Positions 1-64,000 of a stretch of 64,000 nt of DNA are shown here, one piece after another. Origin of the DNA: Malacoraja senta (taxonomy: Eukaryota). How positions within the stretch are numbered: position 1 is the first letter of the stretch; each line of letters starts with the position of its first letter. Both the position numbers and the translations under genes were made by a program. The notes beneath the pieces are model-generated. The model ran no database searches. It saw nothing but the letters and a program-made list of their open reading frames with translations, and was not told the origin of the DNA. The DNA is taken from NCBI GenBank assembly GCA_038087875.1, contig CM075989.1:22756001-22820000 (forward strand), in the 5' to 3' direction.

Positions 1-521
1 CTACAAGGAGCCGCCACAGGCACAATGGGCCAAATGGACTCCTTCTGTAGCTTGTGCTCAATGACGATATGATTCTAATGCAGCATTTTGTTTTCTATGG
101 CATACTCAACTTATCACAAAGCCACAACATGTTTAAACCCTGCCTCTCTTCTCTGTAACTCCTGCATGAATAGGATAATATTCAGTAAGGTTCTGTCAAT
201 GTAGCCAATCAATAAAAGGTCTCAGCAGGGTTAGCAGTCAATAAGTCTTTATTCTTACATTAGAAGTGGTCATTTATCTGAGGCAAGGAGGGAATTTCTC
301 TCAGCTCATTTCCAAAGGGTGACGACCTGTAGCCTTTGTAGCCCTGAAGAGAGTGTGCTTTGCCTTTATCGCCGAACGTCAATGACAATCCCTTCAGAAC
401 GTACAGACCCTCAACTACAACCTGAGAGATTTCAAGCTATTGAAGTTATGTTTTTATTCAGCCGTGCAAAAAGGCAAGAAAAAGTAAAAACATACTCTGC
501 CCGAACTGTACAAATACATAA

Positions 522-944
522 AGGGCCCTGTCCCACTTTCACGAGGTAATTCACAAATTCTCCAGAGTTTTCCCCTTGATTCTAACTCGCAGAATGTTCA
601 TAACGAGTCCATAGGAGGTCGTAGGAGTCCGTGGATATATCGTAGCGGCCCGTTATGCCAGCCGTAGGTACTCGTGCAATCAGGTAAGTCGGGACGTTTT
701 TTCCAGCCCGATAAAAAATGTGCACGAGTAAAAAAAATGGTCGGGATGAAAGAAATTGCAACTTTTTACTCGTAAGGAGGGCATCGAAATAGTCGTGGGA
801 ATTCGTAGACATACTCGTAGGAGTTCGTGAACATAGTTGTGGAAGGTCGGAGGAGTTCGTAGATTAGCACGATCTTGATTTTGTTTTAGGTCCTCTAAAC
901 TCGGCAGAGGTTTTGAATTAAGTTGTGAAAGTGGGACAGGCCCT
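522..944. mobile_element. PIF/Harbinger-type MITE
   Basis: TIR AGGGC(C)CTGTCCCACTTTCAC / GTGAAAGTGGGACAGGCCCT; TAA on both sides (519-521, 945-947); non-coding interior. Confidence 0.85.
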
Positions 945-1009
945 TAAGGAACATTCTCCCGACTGCATGATATTTGAAAAGAAAAGTCGACTTTACATTA
1001 GACTTTCCA

Positions 1010-1297
1010 GAGACAACACGGAAGCAGTCCCATCGGCCCACCGAGTCCGCACCGACCAGCGATCACCCCGTACACTAGCACCACCCTGCACACACTTGGG
1101 ACAATTTACAATTTTCACCGAAGCCAATTAACCAACAAACCTGTACGTCTTTGGAGTGTGGGCGGAAACCGGAGATCCCGGAGAAAACACACGTGGTCAC
1201 GGGGAGAACGCACAAACTCCGTAAGGACAGCACCCGTAGTCAGGATCGAACCCGGGTCTCTGGCGCTGTGAGTCAGCAACTCGACCGCTGCGCCACT
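1010..1297 (-). mobile_element. HE1-like tRNA-derived V-SINE
   Basis: Reverse complement of A/B-box head (GTGGCGCAGCGG...GGTTCGATCC), V-domain (GTTCTCCCCGTG...TCCAAAGACGT) and CR1-like tail. Confidence 0.85.
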
Positions 1298-1494
1298 GCA
1301 AAAAGATAAGAAAAAGTAAAAACATACTCTGCCTGGACTGTAGAAAAACACCGGGAGCATAAAATTGGAAAAGGAAAAATCAACGTAAATAATTATAAAA
1401 GGTGGACAAAAATACTGGAGAAACTCAGCGGGCGAGGCAGCATCTATGGAGCGATGGAATAGGGCAATAATAGTTTCAATTATGAATAATTATA

Positions 1495-1757
1495 AACTAT
1501 TGCCTGGATTTGAGGAGAGGTTTGGCAAAGTTGGATTGTTTTCCCTAGATTGCCAGAGGTTGAGGGGAGACCTGGTAGAATTATTCAAAATTACGTGAGG
1601 TATAGATATGGTAGACAGTCAGGGTCTTTTATATATTTAATAGGAAGATGAGGAGCACCGTTTTTTACACAGAGGGCAATGCATATATGAACCAAGCTGC
1701 CAGCAGAAGGGGTTGATGCAGATACAATAACAATATTTACAAGATATTTGGACAGGA
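1495..1757 (+). mobile_element. Degenerate CR1-clade LINE 3' fragment
   Basis: GAGGGGAGACCTGGTAGAA...TTTTTTACACAGAGGG, similar to the CR1 ORF2 C-terminus seen in other copies. Confidence 0.6.
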
Positions 1758-1759
1758 TG

Positions 1760-1905
1760 ATGTGTAGGGAAGAACTACAGATGCTGGTTTAAATCGAAGA
1801 TAGACTCAAAATGCTGGAGTAACTCAGTGGCACAGGCAGCGTCTCTGGAGAGAAAGAATTGGTGACGTTTCAGGTCGATCGAGACCCTTCTTCAGACTGA
1901 GACTC
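1760..1905 (-). mobile_element. Penelope-like terminal repeat fragment with hammerhead-like core
   Basis: Reverse complement of CAGTCTGAAGAAGGGTCTCGA..CCTGAAACGTCACC...CAGCATCTGTAGTTCTTCCCTACAC. Confidence 0.75.
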
Positions 1906-1982
1906 AAGGGCAGGGGCAAAAAGCTGTTACACTTTTCTCCTCAATTTGAGCTGCAGTAGCTGAAGACATCAAAGCAATGGTA

Positions 1983-2270
1983 AGAGTGCTGGAGTAACTC
2001 AGCGGGTCAAGCAGCATCTGTGGAGAACATGGATAGGTGACGTTTCACAGAGTGCTGGAGTAACTCAGCGGGTCAGGCAGCATCTGTGGAGAACATGGAT
2101 AGGTGACGTTTCACAGAGTGCTGGAGTAACTCAGCGGGTCAGGCAGCATCTGTGGAGAACATGGATAGGTGACGTTTCACAGAGTGCTGGAGTAATTCAG
2201 CGGGTCAGGCAGCATCTGTGGAGAACATGGATAGGTGATGTTTCGGGTCGGGACCCTTCTTCAGACTGAT
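1983..2270 (-). repeat. 66-bp tandem array (4 units) derived from the Penelope-like terminal repeat, ending in a hammerhead-like core
   Basis: AGAGTGCTGGAGTAACTCAGCGGGTCAGGCAGCATCTGTGGAGAACATGGATAGGTGACGTTTCAC units start at 1983, 2049, 2115, 2181. Confidence 0.9.
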
Positions 2271-2379
2271 TGCATGGGTGGTGAAAAAATCTGGAAAAGA
2301 GCAAGAAAATATTATGTTAATTATGTTAATGAAAATATTATGTTAATTTTCTTTCTCCCCACCCCTGCCATCAGTAGAG

Positions 2380-2572
2380 TCAAGAGGAGTCCCGACCTGA
2401 AACGTCACCTATCCATGTTCTCCAGAGATGCTGCCTGACCCGCTGAGTTACTCCAGCACTCTGTGAAACGTCACCTATCCATGTTCTCCACAGATGCTGC
2501 CTGACCCACTGAGTACACCAGTATTTTGTGACCTTCCTTGGTAAACCAGCATCTGCGGTTTCTTGTTTCTAC
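2380..2572 (+). mobile_element. Penelope-like terminal repeat with a duplicated 66-bp unit
   Basis: GAAACGTCACC at 2399 and 2465; inverted relative to 1983-2270. Confidence 0.75.
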
Positions 2573-2919
2573 ATCAGTTCTGTGTAAGTTTGCCAAACCT
2601 CTCCTTTTACACCGGTTCTGTGTAAGATTCAGAGATTCTGGACTATCCTTGTCTGCATCTGTTCTTTCAGTCTGATCTTGGCTTAAGATACATTCACACT
2701 TGAGGTTTAGCTTTTCTTTCAGCTTCTCACAAACATTAATTAGAGAGGATAAGTCAGATAGCAAGGCATCACCTCATACAAAAAACAGCATGGAATTAGT
2801 TTCTTTCTCTCCGGCTCCTACACTCATTTACTCCACTTAATTCCAGATTCAAACCATACTTACACTATCAGAACTGTCGCTGATGAACAGCAAACCTGCT
2901 TTGCCCTACTGCTGTAGGA

Positions 2920-3515
2920 TGTGTGTGTGCATGTCTGTGTGAGCATACGTGTGTGTGTGTGTATGTGTGTGTGTGTGCATGTGGGTGTGTGTGCGTGTGT
3001 GTGTGTTCGTGAGTGTGAGAGAGTGTGTGTGGGTGTGTGCACATGCGTGTGTTTGTATATGTGTGTATGTGGGTGTGTGTTCGTGAGTGTGAGAGAGTGT
3101 GTGGGTGCGTGTGGGTGTGTGCGCATGGGTGTGTTTGTATGTGTGTGTGTGCGCGTGTGTGTGTGTGTTTGTATGTGTGTGTCCACGCGTGTGAGAGAGT
3201 GTGTGTATGTGTGCGCGTGCGTGTGTGTGTTTGTATGTGTGTGTGCGCAGGTGTATGTGTGTGTATGTGTGTGCGTGAGCGCTTATGTGTCTGCCTGCCT
3301 CTGTATGTGTATGTGTGTGTGTTCGTGAGTGTGAGAGAGTGTGTGTGGGTGTGCACATGCGTGTGTTTGTGTGCATGTGTGTTTGTATGTGTGTGTCCAC
3401 GTGTGTGAGAGAGTGTGTGTATGTGTGCGCGTGTGTTTGTCTGCGTGTGTGCGCACATATGTGTGTGTATGTGTGTGCGTGAGCGCTTATGTGTCTGCCT
3501 GCCTCTGTATGTGTG
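2920..3515. repeat. Degenerate (GT)n microsatellite with internal block duplication
   Basis: GT-rich tract; GTGAGCGCTTATGTGTCTGCCTGCCTCTGTATGTG occurs at ~3276 and ~3479. Confidence 0.95.
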
Positions 3516-3899
3516 ATATTTTCTGTATATCTGTCCATGTATCATTTACTGGCCTTTTATAGCATTCTCTTGCTTAGCTCGAAGTGTTCCTCTTCTCATG
3601 CCCATCGGTCCATTGCACTCTGTTTGAAATGTTTAGTTCCGTTTAGTTTGTTATTGTCATGTACATGGAGATACAGTGAAGGACTTGCTCCACCCGTCAA
3701 ATCATACTTTACAGAACAATTGTGCACAAGCCAAAGAGACTATTGAATCACAATGATTTACACCATTAAATGCGTGCAACTATGTCTGTGACTGAACCCT
3801 ACTCTCCTGCGCTGGTGTCTTTTTAAGAAGTGGTTATTTTTGAGTTATTTCGAGCACCACAACTGACAAAATGCCTGATGAAAGAAGAATGCCACCTTA

Positions 3900-4075
3900 C
3901 CCAATCAAATAATTCACCTGGAAACTTGTACGTCTTTGTGCAGGAGGGTGGAAGGAAACCGGAGAAAACCCACGTGGTCACAGGGAGAACGTACAAACTC
4001 CGTACCGACAGCACCCGTCAAACCTGGCTCTCTGTTGCCGTAAGGCAGCAACTCTACCGCTGCGCCACCGTGCCA
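3900..4075 (-). mobile_element. HE1-like SINE (partial)
   Basis: Head and V-domain on minus strand. Confidence 0.75.
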
Positions 4076-4771
4076 TCCTATTAGTATAAGTTGCATGTCA
4101 GGAGAAGGAAAAAATTGACCCGTGGAACTCAGAGTGTAAAAGCAGTGGACAACATGCGAGTACCAATTATCCAGTTGGTGTTCTGCTGAACTGATAAAGA
4201 CTTGCCAAAAAACACAGAGATATGTTCAATGCATCAGAACATCTACATTGCCTTCACCTTACAAGTCTCACCTCAAACTTCCTGATCTCCTCTCATGTAC
4301 ATTAACTAACATCATAGACCTTTCCACTGAGGCAGACTTTGCAAGTCATCCCTGAGAAGATCTTGATCCATGCCTGGGTCTTGTCCAGAATGGAAGGCAT
4401 AATTGAGATGATTCTGGCCATTTTATCTTATAGAGGTATACAAAATCATGAGAGGAGTAGATCGGGTAGACGCACAGAATCTCTTGCCCAGAGTAGGGGG
4501 AATCAAGAACCAGAGGACATGGGTTTAAGGTGAGGGGGGAAGGACTTAGTAGGTCTCCATGCTCTATGAGCCTATGACACAAGTCATCCTTTGTTAGTTT
4601 ACAAAATCTCAATTTTATTCCACTTTTTGACAACATTGTGAACACATTTTCCCACCAGTGATTGTAAAGTTCTGTATCAGCCATAAAGTCCTTTGGATCA
4701 CTCCAGGGTTATGAAAGACTTTATTTATCAGTGTCACAGGTAAAGAGCTGTCAAATATCATGTGTAGTGTA

Positions 4772-5118
4772 CAGAATCATGAGAGGAAAAGATCGGGTAG
4801 ACACAGAGTCTCTTGCCCAGAGTAGGGGCATCAAGAACCAGAGGACATAGGTTTAAGATGAGGGGCGAAAGGTTTAATAGGAATCTGAGGGGTAACTTTT
4901 TCACACAAAGGGTGGTGGGTGTATGGAACAAGCTGCCGGAGGAGGTAGTTGAGGCAAGTACTATTGCGTTTAAGAAACGTTTTAGACTGGAACATGGACA
5001 AGACAGGTTTAGAGGGATATGGGCCAAACGCAGGTCGGTGGGACGAGTGTAGATGGGACATGTTGGCCGTTGTGGGCAAGTTGGGTCGAAGGACCTTTTC
5101 CACGCTGTATGACTCTAT
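4772..5118 (+). mobile_element. CR1-clade LINE 3' end (SINE-partner tail type)
   Basis: Translates as ...SRTRGHRFKMRGERFNRNLRGNFFTQRVVGVWNKLPEEVVEA; tail GGGCAAGTTGGGTCGAAGG...CTATGACTCT; further pieces at 4430-4550 and 5185-5260. Confidence 0.85.
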
Positions 5119-6064
5119 CTGTGAGGAACGGAAAGGAACTGTCAACGTGTCGGGTCAAACCCCTGCACCAGGACCGATGACAATTTGTTGGGACATGTTG
5201 GCTGGTGCGGGCAAGTTGGGCCAAAGGAGTTGTTTCTACCATGTATGGCTCTATGACTCTATAACATTTTCCACCAGTGACTGTAAAGTTCTTTATCGGG
5301 CCCAAGATCCCTTGGATCACTCTCGGGTTATGAAAGTCTGCACAGAAATGCAAGCCTTTACTTATCTAGTCACATGTAAAGAGCAGTCACAGGCGGGTGT
5401 GAAGATGGGTCTCGACCCGAAACGTCACCTATTCCTTTTCTCCAGAGATAACTTCTGCCCCGCTGAGTTCCTCCAGCTTTTCTGTGTCTATCACAGGAGG
5501 AAGTCCGACAAGAGCTAAGGAACAGGGTCCCAGTCTGAATGACCACCTTGAGGAGATTGAGCAAGTGAGGTATTAATGGCCGAGTCCACAATTATGAATT
5601 TTGAATGCAATTTTTTATTTCCTCTGGTTTAATTAGGAAATACAACAAGCAAACTGATTGTCTGAAGGAGCTGTACACGTCTGCAAGCAACACAGAGAAA
5701 CTAATGAAGATCTGAGGCATAATTGATGTGAAGAACGTGGATTGGAACCAATTATTGTTCAATGGCCTATAATGAGCAGGTGGTACATCGGACCGTCTCA
5801 GTACGTAATCCTGCTGTGCAGAAGGTTATTTCTTCGCTGAATGCTAAAGATTTAATTCGTCAGATATACAGGCTTTTAATTACAGTATATTAGAACATTA
5901 ACATGCAAAGCTACCAAAGGAAATATTAAAAGATCCACACTTTCACTCCCTGTTAGCTATATTTCAATAATCTATGATAGCAATATGCTCTTGTTACCCA
6001 AGTTACAATTGTAATGAAGATTGGGGATAGTAGACACATTATCAGGCTGAGACATGCACTTAAA

Positions 6065-6322
6065 TAGAGTCATAGAGTGGATACAGTTGGCCCATCGGCC
6101 CAACTTGCCCACACCAGCCAACATGTCCCATCTACACTTGTTCCACTTGCCTTCATATGGCCCATATCCCTCCAAACTTGTCCTATCCATGTACCTGTCT
6201 AAATGTTTCTTAAACGTTGCGATAGTCCCTGCCTCAACTACCTCCTCCGGCAGCTCGTTCCGTACACCCCCACCACCCTTTGCGTGGAAAAAGTTACCCC
6301 TCAGATTCCTATTAAACAGATT
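6065..6322 (-). mobile_element. CR1-clade LINE 3' end
   Basis: FNRNLRGNFF...NELPEEVVEAGTIATFKKHLDRYMDR on minus strand. Confidence 0.85.
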
Positions 6323-6380
6323 TCCCAAAAATGCTGGAGGCTTTATTGAGAATTGTTGAGCAGGGCAGGAGTGATCCTAA

Positions 6381-6717
6381 TGGGCCTGTCCCACTTACGC
6401 GACTTTTTCAGCGACTGCTGGCACCCGTCATAGGTCGCTGCAGGTCGCCGAAAATGTCCAACATGTTGAAAATCCAGCGGTGACCAGAACAAGGTACGAC
6501 TCTTTGGGCGACTACTTACAGGCTTCACCCCGTGACATGGTCGCCAGGGTATCGCCTGTATGGTCGTGAGTCGTCTCCTCAGTCGCCCAAAGAGTCGTAG
6601 CATCTTTCTGGTCGACGCTGGATTTTCAACATGTTGAACATTTTCGGCGACCTGCATGACGGCGCTATGACGGGTGCCGGTAGTCGCCGAAAAAGTTGTG
6701 TAAGTGGGACAGGCCCA
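6381..6717. mobile_element. PIF/Harbinger-type MITE
   Basis: TIR TGGGCCTGTCCCACTTAC / GTAAGTGGGACAGGCCCA; TAA TSD at 6378-6380 and 6718-6720; long subterminal inverted repeats. Confidence 0.9.
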
Positions 6718-6852
6718 TAAGTTGTGCAATCCCATTCCTGCCTCTGGGCTGGCGATGGAAGCTTGTATTCTCAACAGTTTCAAGATGCAGAGAGTGAAGG
6801 GTGAGAATCAGAGGAGTATTCTCGTTCAATCAAGTGTTAGTCTCTTCTCACA

Positions 6853-7035
6853 CTGTAGGTAGACAAAAATGCTGGAGAAACTCAGCGGGTGAGGCAGCAT
6901 CTATGTGATGTTTCATGTCGAGACCTGAAACGTCACCTATTCCTTCGCTCCATAGATGCTGCCTCACCCACTGAGTTTCTCCAGCATTTTTGTCTACCTT
7001 CGATTTTTCCAGCATCTGCAGTTCTTTCTTAAACA
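6853..7035. mobile_element. Palindromic Penelope-like mini-insertion
   Basis: Inverted pair of terminal-repeat fragments flanked by duplicated CTTCTCACA (6844-6852, 7036-7044). Confidence 0.8.
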
Positions 7036-7099
7036 CTTCTCACATCCTAGGTCTCTTATCATCTCCAATCAGTCTTGGCAGAATGCTGTCAGCCATGTT

Positions 7100-7415
7100 T
7101 AGTTTAGTTTCGTTTCTAGCTTAGAGATACAGCACGCAAACAGGCCCTTCGACCCACCGAGTCCGCACCGACCAGCAATCCCCGCATACTTTCACAATCC
7201 AGCACACTGGGGGAAATTTACAATTACCCCAAGCCAATTAACCTACAAACCTGTACATGTTTGGAGTGTGGGATAGAACCTGAGATCCCGGTGAAAACCC
7301 ACACAAGTCACAGGAACAACGTACAAAATCAGTACAGGCAGCACCCGTAGTCAGGATCGAACCTGGGTCTCTGGCGCTGTAAGGCAGCAACTCTACTGCT
7401 GTGCCACCGTGCCGC
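7100..7415 (-). mobile_element. HE1-like SINE, near full length
   Basis: (GTTTA)n tail, V-domain and tRNA-like head on minus strand. Confidence 0.9.
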
Positions 7416-8462
7416 TCCGAATAATGTCGCCCTTTGCCCTTGTGAATGGCAAACATGGGATGATTATCGACGGATTCTTGCTCCTGCCCAAAGCGAGTCA
7501 AATGGCCCGTATTGTAAGCTCTATTATGCTTATATTGGTAGGAAAATTACAAAGTTATCATTTGGCGATTTTTTAATAACACGTTCCTTGTGTACTGTAA
7601 TACAGCAATTCGGTGTTATTCGAATAAATCTCTCTCGCAGTATAGCTCACCATTTGCAGCATGAGCTGGCTTAGTTGCATTGCTTGCAGCTGAGGCCAGA
7701 TCACTGGAGAAAAAATGCTTAGCAAGTTTTAAGTTTGCAGAATTAATGAATATCTACAAAAGACCACAGCAGCGTGTTTTCGCATTTAGCTTCCATTCTC
7801 CTCTCATTTGCCCTTCTTGTTTGTAACTGAAAGAGTTTTAACGCAGAAAGCCCTCAGATGTGTTGTATACAAGCGTTCTGATTGGTGGTATTATACTGGG
7901 GGAAAGAATGGAGGGTTTTGTTCGAATCTTTGGCATCCTTGTGTAAAGGAGTAGTCCTTTCATTCCCCCTTCTCCACTGCACTCAATAGTGCCAGCATTA
8001 ACCGCAGCAACTGCTGGCTGAGAAACACTTTGATGTGGGCCCCACTCACTGTCACAGATGGGCCCCCATTGCTGGGTGATGGTCGGATAAATAAGGGCAT
8101 GTGTGTGGGAGAATATGGGATGAAAGCAGGGTCCAGCCACGACCTGAACAGAACTCAGCCTGTTCATTCTTCCAACCCCAGCTTCTGATTTGGGAGTGTG
8201 CGGCACATTTGTAATCTGTTAGATCTTTACACTGACCATGAAGAAACCTTTCCCCACAATAAAAAAAATAGCCTTTTGTTCCTTTTATCTTTTACAATTC
8301 TCGAAACAAGGACACAGCAACACGTCCCTGTTTTCATTTTCCATTTTCGTTGTAAATGTACCCCAAAAAAAAGGATTAATCCAAGAGACATCTACTAGCC
8401 ATGGTCATAGATGTGGGTCAAACACTTGCACTTTTCACACCTCATTAATTTGGTCATATTAA

Positions 8463-8690
8463 AGGGCCTGTCCCACTAGGTGATTTTTTTCGGCGACTGC
8501 CGGCATCATTGACTGACGTATCAGGTCACCGAAAAATTAGCGGCGTGATGACGTATGAGGCGCGGCGTTTTTTTCAAGTGCCGCAACATTTTTTTTTGTC
8601 GCCGTGGATTTTGAAATGTTCAAAATCTTTGGCGACACTGATATATGACGGCGGCAGTCGCCGAAAAAATCGCCAAGTGGGACAGGTCCT
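8463..8690. mobile_element. PIF/Harbinger-type MITE
   Basis: TIR AGGGCCTGTCCCACT / AGTGGGACAGGTCCT; TAA left, TGA right. Confidence 0.85.
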
Positions 8691-9109
8691 TGACATGTTT
8701 TGTTAACATTCTGATTTAAATTCAGAAACAGCGGCATGAAGTGATTCCATATAAACTGTGTACCATTAACAGACTCTGATTAAAGAAGCTTTCTCTCTTT
8801 GGCAATTAAAGCCTTAACAGGTTAATTATACACACGGAGCAATTACAGTTGTCCACGTTGGGATTAGTGTGAATTTTTGATGTGCAAAACCGCAGCCAGT
8901 TATTAAGAGAAAACAAAAGTTAGGCTGCCCATAATTTGTGATTCACACAGGATGACTGTTAGACCATTGCATTCATATGTTGTTATTTCAGTCCAATTCA
9001 GTCCACTTCTATTGATCACCCATTAGGGTCCTTGCCTTCCAATAATATGATTCATTCAGTGCATAAAGGATGGCTGAGGAGATGGTGCTTCCTGGCAATG
9101 GTACATTAA

Positions 9110-9327
9110 AGGGCCTGTCCCACTTGGGCCTTATTTGCACGTCATTTACACAACATCATTTACATGGCGTGCATTACGCGTGCATGGCGCGCACATGATG
9201 CATGGTGAGGCGTGGTGGCGTAGGCAGTGATGCGCGGTAGCGCGCGGCACCCCAGGATTTGGGGATTCTCAAAACCTCGCGCGCCATCTGCGTGACGCTT
9301 AAATGAAGCCCAAGTAGGACAGGCCCT
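9110..9327. mobile_element. PIF/Harbinger-type MITE
   Basis: TIR AGGGCCTGTCCCACTTGGGC / GCCCAAGTAGGACAGGCCCT; TAA TSD on both sides. Confidence 0.9.
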
Positions 9328-9774
9328 TAAGAACTCACATTATATAATTTCATGAATACCACATAGGCTCGTCTAGTGAAAAAGTAGAGTAGGACATTAC
9401 ACAAATGCCTGTCACCAAAGCTAGTACTCATCCAAAGTATGATTGAAAACAGATAATATGTCAAAAATGAAATTGTCTCAGTATTTCCATAATCTGTGAA
9501 GCTATATCCATCAACTCCATTCCTTGTTGAATCTGTCTCTACACGCTTTTGCTCTCATTTGCAATTCTTACCAAGCTCATCCAGTATGTTCTCTGGCTGT
9601 TTCTATCACATGGGGTCACATTTCTGTTCAGGGATACAGTGGTGGAAGGAACTGCAGATGCTGCCGATGATACAGATGGGGCACAAAGTGCTGGGGTAAC
9701 TCAGCAGGTCAGTCGGCATCTCTGGAGAAAAGGAATAGGTGACGTTTCGGGTCAGATCCCTTCTCCAGTCTGGA

Positions 9775-10255
9775 GAGTCATGTGGTGTGGAAACAGGCCC
9801 TTCAGCCTAACTTGCCCGCGCCAACCAACATGCCCCATCTACTCTAGTCCCGCCTGCCTGCATTTGGCCCATATCCCTCTAAACCTGTCCTATCTAGGTA
9901 CCTGTCCAAATGTTTTTTAAATGTTGTGATAGTACCTCACTCAACTACCCCCTCTGGCAGCTCGTTCCATACACCCACCACCCTCTGTGAGAAAAAGTTG
10001 CCCCTCAGGTTCCAATTAAATCTTTCCCCACTCACCTTGGGTTCTTGATACCCATCGAGTCTACTCCACCATTCAATCATGGCTGATCTATCTCTCCCTC
10101 CTAACCCCATTCTCCTGCCTTCTCCCCATAACCTCTGACACCTACCCGTACTAATCAAAAATCTATCTATCTCTGCCTTAAAAAGATCCACTGACTTACC
10201 CTCTACAGCCTTGTGTGGCAATTAATTCCACAGATTCACCACCCTCTGACTAAAG
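9775..10255 (-). mobile_element. Two adjacent CR1-clade 3' fragments of different tail subfamilies
   Basis: GERFNWNLRGNFFSQRVVGVWNELPE (9775-10040) and PHKAVEGKSVDLFKAEIDRFL (10050-10255). Confidence 0.8.
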
Positions 10256-10323
10256 TCCATCTTTGGTGCAGGTTTTATCAAGCATTCCTCAAGGCAAACC
10301 AGATGAAGGCTGCCTTGTAAACA

Positions 10324-10858
10324 GGGGATCTTATAGAAACATATAAAATTCTTAACCTTTAAGAAGGAACGTTTAAGAAGCTGGAAAATCAAAGGTACAC
10401 AAAAATGCTGGAGAAACTCAGCAGGTGAGGCAACATCTATGGAGAGAAGGAAATAGGCAATGTTTCGGGTCGAAACCCTTCTTCAAATTCTTAAGGGATT
10501 GGACAGGCTAGATGCAGGAAAATGTTCCTGATGTTGGGGGAGTCCAGAACCAGGGTTCACAGTTTAAGAATAAGGGGTAGGCCATTTAGGACTGGGATGA
10601 GGAAAAACCTTTTCACCCAGAGAGTTGTGAATCTGTGGAATTCTCTGCCACAGAAGGCAGTGGATGCCAATTCACTGGATGTTTTCAAGAGAGAATTAGA
10701 TATAGCTTAGGGTTGACGGAATCAAGGGATATGGGGAGAAGGCAGGAACGGGGTACTGATTGGGGATGATCAGCCATGATCATATTGAATGGCGGTGCTG
10801 GCTCGAAGGGCCGAATGGTCTACTCCTGCACCTATTTCCTATGTTTCTATGTTTCTAT
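10324..10858 (+). mobile_element. CR1 LINE 3' fragment interrupted by a Penelope-like mini-insertion
   Basis: GDLIETYKILK...ESRTRVHSLRIRGRPFRT...; insertion 10356-10484 flanked by duplicated AAATTCTTAA; (TTTCTATG)n tail. Confidence 0.85.
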
Positions 10859-11630
10859 TTCATAATGCCTCTGCCTTGGTTTGAATGTTATTTTCACGGT
10901 AGACATTTATGCTGACCTGTGCAAGAACCAGTTGTGACAAAGTGCCCCTTGTAAATTAGGGGGCAAAGTTCAGGTGCCAAAGGTCAGGGGTGAGGCAGCT
11001 ATATAAGGACAGCGGCCCTTGTTGACTGCTTCAAATGACCTTCCCTGAGTTTGTGTGAGCGCTGCTTTTGTTTCTATTAGTAGTGGTATGGATCGAGCAT
11101 GGTCGGAGACCAGAGGGGTCAGGGGTATGAGTGTTGGGAAGCCAAGGAGGATCTATAACTGCTTGCAGGCCTGACCGTGTGACAATTTCTTTGACACATT
11201 TTCGAGCTAAACATTTCACATGAAGTACCCAGACCCCCAGGGAAAGGAATCACAGCGACTGGGAAATACATTACTTGTTTTAGCAAATCAATGATGAACT
11301 CAATCTCCACACGGCATATCATCCATACTGGACACTCCCTTTACCAGTTACATATATATCAATGCACACAAACAATATACATCTGGAGAAAATCACCCAG
11401 CTGATACTCGAACCATAAGAATTATCACTTTGGTACAGTCTCCCTAATTACAGACAGGCAAACAGATATAGACCCATATTGGCAGGTTGATCATTTCACC
11501 ACTTTTTCACATTAACTGACACTAACCATAAGCATTGAGCTCTACAGTAAATAACTTCACCTTTTAGTTTAGTTGAGAGATACAGCGTGGAAGTAGGCCT
11601 GTTCTCTCACAATTCCTCATCTCCCGTCAT

Positions 11631-12805
11631 AGCCCTGTCCCACGGTACGAGTTCATAGATAGATATAGATAGATATTTATTTGTTGTCATTTGAACCCGA
11701 GTTCAAACGAAATTCTGCTCCTGCAGTCATACAAACAAGTAAAAAGAACCAAGACACAACACAATTTACACAAACATCCATCACAGTGAATCTCCTCCTC
11801 ACTGTGATGGAAGGCAAAGTCTTGTCTCTCCCCTGCACTCCCCATTCTCCTCCCGATGTCAAAGTCAAAGCCCCCGGCGGGCGATTGTAGATATGTCCCG
11901 CGGCCATTAAAGCCGCGCCGGGCGATGCAAGGCCACGCTCCGGGTCTTGATGTTGTAGCCCCCGGTAGCGCCAGCAAGTCCCACGGCCACCAATGCCGCG
12001 CCGGGCGATGCCAGACCCCGCTCCAGGTCATCTTCAACCCCGCAACTCGGGCGGGAGTAGCTGCCGTTGCGGGAGCCCCGAAAAGCGGTCTCCCACCATG
12101 GACCCGCGAGCTCCCGATGTAACCATCCACCAGACCTGCGGCTGGAGCCTCCGAATCTCCGGGGCCGGGTCACAGCCGCGCGCCACCACAGCTCCGCCCG
12201 CTCCGAACTCGGCCAGCTCCACGATGGTGAGTAGTCCGCAGGCTCCGCGACTGGGGCCCCAGGTCGTTCCGGTTGGAGGCCTCTCCACGGTGCTAGGCCC
12301 CAACGACAACGGAGACCCGACAGAGAAAGGTCGGGTCTCCCGTGCAGGGAAAATATTTTAAAAGTTTCCCCACCCCACCCCCCGCCCCCCGCCCCCCCAC
12401 ACATACCCCAGTTTTTAAAAAAACACTATACAAAACTCAAACGAAACAAAAAAAATAAAAAAGACAGACAGACTGCAGAGGCCGCTGCAACCAAGTAACG
12501 CCGCGCCGTTCATTCCAAGAGCTCTCCCGAGTTTAAAAATAATCAAACTCGGGGTAAGCACGGAGAATGAACGTAGCGGGTACGTCGGAGCTTGGGGACG
12601 TCTCTTAGCGCTAATGGCAGGTACTCGGGAAGACTCGCTAACGGCAGGTAAGCACGGGACGACTCGTGAAGATTTTTCAACATGTTGAAAATGTCCACGA
12701 GAGCCCCGAGTACCGACGAGTGGCCGTTACCGTAAATCTCCGAGTTCGAATCAGAGCAAACTCGGGAGAGCTCTTGGAATGAACTCGTACTGTGGGACTG
12801 GGCTT
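11631..12805. mobile_element. Harbinger-type MITE split by a retroelement insertion
   Basis: Left end AGCCCTGTCCCACGGTACGAGTTCAT resumes as GTTCATTCCAAGAGCTCTC at 12508; right end GAGAGCTCTTGGAATGAACTCGTACTGTGGGACTGGGCT. Confidence 0.8.
11657..12507 (-). mobile_element. GC-rich non-coding retroelement with Rex1/Babar-type 3' end
   Basis: Minus-strand AATAAA followed by (ATCT)n-type tail; flanking GTTCAT duplication; 3' region resembles 35040-35220 and 44060-44245. Confidence 0.65.
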
Positions 12806-12909
12806 TCACTCCTTCTCCCCTGACACTCAGTCTGAAGATTGGGAAAGTCACACGTTCCTTCTCACCAGAGATGCTGCCTGTCCCGCTCAGTTACTCCAGT
12901 CTATCCTCG

Positions 12910-13193
12910 GCAAAAGCATGCCCTTCCCGCCCACTGAGTCCGCACCGCCCAGCGATCACCGCACATTAACACTATCCTACACACACATGGGCAATTTACA
13001 TTTATACAGAGCCAATTAACCTACATACCTGTACGTCTTTGGAGTGTGGGAGGGATCCAAAGATCTTGGAGAAAACCCACGCAGGTCACGGGGAGAACGT
13101 ACAAACTCCGTACAGACAGCGCCCGTAGTCGGGATTGAACCCGGGTCTCTGGCGCTGAAAGGCAGCAACTCTACCGCTGCGCCACCGTGATGC
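12910..13193 (-). mobile_element. HE1-like SINE
   Basis: Head, V-domain and partial tail. Confidence 0.9.
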
Positions 13194-13551
13194 CATCTTC
13201 CTTTGAGAGGGAATATTGAACTAAAATAATGAAGTCACAAGAATTGTTCGAGCCAGCAGCTCGTCAGGGGCAGAGAACTTAGGGTGCTTGCTCTCTCTAG
13301 AGTGCGTCCGACCCAGCCTGAACTGTTATTCAATGATCAATAATACTTTACTGCCACATGTACCAACTGTCGGTACAGCCAGATGCTTTGTTTTTGCATA
13401 CAAGCTGGTAAAATCATGTACCAGACCTCACCTAAGCTGTACACAGGATTTCTCATGGTGTAAGGTTAAGAAGAACATCTATCGAAACTGCTTCTAACCT
13501 CCGTGGATTCCCCAACTTTTCTCTTTCTTTTCCATTTCTCCTTCCATAGGA

Positions 13552-13815
13552 AGGACGGCGCGGTGGCGCAGCGGTAAAGTTGCCGACTCACAGCTCCAGA
13601 GACCCGGGTTCAATCCTGACTTTGGGTGCCGTGTTGTCTGGACGGAGTTTGTACGTTCTCCCCGTGACCTGCGTGGTTTTTCCCGTTTCCTCCCACAATC
13701 CAAAGATGTACAGGTTTGGAGGTTAATTGGCTTGGTAAAATTGTAAGTTATCCCCAGTTTGTGGGGATTGTTGGTCGGCGTGGACTCAGTGGGCTGAAGG
13801 GCCTGTTTCCGTGCT
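13552..13815 (+). mobile_element. HE1-like SINE
   Basis: GGCGCGGTGGCGCAGCGGTAAAG...GGTTCAATCC...GAAGGGCCTGTTTCC. Confidence 0.85.
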
Positions 13816-14477
13816 GTGGAAGAACAAATGAGGACCCGGTGCAGATATTTTGTAAGTTTGTCAACGCCCTTAATGTGGCGACTATTCGCATACCTTGGGT
13901 ATGTAAACAAAGAATTTCACTGTGACTTGCCACATGTGACAATAAAGTATTCCATTCCAACGAAACTAAACTGAAGGTGACGTCCTCAACTGAACTGACC
14001 TCCATCTGTCCATTGCCCAGGAATCGGCCTGGGTCATGTGGCTAAATCACTGTAGACTTTTATTCAGACCGCAGCAAAAGTACTTCCCGCTGAGCCAAGA
14101 CTAACGCTGCAGAAACTCTTCAGTTACCTGAAGAGAGGGGTAATGTCACTATTTGCCGATAACACCAAAACAGGGGAGGAGACATGCTGTGCAGAATAAT
14201 TCAGACGTAGTGAACATAACAGCACTAATCCCCCCTTGCTCTGTTTCTAAGAAGGCTCAGCTCAATGAAGCAGAAATTAAGTGGGGACTAGGAAATGAAT
14301 GGAAACAAAAAGATTTAAGCTTTGTGAAGTGAATGGTTATTTCAAATTACGAAAGGACTGGAGTGGTGCAATAATGCATGCAAGGCTAGAAAACTACAGT
14401 TTTTACAGAGTGTATGGTGATTTGGATTGGGTGAAGTTACATTTAGTTAAGCCCATCATACGACAACCCCTTCCAAC

Positions 14478-14795
14478 CAAAGATAGACACAAAAAGCTGG
14501 AGTAACTCAGCGGGGCAGGCAGCATCTCTGGAGAACATGGATCGGTGACATTTCACAGAGTGTTGGAGTAACCCAGCGGGACAGGCAGCATCTCTGGAGA
14601 GAAGGAATGGGTGACATTTCGGGTCGAGACCCTTCTTCAGACTGTCTGAAGAAGGTCCTCGACCCGAAACACCACCCATTCCTTCTCTCCAGAGATGCTG
14701 CCTGTCCCGCTGGGTTACTCCAGCATTTTGTGTCTGTCTCTGGGGAACATGGATAGGTGACGTTTCGGGTCAGGATCCTTCTTCAGACTGATTGC
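14478..14795. mobile_element. Cluster of inverted and tandem Penelope-like terminal repeats
   Basis: Back-to-back hammerhead-like cores at 14610-14675 (CTTCTTCAGACTGTCTGAAGAAGG). Confidence 0.8.
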
Positions 14796-15039
14796 AGGAT
14801 GGGGAAAGTATCTCTTCTGCCTTCCCTTCCCCCACCCACTCCTCCAGCACTTTGTGCTTCTCTAGGATCAGAGCTCCCATTCATTTGAAAGGGGAATCAT
14901 GATATACAAAATCCCAGAGGATAAAGGTAAGTTATATATTCTGTATTTTGTTTAAGCATCTCGTAGAGCTTTAATACATTTTAATTACTTTTTTTAGTTT
15001 TAATATTTGAAGCGCAATCTAAAACGTACAAAAAAAGAC

Positions 15040-15434
15040 CACAGAGTGCTGGAGTAACTCAGCGGGTCAGGCAGCATCTGTGGAGAACACGGATAGGTGA
15101 CGTTTCACAGAGTGCTGGAGTAACTCAGCGGGTCAGGCAGCATCTGTGGAGCGAAGGAAATGGGCAACCTTTTGGGCCGAAACCCTGAAGGAAATAGGCA
15201 ACGTTTCGGCCCGAAACCCTTCCGGGTTTCGGCCCGAAACGTTGCCTATTTCCTTCGCTCCATAGATGCTGCCGGAACATGGACAGGTGACGTTTCACAG
15301 AATGCTGGAGTAACTCAGCGGGTCAGGCAGCATCTGTGGAGAACATGGATAGGTGACGTTTCACAGAGTGCTGGAGTAACTCAGCGGGTCAGCCAGCATC
15401 GCTGGAGAACATGGATGGGTGACACTTCTTCAGA
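15040..15434 (-). repeat. 66-bp tandem array of Penelope-like repeat with a nested second-subfamily palindrome
   Basis: Same unit as 1983-2270; 15150-15272 carries the GGGTTTCGGCCCGAAACGTTGCC variant. Confidence 0.8.
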
Positions 15435-15509
15435 TTCAAAGCTTACAATCGTTCCAATAAAACAAAGCGCTAGAAATGTCCCATTGTCTGCACACAGAGA
15501 GAGAAGCAA

Positions 15510-15855
15510 CATTAATATTCAGCATGTCGAAGAGGATTCTCTTGAACTTCCACCGGTGCACAGTAGAGAGCATACTGACTGGTTGCATCGCAGCCTGGTT
15601 CAGCGAATTGAACGTCCAGGAGCAGAAAAGACTGCAAAAAGTTGGAAACACTGCCCAGTCCATCACCGGCTCTGACCTCCCCACCACCAGCGAAGGGATC
15701 TATCGCAGTCGCTGCCTCAAAAAGGCAGCCAACGTCATCAGAGGCCCACACCATCCTGGCCACGCACATCATCTCACCACTGCCATCAAGAAGAAGGTAC
15801 AGGAGCCTGAGAACTGCAACGTCCAGGTTCAGGAACAGCTTCTTCCCTGCAGCCA
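15510..15855 (+). mobile_element. Rex1/Babar-like LINE ORF C-terminal fragment (frameshifted)
   Basis: NFHRCTVESILTGCIAAWF...KRLQKVGNTAQSITG...RCLKKAANVI..PHHPGH / PLPSRRRYRSLRTATSRFRNSFFPAA. Confidence 0.8.
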
Positions 15856-16944
15856 TATATATAGCACAGAAACAGGCCCTTCAGCCCAGCTTGCCCATGC
15901 CAACCATGGTGCCCCAGCCACACTAATCCCATCTGCCCGCGTTTGGCCCATGTTCCTCTAGACCTTACCTATCCGCGTACCTGCCCAAATGTTTTTTACA
16001 TGTTGTTATAATTTCTGCCCCAACTACCTCCTCCGGCAACTCGTTCTCTGTACCCACCTCTGTGGGTACACAAACTCTGTGTGTGAAAAGGTTGCCCCTC
16101 AGATTCCCATCAAATCTTCCCCCCCCCACCCCCCCTCACATTAAACCAATGTCCACTAATCGATAATAAAAATTAATTTAGACAAAAATGCTGGAGAAAC
16201 TCAGCGGATGAGGGCAAGCATCTATGGAGAGAAGGAATAGGTGATGTTTCGAGTCGAGACCCTTAAGGGTGAGGCAGCATCTATGGAGCGAAGGAATAGG
16301 TGACTTTTCGGGTCGAGACCCGAAACGACACCTATTCCTTTGCTCCATAGATGCTGCCTCACCTGCTGAGTTTCTCCAGCATTTTTGTCTACCTTCGATT
16401 TTTCCAGCATCTGCAGTTCTTTCTTAAACATAAAAATAAACTTAAACATTTCACTTGGACGTAAGCAGACAAATATATATCCCAGACCTCTCGCCAAACA
16501 TCCAACCGTGTCGTTAAAGCAATTAGATTTTTGCACAGCGCTATTTAAATAATGCGACTTCCAGCGCGCAGGGAATTTTAAATTGAAACGTCTTCCCTCT
16601 CCCCCTGTGCTTTTGACAATTTGCCCTCCTCCCACAATCTGTGCGGTGGAAGAGGCAGGAGCTGGGAGCACAGGGAACTAGCTGGAGGAGGGGAGAGGCA
16701 ACCATAGCTGGAGAGGAGACAGCGAAGGGGGAAGGCCAAGAAAATGCCTTTTGACAGACGGAATTAAGTTTTAGAAAGCGGGGCGTGGTGAGCAGAAGGG
16801 AGAGATAGCTCAGTCCCCCATGGAAACTCTTCCACAGCCGCACTCAGCCTCATCTCCCTCCCCTCAGCGTATGCTGCTGTATTCGTTGACTACAAAATAA
16901 CATTCATTTAGTTCACAAACAAAGATCAGGGCCGCACGGTGGCA

Positions 16945-17132
16945 CATAAACATAGACATAGAAACATAGAAACATAGAAACATAGACATAGAAACATAGA
17001 AACATAGACATAGAAACATAGAAAATAGGTGCAGGAGTAGGCCATTCGGCCCTTTGAGCCAGCACAACCATTCAATATGATCGTGGCTGATCATCCAAAA
17101 TCAGTACCCCGTTCCTGCTTTTCCCCATATCC
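16945..17132 (-). mobile_element. CR1 3' UTR with expanded (ACATAGAA)n tail
   Basis: Repeated ACATAGAA followed by AATAGGTGCAGGAGTAGGCCATTCGGCCC. Confidence 0.85.
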
Positions 17133-17134
17133 TT

Positions 17135-17455
17135 TGGCGCAGCGGTAGAGTTGCTGCTTTACAACACCAGAGACCCAGGTTCAATCCTGACTACAGGTGC
17201 TGTCTGTATGGAGTTTGTACATTCTCCCTGTGACCTGCCTGTGTGGGTTTACACCTGGTGCTCCGGTTTCCTCCCACACTGCAAAGACGTGCAGGTTTGT
17301 ACGTTAATTGGCTTCGGTAAGGATTGTAAATTGTCCCTAATGTGTAGGATAGTGTTAGTGTATGGGAATCTTTGGTCAGCGTGGACTTAGACGGGCCGAA
17401 GGGCCTGTTTCCGCACTGTACCACTAAACTAAGCTAACCTAAACTAAACTAAACT
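17135..17455 (+). mobile_element. HE1-like SINE
   Basis: Head, V-domain and (AAACT)n tail. Confidence 0.9.
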
Positions 17456-17609
17456 GCAGATGTCGGTTTGTTACCAAAGATTGACCCAAAGTGCTGGAGT
17501 AACTCAGCAGGTTAGGCTGTATCTCTGGAGAAAATGGACAGGTGATGTTTCGGGTCGGGATCCTTTTTCAGACTGAAAAATCAACTGAGGTTAGCTTGAG
17601 ATGCAGTTG

Positions 17610-18120
17610 AGATACAGCGTGGAAACAGGCCCTTCGGCCCATCTAGTCCATGCCGCCCATTGGTCATCCTACACACTGGGGACAATTGACAGAAGCCAAT
17701 TAACTGACAAATCTATACGTCTTTGGAATGTGGGCGTAAACCGGAGCACCCGGAGGAAACCCACGCGGTCACAGGGGGAACGTGCAAACTCTGTACAGAC
17801 AGCACCCGAGATGAGGAAAACCTTTTTCACCCAGAGAGTTGTGAATCTGTGGAATTCTCTGCCACAGAAGGCAGTGGGGGCCAATTCACTGGGTGTTTTC
17901 AAGAGAGAGTTAGATTTAGCTTTTAGGGCTGATGGAATCAAGGGGGTTATGGAGAGAAAGCAGGAACGGGGTACTGATTGTGGGTGATCTGCCATGATCA
18001 TATCGAATGGCTCGTAGGGCAGAATGGACTACCCCTGCATCTATTTTCTATGTTTCTATGTGATTGAACCGGGGTCTCTGGCGCTGTAGGGCAGCAATTC
18101 TACCGCTGAGCAACCGTGCT
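17610..18120 (-). mobile_element. HE1-like SINE interrupted by a plus-strand CR1 3' fragment (17808-18060)
   Basis: SINE body stops at GACAGCACCCG and resumes at GATTGAACCGGGGTCTC; insert translates EMRKTFFTQRVVNLWNSLPQKAV. Confidence 0.85.
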
Positions 18121-20039
18121 CCGCTGCCCTATTAGTATAAGATGCATGTCAAGGGAAAAATATACATGACCAGTGGAACTCAGAGTGGAAAAGCAGCAAA
18201 CTGTGGACAAAATGTCGGGACTAACTAGCTGGTTCTGGTATCTAGATCAAGCCTTGCCAAAACACAGGGAGACCACCTCATGATAAATCTACATCCAGTG
18301 CATCATAACATATACATCCCCTTCAATTTCATTCATTCTCCAAAACAGAGATTAATGCAAAATCTCAAGTTTAATCATCGTAAAATGGAGACAGTGCAGA
18401 AAAGTGTGCCTCCCGGCTATGACCTTTTTCGATGTTTATGATGCCAACATTATATTGCCGACAAGATCTTTAAAGGCTTGTTGCAGCTGTTGCTGCAGCT
18501 GGGCCTGAGATTTGGTTAAAAATAAACATGGAACTTTGTGGCCCTTCTCAAAGGACTGGCAGATGAGAATGATGGAAGACGCGAGCAGGGAGCGTCACAG
18601 GAGAGGACATCCTGTACGCCGTCTAATAATATTATAGTACTGTATTCCGCAGCGCCCCCCCCCCCCCCCCCAACAGCAATAATTGCTGATTAGATTGGTG
18701 GTATGTGCCTGCACGCCTGCCTTGGGTTGCTAGGGAGTGAAGCGCATGTTATGCTGGGGAAAGAGAGCAGAGGAGTAAGTGAGCAAAGAGGTTTAATTTG
18801 AGGAGGTTAGAATCCTGCAGGTTTGGGGTTGAAGGTGACGTGACTGCTTGGGCTCCAGCGGAATATGCAGAAATCAAACTAAATTGCTGGCATCTGGTGC
18901 AGGCTTCTGCGACGGGCTGCGATTGGTGAGCCACCATCGTCTGCCTCACCTCTCTCTTCAGAAGGGGCTTCTGACATGCCGAAAGCTCGTAATTGGAGTA
19001 ATTCCGAATTAATGGATGTGAAATATTCCAGAGCCCGGGATAACACATGACAGCTGGCATGAATATTGCTGGTTTATTTATCAATGCAGACGGATTGCAA
19101 AGAGTTAGCGCAATGCTAGGGTGCCCCTCAGCCGATTTGATAAGATTTTCTAAACGGCAATGTTTATTATCATTATAGAGCTTTGAGTATTATATATTTC
19201 AGACCCGTCTGAAGAAAGGGCCTCGACCTGAAACGTCACCCATTCCTTCTCTCCAGAGATGCTGCCTGTCCCGCTGAGTTACGCCAGCTTTTTGTGTCTA
19301 TCTTCGGTTTAAACCAGCATCTTTCAGCACTTCCTTCTTACACATTATATCTTTATATTCTGCTTTCTCTGCTTGAATGTCGCAGGTAGCCACACGGAAG
19401 GTTGATTAACACATTGAAATCTATTTTTTCTCCATTTTGTTCCACTCAAAACTATACATAGGACGACAGCATTTAGCCAGCTTGTGAGGAAGGCTGTTTT
19501 AAGTTTTCAAAACACACTTTGAAAATGTCTAATCTGCCTGCATTTCCAATTTACCGTCCTGGAGTTTATTGTCAAATAATATCGTCATTACAGAACTAAG
19601 AGCATGGCATCCATTTTATAGTGCAGGAAGGAATTGCAGATGCTGGGTAACTATACACAAAGTGCTGGAGTAACTCAGCGGGACAGGCAGCATCTCCGGA
19701 GAGAAAGAATGGGTGACGTTTCCGGTCGAGACCCTTCTTCAGACCATTTTATAGTATTGTTCAGGAGCTACGTGAATTAGAGTTACTCCGGCATTTTATG
19801 TCTGTCTTATGTGAATTAGTTAAATGCATAATGCTTCAATTTGAAATGAAAGAAATATAATTTTTCATGTTAAACTATTTCTATGCTTCGGAGGTTTTTA
19901 CCCCCAAATAACTTCATCTATTTTTTTTTTTTAAACTCTAATACCAACATGTTACTTCAACCTATGACAGGGAAGAAATCTTTGTTTCGTCTCTCTTTAT
20001 ATCCAGCTGTTTCACTAAGCTGCTGACTTCCAGGCAGGT

Positions 20040-20600
20040 TAATGTGGTTTTCCCTTGCTTTCCGTCTCTCTCTCTCTCCCTCCCTCCCTCACCTGTCCAA
20101 GTTCTCCGACTAGTTTCACTGTCCTCCTGATTAATTTTACTGATTGCTTGCCTTGTTGTCACCTTCCCCTCAGCTAACAATGAACCGTAGATAACGACAA
20201 AAAGCTGGAGTAACTCAGCGGGTCAGGCAGCATCTCTGGAGAAAAGGAATAGGAAACGTTTTGGGTTGAGATCCTTCTTCAGATCATGTATAATGTGCCA
20301 GACCCGAAACATCACCCATACCTTCTCTCCAGAGATGCTGCCTGTCCTGTTGAGTTACTCCAGCATTTTGTAGCAACCTTCAGTGTAAACCAGCATCTGC
20401 AGTTCCTTCCTACACATAACTGAACCATTCGACACTTCCTTGAACATCGTCTGCTTTGATCTCTCCTTTTCACACCTTACCCTTCCATATCTCTCATCTC
20501 CCTCTCCCCTGACTCTCAGTCTGAAGAAGGGTCTCGAGCCAGAACATCAGCCATTCCTTATCTCCAGAAACATTGCCTGTCCCGCTGAGTTACTCCAGCC
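20040..20600 (+). mobile_element. Longer Penelope-like 3' UTR/terminal repeat with a nested palindromic copy (~20187-20420)
   Basis: Pyrimidine-rich region with CAGCTAACAATG, as in 58564-58790, leading into CAGTCTGAAGAAGGGTCTCGA. Confidence 0.7.
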
Positions 20601-20865
20601 ACAGACAGACATAAAAACAGTTTTTATCCACGAGTAGTTGCTCTACTCAACAGCCAAAAATCTGTAGCCTCCCTTTGATCTGGTATTTTGTTGGTTCACA
20701 TGCTTGATCAATGGTGTTTTATCATTAATGTTTGATTATTATTATTGTTTAGTGTTTTCTGAGTCATTCGTAACTGTCACTGTATGTCATGTTGTTACTT
20801 GTGGGCGGAGCACCAAGGCAAATTCCTTGTATGTGAATACTTGGCCAATAAACTTACTTACTTAT
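20600..20865 (+). mobile_element. Rex1/Babar-like LINE 3' end
   Basis: TDRHKNSFYPRVVALLN, then UTR, AATAAA and (CTTA)n tail; the same tail is inverted at 44547-44648. Confidence 0.7.
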
Positions 20866-22239
20866 GTTATGCCTACCTTCGGTGTAAACCAGCATCTGCA
20901 GTTCCTTCCCGCACAGAACTATTTAGATTCCATTCAAAGTGGTGAGACATCAGCCTCACTCAAAACCATCATTAGCATACGCTAACTTTGTCAGAAAGCC
21001 CACAGGAAAATAAATATGATTGATGCAGATGTGTTTACACATGGGGTGTTTTTTTTTTCCATGTTTCTGTCTTTTCATGAGGAAACTGACAGGCAAGAAC
21101 GCTGACATCATTACATGGTGAATGCTTTTGTCCCCAGTTAGACAGTGGAGCGATACCAGCAAAGGAGGAACTGGTCCTGTGAAACACCTTATACAATATT
21201 CCCTCATTAAGATGCAGCTATCTTTTGGTGAGATATGGTCAGGTTTCATCTCTTTGTATAGTTTATATGGAATCGTAGCCCAAACCTTTGTCAAGCGGTC
21301 TATGGAGGATTAGTGGAGCATCGATTAAAAATGACCCATTTAGGTCAATCAGAGGAAGGAATGTTACTTTAAGTAAGAACAGAAGGTGGACAAAAATGCT
21401 GGAGGAACTCAGCGGGTGAGGCAGCATCTAGGGAGAGAAGGAATGGGTGACGTTTCGGGTCAAGACCCTTATTCAGACCCGAAGATCAGTCTAAAGAAGG
21501 GTCTCGAACCGAAACGTCACCCATTCCTTCTCTCCAGAGATTCTGCCTGTCCCGCTGAGTTACTCCAGCATTTTGTGTCCATCTTTGATTTAAACCAGCA
21601 TCTGCAGTTCCTTCCTACGCAATAATACATTACACCGGTGTCACGGTCCACAATAAATCTAACCACAGTGTAAAGCGTACTCTAACCTTTCTCCGCATGA
21701 TGTGAAGCCAACTCTAATTAGACCACTTCCCGGCTACATCATTCTTTTCAACTGTTACAAACTTATATTTCATCAAGCGAGCTGGGAAAAAAAAAGTTAG
21801 CCTTCAGACACTTTAAACTAACGATTATTCAGTCCACCTAATTTTGCCTTGTGTTGCATTGCTTCCTGAAGCATATTGGATTGGTTATTGGCAGCCAGCT
21901 GTCAATAGCCAAACCCTAGAGAGCTGGCTATTTGTGTATTGACTGATCAAGTGCTGCTTAATAGACACATAATTGTTAACAAATACCCTTCGATGGACTG
22001 TCAGAATGGGACTGTAAATGGATGACATTTCACTTTGCCAGGTGACCAGGCACTCTCTGAAATGTTAGGTCTGACAGCAGTGGAAAACTTTAGAAAATCA
22101 AGTGTTTGATCAGCGAGGGATATCAATGGCAGGCAAAGCCTTTATTGTGGAATTAGTCAGCGTAAAGGGAGGCCACTTGTCCATTGTCCCTGCCCCGGCT
22201 CTTCAAAGGGGGCTATCACTGGGACATGCCCACTCATCT

Positions 22240-22536
22240 TTAGTTTAGTTTAGTGATACAGACTGGAAACAGGCCCTTCGGCCCACCGAGTCCGTGCCGA
22301 CCCAGCGATCCCCACACACTAACGCTATCCTGCACACGCTAGGGATAATTAACAATTATACCAAGCCAATTAGCCTACAAACCTGCATGTCTTTGGAGTG
22401 TGGGAGAAAACCGGAAATCCTGGAGAAAACCCACGCGGTCACGGGGAGAACATACAAACTCCGTACAGACAGCGCCCGTAGTCAGGATCGAACCCGCGTC
22501 CCTTGCGCAGTAAGACAGCAACTCTACCGCTGCGCC
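22240..22536 (-). mobile_element. HE1-like SINE
   Basis: Tail, V-domain and head on minus strand. Confidence 0.9.
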
Positions 22537-23065
22537 CTTTTTCCATAGTTCTGCAATATTTTCATCATTGTCCAATATTTCCATTGAAAGTTGTTTATTA
22601 ATTAGTAAACATGCTTAGTAAGTTGACTAGTGAGGGTGCCAGGGGTTATGGGGAGAAGGCAGGAGAATGGGGTTGAGAGGGAGAGATAGATCAGCCATGA
22701 TTGAATGGCGGAGTAGACTTGATGGGCCGAATGGCCTAATTCTGCTCCTAGAACTTATGCATTTAGTAATTTCAGAGATTTTGTTGAAAATCATAATCAC
22801 AGAAAAAACATTATTCTTCATTCCTCTTTTATTTACCAGTTCTCTTAAATCTGTCTCTTTAAAGTTCATTTAATTTGTAATTTAAGACTGGTATGCTTCC
22901 AGTAAGAAGGCCGTCCACGGGAACCCATTCCTTCTCTCTAGAGATGTTTCCTGTCCCGCTGAGTTACTCCAGCTTTTTGTGTCTATCTTCGGTGAATGGG
23001 TGATCGATGGTCAGCGCGGACTCAGTGGGTCAAAGTGCCTCGAAACTAAACTAAACGTTTGCGTC

Positions 23066-23207
23066 TTCTTCTTCTTGTTGTGTATGGCGTGCACAGCCTA
23101 AAGTTGTAGGACAACTTGTTCTATTTGACCTTATTTGATTGTGCACGTCAGGTTGATTGCATTCGTCGAAACAGGGCGGTAGATTGAAGGTTTCAATCTC
23201 CCACCCC
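23066..23207 (-). mobile_element. ~140-bp SINE with HDV-like-ribozyme head and (GAA)n tail (Ingi/Vingi-like non-autonomous element)
   Basis: Homologous to 24754-24888; 12-bp TSD AAC[G/A]TTTGC[G/A]TC at 23054-23065 and 23208-23219. Confidence 0.8.
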
Positions 23208-23488
23208 AACATTTGCATCAATCGAACATGATTACTCTTCGGCAACTATAACGTCTAACATTTGGAGATGGAACTGCAGAATTTAACCAGTAGCTCTCTC
23301 TGCAAACGCTGCCAAGTTGGTAAAAGGTTGGGTCAGTATGACAGGACCATTAACTATCTCTTCCAGTGGCGCCTGCTATGCTCCCCATCCCAAGCACAAT
23401 CTACGATCGCAAGTTCCAAATGACCCTGGTCCCAAAGTTAAGGCCTGTTAACTTTCAATAAATACATGGTTTAGTTTACCGTGGATAC

Positions 23489-23860
23489 TTCTCCGTGGAT
23501 TGTCACCTTGTCGTGGTGGAGAAGCTTGTGTGGACCTGAGATCCTGAGAGCGATGCCGTCTGGAGCGATGCTCCTGGTAGGGCCACCCATGGTGGCAAAG
23601 GTCGAGGGGGGAGGTCTCTGACAAAGAGCAATCCAACCAAGACCTCAATGGTGGAGCAGGCGGAGGATGATGGCTGACCTTAGTGGAGCATCACAACGGC
23701 TGGGAAGGCGGATGAAGGCTGCAGCAGAAAAGGGTCCCCGGTCATCTTGGACTCCATGCCACTGGATCCTGACCCAGATCTGTCAAGGACCATGTGGTGG
23801 CTGTCCATGCACCAGTCTCCCCACGTTAAACAAAGTCACGCACAGGCGTCCTCCTTGTAG
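23489..23860 (+). mobile_element. RTE-clade (Expander/Rex3/BovB-like) 5' UTR fragment
   Basis: GGATTGTCACCTTGTCGTGGTGGAG...GAGCGATGCCGT...GGTAGGGCCACCCA...CTGACAAA resembles RTE 5' ends as I recall them. Confidence 0.6.
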
Positions 23861-24753
23861 GGAATAGCTCCCTGGACACACCCATGAGGGGCCATGACCG
23901 AGAGGGGCCTAAGAAGTTTACCAAAAATGGTAGAATTACAAAATGTTTGCAAAATTGCAAATGTTTATCGGATTTATTTGGCACAGATTAGACTTTTCTT
24001 CAAATATGCTTATCTTGTATTTCAAGGAATTTTATAGATATCACAGTTAAAAGAATGAATCCCCTAACGGTCACAATTCAAGTCAAGTCAAGTCAAGTCT
24101 ATTTGTCACATACACATACGAGATGTGCAGTGAGATGAAAAGTGGCAATGCTCGTGGACTTTGTGCAACAAAAAACAAACAACAAACTACAAACAGAATG
24201 GAAGAACAGAATCACATATTCTTTTACATATTAAATATTGTGGGCGGAAGGAAAAAGGGGAAAAAAACAGGTGGAAAAAAAAAATTCCATGTCATTCCCA
24301 GACTCAGCAGAACACAAAGTGGTTGAGATAGAAAACCTGCCTCTGTTTCTAACACCAAGGATGTCAAAAACAGAATGGGAGATGAAAGAGCCTGAAGAAG
24401 GGTCTCGACCCGAAACGTCACCCATTCCTTCTCTCCAGAGATGCTGCCTGTCCTGCTGAGTTACTCCAGCATTTTGTGTCTGCCCGGTTTAAACCAGCAG
24501 TTCCTTCCTATTCATGAAAGTATCAAAGCTGCTTTACTTCCAAACTGTCTGATTGTCAAAGACAAAACTTGTTCTTACAGTCATGGAATCTTACAGCATG
24601 GAAACAGGCCCATCGGCCCAACTTGCCCACACCGACCAACATGTCCCACTACACTAGTGCCACCTGCCTGTGTTTGGCCCATTTCCCTCTAAACCTGTCC
24701 TATCCATGTACCTGTCTAATTGTTTCCTTAACGTTGCAATAGCCCTTGCCTTT

Positions 24754-24807
24754 GGGGTGGGAGATTGCAACCTTCACGCGGCCCGCCCTGTTTCAACGAA
24801 TGCAATC
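24754..24807 (+). ncRNA. Predicted minimal HDV-like self-cleaving ribozyme
   Basis: P1 GGGGTGG/CCGCCCT with G1-U wobble; P2 GATTGCA/TGCAATC; P3 ACC/GGC (one mismatch); L3 TTCACGC; J4/2 CGAA. Confidence 0.75.
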
Positions 24808-24888
24808 AACCTGGCACGCACAATCAAATGGAACAAGTTGTCCTACAACTTTAGGCTGTGCACGCCATACGCAAGAAGAAGAAGAAGA
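24754..24888 (+). mobile_element. Second copy of the HDV-headed SINE
   Basis: Ends CACGCCATACGCAAGAAGAAGAAGAAG; sits inside a minus-strand CR1 fragment (24580-24750, 25085-25235). Confidence 0.8.
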
Positions 24889-25299
24889 CCCCTAGTTCAT
24901 TGATTGATTGGATAGCATGCAAAACAAAGCTTTTCACTCTACCTCCGTCTTGAAGATAGTGGAGTCAGGGGATATGGGGAGAAGGCAGGAACGGGGTACT
25001 GATTGGAGATGATCAGCCATGATCACATTGAATGGCGGTGCTGGCTTGAAGGGCCAAATGGCCTGCTCCTGCACCTATTGTCTATTGCCTCAACTACCTC
25101 CTCTGGCAGCTCGTTCCATGCACCCACCACCCTTTGTGTGAAAAAGTTACCCCTCAGATTCCTATTAAATCCTTCCCCCTTCACCTTAAACCTGTGCCCT
25201 CTGGTTTCCGATTCTCCTACTCTGGGCAAGAGACTCTTGTTGAAACGTTGTACAATTCAGATAATAGGATGGTCCACTGGGAGTGAGGTGCAGGAGTTA

Positions 25300-25830
25300 T
25301 TCCCAGTTCCCAATCGTGCAACTGACTCGGTGCGGGTGCAAATACAAGCTGACGGGATGCATGACGGCCTGGATCTACAACTCGAATAACCAAGAACAAT
25401 GGAGATCACAGAGAGAAGTGGACGCAGTCAGTCCATCGCAGGTTCCGCCCACACCCATCTATAGGAGTCGCGGCCTCACAAAAGCAGCCAATATCATCAG
25501 AGACCCACACCACCCTGGCCACAGTCTCATTTCACTCCCGGCACCAGGACGAAGATACAGGAACGTGAAAACCGAGAAACTTCAAGTTCAAGCACAGCTT
25601 CTTCCCAGCAACCGCCAAGCTCTTACACAACGCACAACATTAACCGCAACAACTGTGAACTTCTATGGCCTGTCTTTGGATGCACTCTGGTAATTAGTTC
25701 ATTGGCGGTTTTAAAATTATTGCACATTATCCGTGTGTATTGCACTCATAGGTGTGGTAAGTTTTGGAAGTAAGGATTTCATTGTTCCATTGTTGGCGTA
25801 CGTGACAATTAAATACCTCTGGCTCTTGAA
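25300..25830 (+). mobile_element. Degenerate Rex1/Babar-like LINE 3' fragment
   Basis: LTGCMTAWI...IYRSRGLTKAANIIRDPHHPGHSLISLPAPGRRYR. Confidence 0.75.
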
Positions 25831-27342
25831 ATGTGCAAACCTACACTAATGTCTCATCAGACGCTCCCGCACAATTGCAATGCCACCTTGCCTTCAACTG
25901 ACACGCAGCCCCTCTGCCACCACATGGTCTTCAGAGGGCGACAACCAAACCCCCCAGATCATGGCCCCGTAGCAGAAGCGAGGCTGGAAACTGGAAGTAT
26001 CCTGAGCTAATTCTGCTACCTCCATCATCTATTGCAACAAGTGATGGCTCCCACTGATTGTCGCCAGAAGCTTGCGTCCTTTTCAGGACGGACGATGACA
26101 GCGGGGTCAACGTTTGTAACAAGATGGACACGAAAAGAAGAAGAAAAAAGAACTGGAAAAGAAAATGTCTGAAGAAGGGTATCGACCGGAAGCGTCACCC
26201 ATTCCTTATCTCCAGAGATGCAGCCTGTCCCGCTGAGTTACTCCAGCTTTTTGTGTCTATCTTCGGTGTAAACCAGCATCTGCAGTTCCTTCCTCACACA
26301 ATCTATAGCATTGGTTTGTGCTCCCTTTAGACTGGGTTATGATGTCCATCATCTGTCATTTATTGCAATGGTTTTGGCAACGTCAAGGAACACAGGCAAT
26401 TGACAACCCATCCCACCAAGATGTCCATGAATCTCTGGAGCCTGTCATCCTAACCCTGGTGGTGGTGGCCCAGTTACAAATGACCCAAAGAAACCCGTTC
26501 ACACCAAAGGTCGTTCACACCAAAACTCACCGGAGTGCTGCCTCTATTCCCTCTCTATCTTTGCCCGAGTCTTCTAATTCACCCACCCCCCCCCCCCCCC
26601 CCCGTCCCTCCATCTTGCTCTTACCACTCCAAGTCTTCCCCTGACACCTCTAAGTCTCTCCCATACCCTTATGTGTTCATATTCATAACTTATAGGAGCA
26701 GAATTAGGCCATTTGGCCCATCAAGTCTACTCCACCATTCAATCGTGGTTGACCTATCGTTCTCTCTCAACCCCATTCTCCTGCCTTCTCCCCGTAACCC
26801 CCTGACACCCGCCCCACCCCACCCTACATCAGTCTGAAGGAGGGTCTCGACCCGAAACGTTGCCTATTTCCTTCGCTCCATAGATGCTGCTGCACCCGCT
26901 GAGTTTCTCCAGCACTTTTGTCTACCTTCGATATTCCAGCATCTGCAGATCCTTCTTAAACTCCTTGTAAATCTTCTCTTCACTCTTTCCGTCGTAGAAA
27001 ATCTTTTAAAATCTCATTCTTTTTTGTTATTTGTGGGTCCTTTGTCACCCAGTGACATGGACCTTCATCAGGTAGTGGATGGTCGATCTGCTTTCAATGC
27101 AAACCCCTCTGTGTTTCTTCCAGACAGCAGCAAAACTGGTTAGAAAGTTTAACTCAACTCCCAGATCAGCATCGCTGCATCACACAAGACAGCCTCTCTT
27201 GTGCGGAGTCTGCATGTCATGGTGCTACAGTGAGTTGGGGGGGGGTGGCATTGGGGTGTGGGAAGGCTGCGCCATGGGAGGGAAAGGTAGTTGTAACCCC
27301 CTGCATCAAAAGCACACCATAGATGAACCTTCAAAGCACCGA

Positions 27343-27790
27343 ACTGTCATATGCTGAGAGAATGGAGCGGCTGGGCTTGTACACTCCGGAGTTTAGAAGG
27401 ATGAGAGGGGATCTTATTGAAACATATAAGATTATTAAGGGTTTGGACACGCTAGAGGCAGGAAACATGTTCCCAATGTTGGGGGTGTCCAGAACCAGGG
27501 GCCACGGTTTAAGAATTAGGAGTAAGCCATTTAGAACGGAGATGAGGAAAAACTTTTTCACACAGAGAGTTGTGAGTCTGTGGAATTCTCTGCCGCAGAG
27601 GGCGGTGGAGGCCGGTTCTCTGGATACTTTCAAGAGAGAGCTAGATAGGGCTCTTGAAGATAGCAGAGTCAGGGGATATGGGGAGAAGGCAGGAACGGGG
27701 TACTGATTGTGGATGATCAGCCATGATCACATTGAAAGGCGGTGCTGGCTTGAAGGGCCGAATGGCCTCCTCCTGCACCTATTGTCTATT
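27343..27790 (+). mobile_element. CR1 LINE 3' fragment
   Basis: LSYAERMERLGLYTPEFRRMRGDLIETYKIIKG...KAGTGY* plus 3' UTR. Confidence 0.9.
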
Positions 27791-28619
27791 GAACCTGGTT
27801 CATTATTCTGACAATCAACAGAGTGATGCTGGTTTAACAGGGGGAGCTTCAAGCTCGATGCGTTTATATATAAACCAGAATTGTTTAAAAATGAGATTCT
27901 CTGGCAGATCCCGTTTACATTACAGGCCTTTTAACCCATTTGTTGGAGTGGGTTTAAAAAATGCACGGTGCCACATTGTGGTATCTTTTCAACACCCCTC
28001 TCTCTCACACACACAGCCTACTAAATATTGCAACCAATTAGCCTGATATGAGGGAGCTCTCCCAGGCAGCCATTTGCTCATTTCACCCCTTCTTTCCAAG
28101 TCGGCAAGAAGCAGCAAAAATCCGCGCGGTGCCTCATTTACGGACTTCAGAACTGTGGCAGCTGTTCTTAATAAAAACACTTCCTTCAAACCTCACTTCA
28201 CTCCCTCTTTTAACTGGCAGCAGTTTTGACCACTTAAAGACAAATGTTCAAGAAGAAGTCTGACTAGTTTTAATGTCGTCGAGTCACCAATCCCAACTCT
28301 CCTGACATGCCCTCTGAAATTCACAAAGTACATCAAACTATTTAAAATCAAAATATTTTTACTTTGATGGGTGAATCACTCGATTATCAGATACCCAAGA
28401 ATATCAGATCTTTGAATCGGAGCCTATGTTTTCTTTTTTTTTAATAAAAAGAACCACTGCTCCATCAAGTACAGGATATTTGGGAATGTCCTTCAGTGGA
28501 GCAGGTTGAGTGGCTCCAGTGTCTTACCATGGCTTGTTACTGCCATCTAGAGGCAAAACCGGAGAGCGCAGTTCCATTACATTTCTCATTGTAAATGAGG
28601 TGATGAAACTAAAGGATGG

Positions 28620-28865
28620 AGTTTCTCTAACTTTAAGTAAACCCCTTGCTCGCCATCCCTCCCCCCCTTCCCAGTTCGCCGACCAATCTGATTACATTTT
28701 ATCTCTGTTTGCTTTGTTGTTACCTTCTCCTGCCTAAACGATGATCTATTCTATATTTTCTACCTACTGTGTCCATGTTCTACAGAGATGTTGCCCGACC
28801 TGCTGAGTTACTTCAGGACTTTGTGTTCTTTTGTGTATTAACCAGCCTGCAGTCCCTTGTTTCAA
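28620..28865 (+). mobile_element. Penelope-like ORF end and degenerate 3' repeat
   Basis: TTCTCTAACTTTAAGTAA (FSNFK*) matches the DFSHFR end of the GIY-YIG remnant at 58.8 kb; followed by pyrimidine-rich UTR and CTGAGTTAC. Confidence 0.55.
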
Positions 28866-29039
28866 CCAAGTCAAAATATAACATTGTTTCATAGACCAGT
28901 TATCCAGTGATATTATATATATTGAGTGCTAAATAAAATCACTTCGTAATTACATATCCAGGAAATATGTATATAAATATTGTTATTACACCAGGTTTAC
29001 GTATTCTAAATAATAACTAGAGATCTATAACGAGAGATC

Positions 29040-29070
<31 letters not shown>

Positions 29071-29324
29071 AGGTAGACACAAAATGCTGGAGTAACTCAG
29101 AGGGACAGGCAGCATCTATGGAGAGAAGGAATGGGTGATGTTTCGGGTCGAGACCCTTCTTCTGAAAAAGGGTCTCGACCCAAAACGTCGCCCATTCCTT
29201 CTCTCCACAGATGCTGCCTCACCCATTGAGTAACTCCAGCATTTTGCGTCTACCTTTGATTTTACCAGCATCTGCAGTTCTTTCTTACACACTTATATAT
29301 GTGTGTGTGTGTGTTTGTGTATAA

Positions 29325-29329
<5 letters not shown>

Positions 29330-29412
<83 letters not shown>
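29330..29412. repeat. (AT)n microsatellite
   Basis: Pure AT run; shorter run at 29040-29063. Confidence 0.95.
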
Positions 29413-29415
<3 letters not shown>

Positions 29416-31929
29416 AAGATCTCTAGTTATTATTTGCCCCCAGTTCAACGTTTAGTTTAGTGTAGAGATACAGCATGGAAACAGGCCCTTTGGTCCACTG
29501 AGTCCACACTGACCATCGATCGCTTATTCACACTGGTTCAATGTTATCAAAACTTCTCATCCACTGCCTGCCTACACATTCAGGCCAATCTTTACTGGGG
29601 CCAATTAACAGGGCTTGTCAGATTTTTTAAAAGATTAAAGACTGGGGGGTGGGCGGGGGGGGAGGGAGTTAAATTTCCTTGATGTATTGGTTAAATTAAA
29701 TAATTGCTTATTTCTATTTCATAGTCTGAGTGTACTTGTTTATTTTAAAGTGATACCCCGTTAATAGTAACAACACAACTGCATTCCCTCGCCGTCCTTA
29801 GATTCCCTTCCAGCAAAATGAGTCAAAGTTTCACTGTTTACAAAATTACATCTAATGCCACTGGAGAACTTGTGCTGGAGAAATATAACGTTTAACTTAG
29901 TAGAAACAAGGAACTGCAGATGCTGGTTAATACACAAAAGGACACACAGTGCTGGAGTAACTCTGTGCTATCAGTGATCAGACTGATATAACATGTTCAA
30001 GAAAGAACTGCAGATGCTGGAAAAACCGAAGGTCGACACAAATGCTGGAGAAACTCAGCAAGTGAGGCAGCATCTATGGAGTTAAGGAACACGTGACGTT
30101 TCGGGTCGAGACCATTAGGGTCGTAACTCTGTGCTATCCGCGCCTCCTCCCCCCCCCCCACCCACATCAGTCTGAAGAAGGGTCTCGACTTGAAACGTCG
30201 CCCATTCCTTCGCTCTGCCTCACCCTCTGAGTTTCTCCAGCTTTTTTGTCTACCGTAAGACTGATATAACAAATCTCTCTCGTCAGACCAGAAAGAATAC
30301 GGCGTGACAATTAGAACACAACATAATGACCATGGACAGAAATGTGGTTTAATTCCTCAGGCACGATTTGTACCTCTCAGAGAAAAAAAAAAAATTGCTC
30401 GCAAATTTCACCAGATGGATTCAGTTTTAAACCTGATTTCAAACCTTTTTTTTCGCAGTTGTCCCGAAACAGATCAAAGGCAGCTGGTTACCTGCCTTTA
30501 TTCCTGCAGTCCGATTAAAAGAAAAATAAAGAAATGGAAAGCTCACAATTTAAAAAAAAAAGAACAAGTTTATTTTTGTTTAAAAAAGTTGTGGCTATCA
30601 TGCACTAACTGGAAGGCAATTGGGTAAGAGGGAAAGCAGAGTGAATGACAACTCACATCCGTCTGCCTGCTTGAATGGGGACCATCTGCAGTGGGAAGCA
30701 GTTGGATACCCATTATCAATAAAAGAATAAGATTGCGAGAGAAGTTTCAAGATAACCAATTCCTTTTTTTTTAAATCATACGTCTTGGTCACATGCCAAC
30801 AGAGGCCAACAGAGGCTTCATACAACGCTTTTTACCAGCATTCATTTTCTTGGGATGAAGAGAACTTGGGGATAATTTGGACTGTTTTTGTTTTTGACAG
30901 GCACAGCCTCCCTGACATGTCTTAAAGGGGGGGGCACAATGGAATCTGTCACACAAGGTTGAACCAAAACAGTGTGAGGCCCTTGAGCCCAGGGCTAAAT
31001 TTGTAAGGAGCGAACAGACAGGGGAAGAGCATTGAAGAATGCAACAATGCTGATCGAATTAAAGGCCAAATTCCAACTTTACTTCGGAACAGGTGGGAAT
31101 GCGGTCAATAAGGACCAAGGGCAGGATTCAGGATTCAGGATTCAGGCAAAGCCTTCGCAACCTGAGTTGCCAGAGGAAGAAGTTTTTTTCCTGCAAATGG
31201 AAAAGAATTTGGGAAATGTTTGCGGCTTGCGATATCAAACTTTTCCACTTTTATACGCATTGTTTTTTTCTCAGAGTCAATTACTAAGCAAAAGTATTGA
31301 AGATGGACACAAAGTGCTGGAGTAAGTCAACGGGTCAGGGGGCATCTCTGGAGAAATTCAGAATATCTCCAAATACTGTTACCTACTACTGATGCCCCTG
31401 GAAAAACACTCTAGCAGGATCTATTTGCTGGAAGGAACTGCAGATGCTGGTTTACACCAAAGATAGACACAAAATGCTGCAGTATCTCAGAGGGTCAGGC
31501 AGCATCTCTGGAGAAAAAGAATAAAGAAAAAGAATCAGACTGAAGAAGGGTCTCGACCTATTCATTTTCTCCAGAGATGCTGCCTGATCTGCAGAGTTAA
31601 CACAAGACTCTAGCATTTGCTCTTCCTTATGTCACCATAATGATCAGACAGTCTGGTTTCATCAGTTCAAAGTTCTAGGAGAAGAATTAGCCCATTTGAC
31701 TCATCAAGTCTACTCTGCCATTCAATCATGGCTGATCTATCTCTCCCTCTCAACCCCATTCTCCGGCCTTCTCCCCATAACCCCTGACACCCGTACTAAT
31801 CGATTTTAGCTGTAGGATTGATATTATCTAGAAGACAGACTTGAAATCTATTGCTCTGGTCAAAATATAAGATCCTCAAAGATTGTCCTAGAACAGTAAC
31901 AGCACAGAAGAAGCCTATCATGGCCTTTG

Positions 31930-32350
31930 TAAGTTTAGTTTGTTATTGTCACGTTTGCGTGCTAGCCAGTCAAATAAAAGCTTATACATGAATCCAATCA
32001 AGCCGTCCACAGCACACACATAAAGATAAAGGCTACATGATATTCCCTTGAAGTCTGATATAGTCCAATTAAAGATAGTTCAAAGGTTTTCAATGAGGTA
32101 GATGGGAGGTCAGAACCGCTCTCTAGTTGGTGAGAGGACGGTTCAGTTGCCTGATAACAGCTGGGAAGAAACGGGCCCTGAATCTGGAGGTGTGTGTTTT
32201 CAAACTTTTGTACCTCTTGCCTGATAGGAGAGGGGAGAAGAGGGAGTGACTGGGGTGAGACTCATCTTGATTATGGCTGCGGGCCTTGCCGAGGCAGCGT
32301 GAGGTGTAGATGGAGTCAATGGGAGGGAGGTTGGTTTGTGTGATGGTCTG
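31930..32350 (-). mobile_element. Rex1/Babar-like LINE 3' fragment
   Basis: Reverse complement of ...CAGATTCAGGGCCCGTTTCTTCCCAGCTGTTATCAGGCAACTGAACC; same family at 39545-39770, 46755-47285 and 54120-54670. Confidence 0.75.
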
Positions 32351-32879
32351 GGCGGCTGCAGCAGTCCCATCTCCCTCGGCCCTTTCCCAGGAGTACTCAA
32401 CGTTTCACTTCCAGTTACAATCCAATTCCCTGTTTCGGAAGCCCAGAGTGGATCAGCTCCAGCTCCCTGTCAGGTAACTCTACCCAGACACCAACCATTC
32501 AGTGCAGAGAGAAAGGCTTCATCCAACAAATAGATGACGACGCAAGAACAAGAGAGAAACAGAGCAGGAAGAGGTCACCAGGCTCCGCTAGACCGCTCCG
32601 CTCGAGGTGGGTGCCGGTGGATGGGTGAGGATGAGCAACTGAGAGCAAAGAGGGACCTGGCGTGGGGGGGGGGGGGGGGGACTATATTGGGGACTATAAT
32701 AGTCCCCATTGGAGACTATAATGAACACTTTGTAATTTGTTGCCACCCTATACGGAGAAACTATTCAACACATTCAATTTTTTTGTCAAGGGGACCAAAA
32801 ATGACGTCTTAACTTTTAACACATAACAAATATCATATCATAGGTAATGGACACTCACCAACACTTGTAACAAATCCCC

Positions 32880-33215
32880 TGTATTCCTAAAACCCAACAC
32901 CTTTCTAATAAAGGCCAATATGCTGCTTACCAACGTTGAACCTGACTGCTAAATTATTCACTTATCCACGCACTGGAACAGCATGATGCCTCTTTATTTC
33001 ACTCATTTGCAATCTCTCGCCATTTAGATCATAATCCACCTTTTGATTACTTTTATCCGAGTACATGACCTCACACTTGCTCACGTTGATCTTTATTTTC
33101 CCAGTTTTTACCCAATCACTCAGGCTGTCCACATCCCATTGCAAAATCACAATGGCCGGGAGCAGCGTTCCAGTCTGCCTGTTTCCGCATCGGTGGCAAA
33201 CTTGGAAACGTTATA
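32880..33215 (-). mobile_element. Old CR1 RT fragment
   Basis: SKFATD / ILQWDVDSLSDWVKT..IKINVSKCEVM..KSNQKVDYDLNGERLQ. Confidence 0.75.
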
Positions 33216-33884
33216 TTTTGTTCCCTCGTTCTTGTCATCAAGTAAATAGGAAACAATTGAGGGCCATAAACCAATTGTTGACGAACTCCATTAGGTACAA
33301 CCCTTGAGTATAGAAGTTGAAGGTTATTGAGTATAGAAGTTGAAGGTTATTGAGTATAGAAGTTAGAGGTTGTTGAGGTTGGGAGGTGGTTGAGTAGAGA
33401 AGTTGGGTGGTTCTGTAAGTCGTACAAGACATTGGCGAGGCCACATTCAGCATATTGTGTTTAGTTTTAGGAAAGATGTTGCCAGGCTGTTGTCAGGATG
33501 CAGGGAAGATTTACGAGGAAAACCCTGTGTGGACAACCCTGATTGTCCTCATCTGGCACCTCAGAGCCCATGGAACCGGAGTGTAAGTCAATCAATCTTC
33601 AATACTGAGGGTCTGCCGATGAAAGGCTTTACTTTAGTGTATCTTTACTATCTCTTTTCTTTAGAGAATGGAAAGTGGCCATTTGGCCCATCTAGTCGCA
33701 CCGACCCCATCCACTAACACTATTTTACGCTGTAGGGACAATTTACAATTTTACCGAGGTACTCCGGCACTTTATGTCCTTTTGTGTAAAGCAGCATCTG
33801 CAGTTCCTTGTTTCTAACCAGGTGAGGGCACTGTGTGAAGTAAACCAACACCTGATGGATTTGATAACCAAAAGATAAAGCTTG

Positions 33885-34176
33885 AAACTATTTGGTTTCG
33901 TATAGTTCCGTTTTGAGATACAGTGTGGAAACAGGCCCTTCGACCCACCGAGTCCGCGCCGACCATCGATCACCCGTATACCAGTTCTATGCTACACACT
34001 AGGGACAATTTACAAAAGCCACAAACCTGAACATCTTTGTAGCGGGGGAGGAAACACACACGCGGTCACAGGGAGATCGTACAAACTCCGTACAGACAGC
34101 ACCCGTAGTCAGGATCGAACCCGGGTCTCTGGCGCTGTGAGTCAGCAACTCTACCGCTGCACCATTGTGCTGCCCA
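33885..34176 (-). mobile_element. HE1-like SINE
   Basis: Tail to head on minus strand. Confidence 0.85.
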
Positions 34177-34259
34177 GCGGTTGTACCTAAATCCTTTCAC
34201 GTTGATTTGTGTATATTCTGTTGTTCCTGAATGCCAAACACCTGCTACAATGCTGAAAC

Positions 34260-34563
34260 GGGCGGCACGGTGGAACAGCGGTAAGTTGCTGCCTTACTGC
34301 GTCAGAGTCCTGGGTTCGATCCTGACTACGGGCGCTTGTCTGTACGTTCTCCCCGTGACCTGCTTTGGTTTTCTCCGGGATCTCCGGTTTCCTCCCACAC
34401 TCCAAAGACGTACAGGATTGCAGGCTAATTGGAGTTGGTGTGTGTAAATTGTCCCCAGTGTGTGTAGGATAGTGTTAGTGAGCGGGGATCGCTGGTCGAC
34501 GCGGACTCAGTGGGCCGAAGGGCCTGTTTCCGCGCTGTATCTCTAAACTAAACTGAACTAAAC
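34260..34563 (+). mobile_element. HE1-like SINE, full length
   Basis: GGGCGGCACGGTGG...GGTTCGATCC...CTCTAAACTAAACT. Confidence 0.9.
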
Positions 34564-34959
34564 CTACAATGATAGGAGGCCAGAATTAAATTTGCTTCTC
34601 TCCATTCTTCACTCCCTACTTCACCAGCCACAGTCACTTGGTCAAGGCTGGGGATTTTTGACATACAAGTTTGTTAATAGAGTATAAATATTTATCTCAA
34701 AGTTTCTCAATTAGCTTCAGGATCAAAAACAAAATCTAAACAACAGTTTTGCTGCAGTCACGTTGGTGCATCCATTAGAAAGATAAATTATTGTGCTCAA
34801 AATTTGGCGTAACAAATGATATTTAATACAAACGCAACAATGCCGACAGATGCCGTTAGAACCAGACATCTCTTAAGGAAATCAAAGACTTCAGATAGGA
34901 AGAAGAGCGTCCATATTCTGGAACATAAAGAGGATAAGATTGTTGATAAATGTACATTA

Positions 34960-35445
34960 TGGGCAGCACAGTGGTGTAGCGGTAGAGTTATTGCCTTACA
35001 GCGCCAGCGAACCAGGCTCGATCCTGACTACGGGTGCTATATAGAGGGAAGATTGGACTTTATTGCCTTCCATCACAGTGAGGAACGTGGGAAATCCGCT
35101 GTGGTGGATGTTTACGTTAACTTTTATGTAGTTGTGAGTCTTGTTGCTTTTTTCTGGCATGACTGTACGGTAAATCGAAACTTAAATGGCACACGTGACA
35201 ATAAAGGACCGTTGAACCGTTCTGTACAGAGTTTGTACGTTCTCCCCGTGGCCGCATGGGTTTTCTCCGGCTGCTGCAGTTTCCTCCGACATTTCAAAGA
35301 CCTGCAGGTTTGTACGTAGGTTAATTGGCTTCTGTAAATTGTAAATTGTCCCTAGTGTGTGTAGGATAGTGGTGATCGCTGGTCGGTGTGGACTCGGTGG
35401 GCCAAAGGGCCTGGTTCTGCGCTGTATCTCTAAACTAAACTAAAA
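34960..35445 (+). mobile_element. HE1-like SINE interrupted by a Rex-type 3' UTR fragment (35040-35220)
   Basis: SINE breaks at CGGGTGCT and resumes at TCTGTACAGAGTTTG. Confidence 0.85.
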
Positions 35446-36371
35446 TTATGTTGCATAAGAGCTTTAAAAATTAAAAAAATGCTTGAGATTTTTGACTTCT
35501 GCGAAAGGGCCACGTTGAGGTTGGAGCTGTAAGAATTTACAGATGGCAGAGGTCCCGCTCCAGATATTTGTGAATGGGTTTAATTCCAAAGTAGTTTTGG
35601 GTAAAGGGGAATATTGTTTCATGGAATGATAAGTTCATGCATTTCTCAGAAGCTCTGGGAATATTAATTTTGGTCCACTCTTTCTGCATTTTCACTTAGG
35701 TCAAATATAAACACTTACAATTCTGATCAGAGCCAGTTCTTCCAATTATTAACACAGATGTTAGCTCACAAGCAGTGCTTAAAAATGGGGACAGAAAAGC
35801 ACAGAAGGTTCCCCAAACTACATATCATACCTTGAAATATCAAATACTAGAGGACATATTTTGAAGGTGAGAGGGACAAAATTTAAAGGAGATTTGAGGG
35901 CAGGTTTTCTTACACAGAGGGCGGTGGGTGTTTGGGGCAGATACAATAATGGCATTTAACAGACTTTTGTACCGGCACATGGATATGCAGGGAACAGGGG
36001 GATATGGATTATGTGCAGGCAAATAAGGAATGATCTTGGCATCATGTTCGACACAGACATCGTGGGCCGAAGGGCCTGGTCCTATGCTGCATTCTTCTAA
36101 GTAATTATACATTATAATTCTCACTTTTTCTATAATGGGAAAAATGGTTAACTTCAAAATCATAAGTTCCATCTCAACTACTTGCCATTGACTGCTTTTA
36201 AACTGCATGTGAGGAATGAGGTTCTGTAAGGATGCCACATTCATACAAAGAATCCTAAAACAGGAATACAGAGACACTTGCGTGGGAAGGAACTGCAGAT
36301 GCTGGTTTATACCGAAGACAGACACAAAGTGCTGGAGTAATCCAGCGGGTCAGGCAGTATCTCAAGAGCAG

Positions 36372-36622
36372 GTGGCACGGTGGCGCAGTGGTAGAGGTGC
36401 TGCCTCACAGCGCCAGAGACCTGGGTTCGATCCTGACTACAGGATGCTGTCTGTATGGAGTTTGTACGTTCTCCCCGTGACCCCGTGGGATTTCTCCGGG
36501 TGCTCCGGTTTCATCCCACATTCCAAAGACGTACAGGTTTGTAGGTTAATTGACTTGGTGAAATTGTAAATTGTTCCCAGTGGCTGTAGGATAGTGTTAG
36601 TGTGCGGGGATCGCTGGTCGAC
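36372..36622 (+). mobile_element. HE1-like SINE (3' truncated)
   Basis: Head and V-domain. Confidence 0.85.
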
Positions 36623-36819
36623 AACTGCGCACAAATACATGCACGGAAACACACACAGATGCACCGTCAGATTCAGATTGGCATGGTCCTGAGTTGAGCA
36701 AAAACATAGAACAGTACAACACAGGAACACTCCCTTCAGCCCATCTTGTCTGTGGTGACCATGATGCCATTTTAATGGAACCCATCTGCCTGTACATGGT
36801 CTGCATCCCTTTATGCCCG

Positions 36820-37394
36820 ATGGGATGAGATGGGATGAGATGGGATGAGATGGGATGAGATGGGATGAGATGGGATGAGATGGGATGAGATGGGATGAGA
36901 TGGGATGAGATGGGATGAGATGGGATGAGATGGGATGAGATGGGATGAGATGGGATGAGATGGGATGAGATGGGATGAGATGGGATGAGATGGGATGAGA
37001 TGGGATGAGATGGGATGAGATGGGATGAGATGGGATGAGATGGGATGAGATGGGATGAGATGGGATGAGATGGGATGGGATGGGATGAGATGGGATGAGA
37101 TGGGATGAGATGGGATGAGATGGGATGAGATGGGATGGGATGGGATGAGATGGGATGAGATGGGATGAGATGGGATGAGATGGGATGAGATGGGATGAGA
37201 TGGGATGAGATGGGATGAGATGGGATGAGATGGGATGAGATGGGATGAGATGGGATGAGATGGGATGAGATGGGATGGGATGGGATGGGATGGGATGGGA
37301 TGAGATGGGATGAGATGGGATGGGATGAGATGGGATGAGATGGGATGAGATGGGATGAGATGGGATGAGATGGGATGAGATGGGATGAGATGAG
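36820..37394. repeat. (ATGGGATGAG)n decamer tandem array, ~575 bp
   Basis: Near-perfect alternation of ATGGG and ATGAG pentamers. Confidence 0.97.
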
Positions 37395-38139
37395 ATTGGA
37401 TTAGAACAGTATAGCACAGGAATAGGTCCTTCAACCCACAACATCTGAATGGGCTGTTTTACCGTGTATCTTCCAATTAATCAATCAATCAATAAACAAA
37501 TACCAATACCTTAATTAGCACGGTTAGCACGGACTGGTTAGCATGAAACAAAAGCTCTTCACTTTACCTCGGTACACGTGGCAATAAACTAAACTAAACT
37601 AACTGCAATAAGAACATTGATTGAATTGAAAGACACAAATTGAAAACAAGCCATTCAGCCCATCGAGACCATGATGTCCATCAAACACCCGTTCATACTA
37701 GTTCTATTTTATCCCACTTTTGCACGTACATACTCCACACCAGCAACAATTTACAGAAGCCACATAAACCTACAAACGCGCACGTCTTTGGGATGTGGGA
37801 GGAAACAGGAGCACCTGGAGGAAACCCGCATGGTAACAGGGAGAACGCGCAAACTCCACACAGACAGCAACCAAGGTCAGAATGGAACCCGGGTCTCTGG
37901 CACCGTGAGGCAGCAGCTGTGCCACTGTGCCACCCATAAGTACATAGTAAGTAGGAGAATGAATAAACCATTCAGCCCCTCAAGCTAGCCCCACCGTTCG
38001 ATATGTGCATTGGTGGTCTACCCCAGACCTCCTCTCCTCTTCTGCACTAGTTCCCTAAGACCAGCAGTTCCTTGATCCTTCCAAAATCTATTCACTTCCT
38101 CTTTAAATTCCCCCAATGATCTAGAATCTGTTGAGAAGA

Positions 38140-38676
38140 GGCCGCACAATGGCGCAGCGGTAAAGTTGCTGCCTTACAGCGCCAGAGACACTAGTTTGAT
38201 CCCAACTACGGGTGCTGTCTGTACGGAGTTTGTACGTTCTCCCCGTGACCTGCGTGGGTTCTCTCCAAGATCTTCGATTTCCTCCCACACTCCAAAGACA
38301 TACAGGTTTGCAGGTTGTTTAAGAAGGAACTGCAGATGCTGGAAAATCGAAGGTACACAAAAATGCTGGAGAAACTCAGCGGGTGCAGCAGCATCTATGG
38401 AGCGAAGGAAATAGGCAACGTTTCGGGCCGAAATGCCTGAAGAAGGGTTTCGGCCCGAAACATTGCCTATTTCCTTCGCTCCATAGATGCTGCTGCACCC
38501 GCTGAGTTTCTCCAGCATTTTTGTGTACCTTCAGGTTTGCAGGTTAATTGGCTTGGTGTAAATGTAAATTGTCCCAGGTGTGTGTAGGATAGTGTTGGTG
38601 TGCGGGGATCGCTGGTCGGCGCAGACTCAGTGGGACGAAGGGGCTGTTTCCGCGCTGTATCTTTAAACTAAACTAA
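38140..38676 (+). mobile_element. HE1-like SINE with a palindromic Penelope-like insertion (38317-38531)
   Basis: Insert flanked by 14-bp duplication CAGGTTTGCAGGTT (38303-38316, 38532-38545). Confidence 0.9.
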
Positions 38677-38696
38677 AGAGTTTGATTAGATAAATA

Positions 38697-39130
38697 GATA
38701 CATAGAAAATAGGTGCAGGAGTAGTCCATTCGGCCCTTCGAGCCTGCACCGCCATTCAATATGATCATGGCTGATCATCCAACTCAGTATCCCGTAACTG
38801 CCTTCTCTCCATACGCCCTGATCCCTTTAGCCACAAGGGCCACATCTAACTCCCTCTTAAATATAGCCAATGAACTGGCCTCAACTACCCTCTGTGGCAG
38901 AGAGTTCCAGAGATTCACCACTCTCTGTGTGAAAAAGTTTTTCCTCATCTTAAAGGATTTCCCCCTTATCCTTAAGCTGTGACCCCTTGTCCTGGACTTC
39001 CCCAACATCGGGAACAATCTTCCTGCATCTAGCCTGTCCAACCCCATAAGAATTTTGTACGTTTCTATAAGATCCCCTCTCAATCTCCTAAATTCTAGCG
39101 AGTATAAGCCAAGTCTATCCAGTCTTTCCA
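38697..39130 (-). mobile_element. Young CR1 LINE 3' fragment
   Basis: Nearly identical to 60010-60450; ERLDRLGLYSLEFRRLRGDLIETYKILMG... Confidence 0.92.
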
Positions 39131-39781
39131 CGATAGAAACTTCATATGTTGCCTCGGCAATTGTATTGACTGCGAAAAAAAAGCGGTCTTTTTTAATTGC
39201 TCTTGATTTAGCAAAATACTGGACTGCAGGTATATTCCTCCAGGATTTAATGTACCGGAAATCTGAAAGCTAATGTATTAGATACTGAAAGATTCATGCA
39301 TTACCATAATTTTTTTAAAACTTAATATTAATATTTATGATATTTTTCATGTGATTTGTTCACAGCAGTCAACAAATGAAAAGATTAATCAGAATATCAT
39401 CAGTGGACATTGTGGACTTGAAGAGCAAATAGACTCCGATGAGAAAAGCACATAGCTGTGACCACAGGTATAAACTTATTCATTATCCACTTGACACCTG
39501 CCAAACAAGACCGTTCTCTTGTCAATCAAGGAAATCTTACGAGATATTCAGTTTCAGTTTAGTTTATTGTCACGTGTACCTAGTGCAAGGTAAAGTCAGC
39601 AAAGTCCGATCAAAGATAGTCCGATGGTCACCAAAAGTCCAATCAAAGACCGCTCTCTGGTTGTGGTAGGATGGTTCAGTTGCCTAATAACAGCTGGGAA
39701 GAAACTGTCTCTGAATCTGGAGGTGTGCATTTTCATACTTTTATATCTTTCGCCGAAGGGAGAGGAGAGAATATATTTTCG

Positions 39782-40075
39782 GGGCAGGGTGGCGCAGCAG
39801 TAGAGTAGCGTCAGAGACCCGGGTTCGATTCTGACAACGGGTGCTGTCTGCAAGGAGTTTGTACATTCTCCCCGTGACCTGCGTGGGTTTTCCCCAGGTG
39901 GCCAGGTTCCCTCCCACACTCCAACGTCGTACAGCTTGGTAGGTTAATGGGTTTCGGTAAAGATTGTAAATTGTCCCTAGTGTGTAGGATAGTGTTAGTG
40001 TTCGGGATCAGCTGGTCAGTGTGGACCCGGTGGGCCGAAGGGCCTGTTCCCACGCTGTATCTCTAAACTAAACTA
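39782..40075 (+). mobile_element. HE1-like SINE
   Basis: Head with a small deletion, V-domain and (AAACT)n tail. Confidence 0.85.
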
Positions 40076-41254
40076 GACAGGGTACATTTTGTGTTTAAAT
40101 AAGATAGACACAAATTGCTGGAGTAACTCAACGGGACAGGCAGCATCTCTGGAGAGAAGGAATGGGTGACGTTTCTGAAAGTCTGAAAAAGGGTCTCGAC
40201 CCGAAACGTCACCTCCAGAGATGCTGCCTGTCCCGCTGAGTTACTCCAGCATTTTGATCTTATCTTCGGTGTAAACCAGCATCTGCAGTTCCTTCCTGCA
40301 CATTTTTTTGAAGACGAAAAGTTCGACAGCAATGTAACAAAATGGTACCGGCCCAGCTTGCAAAGCAATTGGAAGCATTCTTAGGAGATTAATAGATTAT
40401 TTGTTTTGTGTTTTTTCATTCTCTCTCTCTCTCTCTCTCTCTCACTCCCCAGTTCGAGCGCGTTGTGAATGAGCAAGAGGTGAAATCGAGGAGGAAATGT
40501 GGAGCCTCATCACTTGTGTTAGACTTGTCGTTACCTGTCCATAGCAGTCTCAAATCACATTTGTTGGATATGTCGTCTGGTCAATACCTGTCCACAGTGT
40601 TTAGCAGTCATTACCAGTGCCAAAGGCCAAGTCACATTGCAAGTCCTACTTACTTTGAGACTCCTCAGTCAAAGTGAAACTGAAGCCCAAACTAGAGTCA
40701 CCAACACTCACAACATTGCTAACTGTTGTAAGCATGGCTGAGATTGTACTTTCCTCTTGGAATTGTTTTTAATCAACGCTAAATATCAGACAGTAGTTAT
40801 GGTCTCTGAGAGAGATTTGAGTTTTACCATTTTTTAGAGTCCTTAGTTTATGCAACCTGTCTTTCTAGAGAGGGAGAGGGCCACACTAATACTGCTTCAT
40901 CACTAAATGTTATTTGGCATGAAATGTTATCTTGCTCTAAACATTATTCCCTTTAGGTTAAGAAGGGTCTCGACCCGAAATATCACTCATTCCTTCTCTC
41001 CAGAGATGCTGCCTGTCCCGCAGAGTTAGTCCAGCATTTTGTGTCTATTCCCTTTAGGTTATTCCCTTTGTTTGCAGGGACTATCACAACGTTTAATAAA
41101 CATTTAGTCAGGTACATGGACAGGACATGTTTAGAAGGATTTGGGCCATACTCAGGCAGGTGAGACTAGTGTAGATGGGACATGTTGGCCGGTATGGGTA
41201 AATTGGGCTGAAGGCCTGTTTCCACGCTGTAATACTCTATTATCCTGGGAATAC

Positions 41255-41792
41255 CTTGAGTATTGTGTGCAGTTTTGGTCTCCAAATTTGATTTGTAAAA
41301 AAGGACATTCTTGCTATTGAGGGAGTGCAGCGTAGGTTCACCAGGATAATTCCCGGGACTGTCATATGTTGATAGAATGGAGCGGCTGGGCTTGTATACT
41401 CTGGAATTTAGAAGGATGAGAGGGAATCTTATTGAAACATATAAGATTATTAATGATTTGGACAGGAAACATGTTCCCGATGTTGGGGGAGTCCAGAACC
41501 AGGGGCCACAGTTTAAGAATAAGGGTAAGCCATTTAGAACGGAGACGAGGAAAAACTTTTTCACACAGAGAGTTGTGAATCTGTGGAATTCTCTGCCTCA
41601 GAGGATGGTGGAGGCCAATTCTCTGGATGCTTTAAAGAGAGAGTTAGGTAGGGCTCTTAAAGATAGTGGAGTCAGGGGATATGGAGAGAAGGCAGGAACG
41701 GGGTACTGATTGTGGATGATCAACCATGATCACATTGAATGGCGGTGCTGGCTCGAAGGGCCGAATGGCCTACTCCTGCACCTATTGTCTAT
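41255..41792 (+). mobile_element. CR1 LINE 3' fragment
   Basis: LEYCVQFWSP...MERLGLYTLEFRRMRGNLIETYK...KAGTGY*. Confidence 0.9.
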
Positions 41793-42779
41793 CAGTACGC
41801 TGTGCACAGCTTGAATGTAACCATGTACAGTTTAGTTTAGTTTAGAGATACAGCGTTGAAACAGGCCATTCGGCCCACCTAGTCCATGCCAACCATCGAT
41901 CACCCATTCACACTAGTTCTATGTTAGCTCACTTTCTCGTCCACTCCCTACACACCAGGGGCAATTAACCTGCAAACCCGCACGTCTTTGTGATGTGGGA
42001 GGAAACCGGAGGGCCCGGAGGAAACCCACGTGGTCAGTCTTTCCGCTGACTGGAAGGCACGCTACAAAAAAGCTTTTCACTGTACCTCGGTACACCTGGC
42101 AATAAACTGAACTAAACTAAACCAAACTGGCAGAGCCAGAACTTCAGAGCTGCCTTTTAAAAATGCTTCTCCTGAAGTTATCATTTCAAGGTGTCCTTGC
42201 CTTTATCCCTCAAAGTCTAAATATTCATAAAGATAACTTTGCATACGTTCCCTTTATGTGACAATCCCAATGAGCTTTGGTGCAGAGTTCCTTTGTAGGT
42301 CCTTCATACCAGTGGGTCAGTACATTTGACAAGTTTGACAAGGTCACCATTTTTCTAATTTTTTTTTTTTCAGGAATTGCGAGTGTTATATATTCAACAT
42401 ATGTTTTTCCTTTTCCCTTCAATATCTGTCACGGCACTCTGATGAAATAGACAGCTTTTGCCTCGAAGAAAAATCAGGAGGCCCTTGTGCAGTGCAGAGC
42501 AGGGCAAACAATTAGAATTAATTCGTAATTTTATGTTTTAACTCTTCGATTTCATGCAACTTAAAAGATGTGGCTATGGATTCCAACCGGGGTGGAGGAG
42601 GGAGAGAGGGTCAGACTTGGTTTGAAAGGTCAGTCACAATTTGACTAAGTGAGGCCTCTTGCCGAACATGTCTGGAAACCTCACCCTGCATTTGACTTCT
42701 GCTCGTTGGAAGAGGTGGTGATGGATCTAATTGGGACGGGCTCTCTCTCCTTGACAAGTGTAACACGAGCTATGATGCA

Positions 42780-42812
42780 GTCTGAAGAAGGGTCTCGACC
42801 CGAAACGTCACC
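42780..42812 (+). ncRNA. Minimal type-I hammerhead-like motif (best-preserved of many copies)
   Basis: GT-CTGAAGA-A-GGGT(CTCG)ACCC-GAAAC-GTC-AC: CUGANGA core, stem II, GAAA, palindromic ACGU, GUC triplet. Confidence 0.7.
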
Positions 42813-43385
42813 CGTTCCTTCTCTCCAGAGATGCTGCCTGTCCCGCTCAGTTACTCCAGCATTTTGCGCCTATCTTCAGTTTAACCCAACATCTGCAGTT
42901 CCTTCCTACGCAAGCAATGAGGCTCCAACCTTCCCCCTGCAGTCTCATCTCCTGCTCATTCAGATTCAGTTTAATTTATCAGTTTAGTTTATTGTCACGT
43001 GTTCCGAGGTACAGGGAAAAGCTTTAAATGAGTTTGAACTCGGGAATGAGAGGGAAAAAAAACAATCTAGAGAATTAATCTCCTAAGAATGCTTCCAATT
43101 TATTTGCAAGCCAGGCCAGTACCATTTTGTCACATTGCTGTTGAATTCTTTATCTACATTGTTCCCTGTCTAGTTTAGCTTGGAGATCATCATAGTCCAC
43201 CATGAGTCAAAATATCAAAATAGAGATTGGCCATCCCAATTAGATCCATCAACACTTCTTCAAGTGAGTATGAGCAGAATTTAAACCAGGGGGAGGTTTC
43301 CAGACATGTTAGGCAGAGGACTCACTAGTATACCATAATTGTGACTAGCCTCTCAAACCAAGTCCGAACCTCTAGCTTTTCTCCA

Positions 43386-44245
43386 TCACTGCAGAGTATC
43401 CTGGACAATACAGGTCACCCCCTCCATGACACATTGGTCAACCTGAGGAGCACCTTCAGCAACAGACTGGTTCCACCAAGATGCAGGACAGAACGCCACA
43501 GGAGATCCTTCTTCCCTGTGGCTATCAAACTGTACAAGTCCTCCCCCTTCTGTCGTGGGGTAGACTGAGACTGACTCCCCTCCCTCCCCCCTACCCCCAC
43601 AATCAGGGGCCTCCTCGCGGCCTACCAACTGGATCAGAGCAGCCTTTCCTTCCGCAGACCGGGGACCAGACCAGTGCTTCGGCAGCGGCGGCGTGGCGCT
43701 GGATTCACCGCGGAGCGGGCGATGCCTACCTGGATAGCCGTTCGAAGCTCCGGAGCGTTGGGCCTGCAGCATCGACATCTCGGAGCCGTGGTACGCAGAG
43801 CTCCCAGCGCGGGCGGCGCTGACCGACATCGCGGAGTCCCTGGGGCCCTTTGCCGAGGGCCACCAGTGTTGAATGTCCGCCTGGGGGCGTCGGGAGCCGC
43901 GGACTCCAGTGGGAAGCGGCCGATTTGGAGGTCCAAGCCGATGAGGTTGTTCTCCCGTTCCGACGTCGGAGTGACAACATCCCGGCGAGCGGGCTGCCCG
44001 TAGCAGCGACTGCGGAGGGCTCTGGAGGCCCCGACCACAGGTGAACATCAGAGGAAGATGACTGACTTTGGTGCCTTCCCTCACAGTGGGAAACTGTTGA
44101 TTCTGCCGTGTGGGGATGTTTTATGTTGAACTCTGTCGTGAGTTGTGTTCTTTATTTTATTGTATGGCTGTATGGTGACCACACATTTCACTGTGCCAAC
44201 TGGCACATGTGTCACATAAATGTATCTTGTATCTATCTTGTATCT
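43386..44245 (+). mobile_element. Rex1/Babar-like LINE ORF end with long GC-rich 3' UTR
   Basis: SILDNTGHPLHDTL...SNRLVPPRCRTERHRRSFFPVAIKLY; ends ATAAA followed by (GTATCTT)n-like tail. Confidence 0.8.
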
Positions 44246-47200
44246 TTGCACATCCCCAATCCTTTTGCCACCGCTTACTTCTTTAATTTCATGTTTCTTC
44301 TATCTTGTCCTTTAAGACTGTTGGCAGATCAATTTCCCTCCAGAGATAAATAAAGTTCTTGCTTGAAGACTCGGTGCCGATGGTGGAGGGAAGCAAACGA
44401 GAAGTGTGGAGGAGTTCATAAGTGATAGGAGCAGAATTGGGCCATTCGGCCCATCAAGTCTACTCCGCCATTCGATCATGGCTGATCTCCCCATCCCTTT
44501 CTCTGTCTACCTCTGCCTGAAACGAAGGAGGTCAGAGCTAAGGGAGTAAGTAAGTAAGTAAGTTTATTGGCCAAGTATTCACATACAAGGAATTTGCCTT
44601 GGTGCTCCGCCCACAAGTGACAACATGACATACAGTGACAGTTACGAGTGTAGAGGTCTCAGACTTCTGAAGGACTGGAGGGGGATGTAGAAATAGCGAG
44701 AGGCAATAGAAGATAGGTTGGAGAGGCCTTCAGTAGAAGGAATACAATAGATCAAATCTAGAATACAATAGAATAGATCTAACAACATCTCTTCACAATT
44801 GACAGGTTTTTCCAGCTCGAGTCTCTCCAGAAGCCTCGGTGAATGCTTCCCAAGCCTCGGTGGCTTCTGTGGAGCCAGACACAATGGGACATTTTGCAAC
44901 GGGGTTGCCTAACCGGTAACCGGGAGCCGGTGATAAATTATTTATTTATAGCAGCGTGGGTTCTGACATCACAAACTTTAAATGCAGTGGAAGTCAATCT
45001 TGGATTTTAGTTTTCAAATATCACATTAGCGGCCCACAAGAAAGGCTTTACTTCTAATGACTTGCATGCATCAGTCAGACACTTCTGAGGGCAGGGTCTC
45101 GCTTCCTTTCAGTAAAGGCAGGTGTTCATTAAGCATGCCCATTGCTGGTACAGCAATCAGAGCCATGATCTATTAACGGCCCATACTAATTACCGTCTCC
45201 CAGCGATTCCTGCAGTTCCATGACACAATATCCTTTAATTTCTGATTTTAAAAAAGGTCTTGCGATACCACAGTGTTGGAGGTAATTAAGGAGCCCCTTT
45301 ACAACGCCCGTGTTTGTGATCACAGCCCTGAAAGTCCAGTCGTACAGGCGATCTGCCGTGTTTGTTTTAATTATGTTCCGCAATGTCGCCCACAAGAGTC
45401 CAATTAACGGGCGACAAAAGCCTCCCTCATTTTCGTGTTACTTTCAGCCAGGTTTCTCACACTCTCTGGCCTGCCGTCCTCCAAAGCACTGGCTGATGAG
45501 TTGGTGTTTTTTCCCTCCCTCGATTCTTTCTCTTTTTCACCCCAATTATAGTTTCTTCTCGGATGACATCAGAATGTCAGTGAGGTAGCCTCTCTAGGTT
45601 CTCTTGCCAGAGGCAAATGAATACGCGATTCAGTGGTGATGTGCAGATCATCCAAATCTGTTAACTCTGGGACTATTTTGGATTCAGTGCCTGTTGTCTG
45701 GGATGAAAGAGAGCTTAAAGGTGATTTTCAGTTGTACTGACACATGAGATGGCCTATTGAGACAAATGCATTAGGCTCTAACATGTTTAGCACAGAAATG
45801 AATGCTTCTTGCAAAAGGGTATGCATATGTGAACTAGGTGAAAGCATTGTTATGGCTAGGTGCCTCCGAATCAGGCTATTAATGCCCCCTGTATTGCCGA
45901 CAAGAGCCTTGATTCTAACTGAGCCTCTTCCACGTTATATTATTTCACGCATTAACCCTTTCTTCATGCTTAAATTCCTCACAATACGATCACATTTCTC
46001 TTGCAGAACATAGAAAATATGAAGAATTACTATATTACAATTCTAATGTTTTATTAATGCTCTGATTAGCAGGGAACTTGAACAGCGTGAATGAAAGGCA
46101 ACAGCAAAAAATAATAGAAAGCCATTAACCACCGTGTTGATATAAATTCGGGCATATTTTTCACTGAAGTGTGTCGATCACAAGTATTGTGTTATTTTGC
46201 ATTTATGTGGGTAATATTTCCTCTCCTCCTTACAGATTCCAAGTGCGGCTCCTTATTCATTGGACTGCTAATGTTATTTAACAAATAAATATCTCATGAT
46301 TGTTTTTGAATATCTATTTATTAAGCCTGCTACAAAATGAACCCTCCAGCCCCGCAGAGCTCCTGAATGTTAATTGGGTTGTGTCATGTATGATGTCACC
46401 CTGCTAAGCACAATCTTTTTTTTTTACATTCCAAATTTTACATCTTAAAACTTGACTCAAGTTTAGAAGATCTGAGGATTACTCATTCATTACGGTTTAA
46501 TTGGAAATAATTAGTTGCGTGCTCTGGATTGTGCTTGTTAATATTAGTTTATGTGTAGGAAGGAACTGCAGATGCTGGTTTAAACCAAAGATAGACACAA
46601 AAAAGCTGGAGTAACTCAGCGGGACAGGCAGCATCTCTGGAGAGAAGGAATGGGTGACGTTTATGGTCAAGACCCTTCTTTGGTTCATTAATACTTGATA
46701 TTACTTATATCCATATATTATAACACTTATTGCTTGATATTTACTTAACATTAGTTTAGTTTATTGTCGGCACCTGTACCGAGATACAGTAAAAATATTT
46801 TTTGGTGTGTGCTGTTTAGTCAGTGCAAAGACTATATACGATTACAATCGAGCTGTCCACAGTGTATAGATACAGGATGATGGCAACAATGTTTAGTGTA
46901 AGATAAAGTCCAGGAAAGTCTGATTAAAGATAGTCCAAGGGTCTCCAATGAGGTTGATGGTAAGTCAGGACTGCTCTCTAGTTGGTGAGAGGTTGGTTCA
47001 GTTGCCTGACAACAGCTGGGAAGGAACTGTCCCTGAATCTGGAGGTGTTTAAGCAAGGTAGTCCCTGCTTTCTCCCTCCTTCCCCTCCCCTTCACAGCTC
47101 TCCCACAGTCCACTGTCTCCGCCCACCCCCCTCACATCAGTTTGAAGAAGGGTCTCGACCCAAAACTTCACCTATTCCTTCGCCCCATAGATGCTGTCTC

Positions 47201-47374
47201 ACCTGCTGAGTTTCTCCAGCAATTTTAGTCTAAACTGAATCTGGAGGTGTGGGTTTTCACACTCCCGTACCACTTGCCTGATGTTACTGGGTAATGTGGA
47301 ACTGCTCCTAACACATAACAGTTTCAGGGTGAAAGATTGCATGGAAGATGCCCTCTACAGCCCTGGGGAACTTG

Positions 47375-47602
47375 ATAGACAATAGACAATAGACAATAGG
47401 TGCAGGAGTAGGCCATTCGGCCCTTTGAGCCAGCACCGCCATTCAATGTGATCATGGCTGATCATCCCCAATCAGTACCCCGTTCCTGCCTTCTCCCCAT
47501 ATCCCCTGACTGCGCTATCTTTAAGAGCCCTATCTTGCTCTCTCTTGAAAGCATCCAGAGAACCCGCCTTCACCGCCCTCTGAGGCAGAGAATTCCACAG
47601 AC
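47375..47602 (-). mobile_element. CR1 3' end with (ATAGACA)n tail
   Basis: LWNSLPQRAVKAGSLDAFKRE...KAGTGY* on minus strand. Confidence 0.85.
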
Positions 47603-48924
47603 TTATAAGCCCAGTAATTATAGCACCAGCATTCAATACAGAGGGCATTGAAGACACAGGGTTATTTGTGACAAAGACAAGCCCCTTGTACCATCCAAAA
47701 ATGCTTCTTCAGCTGAAGATAAACACAAAGTGCTGGAATGACCCAGCGGGTCAGGCAGCATCTATGGAGGCAAGGAATGGGTGACGTTTCAGGTCGAGAC
47801 TCGTCTTCAAACGCTGAAGAAGAACTCTGAAGAAGGGTCTCGACCTGTAGAAGGGAAACGTCACCCATTCCTTCTCTCCACAGATGCTGCCTGTCCCGCA
47901 GAGTTACTCCAGCATTTTGTGTCTATCTCTAATGCCAAGATAAATGAATCTCATCTGGCTGGACATGATCCATGTCCCTCCTATCCACATGCCTATCTCT
48001 ATGTGGACCACTGTCGTATCTGCCTCCACCACCACCTCTGGCAGTGCAATACAGGCATCCAGCAAACCCTGTATCAAATATCTTGCCCCGCGCATCTCAA
48101 TCACATCATGTGAAAATTGATTAAGCTTCTTTGAGACCCAGTGACTGAAAAAAGCTGTCTAGAAACAAACAATAAGGTTTAATTGAAGCGACAAGATTGA
48201 AAGTATAAAGATTCACTAAAGGGGTCTTGGTTTGAGCCGTTCCACTTCTCCAGAATGTGTTCTCTATTTTATTCTGAGCACAATATGAGGTTAAACGATC
48301 CCTGCTTGGAAAGTTAGCGGAAAGCCAAGCAAATATATTCCTCACCTTTGATCCTGTGCTCCCGCCTTCTTATACCGTCTGATTGCTAAGATGTTATTCT
48401 CAACTAAAAATGAAGAGCGGAATCCCAAATATAAAACCCAGCAGACACTTTCGACCATTAATGAATTCCGCCAAATGTTCTCCCACACGCCACTGAATTT
48501 AGACTGATGCACCTACGATTTCTGAAAGCCAACATCTCTTCCCTTCAACTGGAAAACAATTTTCTCCTGACAGGTTGGTTTATAAACATTATGAGGGCTT
48601 AACAATTTTGTGGTTAATCTCCTCAAACCTGGCTTCTTAACTCCAGTTTTGATAATTCCTCTTGCTGTGCCCAATTAGTTTGCACAGACGATGAGTTGGG
48701 CTGCGAAGGCGTGTAGTCGTTATAAATCATGACTTTGTTAAGGTTCTCTTAATTTTACTTTTTCAGTAGGAGGTCAAGAAACATATTTAAGAGCCAAGAA
48801 TATCTAAATAAAATGAAACATGTAAAATCTATCCTTTGCCATGCTTAATTTAACCATTGCCACAGCAACGTTGTCAAAGCAGAAGCAGTGGGTGTTGAGG
48901 AGAAGTGTGGATCAAATACGTCTG

Positions 48925-49500
48925 GGTGGTGAATTCTTTGCCACAGAAGGCTGTGGAGGCCAAGTCAGTGGATATTTTTAAGGCAGAGATAGATATATTC
49001 TTGATTAATGTGGGTGTCAAAGGTTATGGGGAGAAGGCAGGAGAATGGGGGTTAGGAGATAGATCAGCCATGATTGAATGGCGGAGTAGACTTGATGGAC
49101 CGAATGGCCTAATTCTGCTCCAATTACTTATGACCTTATGGCATCCAAGACTAAACACTTTCTTACTGACACCCATACCAGTCTGACTTCCCAATTTGTA
49201 TAAAATCAAAATGCATTCTGTATCTTCCCCTTTGCTCTATCTATTGCACTTGAGTTTTTACTTGACTGTATTCATAATTCATAAATTCATGTTCAAGGAG
49301 CAGAATAAGGCCATTTGGCCAATCAAGTCTATTCCGCCATTCAATCATGGCAGAACTATCTTTCCCTCTCAACCCCATTCTCCTGCTTCCTCCCCATAGC
49401 CCCTGACACCCGTACTAATCAAGAATCCGTCAATCTCCGCCTTAAAAATATCCATTGACTTGGCCTCCACAACCGTCCGTGGCAATGAATCCCACATACA
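48925..49500. mobile_element. Two CR1 3' fragments in tail-to-tail orientation
   Basis: NSLPQKAVEAKSVDIFKAEID on plus (48925-49140); DSLPRTVVEAKSMDIFKAEID on minus (49295-49500). Confidence 0.8.
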
Positions 49501-50426
49501 TATTGATAACTCATTCCATATTGGCAATATGTTTGATAGAGAAGTAAACATCTCAGAATAAAAGGATCATGGCTGATCTATCTCTCCCTCCTAACCTCAT
49601 TCTCCTGCCTTCTCCCCATAACCTCTGACACCTGTACTAATCAAGTGACACAATATGTTCAATAGCAGTTACACATGCAAAGTATTTGTATATAATCTGG
49701 GAAAGTGCCCTACTTGTTCATGAAGATGAAACCCATTTTGAGATAAGATTGCTGTTCAATGTGTTGCACATGTTAGACTCTGTTTGGAAATCATAATCAG
49801 GATGAAATATGCTGTTATCAATGAATGAAAAGCCAAAATTGGATAGCTTCCTTCAATAACGAGATATTTTCCAATGCTGATATCCCAAATATCAAAATCA
49901 AATGAACAGGAATAGGATAAAAGTCTTGCATCTACTTGGACTTGAAGGGTTACAACTTCAATGACAACTATATGAAGCTGCTTGTCATTTAGTAGCAGCG
50001 CTTAGCTGATGTTGTACAGCTTCATCACCGTGCATCTCGGACTTCTAACAGAATGCACATTGTTTATGATTCCCTCACTAGGAAACATCTCCCTTATGCA
50101 TTTAGTTCCTCTGCACGCGATTCCCAAGGCAAATCACACAAGTATGGCTTACAATAAAATAATATCAGCGATCAGATTCTATTACAGTCTATGAGGGTGA
50201 CATGTCAACAGTCTGTACATAGAACACACACAACACTCAGGTTCTATTCACTGCCTGAGCCGAGCTGCAAAATTCTTTCACTTTGTTTGAACATGGGAAT
50301 CACTAATAACTTGGTATAATCAGACACAACAGTACAGGGACGGGCCCTACAGCCCATAATGTTAGCGCTGAACTTGACAGCACGTTATACTGATCTCATC
50401 TGCCTGTACATGATCCATGTACCGCT

Positions 50427-50940
50427 TAGTTTAATTTAGTTTAGTTTAGAGATACAGCGCGGAAACAGGCCCTACAGTCCACAGAGCCCGCGCCGACCAG
50501 CGATCCCCGAACACTACCGCTATCCTACAAACACTAGCGTCAATTTACAATTATACCAACCCAATTAACCTACAAACCTGTACGCCTTTGGTGTGTGGGA
50601 GGAATCCGGAGATCCCGGAGAAAACTCACGCAGGTCACGGGACCACAAGCGTCAGAGACCCGGGCTCGATCCTGACTACGGGTGCTGTCTGTACGGAGTT
50701 TGTACGTTCTCCCCGTGGCTGTATGGGTTTTCTCCGGGTGCTCCGGTTTCACCCACACTCCAAAGACGTACAGATTTGTAGGCTCATTGGCTTCTGTAAA
50801 ATTGTAAATTGTCCCTAGTGTGTGGGATAGTGCTAGTGTACTGAGATCGCTGGTCAGTGCGCGCTCGATGGGCCTAACCCTGACCTTAATCCTAACCCGA
50901 AGGGCCTGTTTGCACACTGTATCTCGAAACTAAAACTAAA
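50427..50940. mobile_element. Two head-truncated HE1-like SINEs fused head-to-head
   Basis: Minus copy 50427-50642, plus copy 50648-50940. Confidence 0.85.
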
Positions 50941-51033
50941 AGTTTTGAACAAATGTAAAATAATATGGTAGAAAAATGGCTTATCGGAAAGTCATAATAT
51001 TGCCCGACAATGCACTTTGTCCAGAGTAATGCA

Positions 51034-51678
51034 GTAACCTGTCCTACTTTGGCGATTTATTCGGCGACTGCCAATGACTGTCACAGTCGTAGCAGGTTGC
51101 CGAAAAAACGGCGAATGGACCCCCCTACGACAATGTCTACGACAACCTTCCACCTAGTCGACGTCAAGCTACCGACAACCGGCGACCCATTAGGACGTCC
51201 ACTTACGACCACACCTACGACAACCTACGACCACACAGGTGACAACCTACGACAACCAAAGTTAACCTATGTCCACCCGCGACAAGCTACGACAAGCAAT
51301 GACCCTGTCGGCGACAATTGAAGGCAACTGAAGAGAATTCAGTCGCCAGTACCTGTCGCCGGTTGACGTAGGTAGTCGCCAATGGAATTCACCAAAGTCA
51401 TCACCCAGCGACAACCAACGTCACCTGGTGACAACCTGCGTCATCCTGGCGACAACCTATGACAGCACCTACGACAGGAGATGACAAGCTACGTCAAGCC
51501 CACAGTCGCCGAAAGGTTCTCAACATTTCAAAATCCAGCGGCCACAAGAAAAAGGTTATGACTCTTTAGGCGACTTGAGGAGACGACTCACGACCATACA
51601 GGCGTCACCCCGCGACCATGTGGCGACAGCCTAGTTGCCTGGAGTCGCCGAAAAAATCACCTAAGTGGGACAGGACCT
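51034..51678. mobile_element. PIF/Harbinger-type MITE, related to 6381-6717 and 8463-8690
   Basis: Degenerate left TIR ACCTGTCCTACTTTGGCGATT; right TIR AAGTGGGACAGGACCT followed by TAA; internal CGACAACCT repeats. Confidence 0.8.
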
Positions 51679-51745
51679 TAACAACATTCAGATTATTATT
51701 TCATGATAATATCTAGCTCCTGTTTGTGCTATTTATATTTGACAT

Positions 51746-51945
51746 NNNNNNNNNNNNNNNNNNNNNNNNNNNNNNNNNNNNNNNNNNNNNNNNNNNNNNN
51801 NNNNNNNNNNNNNNNNNNNNNNNNNNNNNNNNNNNNNNNNNNNNNNNNNNNNNNNNNNNNNNNNNNNNNNNNNNNNNNNNNNNNNNNNNNNNNNNNNNNN
51901 NNNNNNNNNNNNNNNNNNNNNNNNNNNNNNNNNNNNNNNNNNNNN
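51746..51945. other. Assembly gap (200 N)
   Basis: Run of N. Confidence 1.
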
Positions 51946-52089
51946 ATTGCACCTCAAGTAACATGTAAATGCTTCACCCATATTGATTCTGTTGTCAGAA
52001 ATGTATAATGCTACAAACCTGCTCAGATGGATGGCAGCTTCCAACAATTGTTCTATTCAGCATATATTTTAAGGAATTTTTTAAGGAAA

Positions 52090-52118
52090 AAAATGTTTAT
52101 TATCTTTTATTATATTAT

Positions 52119-52182
<64 letters not shown>

Positions 52183-52330
52183 ATTATTTGTATGATAGAT
52201 TTATATTTGTCATATTATATAAATCATATAATTTATTATCTAACAATATTATATTATCATAATTACATTATTATATAATTATTAATTATTATTAACTGTT
52301 ATCCTTTATTATACAAATAACAAAAATAAT
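52090..52330. repeat. (ATT)n microsatellite within AT-rich low-complexity sequence
   Basis: Pure ATT run at ~52122-52175. Confidence 0.95.
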
Positions 52331-52708
52331 CATGGAATTCGATCCAATGTAATATAAAGTGATCAAACAAATACATGACACTATAAGGCTAACATTGGAG
52401 AATTCAACGTCCATACCGAAGATAGACCCAAAATCATGTACTCTGTCTGTTTGTGTTTCTATGACTGCTGGCAGATCAATTTCCCTCCTGAGATAAATAA
52501 AGTTCTCTTGTATCGTATCGTATCGTTAAAAAGCTGGAGTAACTCAGCGGGACAGGCAGCGACTCTGGGGGGAAGGAATGGGTGACGTTTTGGGTCGAGG
52601 CCCTTCTTCAGACTGTCTGAAGAAGGGTCTTGACCGGAAATGTCACCCATTCCTTCTCTCCAGAGATGCTGCCTGTCCCGCTGAGTTTCTCCAGCTTTTT
52701 GTGTCTAT

Positions 52709-52782
52709 CCCAGGACAGAGAGGTCAGAATGGGAATGGGAAGGGGAGTTGAAGTAGTTGGCAACCGGGAGATCCCGTAAACC
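52709..52782 (-). pseudogene. Penelope-like GIY-YIG endonuclease C-terminal remnant
   Basis: Hand translation GLRDLPVANYFNSPSHSHSDLSVLG; flanked by hammerhead-bearing repeats. Confidence 0.75.
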
Positions 52783-54714
52783 TCGGCCCTGGTCTAGTCT
52801 TTCCTCGCCTGCAGCTCTTCACCCCTCCCACTTTCGGTCTGAAGAAGGGTCCCAACCCAAAACGCCACCCATCCATGTTCTCCAAAGATGCTGCCTGACC
52901 CATTGAGTTACTCCAGCTCTTTGAGTCTATCTTAAATATATGACATATGTTGCTACATGCAGCATGGAGTTCAGTCAGAGTCTGGACTGAAAGAGTTAAA
53001 TAAAGTACAAAAAGCAGGAGTGTTTAACAGTAAGCAGTTCCCTCCCCCTCCTTCACTTCCCATGGGGGGCGCAAGTCTAGATAGAGAACGAAACAGTGAA
53101 AAAAAAAAGCATTTGGTATTCATATATCTCATAAACTATTCATCTCAGCTACAAAGAGTTCTGTCAAACATTGATAAGGTCCAGGATTCAGGGTTCTATA
53201 GAATTTATACAGTCAGCTATTGACAACTTCTTTACAAGATCTAAGTTGAAGACAGCTGACGTTCATTTTATATCCTCTACATATCCAGCCTCCGTCTTCA
53301 GACTTTTTAATGAATAATTACCTGGGGAGAGGAAAAAAAAAACGAGATGGATATTTTGACTTTTTTTGGCCAGTGCTCAATATTAAAAGCATATTGAATA
53401 GTTGCGACGAAAGAGGATGGGTCGTGATGTCAAAGAAGTTTTATTTGATTCTGTTATGGACGGTGGCTGGACTTTCGTTGGTGCATCTCGAAAACAGCAC
53501 AGCTTGGATTTGCAAGATGCTTAATAACTTGGTTTTGGGTAGAGAGGGGAAAAAAAACTTGAAAACATTGACGATTATGTAAAAATAAGTGGCCGAACAA
53601 TGGCCCTTTACAATCCCCACGCTGCAATTAAAGTAGTGCTTTCACTGGGTAGTCTAACGGTGCTATCCAGGGACATCATTAAAACTACTTTCAATATCCC
53701 TGGGAAACCAACAAATAAGAGAGGTTTTACGGGTTCATACACAACTGACAATCTTAGTAATATTTCCACTTAATAATTCAGTTGAAGCAGCGTTGCCTGC
53801 AATTATTAGCACGCAGTAATAATTACCATGTAAAAATCAATGTGGTCAGTTCATTCCAAGATGATTTACAAGTCTGAAGAAGGGTCTCGGCCCAAAATGT
53901 CACCCATTCCTTCTCTCCAGAGATGCTGCCTGTCCCGCTGAGTTACTCCAGTTTTTTGTGTCTACCTTCGATTTAAACCAGCATCTGCAGTTCCTTCCTG
54001 CACATGCTTTACAAGTCTACAGCCAGAGTTATCATTTTAATATCCAGAGGGAGATCGAGGGTGCTTTCATATAATCTCATCACTTAGAAAGTGTTATCCA
54101 AACTTTAAAACTACAGGTTAGTTGAGTTTATTGTCCTGTGTACCAGGTACAGAGAGAAGCCTTCGTTGTTGAGTGCTATCCAGCCAGTGGAAAGACGACA
54201 CATGACTACAATCAATGTGTGGGAAGGAACTGTAGATGCTGGTTAACATCGAAGGTAGACACAAAATGCTGGAGTAACTCAGCGGGTCAAGCAGAATTTC
54301 GGGAGAAAAGGAATAAGTGACGTTTCGGGACAGGACAAGTCGGAAGAAGGGTCTCGACCTGAAACGTCTTCAGTATTTTGTGTCTATTTTCAGCAGAAAG
54401 ACAATACATGATAACAATTGGGCCATCCACAGTGTACAGATACAGGATAAAGGATACACGTGAATAGTGTTTCAGTGCAAGGTAAAGCCAGTAAAGTCGG
54501 ATCAAAGATAGTCCGAGGATCTCCAACGAGGTAGACAGTATTCTGTAGGAAGGAACTGCAGATGCTGGTTTAAACCGAAGATAGACACAGAAAGCTGGAG
54601 ATACTTCAGCCTCTTGTGGTAGATAGTAGTTCTGGACTGCACTGTAGTGGTGGTAGGATGGGTCAGTTGCCTGAGAACAGGAGAGAGAGAGAGGGGCCCA
54701 GTCTGGCACGCAAT

Positions 54715-55005
54715 ACTTGTTTTAAATTTCAAAATAGACTTTATTCAAGTAATAAATAGAAACAATACAGGAACCGTGCAAAAAATGCTTCCGACATTCT
54801 CGGAGGCTATACAAACATTCAATACTGTTTACACAAATTTATCCCCCACCCTTGCCACTCATGTGGCCCACTGGCGTGGAATCCCTTCCCTTATTTTCTT
54901 ATGGGGCGTCTCCCCCACACCCTGCCTCCCCCCCCATGTCCAGCAGCAGAAGGACCCTAGACTGTGGTCCTCCGCCACAGAGCCTTGGCGTTGGCTGCAC
55001 CAGTT
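54715..55005 (-). mobile_element. Probable L1/Tx1-clade LINE 3' end
   Basis: Minus strand GAANAKALWRRTTV*, then UTR, AATAAA and A-rich end. Confidence 0.45.
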
Positions 55006-55427
55006 CCGAGACACAGGTTTGCATGACCGTAGGTCACAGATAAAGCACTTTCAGACCGTCTCACCTTTCAGTCGGGAGGGAGGTTGGGTTTTCTCACTGC
55101 AACAGGGTTGGGGGGTTTTCCCCATTGTGGCAGAGTTAAAGATGGTCGAAGAATGTCGTGACCCTGCCCATGGCGCTGGGCGTCCGTGTGTACGTCGTAT
55201 CCTCCGTACGGCTGTGAGTCCGAGATCGGAGCGCACCCCATGAACACCCGTCACACCATTCACGACACGCAGGCCTGTAATTACACTTAAACAAATACAG
55301 TAGCTCCGTACACACACCGAGGGCTGAGGTTCTTTCACTCAAAGAGAGTTATCCCCTCCCCACCACCCACCACCGCCATTTGTCCAAATCTGTAATCACT
55401 TTCACAAAATGGAAAATGAGAGAGTCA

Positions 55428-55818
55428 AGCCCCTGTCCCACTTAGGAGACCTAAACAGCAACCTCTGGTGACCTTGCCCGCCACCCAAAAAAAAAATCAA
55501 GGTCGAGGTGACCTGCAACCTCCTACCACCTCCCACCCATATGTTGAAAACCTTCCTCGACTATGAAGAAAACCGGCTTCGACTAGACCTGGAACTAAAT
55601 AATTATCGATTTTTAAAACGGCAACCTATTTTTAGTCGAGGCCGGTTTTAATCCTGATGAAAAAATAGCAGCAACCTAGATGAAGCCTCGACCACGTGGA
55701 AACCACTTTCGACCATTAGGGAGAGTGACCAAAACCTCCGGTGACCTCATGGAAACCTTGGGTGGCGGGCAAGGTCACCAGAGGTTGCTGATTAGGTCTC
55801 CTAAGTGGGACAGGGGCT
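55428..55818. mobile_element. PIF/Harbinger-type MITE with ~60-bp TIRs
   Basis: AGCCCCTGTCCCACTTAGGAGACCTAAACAGCAACCTCTGGTGACCTTGCCCGCCACCCAA and its near-perfect reverse complement; TCA/TAA flanks. Confidence 0.9.
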
Positions 55819-56385
55819 TAAACTGAATCTGTTCACTGACTTTCCCAGAGAGACCTTTACCAGGCCCCTGCGTTAAAGGAATGGAGGATAAACTGAACTG
55901 TACTTACACCAAATAAACCACTTTGGAAAGAACAACAAGAGCCTGGCGGAAGTTAAATACATGAAATGGTCTCTGACTTGCTGCATACACAAACATGGAA
56001 TATAAGATGCTGCCTGTCCTGCTGAGATACTCCATCTTTTTGTGTCTATCTTTGGTGGGCTGAAGGGCCTGTTTCCATGCTCTATTTTTAGACTAAACAA
56101 TAGACAATAGGTGCAGGAGTAGGCCATTCGACCCCTCGAGCCAGCTCCGCCATTCAATGTGATCATGGCTGATCACTGAAACTAAACAAATGAATTTTTT
56201 AAATGGGTTTTCACCGGGTTGTATGCAAAGCAAATCATTTCACTGTACCTCGGTACATGTGACAATAAAGTATAATTCATTGAAATTGCTGGTGTCCTTC
56301 TACAAATTGACCAACATTTGCCCTGTTAATAGAGCCAGGTCAGAGAAACTATCGAGTACGTTCAGTGACAAACTTTTGCAGAAGA

Positions 56386-56830
56386 TGATGAAAGAATGGG
56401 TCGACTGGGCTTGTATTCACTGGAATTTAGAAGGATGAGAGGGTATCTTATTGAAACATATAAAATTCTTAAAGGATTGGACAGACTAGATGCAGGAAAA
56501 ATGTTCCCGATGTTGGGGGAGTCCAGAACCGGGGGACACAGTTTAAGAATAAGGGGTAGGCCATTTAGGACTGAGATGAGGAAAAACTTCTCCACCCAGA
56601 GAGTTGTGAATCTGTGGAATTCTCTGCCACAGAAGGCAGTGGAGGCCAATTCACTGGATGTTTTCAAGAGAGAGTTAGATTTAACTCTTAGGGCTAAAGG
56701 AATAAAGAGATGTGGGGGAAAAGCAGGAACGGGTACTGATTTTAGGTGATCAGCCTTGATCATATTGAATGGCAGTGCTGGCTCGAAGGGCCGAATGGCC
56801 TACTCCTGTGCCTATTTTTCTATGTTTCTA
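56386..56830 (+). mobile_element. CR1 LINE 3' fragment
   Basis: RLGLYSLEFRRMRGYLIETYKILKGLDRLDAGKMFPMLGESRT... Confidence 0.9.
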
Positions 56831-58532
56831 AGAAACTGTAAACAGATGGAAAGTTGCCCGACTACTCAGTGGAGGCTCTATGTTGTCACGTTTTGTCTTT
56901 TGAAGATAGACACAGAAAGTTGGAGTAACTCAGCGGGGACAGGCAGCATCTCTGGAGAGAAGAAATGGGTGACGTTTCGACCCATTCCTTCTCTCCAGCG
57001 ATGTTGCCTGTCCCCGCTGAGTTACTCCAGCTTTTTGTGTCTATCTTCAGTTGAAGCCAGCGTCTGCAGTGCCTTCCTGCACGCTTTGTCTTTCACCGCT
57101 CTCTGCGTTTCGTCCCTTCTCTGCTCTCCGCTATTTGCTGCCAAAGGTCATGGGGAGAAGGCAGGAGAATGGGGTTAGGAGGGAGAGATAGATCAGCCGC
57201 GATTGAATGGCGGAGTAGACCCGGTGGGCCGAATGGCCTAATTCTGCTCCTACCACTTATGACCTTACTTGCCTGTTCACACCTGTCTGTGGTCCAGGTG
57301 AGTAGTGAAGGGCAAGGTCGGTGGAGGAGGTGGACTCATGGATGTGTGGAGATCAGTGTGACAGTGTCCATCAGGCTAATACCAGTCAGATGTGTTCTTC
57401 AGCTCGTGCTGACTCCTTGTTTGGGGAAAGTTATTCCCCCCGTGTTACCAATACTTGCTTTACTGCCTTTTGTTGTTGTTGGCTTAAAGAGATAAACATC
57501 AAAAAGCCCCCGTGCATTTCATCTCAATAGGATTAACGTTTGAACATCTGCTGTAGTAATCAATAAGCTGTAATAATTTATTAAAGAGAAGTTTGTTTCA
57601 AGAGAGCAAAGAACATTGCCTCATGTGGAGTTTCGGTCGAAGAATGGATTCACGGAGATTGATTTTTATTCCAGATACTTTCACAACTAACTTTTCCCAC
57701 ATTGATGATGAGTAGTGAACCCTGGTGAGGTTGTGCAAGACAACACATGCTTTTCCGGAGATATAAACAGTGGGGTGAGGGTAGAGAATGCATATGGAGG
57801 CTTGCCAACATGTTCCTGGTGATCTCAGCTCACCGTTAACCCTCTCAATGCCACCTCTCTCTCTCTTGTTGCATCTGGTGTCAGGTTTTAATTGGGCTGT
57901 CCAATTACAAACCTAAACCGCCAACCCCACCCTCTTGTAACCAAGAGCTTCAAGTGATTAAAGACCAGGGGAATAGATTGGGCGGCATGTGGCGCAGCGG
58001 TAGAGTTGCTGCCTCACAGCGCCAGAGACCCAGGTTCGATCTTGACCGCGGATGCTGTCTGTACGGAGTCTGTACGTTCTCCCATGTGACCCTGTGAGTG
58101 GAAAACTTTTGTTGCGTGCTATCCAGTCAGCGGAAAGGCCATACATGATTACAAGGATAGGCAGGATTCGAGAGATATGGACCACATGTGAGCAGGTGAG
58201 ATTAGTGTAGATGGGGGAATCTTGGACAGCATGGGCAGTTTGGGCCGAAGGGCTTGGTTCTGTGCCATGACTCTAAACCAGGAGGCCACTGGGAAAATGT
58301 GTAAACACGGTACATAGTGTGGCCAAGGTCCAGATGGAACCTGTGTCACTGGAGCTGTAGAGGCAGCAGTTCTTCCAGCCACGCCACAGTCTCTCTCGTC
58401 AACGAAGGAGGAAAAAACAGTCTGATAAAATCCCACGTGGTCCCTTTCTGCCTGATGGGGCCCACCTGTCTATTGGTGCTCAGTCTAAACCTTTGCAAAG
58501 GATCTAGAGACTGGATATTAAAAAAATTAATC

Positions 58533-59135
58533 CGAAGATAGACACAAAAAAGCCGGAGTAACTCAGCGGGACAGGCAGCATATCTGGAGAGAAGGACCCT
58601 TCTCCAGACTGGTTAGGGAAAAGGGAAACGAGAGATATGGGCGATGATGCAGAGAGATAAAGAACAATGAATGAGTGATATGCAAAAAATTAATGATGAT
58701 AAATGAAACAGGCCATTGTTAGCTGTTTGTTTGGGTGAAAACGAGAAGCTGGTGCGAGTTGGGTGGAGGAGAGGTAGAGAGGGAATGCCGGGGCTTCCTG
58801 AAGTGAGAGAAATCAAAATTCACACCACTGGGCTGTAAGCTGCCCAAGCGAAATATGAGATGCTGTTCCTCCAATTTGCGTTTGGCAATGGAGGAGACCG
58901 AGAACAGAAAGGTCTGTGTGGGAATGGGAAGGAGAATTAAAGTGTTTAAGAAGGAACTGCAGATGCTGGAAAATCGGCGGTAGACAAAAGTGCTGGAGAA
59001 ACTCAGCGGGTGCAGCAGCATCTATGGAGCGAAGGATATGGAGCCTTCGCTCCATAGATGCTGCTGCACCTGCTGAGTTTCTCCAGCACTTTTGTCTACC
59101 CAGGATAATTAAAGTGTTTAGCAACTGGGAAATTC
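58533..59135 (-). mobile_element. Penelope-like element 3' remnant: GIY-YIG C-terminus, UTR and terminal repeat
   Basis: FPVAKHFN / HFNSPSHSHTDLSVLGLLH / AKRKLEEQHLIFRLGSLQPSGVNFDFSHFR, running into CAGTCTGGAGAAGGGTC...CTGAGTTACTCC; split by palindromic insert 58949-59106. Confidence 0.85.
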
Positions 59136-60001
59136 ATCTGTTTTTCTTTCTCTTCACTCACGGGACAAGAAATGGTTAAGAACAAGGGGACTTCTTCTCA
59201 GTCTTAATGGAGATGGTGGAAGAATCCAAGGGCTGCACAGTCGGGGGGTGGAGGTTGTGCTTCCAGGGACGAGGGGAAGCTGACTGAGGTAGGTTGGTGA
59301 TCAAAGTCTCATTCCATCAACAGCAACAAGGTTAAAAATAAAATTCCCTTTAATTGTTTGTACAAATTGTTCATTCAATATAAATCCCACAAAACATTCA
59401 TGACAACATGTATTTCAAACATTTGGTTACTCTTGTGAATACTGAATTATTGAAAAAGATTGTAAAAAGGACGAGAGCATTATATCTAGACTATAATTTT
59501 CTACAATGAGTTGCTACAGGTTTTACACTTAGTAATTCCACAGTCGTACAAGATTCAAATTTCCCCTAATAAATAATTTAATGTAATGTACAATGCCAAG
59601 TGTTTCATTTACGCATTGTGGAAGTGTTTTACTTCAGTTTCCACCAACAGAATATCAATAAATGAGATAGCCATCACGTTATGTTCCGATGGGTTAGCCT
59701 GTATGAACACACCTGCCATCTTGCCAGCCAACACCATTTATATCGGTTTAGGTTGAGCAAGCTGGGACTCTATTCCTTGGAGCACAGGAGGATGAGGGGT
59801 GATCTTACAGAGGTGTATAAAATCATGAGAGGAATAGATCGGGTAGACGCACAATGTCTATTGTCCAGAGTAGTGGAATCGAGAAGCAGAGGATATAGGT
59901 TGAAGGTGAAGGTGATGGGGGAAAGATTTAATAAGAATTCCAAGGGTAACTTTTTCAGGCCAAGTGGGGTGGATGTATGGAAGGAGCTGCCAGAGGAGGT
60001 A

Positions 60002-61327
60002 CATAGATACATAGATACATAGAAATTAGGTGCAGGAGTAGGCCATTCAGCCCTTCGAGCCTGCACCGCCATTCAATACGATCATGGCTGATCATCCAAC
60101 TCAGTATCCCGTACCTGCCTTCTCTCCATACCCCCTGATCCCTTTAGCCACAAGGGCCACATCTAATTCCCTCTTAAATATAGCCAATGAACTGGCCTCA
60201 ACTACCCTCTGTGGCAGAGAGTTCCAGAGATTCACCACTCTCTGTGTGAAAAAGTTTTTCCTCATCTCGGTCTTAAAGGATTTTCCCCTTATCCTTAAGC
60301 TGTGACCCCTTGTCCTGGACTTCCCCAACATCGGGAACAATCTTCCTGCATCTAGCCTGTCCAACCCCATAAGAATCTTGTACGTTTCTATAAGATCCCC
60401 TCTCAATCTCCTAAATTCTAGCGAGTATAAGCCAAGTCTATCCAGTCTTTCTTCATATGAAAGTCCTGACATCCCAGGAATCAGTCTGGTGAACCTTCTC
60501 TGCACTCCCTCTATGGCTATAATGTCCTTCCTCAGATTTGGAGACCAAAACTGTACGCAATACTCCAGGTGTGGTCTCACCAAGACCCTGTACAACTGCA
60601 GTAGAACCTCACTGCTCCTATACTCAAATCCTCTTGCTATGAAGGCCAACATACCATTCGCTTTCTTCACTGCCTGCTGCACCTGCATGCCTACTTTCAA
60701 TGACTGGTGTACCATGACACCCAGGTCTCGCTGCATCTCCCCATTTCCTAATCGGCCACCATTTAGATAATAGTCTGCCTTCCCGTTTTTGCTACCAAAG
60801 TGGATAACCTCACATTTATCCACATTATACTGCATCTGCCAAACATTTGCCCACTCACCCAGCCTATCCAAGTCACCTTGCAGTCTCCTAGCATCCTCCT
60901 CACAGCTAACACTGCCCCCCAGCTTAGTGTCATCCGCAAACTTGGAGATGTTGCTTTCAATTCCCTCGTCCAGATCATTAATATAAATTGTAAATAGCTG
61001 GGGTCCCAGCACTGAGCCTTGTGGTACCCCACTAGTCACTGCCTGCCATTGTGAAAAGGACCCGTTTACTCCTACTCTTTGCTTCCTGTTTGCCAGCCAG
61101 TGCTCTATCCACATCAATACTGAACCCCCAATACCGTGTGATTTAAGTTTGTATCCTAATCTCTTATGTGGTACCTTGTCGAAAGCCTTCTGAAAGTCCA
61201 GATACAACACATCCACTGGTTCTCCCCTATCCACTCTACTAGTTACATCCTCGAAAAATTCTATAAGATTCGTCAGACACGATTTACCTTTCGTAAATCC
61301 ATGCTGACTTTGTCCAATGATTTCACC
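60002..61327 (-). mobile_element. Young 5'-truncated CR1 LINE
   Basis: 3' UTR with (ACATAGAT)n tail and an uninterrupted RT reading frame. Confidence 0.95.
60101..61327 (-). CDS. CR1 ORF2 reverse transcriptase domain and C-terminus (5'-truncated, no native start)
   Basis: SQHGFTKGKSCLTNL, YLDFQKAFDKVPH, GVPQGSVLGP, KFADD; frame open from 61327 to the stop at 60101. Confidence 0.93.
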   Translation of the reverse strand, partial: GEIIGQSQHGFTKGKSCLTNLIEFFEDVTSRVDRGEPVDVLYLDFQKAFDKVPHKRLGYKLKSHGIGGSVLMWIEHWLANRKQRVGVNGSFSQWQAVTSGVPQGSVLGPQLFTIYINDLDEGIESNISKFADDTKLGGSVSCEEDARRLQGDLDRLGEWANVWQMQYNVDKCEVIHFGSKNGKADYYLNGGRLGNGEMQRDLGVMVHQSLKVGMQVQQAVKKANGMLAFIARGFEYRSSEVLLQLYRVLVRPHLEYCVQFWSPNLRKDIIAIEGVQRRFTRLIPGMSGLSYEERLDRLGLYSLEFRRLRGDLIETYKILMGLDRLDAGRLFPMLGKSRTRGHSLRIRGKSFKTEMRKNFFTQRVVNLWNSLPQRVVEASSLAIFKRELDVALVAKGIRGYGEKAGTGY

Positions 61328-61340
61328 AGGTAGTTGAGGC

Positions 61341-61740
61341 CAAAGATCCTATAGCAAGCAAGATAGATCACTCGACGAAAAAGACGTAGTACGGTCATGG
61401 GCAGATTTATGGGTAATTTTCGGCCCCATTTCCGTAACTGGCTTCCGTCTCCGCACCAAAGATCCCATAGCGGAGCAAAGATAACTAGTGCGGAGACGGA
61501 AGCCGGTTACGGAAACATCCTCGTAAAAATAAAAGTTCTTTGGTAAAAATCTTCTCCTCATTTTCAGAATTATAATTTATTAACACAAACTGTTCCCCCG
61601 CAACGTTGATTACACTGCGAGTCGGGTCGGGTTACGGAAATGGATGAAAAAAAGGCCCACGTTCCGCTCCGTTGCGTACTACATGTCAGCCCATTGCATT
61701 TAGAAGGAGAGGTCTATCTTGCTCCGCTATAGGATCTTTG
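61341..61740. mobile_element. MITE, possibly hAT superfamily
   Basis: TIR CAAAGATCCTATAGC..AGCAAGATAGA / TCTATCTTGCTCCGCTATAGGATCTTTG; flanks GTTGAGGC and GTTGGGGGC (imperfect ~8-bp TSD); internal TIR copy at ~61457. Confidence 0.8.
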
Positions 61741-63154
61741 GTTGGGGGCAGGGACAATCGCAATGTTTAAGAAACATTTGGACAGGTACATGGATAGGAC
61801 AGGTTTTAGAAGGATATAGGCCACACACAGGCAGGTGGGACTTGTGTAGATGGGGCATGATGGTCGGCGTGGGCAAGTTGGGCTGAAGGACCTGTTTCCA
61901 CGCTGTAAGACTCTATGACTCTCTCTCTGTGACTCTAAAAACGGCTCGTTGTATGTGGAGCAGTTCACATCTGAGCCACACCGGAAGGTACAAGTGAAAT
62001 ACAAATCTTCAAGAACCTTTTTTACGAGGAAATATTTATCCGTAACTTCATCAACATTCTACTTACGCCATAGCGCATTTTTGGTTTAAGTGTGGGCCAA
62101 TCAAAGCAGGAAAAGATTCTCCCACTTTCGTTGTATATACCTCTCAGCTTAATACAGTAGGGCAGCATCGATCGATGAGCACTGTTTCGCACCATCAATG
62201 TATCCGTGGGATATTTACACTCAGCCCCCTGAACCACACTGTGGCTGAAAATGATAGAGTTGATGCTTTTATCAATCTGCTCTCATCTTTGTTCGATAGA
62301 ATGTGTCCAGAAAGGCAAAAGGCCCCTTTATACCTTGTCAGACGACATCCATGAGAATTAGAAAGAGTAGTTGCAGCGCCTTTAATCTTTCAAGCCTCCC
62401 CCACTTTTCAATAAGGCATTGGCTGACGCTACACCTTGTCCACCTACCCACCTGTCTCCATATCACTTGGTCCACTCAGCGTCCAAAGATCTCAATGTTT
62501 GAACATCCACAGTTCTTTTCACTCTACCTTGGCGTACGTGACAATAACCATATAACCATATAACCATATAACCATAACAGCACGGAAACAGGCCATCTCG
62601 GCCCTTCAAGTCCGTGCCGAACATCAATTCAACTGCGGGCAGTGGGAAGGAGTTGAGTCCCACAAATTAATCACCCTCTCAGTAAAGGGAATTCTCAGTA
62701 TTCCAGTGGTGGAGGCAGATACAACAGTGGTGTTTAAGAGGCTTTAGGATAGATGCATGGAAGTGCTAGGAAGAGAGGAATATGGATCATGATGAGGTCA
62801 GTTTAACTTGGCATCATGTTCGGCACCAACATAGTGGGCTGAAGTTCCTGTACTGTTCTGTTCAATGGTCCATGTACCATCAAGTCTACTCCACCATTCA
62901 ATCATGGCTGATACATCTTGTCCACTCAACCCCATTCTCCTGCCTTCACCCCATATCCCCTGCCACCCGGACTAATCAAGATCTCCACCTTTAAATTACC
63001 CATTGACTTGGCCACCACAGCCGTCTGTGGCAACGAATCCCACAGATTCACCACCCTCTGATTTTGGTCTCTTCACCAAGCCGCGAATGTGATGGAGTGA
63101 AAAATGACGGCGGCTCATTCTCTGGAGAATGCACCTCGTTTAATGCAGGAAAAT

Positions 63155-63350
63155 AGAACAATAGAAAATAGGTGCAGGAGTAGGCCATTCAGCCCTTCGA
63201 GCCAGCACCGCCATTGAATATGATCATGGCTGATCATCTAAAATCAGTACCCCGTTCCTGCTTTCTCCCCATATCCCTTGATTCCTTTAGCCTGAAGAGC
63301 TCTATCTAACTCTCTCTTGAAAACATCCAGTGAATTGGCCTCCTCTGTGG
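63155..63350 (-). mobile_element. CR1 3' end
   Basis: Same UTR as the other CR1 copies; another copy at 63828-63975. Confidence 0.85.
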
Positions 63351-63682
63351 CAAAACATGGGTGTCTCATCAGATGACCAGCCAGCCTCAAAAGACACCCC
63401 AATCGTCCAGTGAGTCAAGAAAGAAGCGCAGACAGGACAAAAAAAATCATAATATTGCAAGACACCCCAAGATGATCCAGATGATATCCGAATGACTTCA
63501 AAATATTGCACATATTGCCATCAAACTTGCTTTGCAAATGTCACTTTTGTTTTTAAACCTTGACTGATCAGATGGACGGTCGTACCCACAGCACATTGGG
63601 AAGTGGACAATCTGAAGTGGGGACTGTTGACGTTGGTCTCAGCCACACGATCAAAGCAGCAACAAGCCGTCCTCTCCACCAG

Positions 63683-63751
63683 CTACGACGAGCCTTTCTT
63701 CTTCCTTACGGCAGCGAGTCCATTGCTTAGTCTCAGCTCTGCCTGTTGTAC
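63683..63751 (-). CDS. Candidate terminal coding exon of an unidentified host gene (VQQAELRLSNGLAAVRKKKGSS*)
   Basis: Acceptor GTGCTGTTTGTTTTAACAG|G, 22 codons then TAG, followed by non-repetitive UTR-like sequence. Confidence 0.45.
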   Translation of the reverse strand, partial: VQQAELRLSNGLAAVRKKKGSS

Positions 63752-64000
63752 CTGTTAAAACAAACAGCACGTCAGGCTCCAGCTAATTCACCCCCACAGA
63801 AAGGACCAGTCTCACCCCGGTCACTCAATAGACAATAGACAATAGGTGCAGGAGTAGGCCATTCGGCCCTTCGAACCAGCACTGCCATTCAATGTGATCA
63901 TGGCTGATCATCCCCAATCAGTATCCCATTCCTGCCTTCTCCCCATATCCCCAGACTCCGCTATTTTTAAGAGCCGGAAGGTCGTTAGTGACAGGAGCAG

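Follow-up and report, generated by a model that had tools for sequence, protein, structure and literature searches.

Endonuclease-bearing Penelope-like elements (PLEs), with their minimal type I hammerhead ribozymes, are among the closest described systems to the repeats analysed here. PLE hammerheads are minimal, with an extra base before stem II, a G10.1-C11.1 pair and a palindromic stem III (PMC4209133). PLE insertions show an inverted, 5′-truncated copy and often a 30-40 bp tail at one end (PMC8557442, PMC3846280), the tail being located between two start sites of the reverse transcriptase (RT) (PMC11167929), and insertion of PLEs into or beside resident copies has been reported (PMC6765202). 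Animal non-LTR retrozymes are short, non-coding tandem repeats from PLE ends, with few units and a dispersed distribution; they have been reported in one chondrichthyan genome, with a mean consensus of 363 bp (PMC7229834; 10.64898/2026.07.22.740005).

In the 64,000-nucleotide stretch of DNA that we analysed (the window), we find short repeats that resemble the hammerheads in the pseudo-LTRs (pLTRs) of endonuclease-bearing PLEs (PMC4209133) in the CUGANGA motif, the extra nucleotide before stem II and G10.1-C11.1, in the palindromic remnant of stem III and the very short stem I, and in the occurrence of mostly solitary, truncated copies together with opposite-strand pairs. They differ in that one subfamily repeats only the segment downstream of stem II, and the window is without an ORF-bearing copy. 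With the animal retrozymes (PMC7229834; 10.64898/2026.07.22.740005) they share the character of a dispersed, non-coding tandem repeat of few units related to the PLE pLTR; however, whereas every unit of a retrozyme has its own complete hammerhead (two or more in succession by the criterion of 10.64898/2026.07.22.740005), the units described here measure 66 bp and 0 of 8 contain one, and retrozyme pipelines that require a full hammerhead per unit would therefore miss them. Unlike the anole Poseidon element PAc (PMC11167929), which is autonomous and has an AUG at stem II, the repeats have a core that reads CUGAAGA; their tandem subfamily carries a stop in a frame that stays open in some major-subfamily copies. 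The non-autonomous Chlamys PLEs such as MRC1 (PMC8557442) likewise resemble the 3′ ends of autonomous elements and insert in multiple head-to-tail copies, but they come from a green alga, belong to a clade without canonical hammerheads, and it is the element itself, instead of a 66-bp stretch within it, that is repeated. The literature searched, which was mostly open-access, returned no description of 66-bp units devoid of a core; the family may be listed in the supplementary material of PMC4209133 or the 2026 preprint.

Results

The window is non-coding, repeat-rich animal DNA, with SINE and LINE pieces that we take to resemble those of cartilaginous fishes. An antisense repeat at 1100-1300, presumably a tRNA-derived, SINE-like one, recurs through the window, and a 415-aa open frame on the minus strand at 60101-61348, which we assume to resemble a LINE reverse transcriptase, has shorter related 3′ pieces at 27323, 38784, 41350 and 56369. 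The window further contains a 10-bp tandem array at 36819-37396 (57.8 copies, 98% matches), a degenerate TG microsatellite at 2920-3481 and a 200-N gap at 51746-51945.

The first-pass annotation had described four separate arrays of 66-bp tandem units that lack CTGAAGA and stem II. The units themselves were confirmed by Tandem Repeats Finder, BLAST and profile searches. Tandem Repeats Finder returned a period of 66 at 1983-2244 (4.0 copies, 98% matches), 2398-2521 (1.9 copies) and 15275-15423 (2.3 copies), while BLAST and profile searches of the window located further units at 14474-14644 and 15038-15186. All downstream units open at GAAA, immediately 3′ of the expected position of stem II, and neither CTGAAGA nor stem II occurs in any of the 8. 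Repeats were present at every place named, but their number as separate arrays had to be revised: the five apparent arrays reduce to 3 independent loci, not 4-5, two of them with nested insertions, and the unit numbers per array are 4, 2, 2 and 4.

The first locus consists of arrays A (1983-2275) and B (2373-2564), which form a head-to-head pair ~105 bp apart. On the minus strand, the hammerhead 5′ half of array A (2245-2267) comprises AGT as a 2-bp stem I arm, CTGAAGA at 2264-2258, a bulged A and stem II at 2256-2245. It is followed by unit A1 (2179-2244), with GAAA, a stem III palindrome mutated to ACAT, the cleavage-site triplet and the hairpin; by A2 (2113-2178), our reference unit, with its hairpin at ~2154-2112 and a local AACGU/AUGUU helix between unit positions 3-7 and 17-21; by A3 (2047-2112), of the same sequence as A2; and by A4 (1983-2046), which stops abruptly 2 nt short, without a normal end or tail. 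Array B, on the plus strand, starts with a damaged core that has lost CTGAAGA (2373-2398) and continues with unit B1 (2399-2464) and unit B2 (2465-2564), the latter with a more diverged 3′ half, a normal end and a ~30-bp tail.

Both remaining loci are interrupted. At locus C (14474-14796), the array has 2 units and is interrupted by a nested head-to-head pair from the major subfamily (14555-14743), whose minus arm merges into the array junction at ~14555-14563; the original core of the array and the first 30 nt of unit 1, of the same subfamily as array A, lie at 14737-14796 on the minus strand, and unit C2, with a normal 3′ end, at 14474-14554 on the same strand. The apparent arrays D and E are one 4-unit array on the minus strand (15040-15434), in which unit 3 is interrupted by a nested inverted piece of another subfamily. 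Here, unit E1 (15363-15433) follows a core without stem II and is more diverged in its 5′ half than the remaining array; E2 and positions 1-22 of unit 3 (E3) occupy 15275-15362, the nested inverted pieces of the GTTGCC subfamily 15152-15274, and positions 22-66 of unit 3 (D1) together with unit 4 (D2) 15041-15151. At locus C as well as at D/E, the nested insertions meet the target array through common sequence, an arrangement that suggests homology-primed insertion into the element's own family.

The 8 unit-unit junctions at these 3 independent loci have the form CACTCTGT|GAAACG. The 13-mer CACTCTGTGAAAC is exact at 2457 on the plus strand and at 2054, 2120, 2186, 15114 and 15370 on the minus strand, and the two further junctions (15308 and 14566) carry a single change each. 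Among the 76 hits of our profile search (see below) there are 9 head-to-tail neighbours, 7 of which are 66-bp-unit junctions, with the eighth junction (E2-E3) contained within one hit. This recurrence is far beyond chance. The register of the junction is ambiguous because 1-2 nt (G or TG) are common to both sides. The C in CACTCTGT probably characterises the subfamily and is not specific to junctions: it also closes unit D2, and in three DNA-type runs 494, 826 and 738 contigs stop at the unit end and go on with other letters. Given these contig ends, the C was dropped as a mark of junctions only.

A search profile built from 9 natural copies gave 76 hits that cover 6,931 bases, or 10.8% of the window. 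As a side observation, this share is an unusually high density for a hammerhead-bearing repeat. The element is 90-130 bp long, and tandem units are confined to one minor subfamily. Copies are laid out as AGT-CTGAAGA-A-stem II-GAAACGTC-ACC, followed by a hairpin, the main end and an optional extension of ~30 nt; the core columns are conserved across the 76 hits, and a core regex matched 10 times, 7 of them with ACGT. Two clusters of 3′ ends, at model positions 100-109 (24 of 76) and at 130 or more (28 of 76), define two end classes ~25-30 nt apart. In PMC11167929 the PLE tail is defined by two start sites of the RT, and the two ends seen here, ~30 nt apart, agree with this pair, which supports assignment to the PLEs. 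Head-to-head copies made up 22 rows, or about 17 distinct pairs; 7 of the 22 rows, which were redundant, doubtful or contained arrays, were omitted, and of the 15 pairs that remained 13 have a single tailed arm and none has two.

The family therefore presents a minimal type I hammerhead, a palindromic stem III remnant, an inverted adjacent copy and a one-arm tail, as expected of the end of an endonuclease-bearing PLE. Judged from this sequence architecture, the repeats are most likely the 3′ ends of a non-autonomous PLE; its identity is drawn from architecture and its partner is inferred, because an RT/endonuclease gene was not found. Reading of 70 ORFs by eye and a motif regex gave no frame recognisable as a telomerase-like RT or GIY-YIG endonuclease in the window, an all-versus-all BLAST upstream of 23 copies gave no shared pLTR extension that passed the filter, and inspection by eye gave no target-site duplication around A/B. 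A search of Rfam produced 0 matches of any kind at the gathering score, and no hammerhead up to E = 10 in 1700-2700; the 14 weak Rfam hits in that interval all lie below gathering and were rejected, the best of them, MIR841 (58 versus 200 bits), being the A/B inverted pair. In three major-subfamily copies (26169-26294, 53874-53999 and 42782-42904), an open frame of 41-42 codons, possibly the N-terminus of a PLE protein, extends from the core and on through the tail. A protein profile search with this frame found no full-length relative and no polyprotein, but 6 short unnamed proteins among 81 candidates; these resemble translated repeat copies and were set aside.

At the other end of the element, the 5′ ends of the family concentrate on the A in TCAGT, immediately ahead of the core, with 27 of 76 hits starting at model positions 3-5, and loose, AT-rich contig ends fall at 2267, a common family 5′ end, in 326, 535 and 549 contigs. 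The cluster could mark a transcription start of the initiator type or, following a pyrimidine tract, a splice acceptor; in both cases only 3 nt would be left for stem I. Every intact 66-bp unit has TGACGT on the opposite strand at positions 3-8; we take this motif to be an ATF/CREB half-site, and its tandem copies could strengthen an internal promoter.

The tandem units are closely alike across loci. No differences from unit A2 are seen in A3 or in the 45 positions of D1; there is a single difference in each of A4, B1, D2 and E2, against 2 in A1, 6 in each of B2 and E1, and 7 in C2. For 50 other copies, nearest-neighbour divergence has a median of 6%. All 8 junctions fall within one subfamily, as read from the 3 loci that are readable in full. 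Positions 1-36 of E1 hold 5 private differences, versus 3 in 229 bp elsewhere in the array (Fisher p = 0.0015, for a segment chosen post hoc), and E1 and B each appear to combine older outer parts with a younger tract, as chimeras would.

The same junction is present in other sequencing data. Parts of 1900-2920 occur in 21 runs, in every case as assembled contigs, which do not show RNA ends; of these runs 4 were used, X17-X21 and organisms C, E and F (shares 0.06-0.42) being left out as evidence. Contigs that span the junction were found in DNA-type runs of organisms A, B and D (X1, X3 and X7), where 61,913, 96,898 and 115,438 contigs were placed on 2158-2307, compared to 10 in the RNA run X16. 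Summed depth past the junction (2173-2177) reached 7.8e5, 2.1e6 and 3.5e6 in X1, X3 and X7, corresponding to 19%, 9% and 13% of peak, or 13%, 6.5% and 9% after removal of contigs that may do no more than overrun the edge; the depth of unique flank in X1 is ~5. These depths suggest thousands of junction copies or more, with the qualification that Logan contig depth is no copy number. The strongest alternative among the joints listed has a depth of 584, and listed alternatives are >1000-fold weaker than the junction, although high-copy alternative junctions can be hidden in short contigs; several of those listed are decayed forms of the same CACTCTGT|GAAACG junction. At 2158-2195, no variant at ≥3% was listed in the three organisms. 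Three contigs of X16 span the junction, one of them identical over 60 nt, and DNA contamination of this RNA run is possible, so that they speak for presence rather than transcription. Exact-pattern scans returned 0 loci in viral contigs, metagenome contigs and prokaryote genomes.

The 66-base repeats belong to a young, abundant subfamily common to related animals. The proposal that a subfamily had propagated, as opposed to local slippage, is supported by the 0-1 base differences between loci, the presence of the junction in three organisms and the weakness of alternative joints, and array junctions did not prove heterogeneous among the joints listed in the three organisms.

The near-identity across loci could also be explained by gene conversion. 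A plain DNA minisatellite would arise from one duplication, followed by gene conversion and unequal exchange among homologous copies, with no RNA step for the array. Homologous partners are plentiful for such exchange in a family that fills 10.8% of the window, and young patches do lie within older copies. Yet array A is young from its core to its end and has its own flanks, the arrays have PLE-type ends and B a tail, and hundreds of contigs per run stop at the unit end with heterogeneous flanks. A history confined to DNA is the least likely of those that we considered.

We instead consider it probable that a duplication of single origin was spread by PLE reverse transcriptase acting on uncut RNA, with resident copies serving as insertion sites. 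The duplication would have arisen once in a source copy, where 1-2 nt of microhomology bridged a repair event or a jump of the RT between templates, after which the RT/endonuclease of an autonomous PLE would copy, in trans, uncut RNA from such sources to new sites. Frequent priming by homology inside resident family copies would give rise to the chimeric and nested structures, and unit number would then shift by slippage, unequal exchange or repeated homing. The part multiplied would be the hairpin before the RT start, with the substrate half of the ribozyme carried along and folded away. In the anole PLE, insertion in vitro needed no ribozyme cleavage and uncut RNA was the main template (PMC11167929).

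The repeated segment itself extends over the 66 bp from stem II to the base of the hairpin. The downstream-type unit is predicted to form an 11-bp hairpin (z = -2.0, matched by 7 of 200 shuffles), of modest stability (z = -1.08 for B1), which ends 5-10 nt before the main end, and the subfamily changes at positions 27 and 63 both improve its pairing, as read from the folds. Multiplication of an RT-loading hairpin is our preferred reason for the success of the subfamily, while riding on an active source locus would fit as well.

The position of the unit boundaries also bears on a recurrent, telomerase-like stutter, in which the PLE RT would stop at stem II and re-prime at the base of the hairpin, remaking the junction each time from monomeric RNA. 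One boundary of the unit falls at the base of stem II and the other 5-10 nt from the main RT start, the number of units is not constant (4, 2, 2 and 4), terminal units also carry the junction-type end, and the PLE RT is sister to telomerase RT (PMC8557442). Recurrence is nonetheless hard to reconcile with 8 of 8 junctions in one subfamily, a microhomology of 1-2 nt, and a difference at position 27 that sets first units apart from later ones in B as well as in E, in keeping with inheritance from a source of several units. Of the 68 other, non-junction hits, 1 starts at model position 26, the base of stem II, and general RT stalling there found no support in this count. We regard the stutter as very unlikely.

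The first-pass annotation had proposed that the arrays could remove the need for dimerisation. A downstream unit would provide ACGUC and ACC in cis and so complete stem III and stem I; in the version that we assessed, the resulting partner-free cleavage would also have driven the spread of the subfamily. The pairing required (core ACGU with downstream ACGU, upstream GU with downstream AC) amounts to half a double hammerhead. It is nested and can be forced in the folding model, in which the unit hairpin draws both ACGU together, and within a nascent window of 12-20 nt of unit 2 the cis fold stands at 7.6-7.8 kcal/mol versus 12.5 for trans at 1 μM. Some weak cleavage by a single PLE ribozyme with an engineered stem III is described in PMC4209133, and the ribozyme of the anole PLE requires the protein of that element for cleavage (PMC11167929), a situation beyond nearest-neighbour models; cleavage here could be protein-assisted as well. 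The downstream ACGT (2172-2175) has no variant at ≥3% listed in the three organisms, which its youth explains equally well.

Inspection of the arrays and folding of complete units told against cleavage in cis. The core, stem II and ACGU are intact beside a unit in 0 of the 5 apparent arrays: A has ACAU, B is without CTGAAGA, C has AUGU in both units (with a wobble-only version of stem III possible), D is without a core and E without stem II. When the core of array A was joined to natural units 2-3, the cis fold lay 12.6 kcal/mol above the ensemble, with a stem III pair probability of ≤0.001; the active fold of natural array A lay 17-19 kcal/mol above it, a trans single junction at 1 μM 12.5 and an idealised control 3.7. 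In none of the folding models did a stable stem III and stem I close the core in one molecule, such folds lying 7.6-13 kcal/mol above the ensemble. The downstream ACGU is predicted to be 86-97% paired inside its own unit, with the AUGUU of the subfamily; other subfamilies also show partial mispairing of their core-proximal ACGU, and misfolding is therefore general. Moreover, stem I is merely 2 bp, and hits that start near the cleavage site number 2 of 76 (model positions 35 and 37), neither of the tandem subfamily. Copies that span from the core to unit 4 need uncut templates, and we infer that their RNA was uncut between those points. The claim that a cis stem III removes the need for dimerisation thus finds no support in the arrays, the fold energies or the sequestered ACGU, and the idea of cis cleavage, weakened but not refuted by these models, appears unlikely to us.

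Cleavage might alternatively have produced a circle. Once a tandem existed, a core acting in cis or in trans would cut two successive GUC sites, and the 66-nt piece would be circularised and reverse-transcribed by rolling circle into a multimer that homes into resident ends. Consistent with this, B and D/E resemble older ends with a younger unit tract, array A stops abruptly inside a unit, a rod is the predicted fold of the 66-nt circle (-10.7 kcal/mol, z = -2.64, matched by 3 of 500 shuffles), and three contigs of the X16 RNA run span the junction, in a library that may contain DNA. The junction, however, is 8 nt upstream of the cleavage site, and cleavage plus ligation therefore cannot have created it. 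A core or core remnant lies upstream at 3 of 3 loci, the binding arms have just 4+2 bp and are sequestered, and clean ligation at the cleavage site is absent among the joints listed. We judge this circle route very improbable. Formulated as a substrate-only satellite, in which a core aided by a PLE protein, acting in cis co-transcriptionally or in trans, cuts the units and the RNA is circularised, copied by rolling circle and homes, the 66-nt unit is a rather improbable case.

Discussion

Our analysis retains one part of the earlier interpretation and sets aside another: an inherited junction in a propagating subfamily is supported, and a cis stem III in place of dimerisation is not. If the units did spread from a single duplication through reverse transcription of uncut RNA, they would constitute an abundant and young PLE-derived minisatellite common to several related species, as well as a record of how a tandem repeat is born from PLE ends and of how the PLE RT primes in copies of its own family. 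The 1-, 2- and 4-unit copies form a natural series of templates for studying recognition by the PLE RT and the role of the ribozyme in mobility. Were cleavage in cis or the circle to be true instead, the units would represent a new way of completing a minimal hammerhead, and a substrate-only satellite would be a retrozyme minus its own catalytic half, that is, a natural alternative to ribozyme dimerisation.

What the first reader, a model, noticed from the sequence alone, without database searches (positions are those of the whole stretch)
24754..24888. A ~135-bp SINE whose head is a 54-nt minimal HDV-like ribozyme
Seen: GGGGTGG-GA-GATTGCA-ACC-TTCACGC-GGC-CCGCCCT-G-TTTCAA-CGAA-TGCAATC. This orders exactly as the HDV nested double pseudoknot: 7-bp P1 starting with a G1-U wobble, perfect 7-bp P2, P3 (one A-C mismatch in this copy), L3 matching the TYCHCGY consensus, one G for P1.1, a vestigial P4 and the catalytic C in CGAA. 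About 80 nt follow, ending CCATACGC(AAG)n. Known: HDV-like ribozymes process the 5' ends of R2, RTE and Ingi/L1Tc retrotransposons. Inference: a promoter-less SINE that cuts itself out of read-through transcripts and borrows an Ingi/Vingi-like RT. I cannot tell whether it has been described for this lineage.
Basis: partly seen in the sequence, partly recalled or inferred. Interest (0 to 1): 0.92.

Follow-up and report, generated by a model that had tools for sequence, protein, structure and literature searches.

The report
Retroposon family headed by HDV-like ribozyme
This stretch is one worn copy of a short mobile element, present thousands of times in this animal genome, whose first 54 bases fit the fold of a self-cutting RNA (HDV-like ribozyme) that would trim the element's own front end; the kind is known, this example seems not to be.

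Summary
Window 24754-24888 is one copy of a 135-145 bp retroposon.

- **Copy number:** 5,708 heads lie within 3 mismatches of the 54-nt consensus, and 425 are identical to it.
- **Ends:** copies end in (AAG)n. Of 54 full-length copies, 48 have target-site duplications, and in 42 the duplication abuts the first G.
- **Fold:** the first 54 nt order as P1-J1/2-P2-P3-L3-P3'-P1'-G-(vestigial P4)-CGAA-P2'.
- **Consensus:** That descriptor gave 0 hits in 270 Mb of surrogate sequence.
- **Window copy:** it is decayed, with an A-C mismatch in P3.
- **Body:** a stable hairpin (z = -4.0).
- **Spread:** the family occurs under five coded organism labels.

Not shown:
- self-cleavage;
- covariation (0 compensatory pairs, because the copies are too alike);
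- a match to Rfam models;
- transcription.

No autonomous LINE sharing either end was found in six junction tests, so the "Ingi/Vingi RT" idea has no support.

Non-autonomous elements with 5' HDV-like ribozymes are already known (R2 SIDEs, NARTc, SIDER). This is a new member of a known kind. It is notable for its minimal ribozyme, its high copy number and its missing parent.

The parts
24754..24807 (+). 54-nt head: candidate minimal HDV-like ribozyme. This copy is decayed, with an A-C mismatch in P3.
   Evidence: The consensus fits the hdv-looseP4 descriptor (PMC4870747, supplement Fig. S11). 425 identical heads in the genome.
24754..24760 (+). P1 5' strand GGGGTGG. The predicted cleavage site is 5' of G 24754.
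   Evidence: Pairs with 24783-24789. 98.5% of cells are paired in 29 copies. Target-site duplications abut this G in 42 of 48 copies with a clear duplication.
24763..24769 (+). P2 5' strand GATTGCA
   Evidence: Perfect 7 bp with 24801-24807. 99.5% of cells are paired.
24770..24782 (+). P3-L3-P3': ACC TTCACGC GGC here, ACC TTCACGT GGT in the family
   Evidence: 28 of 29 copies have GGT. T at 24779 in 98.8-99.8% and T at 24782 in 96-98% of contig depth in four runs. L3 fits TYYHCGY.
24783..24790 (+). P1 3' strand CCGCCCT, plus G 24790 for P1.1
   Evidence: The descriptor element 'RN' is met by GT.
24791..24796 (+). Vestigial P4 / linker: TTTCAA here, TTTCGA in most of the family
   Evidence: G at 24795 in 61-80% of depth. 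Too short for a P4 helix, so the 'stem P4' descriptor is not met.
24797..24800 (+). J4/2 CGAA, with the candidate catalytic C at 24797
   Evidence: Fits CNRA. At 24798, the 'N' position, G>A or G>T reaches 3-13% of depth. No change at 24797 reached the 10% listing threshold.
24801..24807 (+). P2 3' strand TGCAATC
24813..24866 (+). Body hairpin. Outer stem is GGCGTGCACA / TGTGCACGCC in the family (two mismatches in this copy: AC at 24816-24817). Inner stem is AAGTTGT (24835-24841) / ACAACTT (24845-24851) with loop CCT.
   Evidence: on the long-form copy L029: MFE -23.9 kcal/mol, z = -3.98, 0 of 200 shuffles fold as well. That it is the RT-recognition element is inferred.
24865..24888 (+). 3' end CCATACGC followed by (AAG)5A
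   Evidence: The tail length varies among copies and is followed by the target-site duplication.

Best explanation
Window 24754-24888 is a decayed copy of a non-autonomous non-LTR retroposon. An intact (source) copy is made of three modules:
1. a 54-nt P4-less HDV-like self-cleaving ribozyme;
2. a roughly 55-65-nt hairpin;
3. CCATACGC(AAG)n.

Proposed cycle:
- An intact copy is transcribed as part of a longer RNA, or from a start upstream of it.
- The ribozyme folds into the nested double pseudoknot and cuts 5' of G1. The released RNA therefore begins exactly at the element's first base.
- A LINE reverse transcriptase, still unidentified, recognises the 3' hairpin and/or the (AAG)n tail and copies the RNA into a nicked target (target-primed reverse transcription). 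This produces duplications of about 8-20 bp and occasional 5'-truncated copies.

Shown: the repeat family, its exact ends, the duplications, the truncated copies, the fit of the consensus to the ribozyme architecture, and the stability of the hairpin.

Inferred: catalysis, co-transcription, what the RT recognises, and which RT it is.
For: Family size and spread:
- 2,021 first-look candidates; the 40 scored are 89-100% identical.
- 425 exact heads and 5,708 heads within 3 mismatches, on both strands of many contigs.
- the family occurs in runs under five coded organism labels, with 781-11,052 contigs laid in each of the four runs laid. Its borders are sharp, and the letters beyond them are unrelated from contig to contig.

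Retroposition:
- of 60 loci examined, 54 hold full-length copies. Of these, 48 have a duplication of 8 nt or more (at most 1 mismatch), and in 42 it abuts the first G.
- 5'-truncated copies with their own duplications (L039, L041, L042, L044, L048, L050).

Fold:
- 98.8% of 492 pair cells form standard pairs, against 24-47% when partners are slid by 1-3 columns.
- the consensus fits P1 (7 bp, R..Y), P2 (at least 6 bp), P3 (3 Watson-Crick bp), L3 TYYHCGY, RN and CNRA.
- all 35 descriptor hits in 290 kb of loci are heads of this element, and there were 0 hits in 270 Mb of surrogate sequence.
- all four common variants inside the head are compatible with the fold. 24784 C>T gives G-U. 24785 G>A turns U-G into U-A. 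24795 lies in the P4 linker. 24798 is the N of CNRA.

No other head type:
- Searches found no tRNA, 5S, 7SL or snRNA likeness.

Precedent from papers:
- R2 SIDEs join a 5' ribozyme to a LINE 3' end (PMC3414825, abstract).
- NARTco and SIDER ribozymes cleave at their +1 base (PMC4035085, passages).
- Six LINE clades carry 5' self-cleaving ribozymes, and RTE, Ingi, Vingi and R2 give bipartite non-autonomous forms (PMC5786205, passages).
Against: - No cleavage data exist.
- Rfam models do not recognise the head. HDV_ribozyme RF00094 scores 16.3 bits (E = 5.9) against a gathering score of 50 on the window copy. A consensus copy gave no HDV hit at all at E up to 10, and nothing reached gathering score in the window.
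- There is no compensatory change in any of the 17 pairs. The copies are too alike for this to count for or against.
- Nested MFE folding of the head is no better than shuffles (z = 0.31; whole element z = -0.47). Pseudoknots are not modelled there.
- P4 is only a 6-nt linker.
- Some trypanosomatid sequences with an adequate HDV-like fold were inactive in vitro (PMC4035085, passage).
- Transcription was not shown. The runs laid were contigs, and their RNA labels were guesses.
- No partner LINE was found.
- I set P1 to 7 bp from recall. The extracted text of the supplement prints fewer letters for that helix.
Confidence: 0.65

Rival explanations
1. It is an ordinary retroposon whose 5' end is a transcription start from its own internal promoter. 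The HDV-like drawing would then be a coincidence, or a fold that no longer cuts. The head might instead act as a promoter or as a protein-binding 5' UTR.
For: There is no catalytic evidence. Rfam models are below threshold or silent. There is no covariation. The nested fold is not unusual. In L1Tc the same 77 nt act as both promoter and ribozyme (abstract starts of PMC3383444 and PMC4035085), so a promoter role cannot be excluded.
Against: The descriptor gave 0 hits in 270 Mb of surrogate sequence, yet it starts exactly at the element's first base. No Pol III-type head was found. All common variants in the head keep the fold.
Confidence: 0.2
2. It is a bipartite, internally deleted derivative of an autonomous ribozyme-headed LINE (of the RTE, Vingi/Ingi or R2/R4 kind) and is mobilised by that parent. 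The parent is rare, diverged or missing from this assembly. This refines the best explanation rather than opposing it.
For: PMC5786205 (passages) reports that bipartite non-autonomous LINEs come from RTE, Ingi, Vingi and R2 and usually keep the parent's 5' end, possibly because of a ribozyme. The long subfamily carries a direct repeat (ATCAAATA..ATCAAATA) at the place where a deletion junction could lie.
Against: Six anchored pattern tests across the element found only truncated, deleted or transposon-interrupted copies of the element itself (followed up). No other (AAG)n-tailed family was seen in 350 kb of sampled genome. These tests need near-exact anchors of 17-29 nt, so a parent more than about 10% diverged, or one with few copies, would be missed.
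Confidence: 0.4
3. One reading: the reverse transcriptase is borrowed from an Ingi/Vingi-like LINE.
For: The only support is analogy. L1Tc/Ingi elements carry HDV-like ribozymes, and Vingi gives internally deleted derivatives (PMC5786205, passages).
Against: No Ingi/Vingi element was sought by protein or found by shared ends. The RT fragments met near copies belong to other LINEs. One example is window 60104-61348 (-), which has a (TCTATGTA)n tail. From recall, RTE tails are described as AT-rich trimer-to-pentamer repeats, which would fit (AAG)n at least as well.
Confidence: 0.1

Closest known systems
R2 SIDEs (Short Internally Deleted Elements) of Drosophila (Eickbush and Eickbush 2012, PMC3414825; abstract read)
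   Same: A short non-coding element built from a 5' HDV-like ribozyme joined to a LINE-type 3' end. It is propagated by target-primed reverse transcription with borrowed proteins.
   Different: SIDEs insert only into rDNA and are described as rare. Their parents (R2, R1) are known, and the R2 ribozyme is large (about 184 nt, PMC6765202 passage). This family is dispersed genome-wide with more than 5,700 heads. Its ribozyme is 54 nt with almost no P4, and no parent was found.
NARTc/NARTco, RIME and SIDER elements of trypanosomatids with the Pr77/L1TcRz HDV-like ribozyme (PMC3185411 and PMC3383444, listings; PMC4035085, passages)
   Same: Dispersed non-autonomous elements whose first bases are an HDV-like ribozyme that cuts at +1. 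They are flanked by target-site duplications.
   Different: Those are protist elements. Their 77-nt hallmark begins with C1, and it also acts as a promoter. The parents (L1Tc/ingi) share both ends with them. There is no sequence likeness to the present head; the Rfam scan showed only a weak HDV-model match.
HDV-like ribozymes at the 5' ends of RTE, Baggins, R2, R4, R1, LOA and Ingi LINEs (Webb 2009 and Ruminski 2011, not held here; known only through PMC6765202 and PMC5786205 passages)
   Same: The same nested double pseudoknot and the same role, freeing a promoter-less retroelement RNA from a co-transcript. PMC6765202 also states that some non-autonomous SINEs use hammerhead or HDV-like ribozymes.
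   Different: Those ribozymes head protein-coding LINEs and mostly have a P4 helix. I could not read the primary papers, so I cannot say whether a vertebrate short element like this one is listed in them.
Minimal HDV-like ribozymes of the human microbiome and theta ribozymes of gut phages (Riccitelli 2014, seen only in reference lists; preprint 10.1101/2023.06.13.544163, abstract)
   Same: A double pseudoknot of about 50 nt with a reduced P4.
   Different: Those are bacterial or phage RNAs, and the theta ribozymes lie next to tRNAs. This one heads a retroposon in an animal genome.

Membership tests
HDV-like self-cleaving ribozyme | P1 of 7 bp starting at the cleavage site, first pair R-Y (G-U) | tested here: met
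   GGGGTGG / CCGCCCT. 98.5% of cells paired in 29 copies. The 7-bp length is from recall; the extracted supplement text prints fewer letters.
HDV-like self-cleaving ribozyme | P2 of at least 6 bp whose 3' strand follows J4/2, which makes the double pseudoknot | tested here: met
   GATTGCA / TGCAATC, 7 bp, 99.5% of cells paired
HDV-like self-cleaving ribozyme | P3 of 3 Watson-Crick pairs enclosing L3 = TYYHCGY | tested here: met
   The family consensus is ACC TTCACGT GGT: 28 of 29 copies and 96-99.8% of contig depth. The window copy itself fails, with an A-C mismatch.
HDV-like self-cleaving ribozyme | A purine after P1' for P1.1, and J4/2 = CNRA with the catalytic C | tested here: met
   G 24790 and CGAA at 24797-24800
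HDV-like self-cleaving ribozyme | P4 helix | tested here: not met
   Only TTTCRA (6 nt) lies between P1.1 and J4/2. It is accepted by the 'loose P4' descriptor but not by the 'stem P4' one. From recall, P4 is dispensable in minimal forms.
HDV-like self-cleaving ribozyme | Match to curated covariance models (Rfam RF00094 and related) | tested here: not met
   16.3 bits against a gathering score of 50 on the window copy. No HDV hit at E up to 10 on a consensus copy. Nothing at gathering score in the window.
HDV-like self-cleaving ribozyme | Covariation that supports the helices | tested here: inconclusive
   0 of 17 pairs have a change on both sides. 8 of 17 pairs never vary, and the shuffles equal the observed values. 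The copies are young and evolve neutrally after insertion.
HDV-like self-cleaving ribozyme | Site-specific self-scission 5' of G1 | not testable with these tools
   There is only the indirect sign that 42 of 48 duplications abut G1.
Non-LTR retroposon moved by target-primed reverse transcription | Dispersed copies, variable target-site duplications, a 3' simple-repeat tail, and 5'-truncated copies | tested here: met
Classical SINE | Head derived from tRNA, 7SL, 5S or snRNA with an internal Pol III promoter | tested here: not met
   No such Rfam match at E up to 10. ARAGORN found nothing.
SIDE / bipartite non-autonomous LINE | 5' and 3' parts shared with an autonomous LINE of the same genome | tested here: inconclusive
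   Six junction-anchored pattern tests found no such LINE. A diverged or rare parent would escape them.

The most novel reading that the evidence does not exclude
A self-sufficient 'ribozyme retroposon' with no surviving parent. On this reading, a 54-nt P4-less HDV-like ribozyme plus a 3' hairpin-(AAG)n tail is all the RNA needs. With no promoter or LINE of its own, it would hitch onto host transcripts and an unrelated reverse transcriptase. It has reached more than 5,700 copies, and runs under five organism labels hold it. The 425 identical heads suggest recent or ongoing activity. It would be the smallest natural eukaryotic HDV-like ribozyme and the first high-copy one heading a short element in a vertebrate-type genome.
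Probability: 0.3. Interest if true: 0.7.

Novelty: new member of a known kind. Interest (0 to 1): 0.5.

Why it matters
If the head cuts as predicted, this family shows how small a retroposon's working parts can be: a roughly 50-nt self-processing 5' module and a 3' hairpin with a simple-repeat tail.

That bears on three questions:
- how elements without a promoter spread;
- what minimal HDV-like ribozymes do in eukaryotes, since the minimal forms named in the papers I saw are from microbiome and phage sequence;
- how RNA templates for retrotransposon-based gene insertion might be designed. 5' and 3' UTR modules of RTE and Vingi elements are already used for this (PMC13708176, passages).

The thousands of naturally mutated copies also form a ready-made mutational series for the ribozyme. 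If the head does not cut, this is simply one more unclassified short retroposon.

Tried and rejected
1. **Partner LINE by shared ends.** I used patterns that anchor on a stretch of the element and demand non-element letters beside it.
   - After the ribozyme: 8 hits, all deleted copies. One of them, L034, is a head-only mini-copy.
   - After the long-form repeat: 1 hit.
   - Before the ribozyme-proximal body: 6 hits, indels or truncations.
   - Before the inner hairpin: 24 hits, truncated or rearranged copies.
   - Before the last 26 nt: 31 hits. Many are copies interrupted by a TIR element. Two are one locus assembled twice.
   - Before the last 17 nt: 2 hits with 1-nt insertions.
   - The pattern was mis-designed, because the consensus itself costs 2 mismatches. 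Its 2,759 matches serve only as a rough copy count.

2. **Other (AAG)n-tailed families.** None was seen in 350 kb of held sequence.

3. **RT and endonuclease ORFs near copies**. These belong to unrelated LINEs.

4. **Composite copies.** I considered that the TIR-interrupted copies were a retrotransposed composite. I rejected this because different inner sequences, in both orientations, sit at the same TTA.

5. **Laid runs**. All were contigs and the RNA labels were guesses. They say nothing about transcription, RNA 5' ends or cleavage. No raw-read run was offered.

6. **Earlier notes of this scan**. Nothing relevant.

7. **Papers not held**: Ruminski 2011, Webb 2009 and Kojima 2011. Their supplements or tables might list a similar element.

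8. **Literature searches for a prior description**. No paper in the listings joins an HDV-like ribozyme with a short element of fish or other vertebrates. Dfam and Repbase could not be searched.

9. **** timed out and was replaced.

Full report
**1. The observation**

Counting G 24754 as position 1:
- P1: GGGGTGG (1-7) pairs with CCGCCCT (30-36), with G1-T36 and T5-G32 wobbles.
- J1/2: GA.
- P2: GATTGCA (10-16) pairs perfectly with TGCAATC (48-54).
- P3: ACC (17-19) faces GGC (27-29), with one A-C mismatch.
- L3: TTCACGC.
- After P1' come G37, then TTTCAA, then CGAA (44-47; the C is 24797).

About 65 nt follow, then CCATACGC and (AAG)5A, ending at 24888. This order of strands is the nested double pseudoknot of HDV-like ribozymes.

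**2. It is a repeat family with exact ends**
- A search of the window's own 1.94-Gb assembly gave 2,021 first-look candidates. The 40 that were scored are 89-100% identical over nearly the full length.
- The 54-nt consensus head occurs 425 times without any change and 5,708 times within three mismatches, on both strands of many contigs.
- I examined 60 loci: the 30 best whole-element hits, plus 30 chosen only by their tail. Of these, 54 hold a full-length copy.
- Of those 54, 48 have a target-site duplication of at least 8 nt with at most one mismatch. In 42 of the 48 the duplication ends immediately before the first G.
- The window copy's own duplication is unclear.
- 5'-truncated copies with their own duplications exist (L039, L041, L042, L044, L048, L050).
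- These are the marks of target-primed reverse transcription by a LINE enzyme.
- Public runs under five coded organism labels hold the family's words. In the four runs laid, 781 to 11,052 contigs matched. Depth falls to almost nothing outside 24752-24889.

**3. The consensus repairs the window copy**
- In 28 of 29 aligned copies the P3 region reads ACC TTCACGT GGT.
- In the four laid runs, T replaces the window's C at 24779 in 98.8-99.8% of depth and at 24782 in 96-98%.
So is TTTCGA, with G at 24795 in 61-80% of depth.
- The window copy also carries two mismatches in the body stem (AC at 24816-24817, where the family has GT). It is a decayed copy, not a source.

**4. How good is the ribozyme fit?**

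I took the published 'hdv-looseP4' descriptor from supplement Fig. S11 of PMC4870747. It specifies:
- P1 with R..Y ends;
- J1/2 of up to 50 nt;
- P2 of 6 bp;
- P3 of 3 strict Watson-Crick pairs;
- L3 TYYHCGY;
- RN after P1';
- a free P4 region;
- CNRA before P2'.

I coded it with a 7-bp P1. That length is from recall of the HDV and CPEB3 ribozymes, because the extracted supplement text prints fewer letters for that helix.

Results:
- The consensus fits.
- The window copy fails, but only at P3.
- In 30 loci chosen by tail alone, 23 have a head and 8 of the 23 still fit.
- In 290 kb of fetched loci there were 35 hits, and all are heads of this element.
- There were 0 hits in 270 Mb of first-order Markov surrogate sequence made from the window.
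- Each hit starts at the element's first base, which is where such a ribozyme cuts.
- On 29 copies, 98.8% of pair cells are standard pairs, against 24-47% with slid partners.
- All four variants that exceed about 10% of depth inside the head are compatible with the fold. 24784 C>T gives G-U. 24785 G>A turns U-G into U-A. 24795 lies in the P4 linker. 24798 is the free N of CNRA. This is weak support only.

**5. What speaks against it**
- No pair shows a change on both sides (0 of 17), and the shuffles equal the observed values. Copies of one young family that evolve neutrally cannot show covariation, so this test is empty rather than negative.
- Rfam does not recognise the head. Nothing reached gathering score.
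- RF00094 scores 16.3 bits (E = 5.9) against a threshold of 50 on the window copy. A consensus copy gave no HDV hit at E up to 10.
- Nested folding is unremarkable (z = -0.47 for the element; z = 0.31 for the head), but it cannot see pseudoknots.
- P4 is reduced to six bases.
- In trypanosomatids, some sequences with an adequate fold were inactive in vitro (PMC4035085, passage).
- Catalysis is therefore inferred, not shown.
- Transcription is not shown either. All runs laid were contigs, and their 'RNA' labels were guesses.

**6. The rest of the element**
- After the head, the body folds into one long hairpin.
- Its outer stem is GGCGTGCACA / TGTGCACGCC. Its inner stem is AAGTTGT / ACAACTT with loop CCT.
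- On a consensus long-form copy the MFE is -23.9 kcal/mol, z = -3.98, and 0 of 200 shuffles fold as well.
- A common subfamily carries a 10-nt direct repeat (…AATCAAATAAGATCAAATAG…).
- A stable 3' hairpin followed by a simple-repeat tail is what 'stringent' LINE enzymes recognise in their own RNAs (established knowledge). That it plays this role here is inference.
- No tRNA, 5S, 7SL or snRNA likeness was found. The element therefore lacks the head that defines a classical SINE.

**7. Who supplies the reverse transcriptase?**
- I looked for a LINE sharing either end, using six patterns. Each anchors on the element and requires foreign letters next to the anchor, at positions spread from the ribozyme's 3' edge to the last 17 nt.
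- Every hit I followed up was a truncated, deleted or interrupted copy of the element itself.
- No other (AAG)n-tailed family appeared in 350 kb of sampled sequence.
- The RT fragments near copies belong to other LINEs. One is in the window at 60104-61348 (-), with a (TCTATGTA)n tail.
- The tests need near-exact anchors, so a rare parent or one more than about 10% diverged would be missed.
- The 'Ingi/Vingi' suggestion is therefore unsupported. [quoted passage not shown]

**8. Comparison with what is known**
- The idea is not new. R2 SIDEs join an R2 ribozyme to an R2 or R1 3' end (PMC3414825, abstract).
- NARTc/NARTco, RIME and SIDER carry the L1Tc ribozyme and cut at +1 (PMC4035085).
[quoted passage not shown] It also says that hundreds of intergenic HDV-like copies with conserved downstream and varied upstream sequence were seen in the first genome-wide search (PMC6765202, passages).
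- I could not read that primary work.
- Differences here: the ribozyme is minimal (54 nt, almost no P4), the family is dispersed in thousands of copies under five coded organism labels, and no parent was found.
- My literature searches listed no paper describing such an element in fish or other vertebrates. Dfam and Repbase were out of reach.

**9. Verdict**

The stretch is best read as a decayed copy of a ribozyme-headed non-autonomous non-LTR retroposon, which makes it a new member of a known kind. My confidence that source copies really self-cleave at G1 is about 0.65. Interest is moderate (0.5): a clean, high-copy, minimal example that is directly testable at the bench, but not a new principle.

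Noticed in passing
window 24851-24853 (the TTA in CAACT-TTA-GGCTG); loci L093 (- strand 60-415), L094, L096, L097, L098: The same TTA inside different copies of the element has been hit independently by TIR elements with ends AGGGCCTGTCCCAC...GTGGGACAGGCCCT and a 3-bp TTA duplication. At least three different inner sequences occur, in both orientations. This looks like a target hot spot for PIF/Harbinger-like MITEs (the family name is from recall).
   Followed up: partly
L034 1471-1541: A head-only mini-copy: the 54-nt head plus 8 nt plus a short (TG)n run, flanked by a 14-bp duplication (tgcaagttgttggt). An RNA with almost nothing but the ribozyme was therefore still inserted.
   Followed up: partly
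window 60000-61348 (- strand): A LINE fragment with an open RT frame of 415 aa (Pfam RVT_1, 87 bits), followed by three copies of TCTATGTA. This is a CR1/L2-style tail unrelated to (AAG)n.
   Followed up: partly
window 24573-24740 and 24930-25090: The copy sits inside other interspersed repeats. The downstream one (…GTCAGGGGATATGGGGAGAAGGCAGGAAC…) recurs in L095. L025 holds another copy of the element in the same upstream repeat family at a different position.
   Followed up: no
window 36819-37396: An array of 58 copies of the 10-mer GATGGGATGA with 98% matches. It lies where GC skew peaks at 0.29.
   Followed up: no
window 1983-2244, 2398-2521, 15275-15423: Tandem 66-bp units (…CTGGAGTAACTCAGCGGGTCAGGCAGCATCT…) in both orientations. 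The same unit appears in the flanks of many fetched loci.
   Followed up: no
L099 (C12) and L100 (C866): Two contigs carry the same 611-bp locus without a single difference. This is probably one locus assembled twice. L027 and L028, about 85 kb apart on C1, likewise share the copy and its flanks.
   Followed up: no
L089 68-1099 (+): An open 344-aa Tc1/mariner-type transposase frame (HTH_Tnp_Tc3_2, Sleeping Beauty HTH and DDE_3 domains).
   Followed up: no
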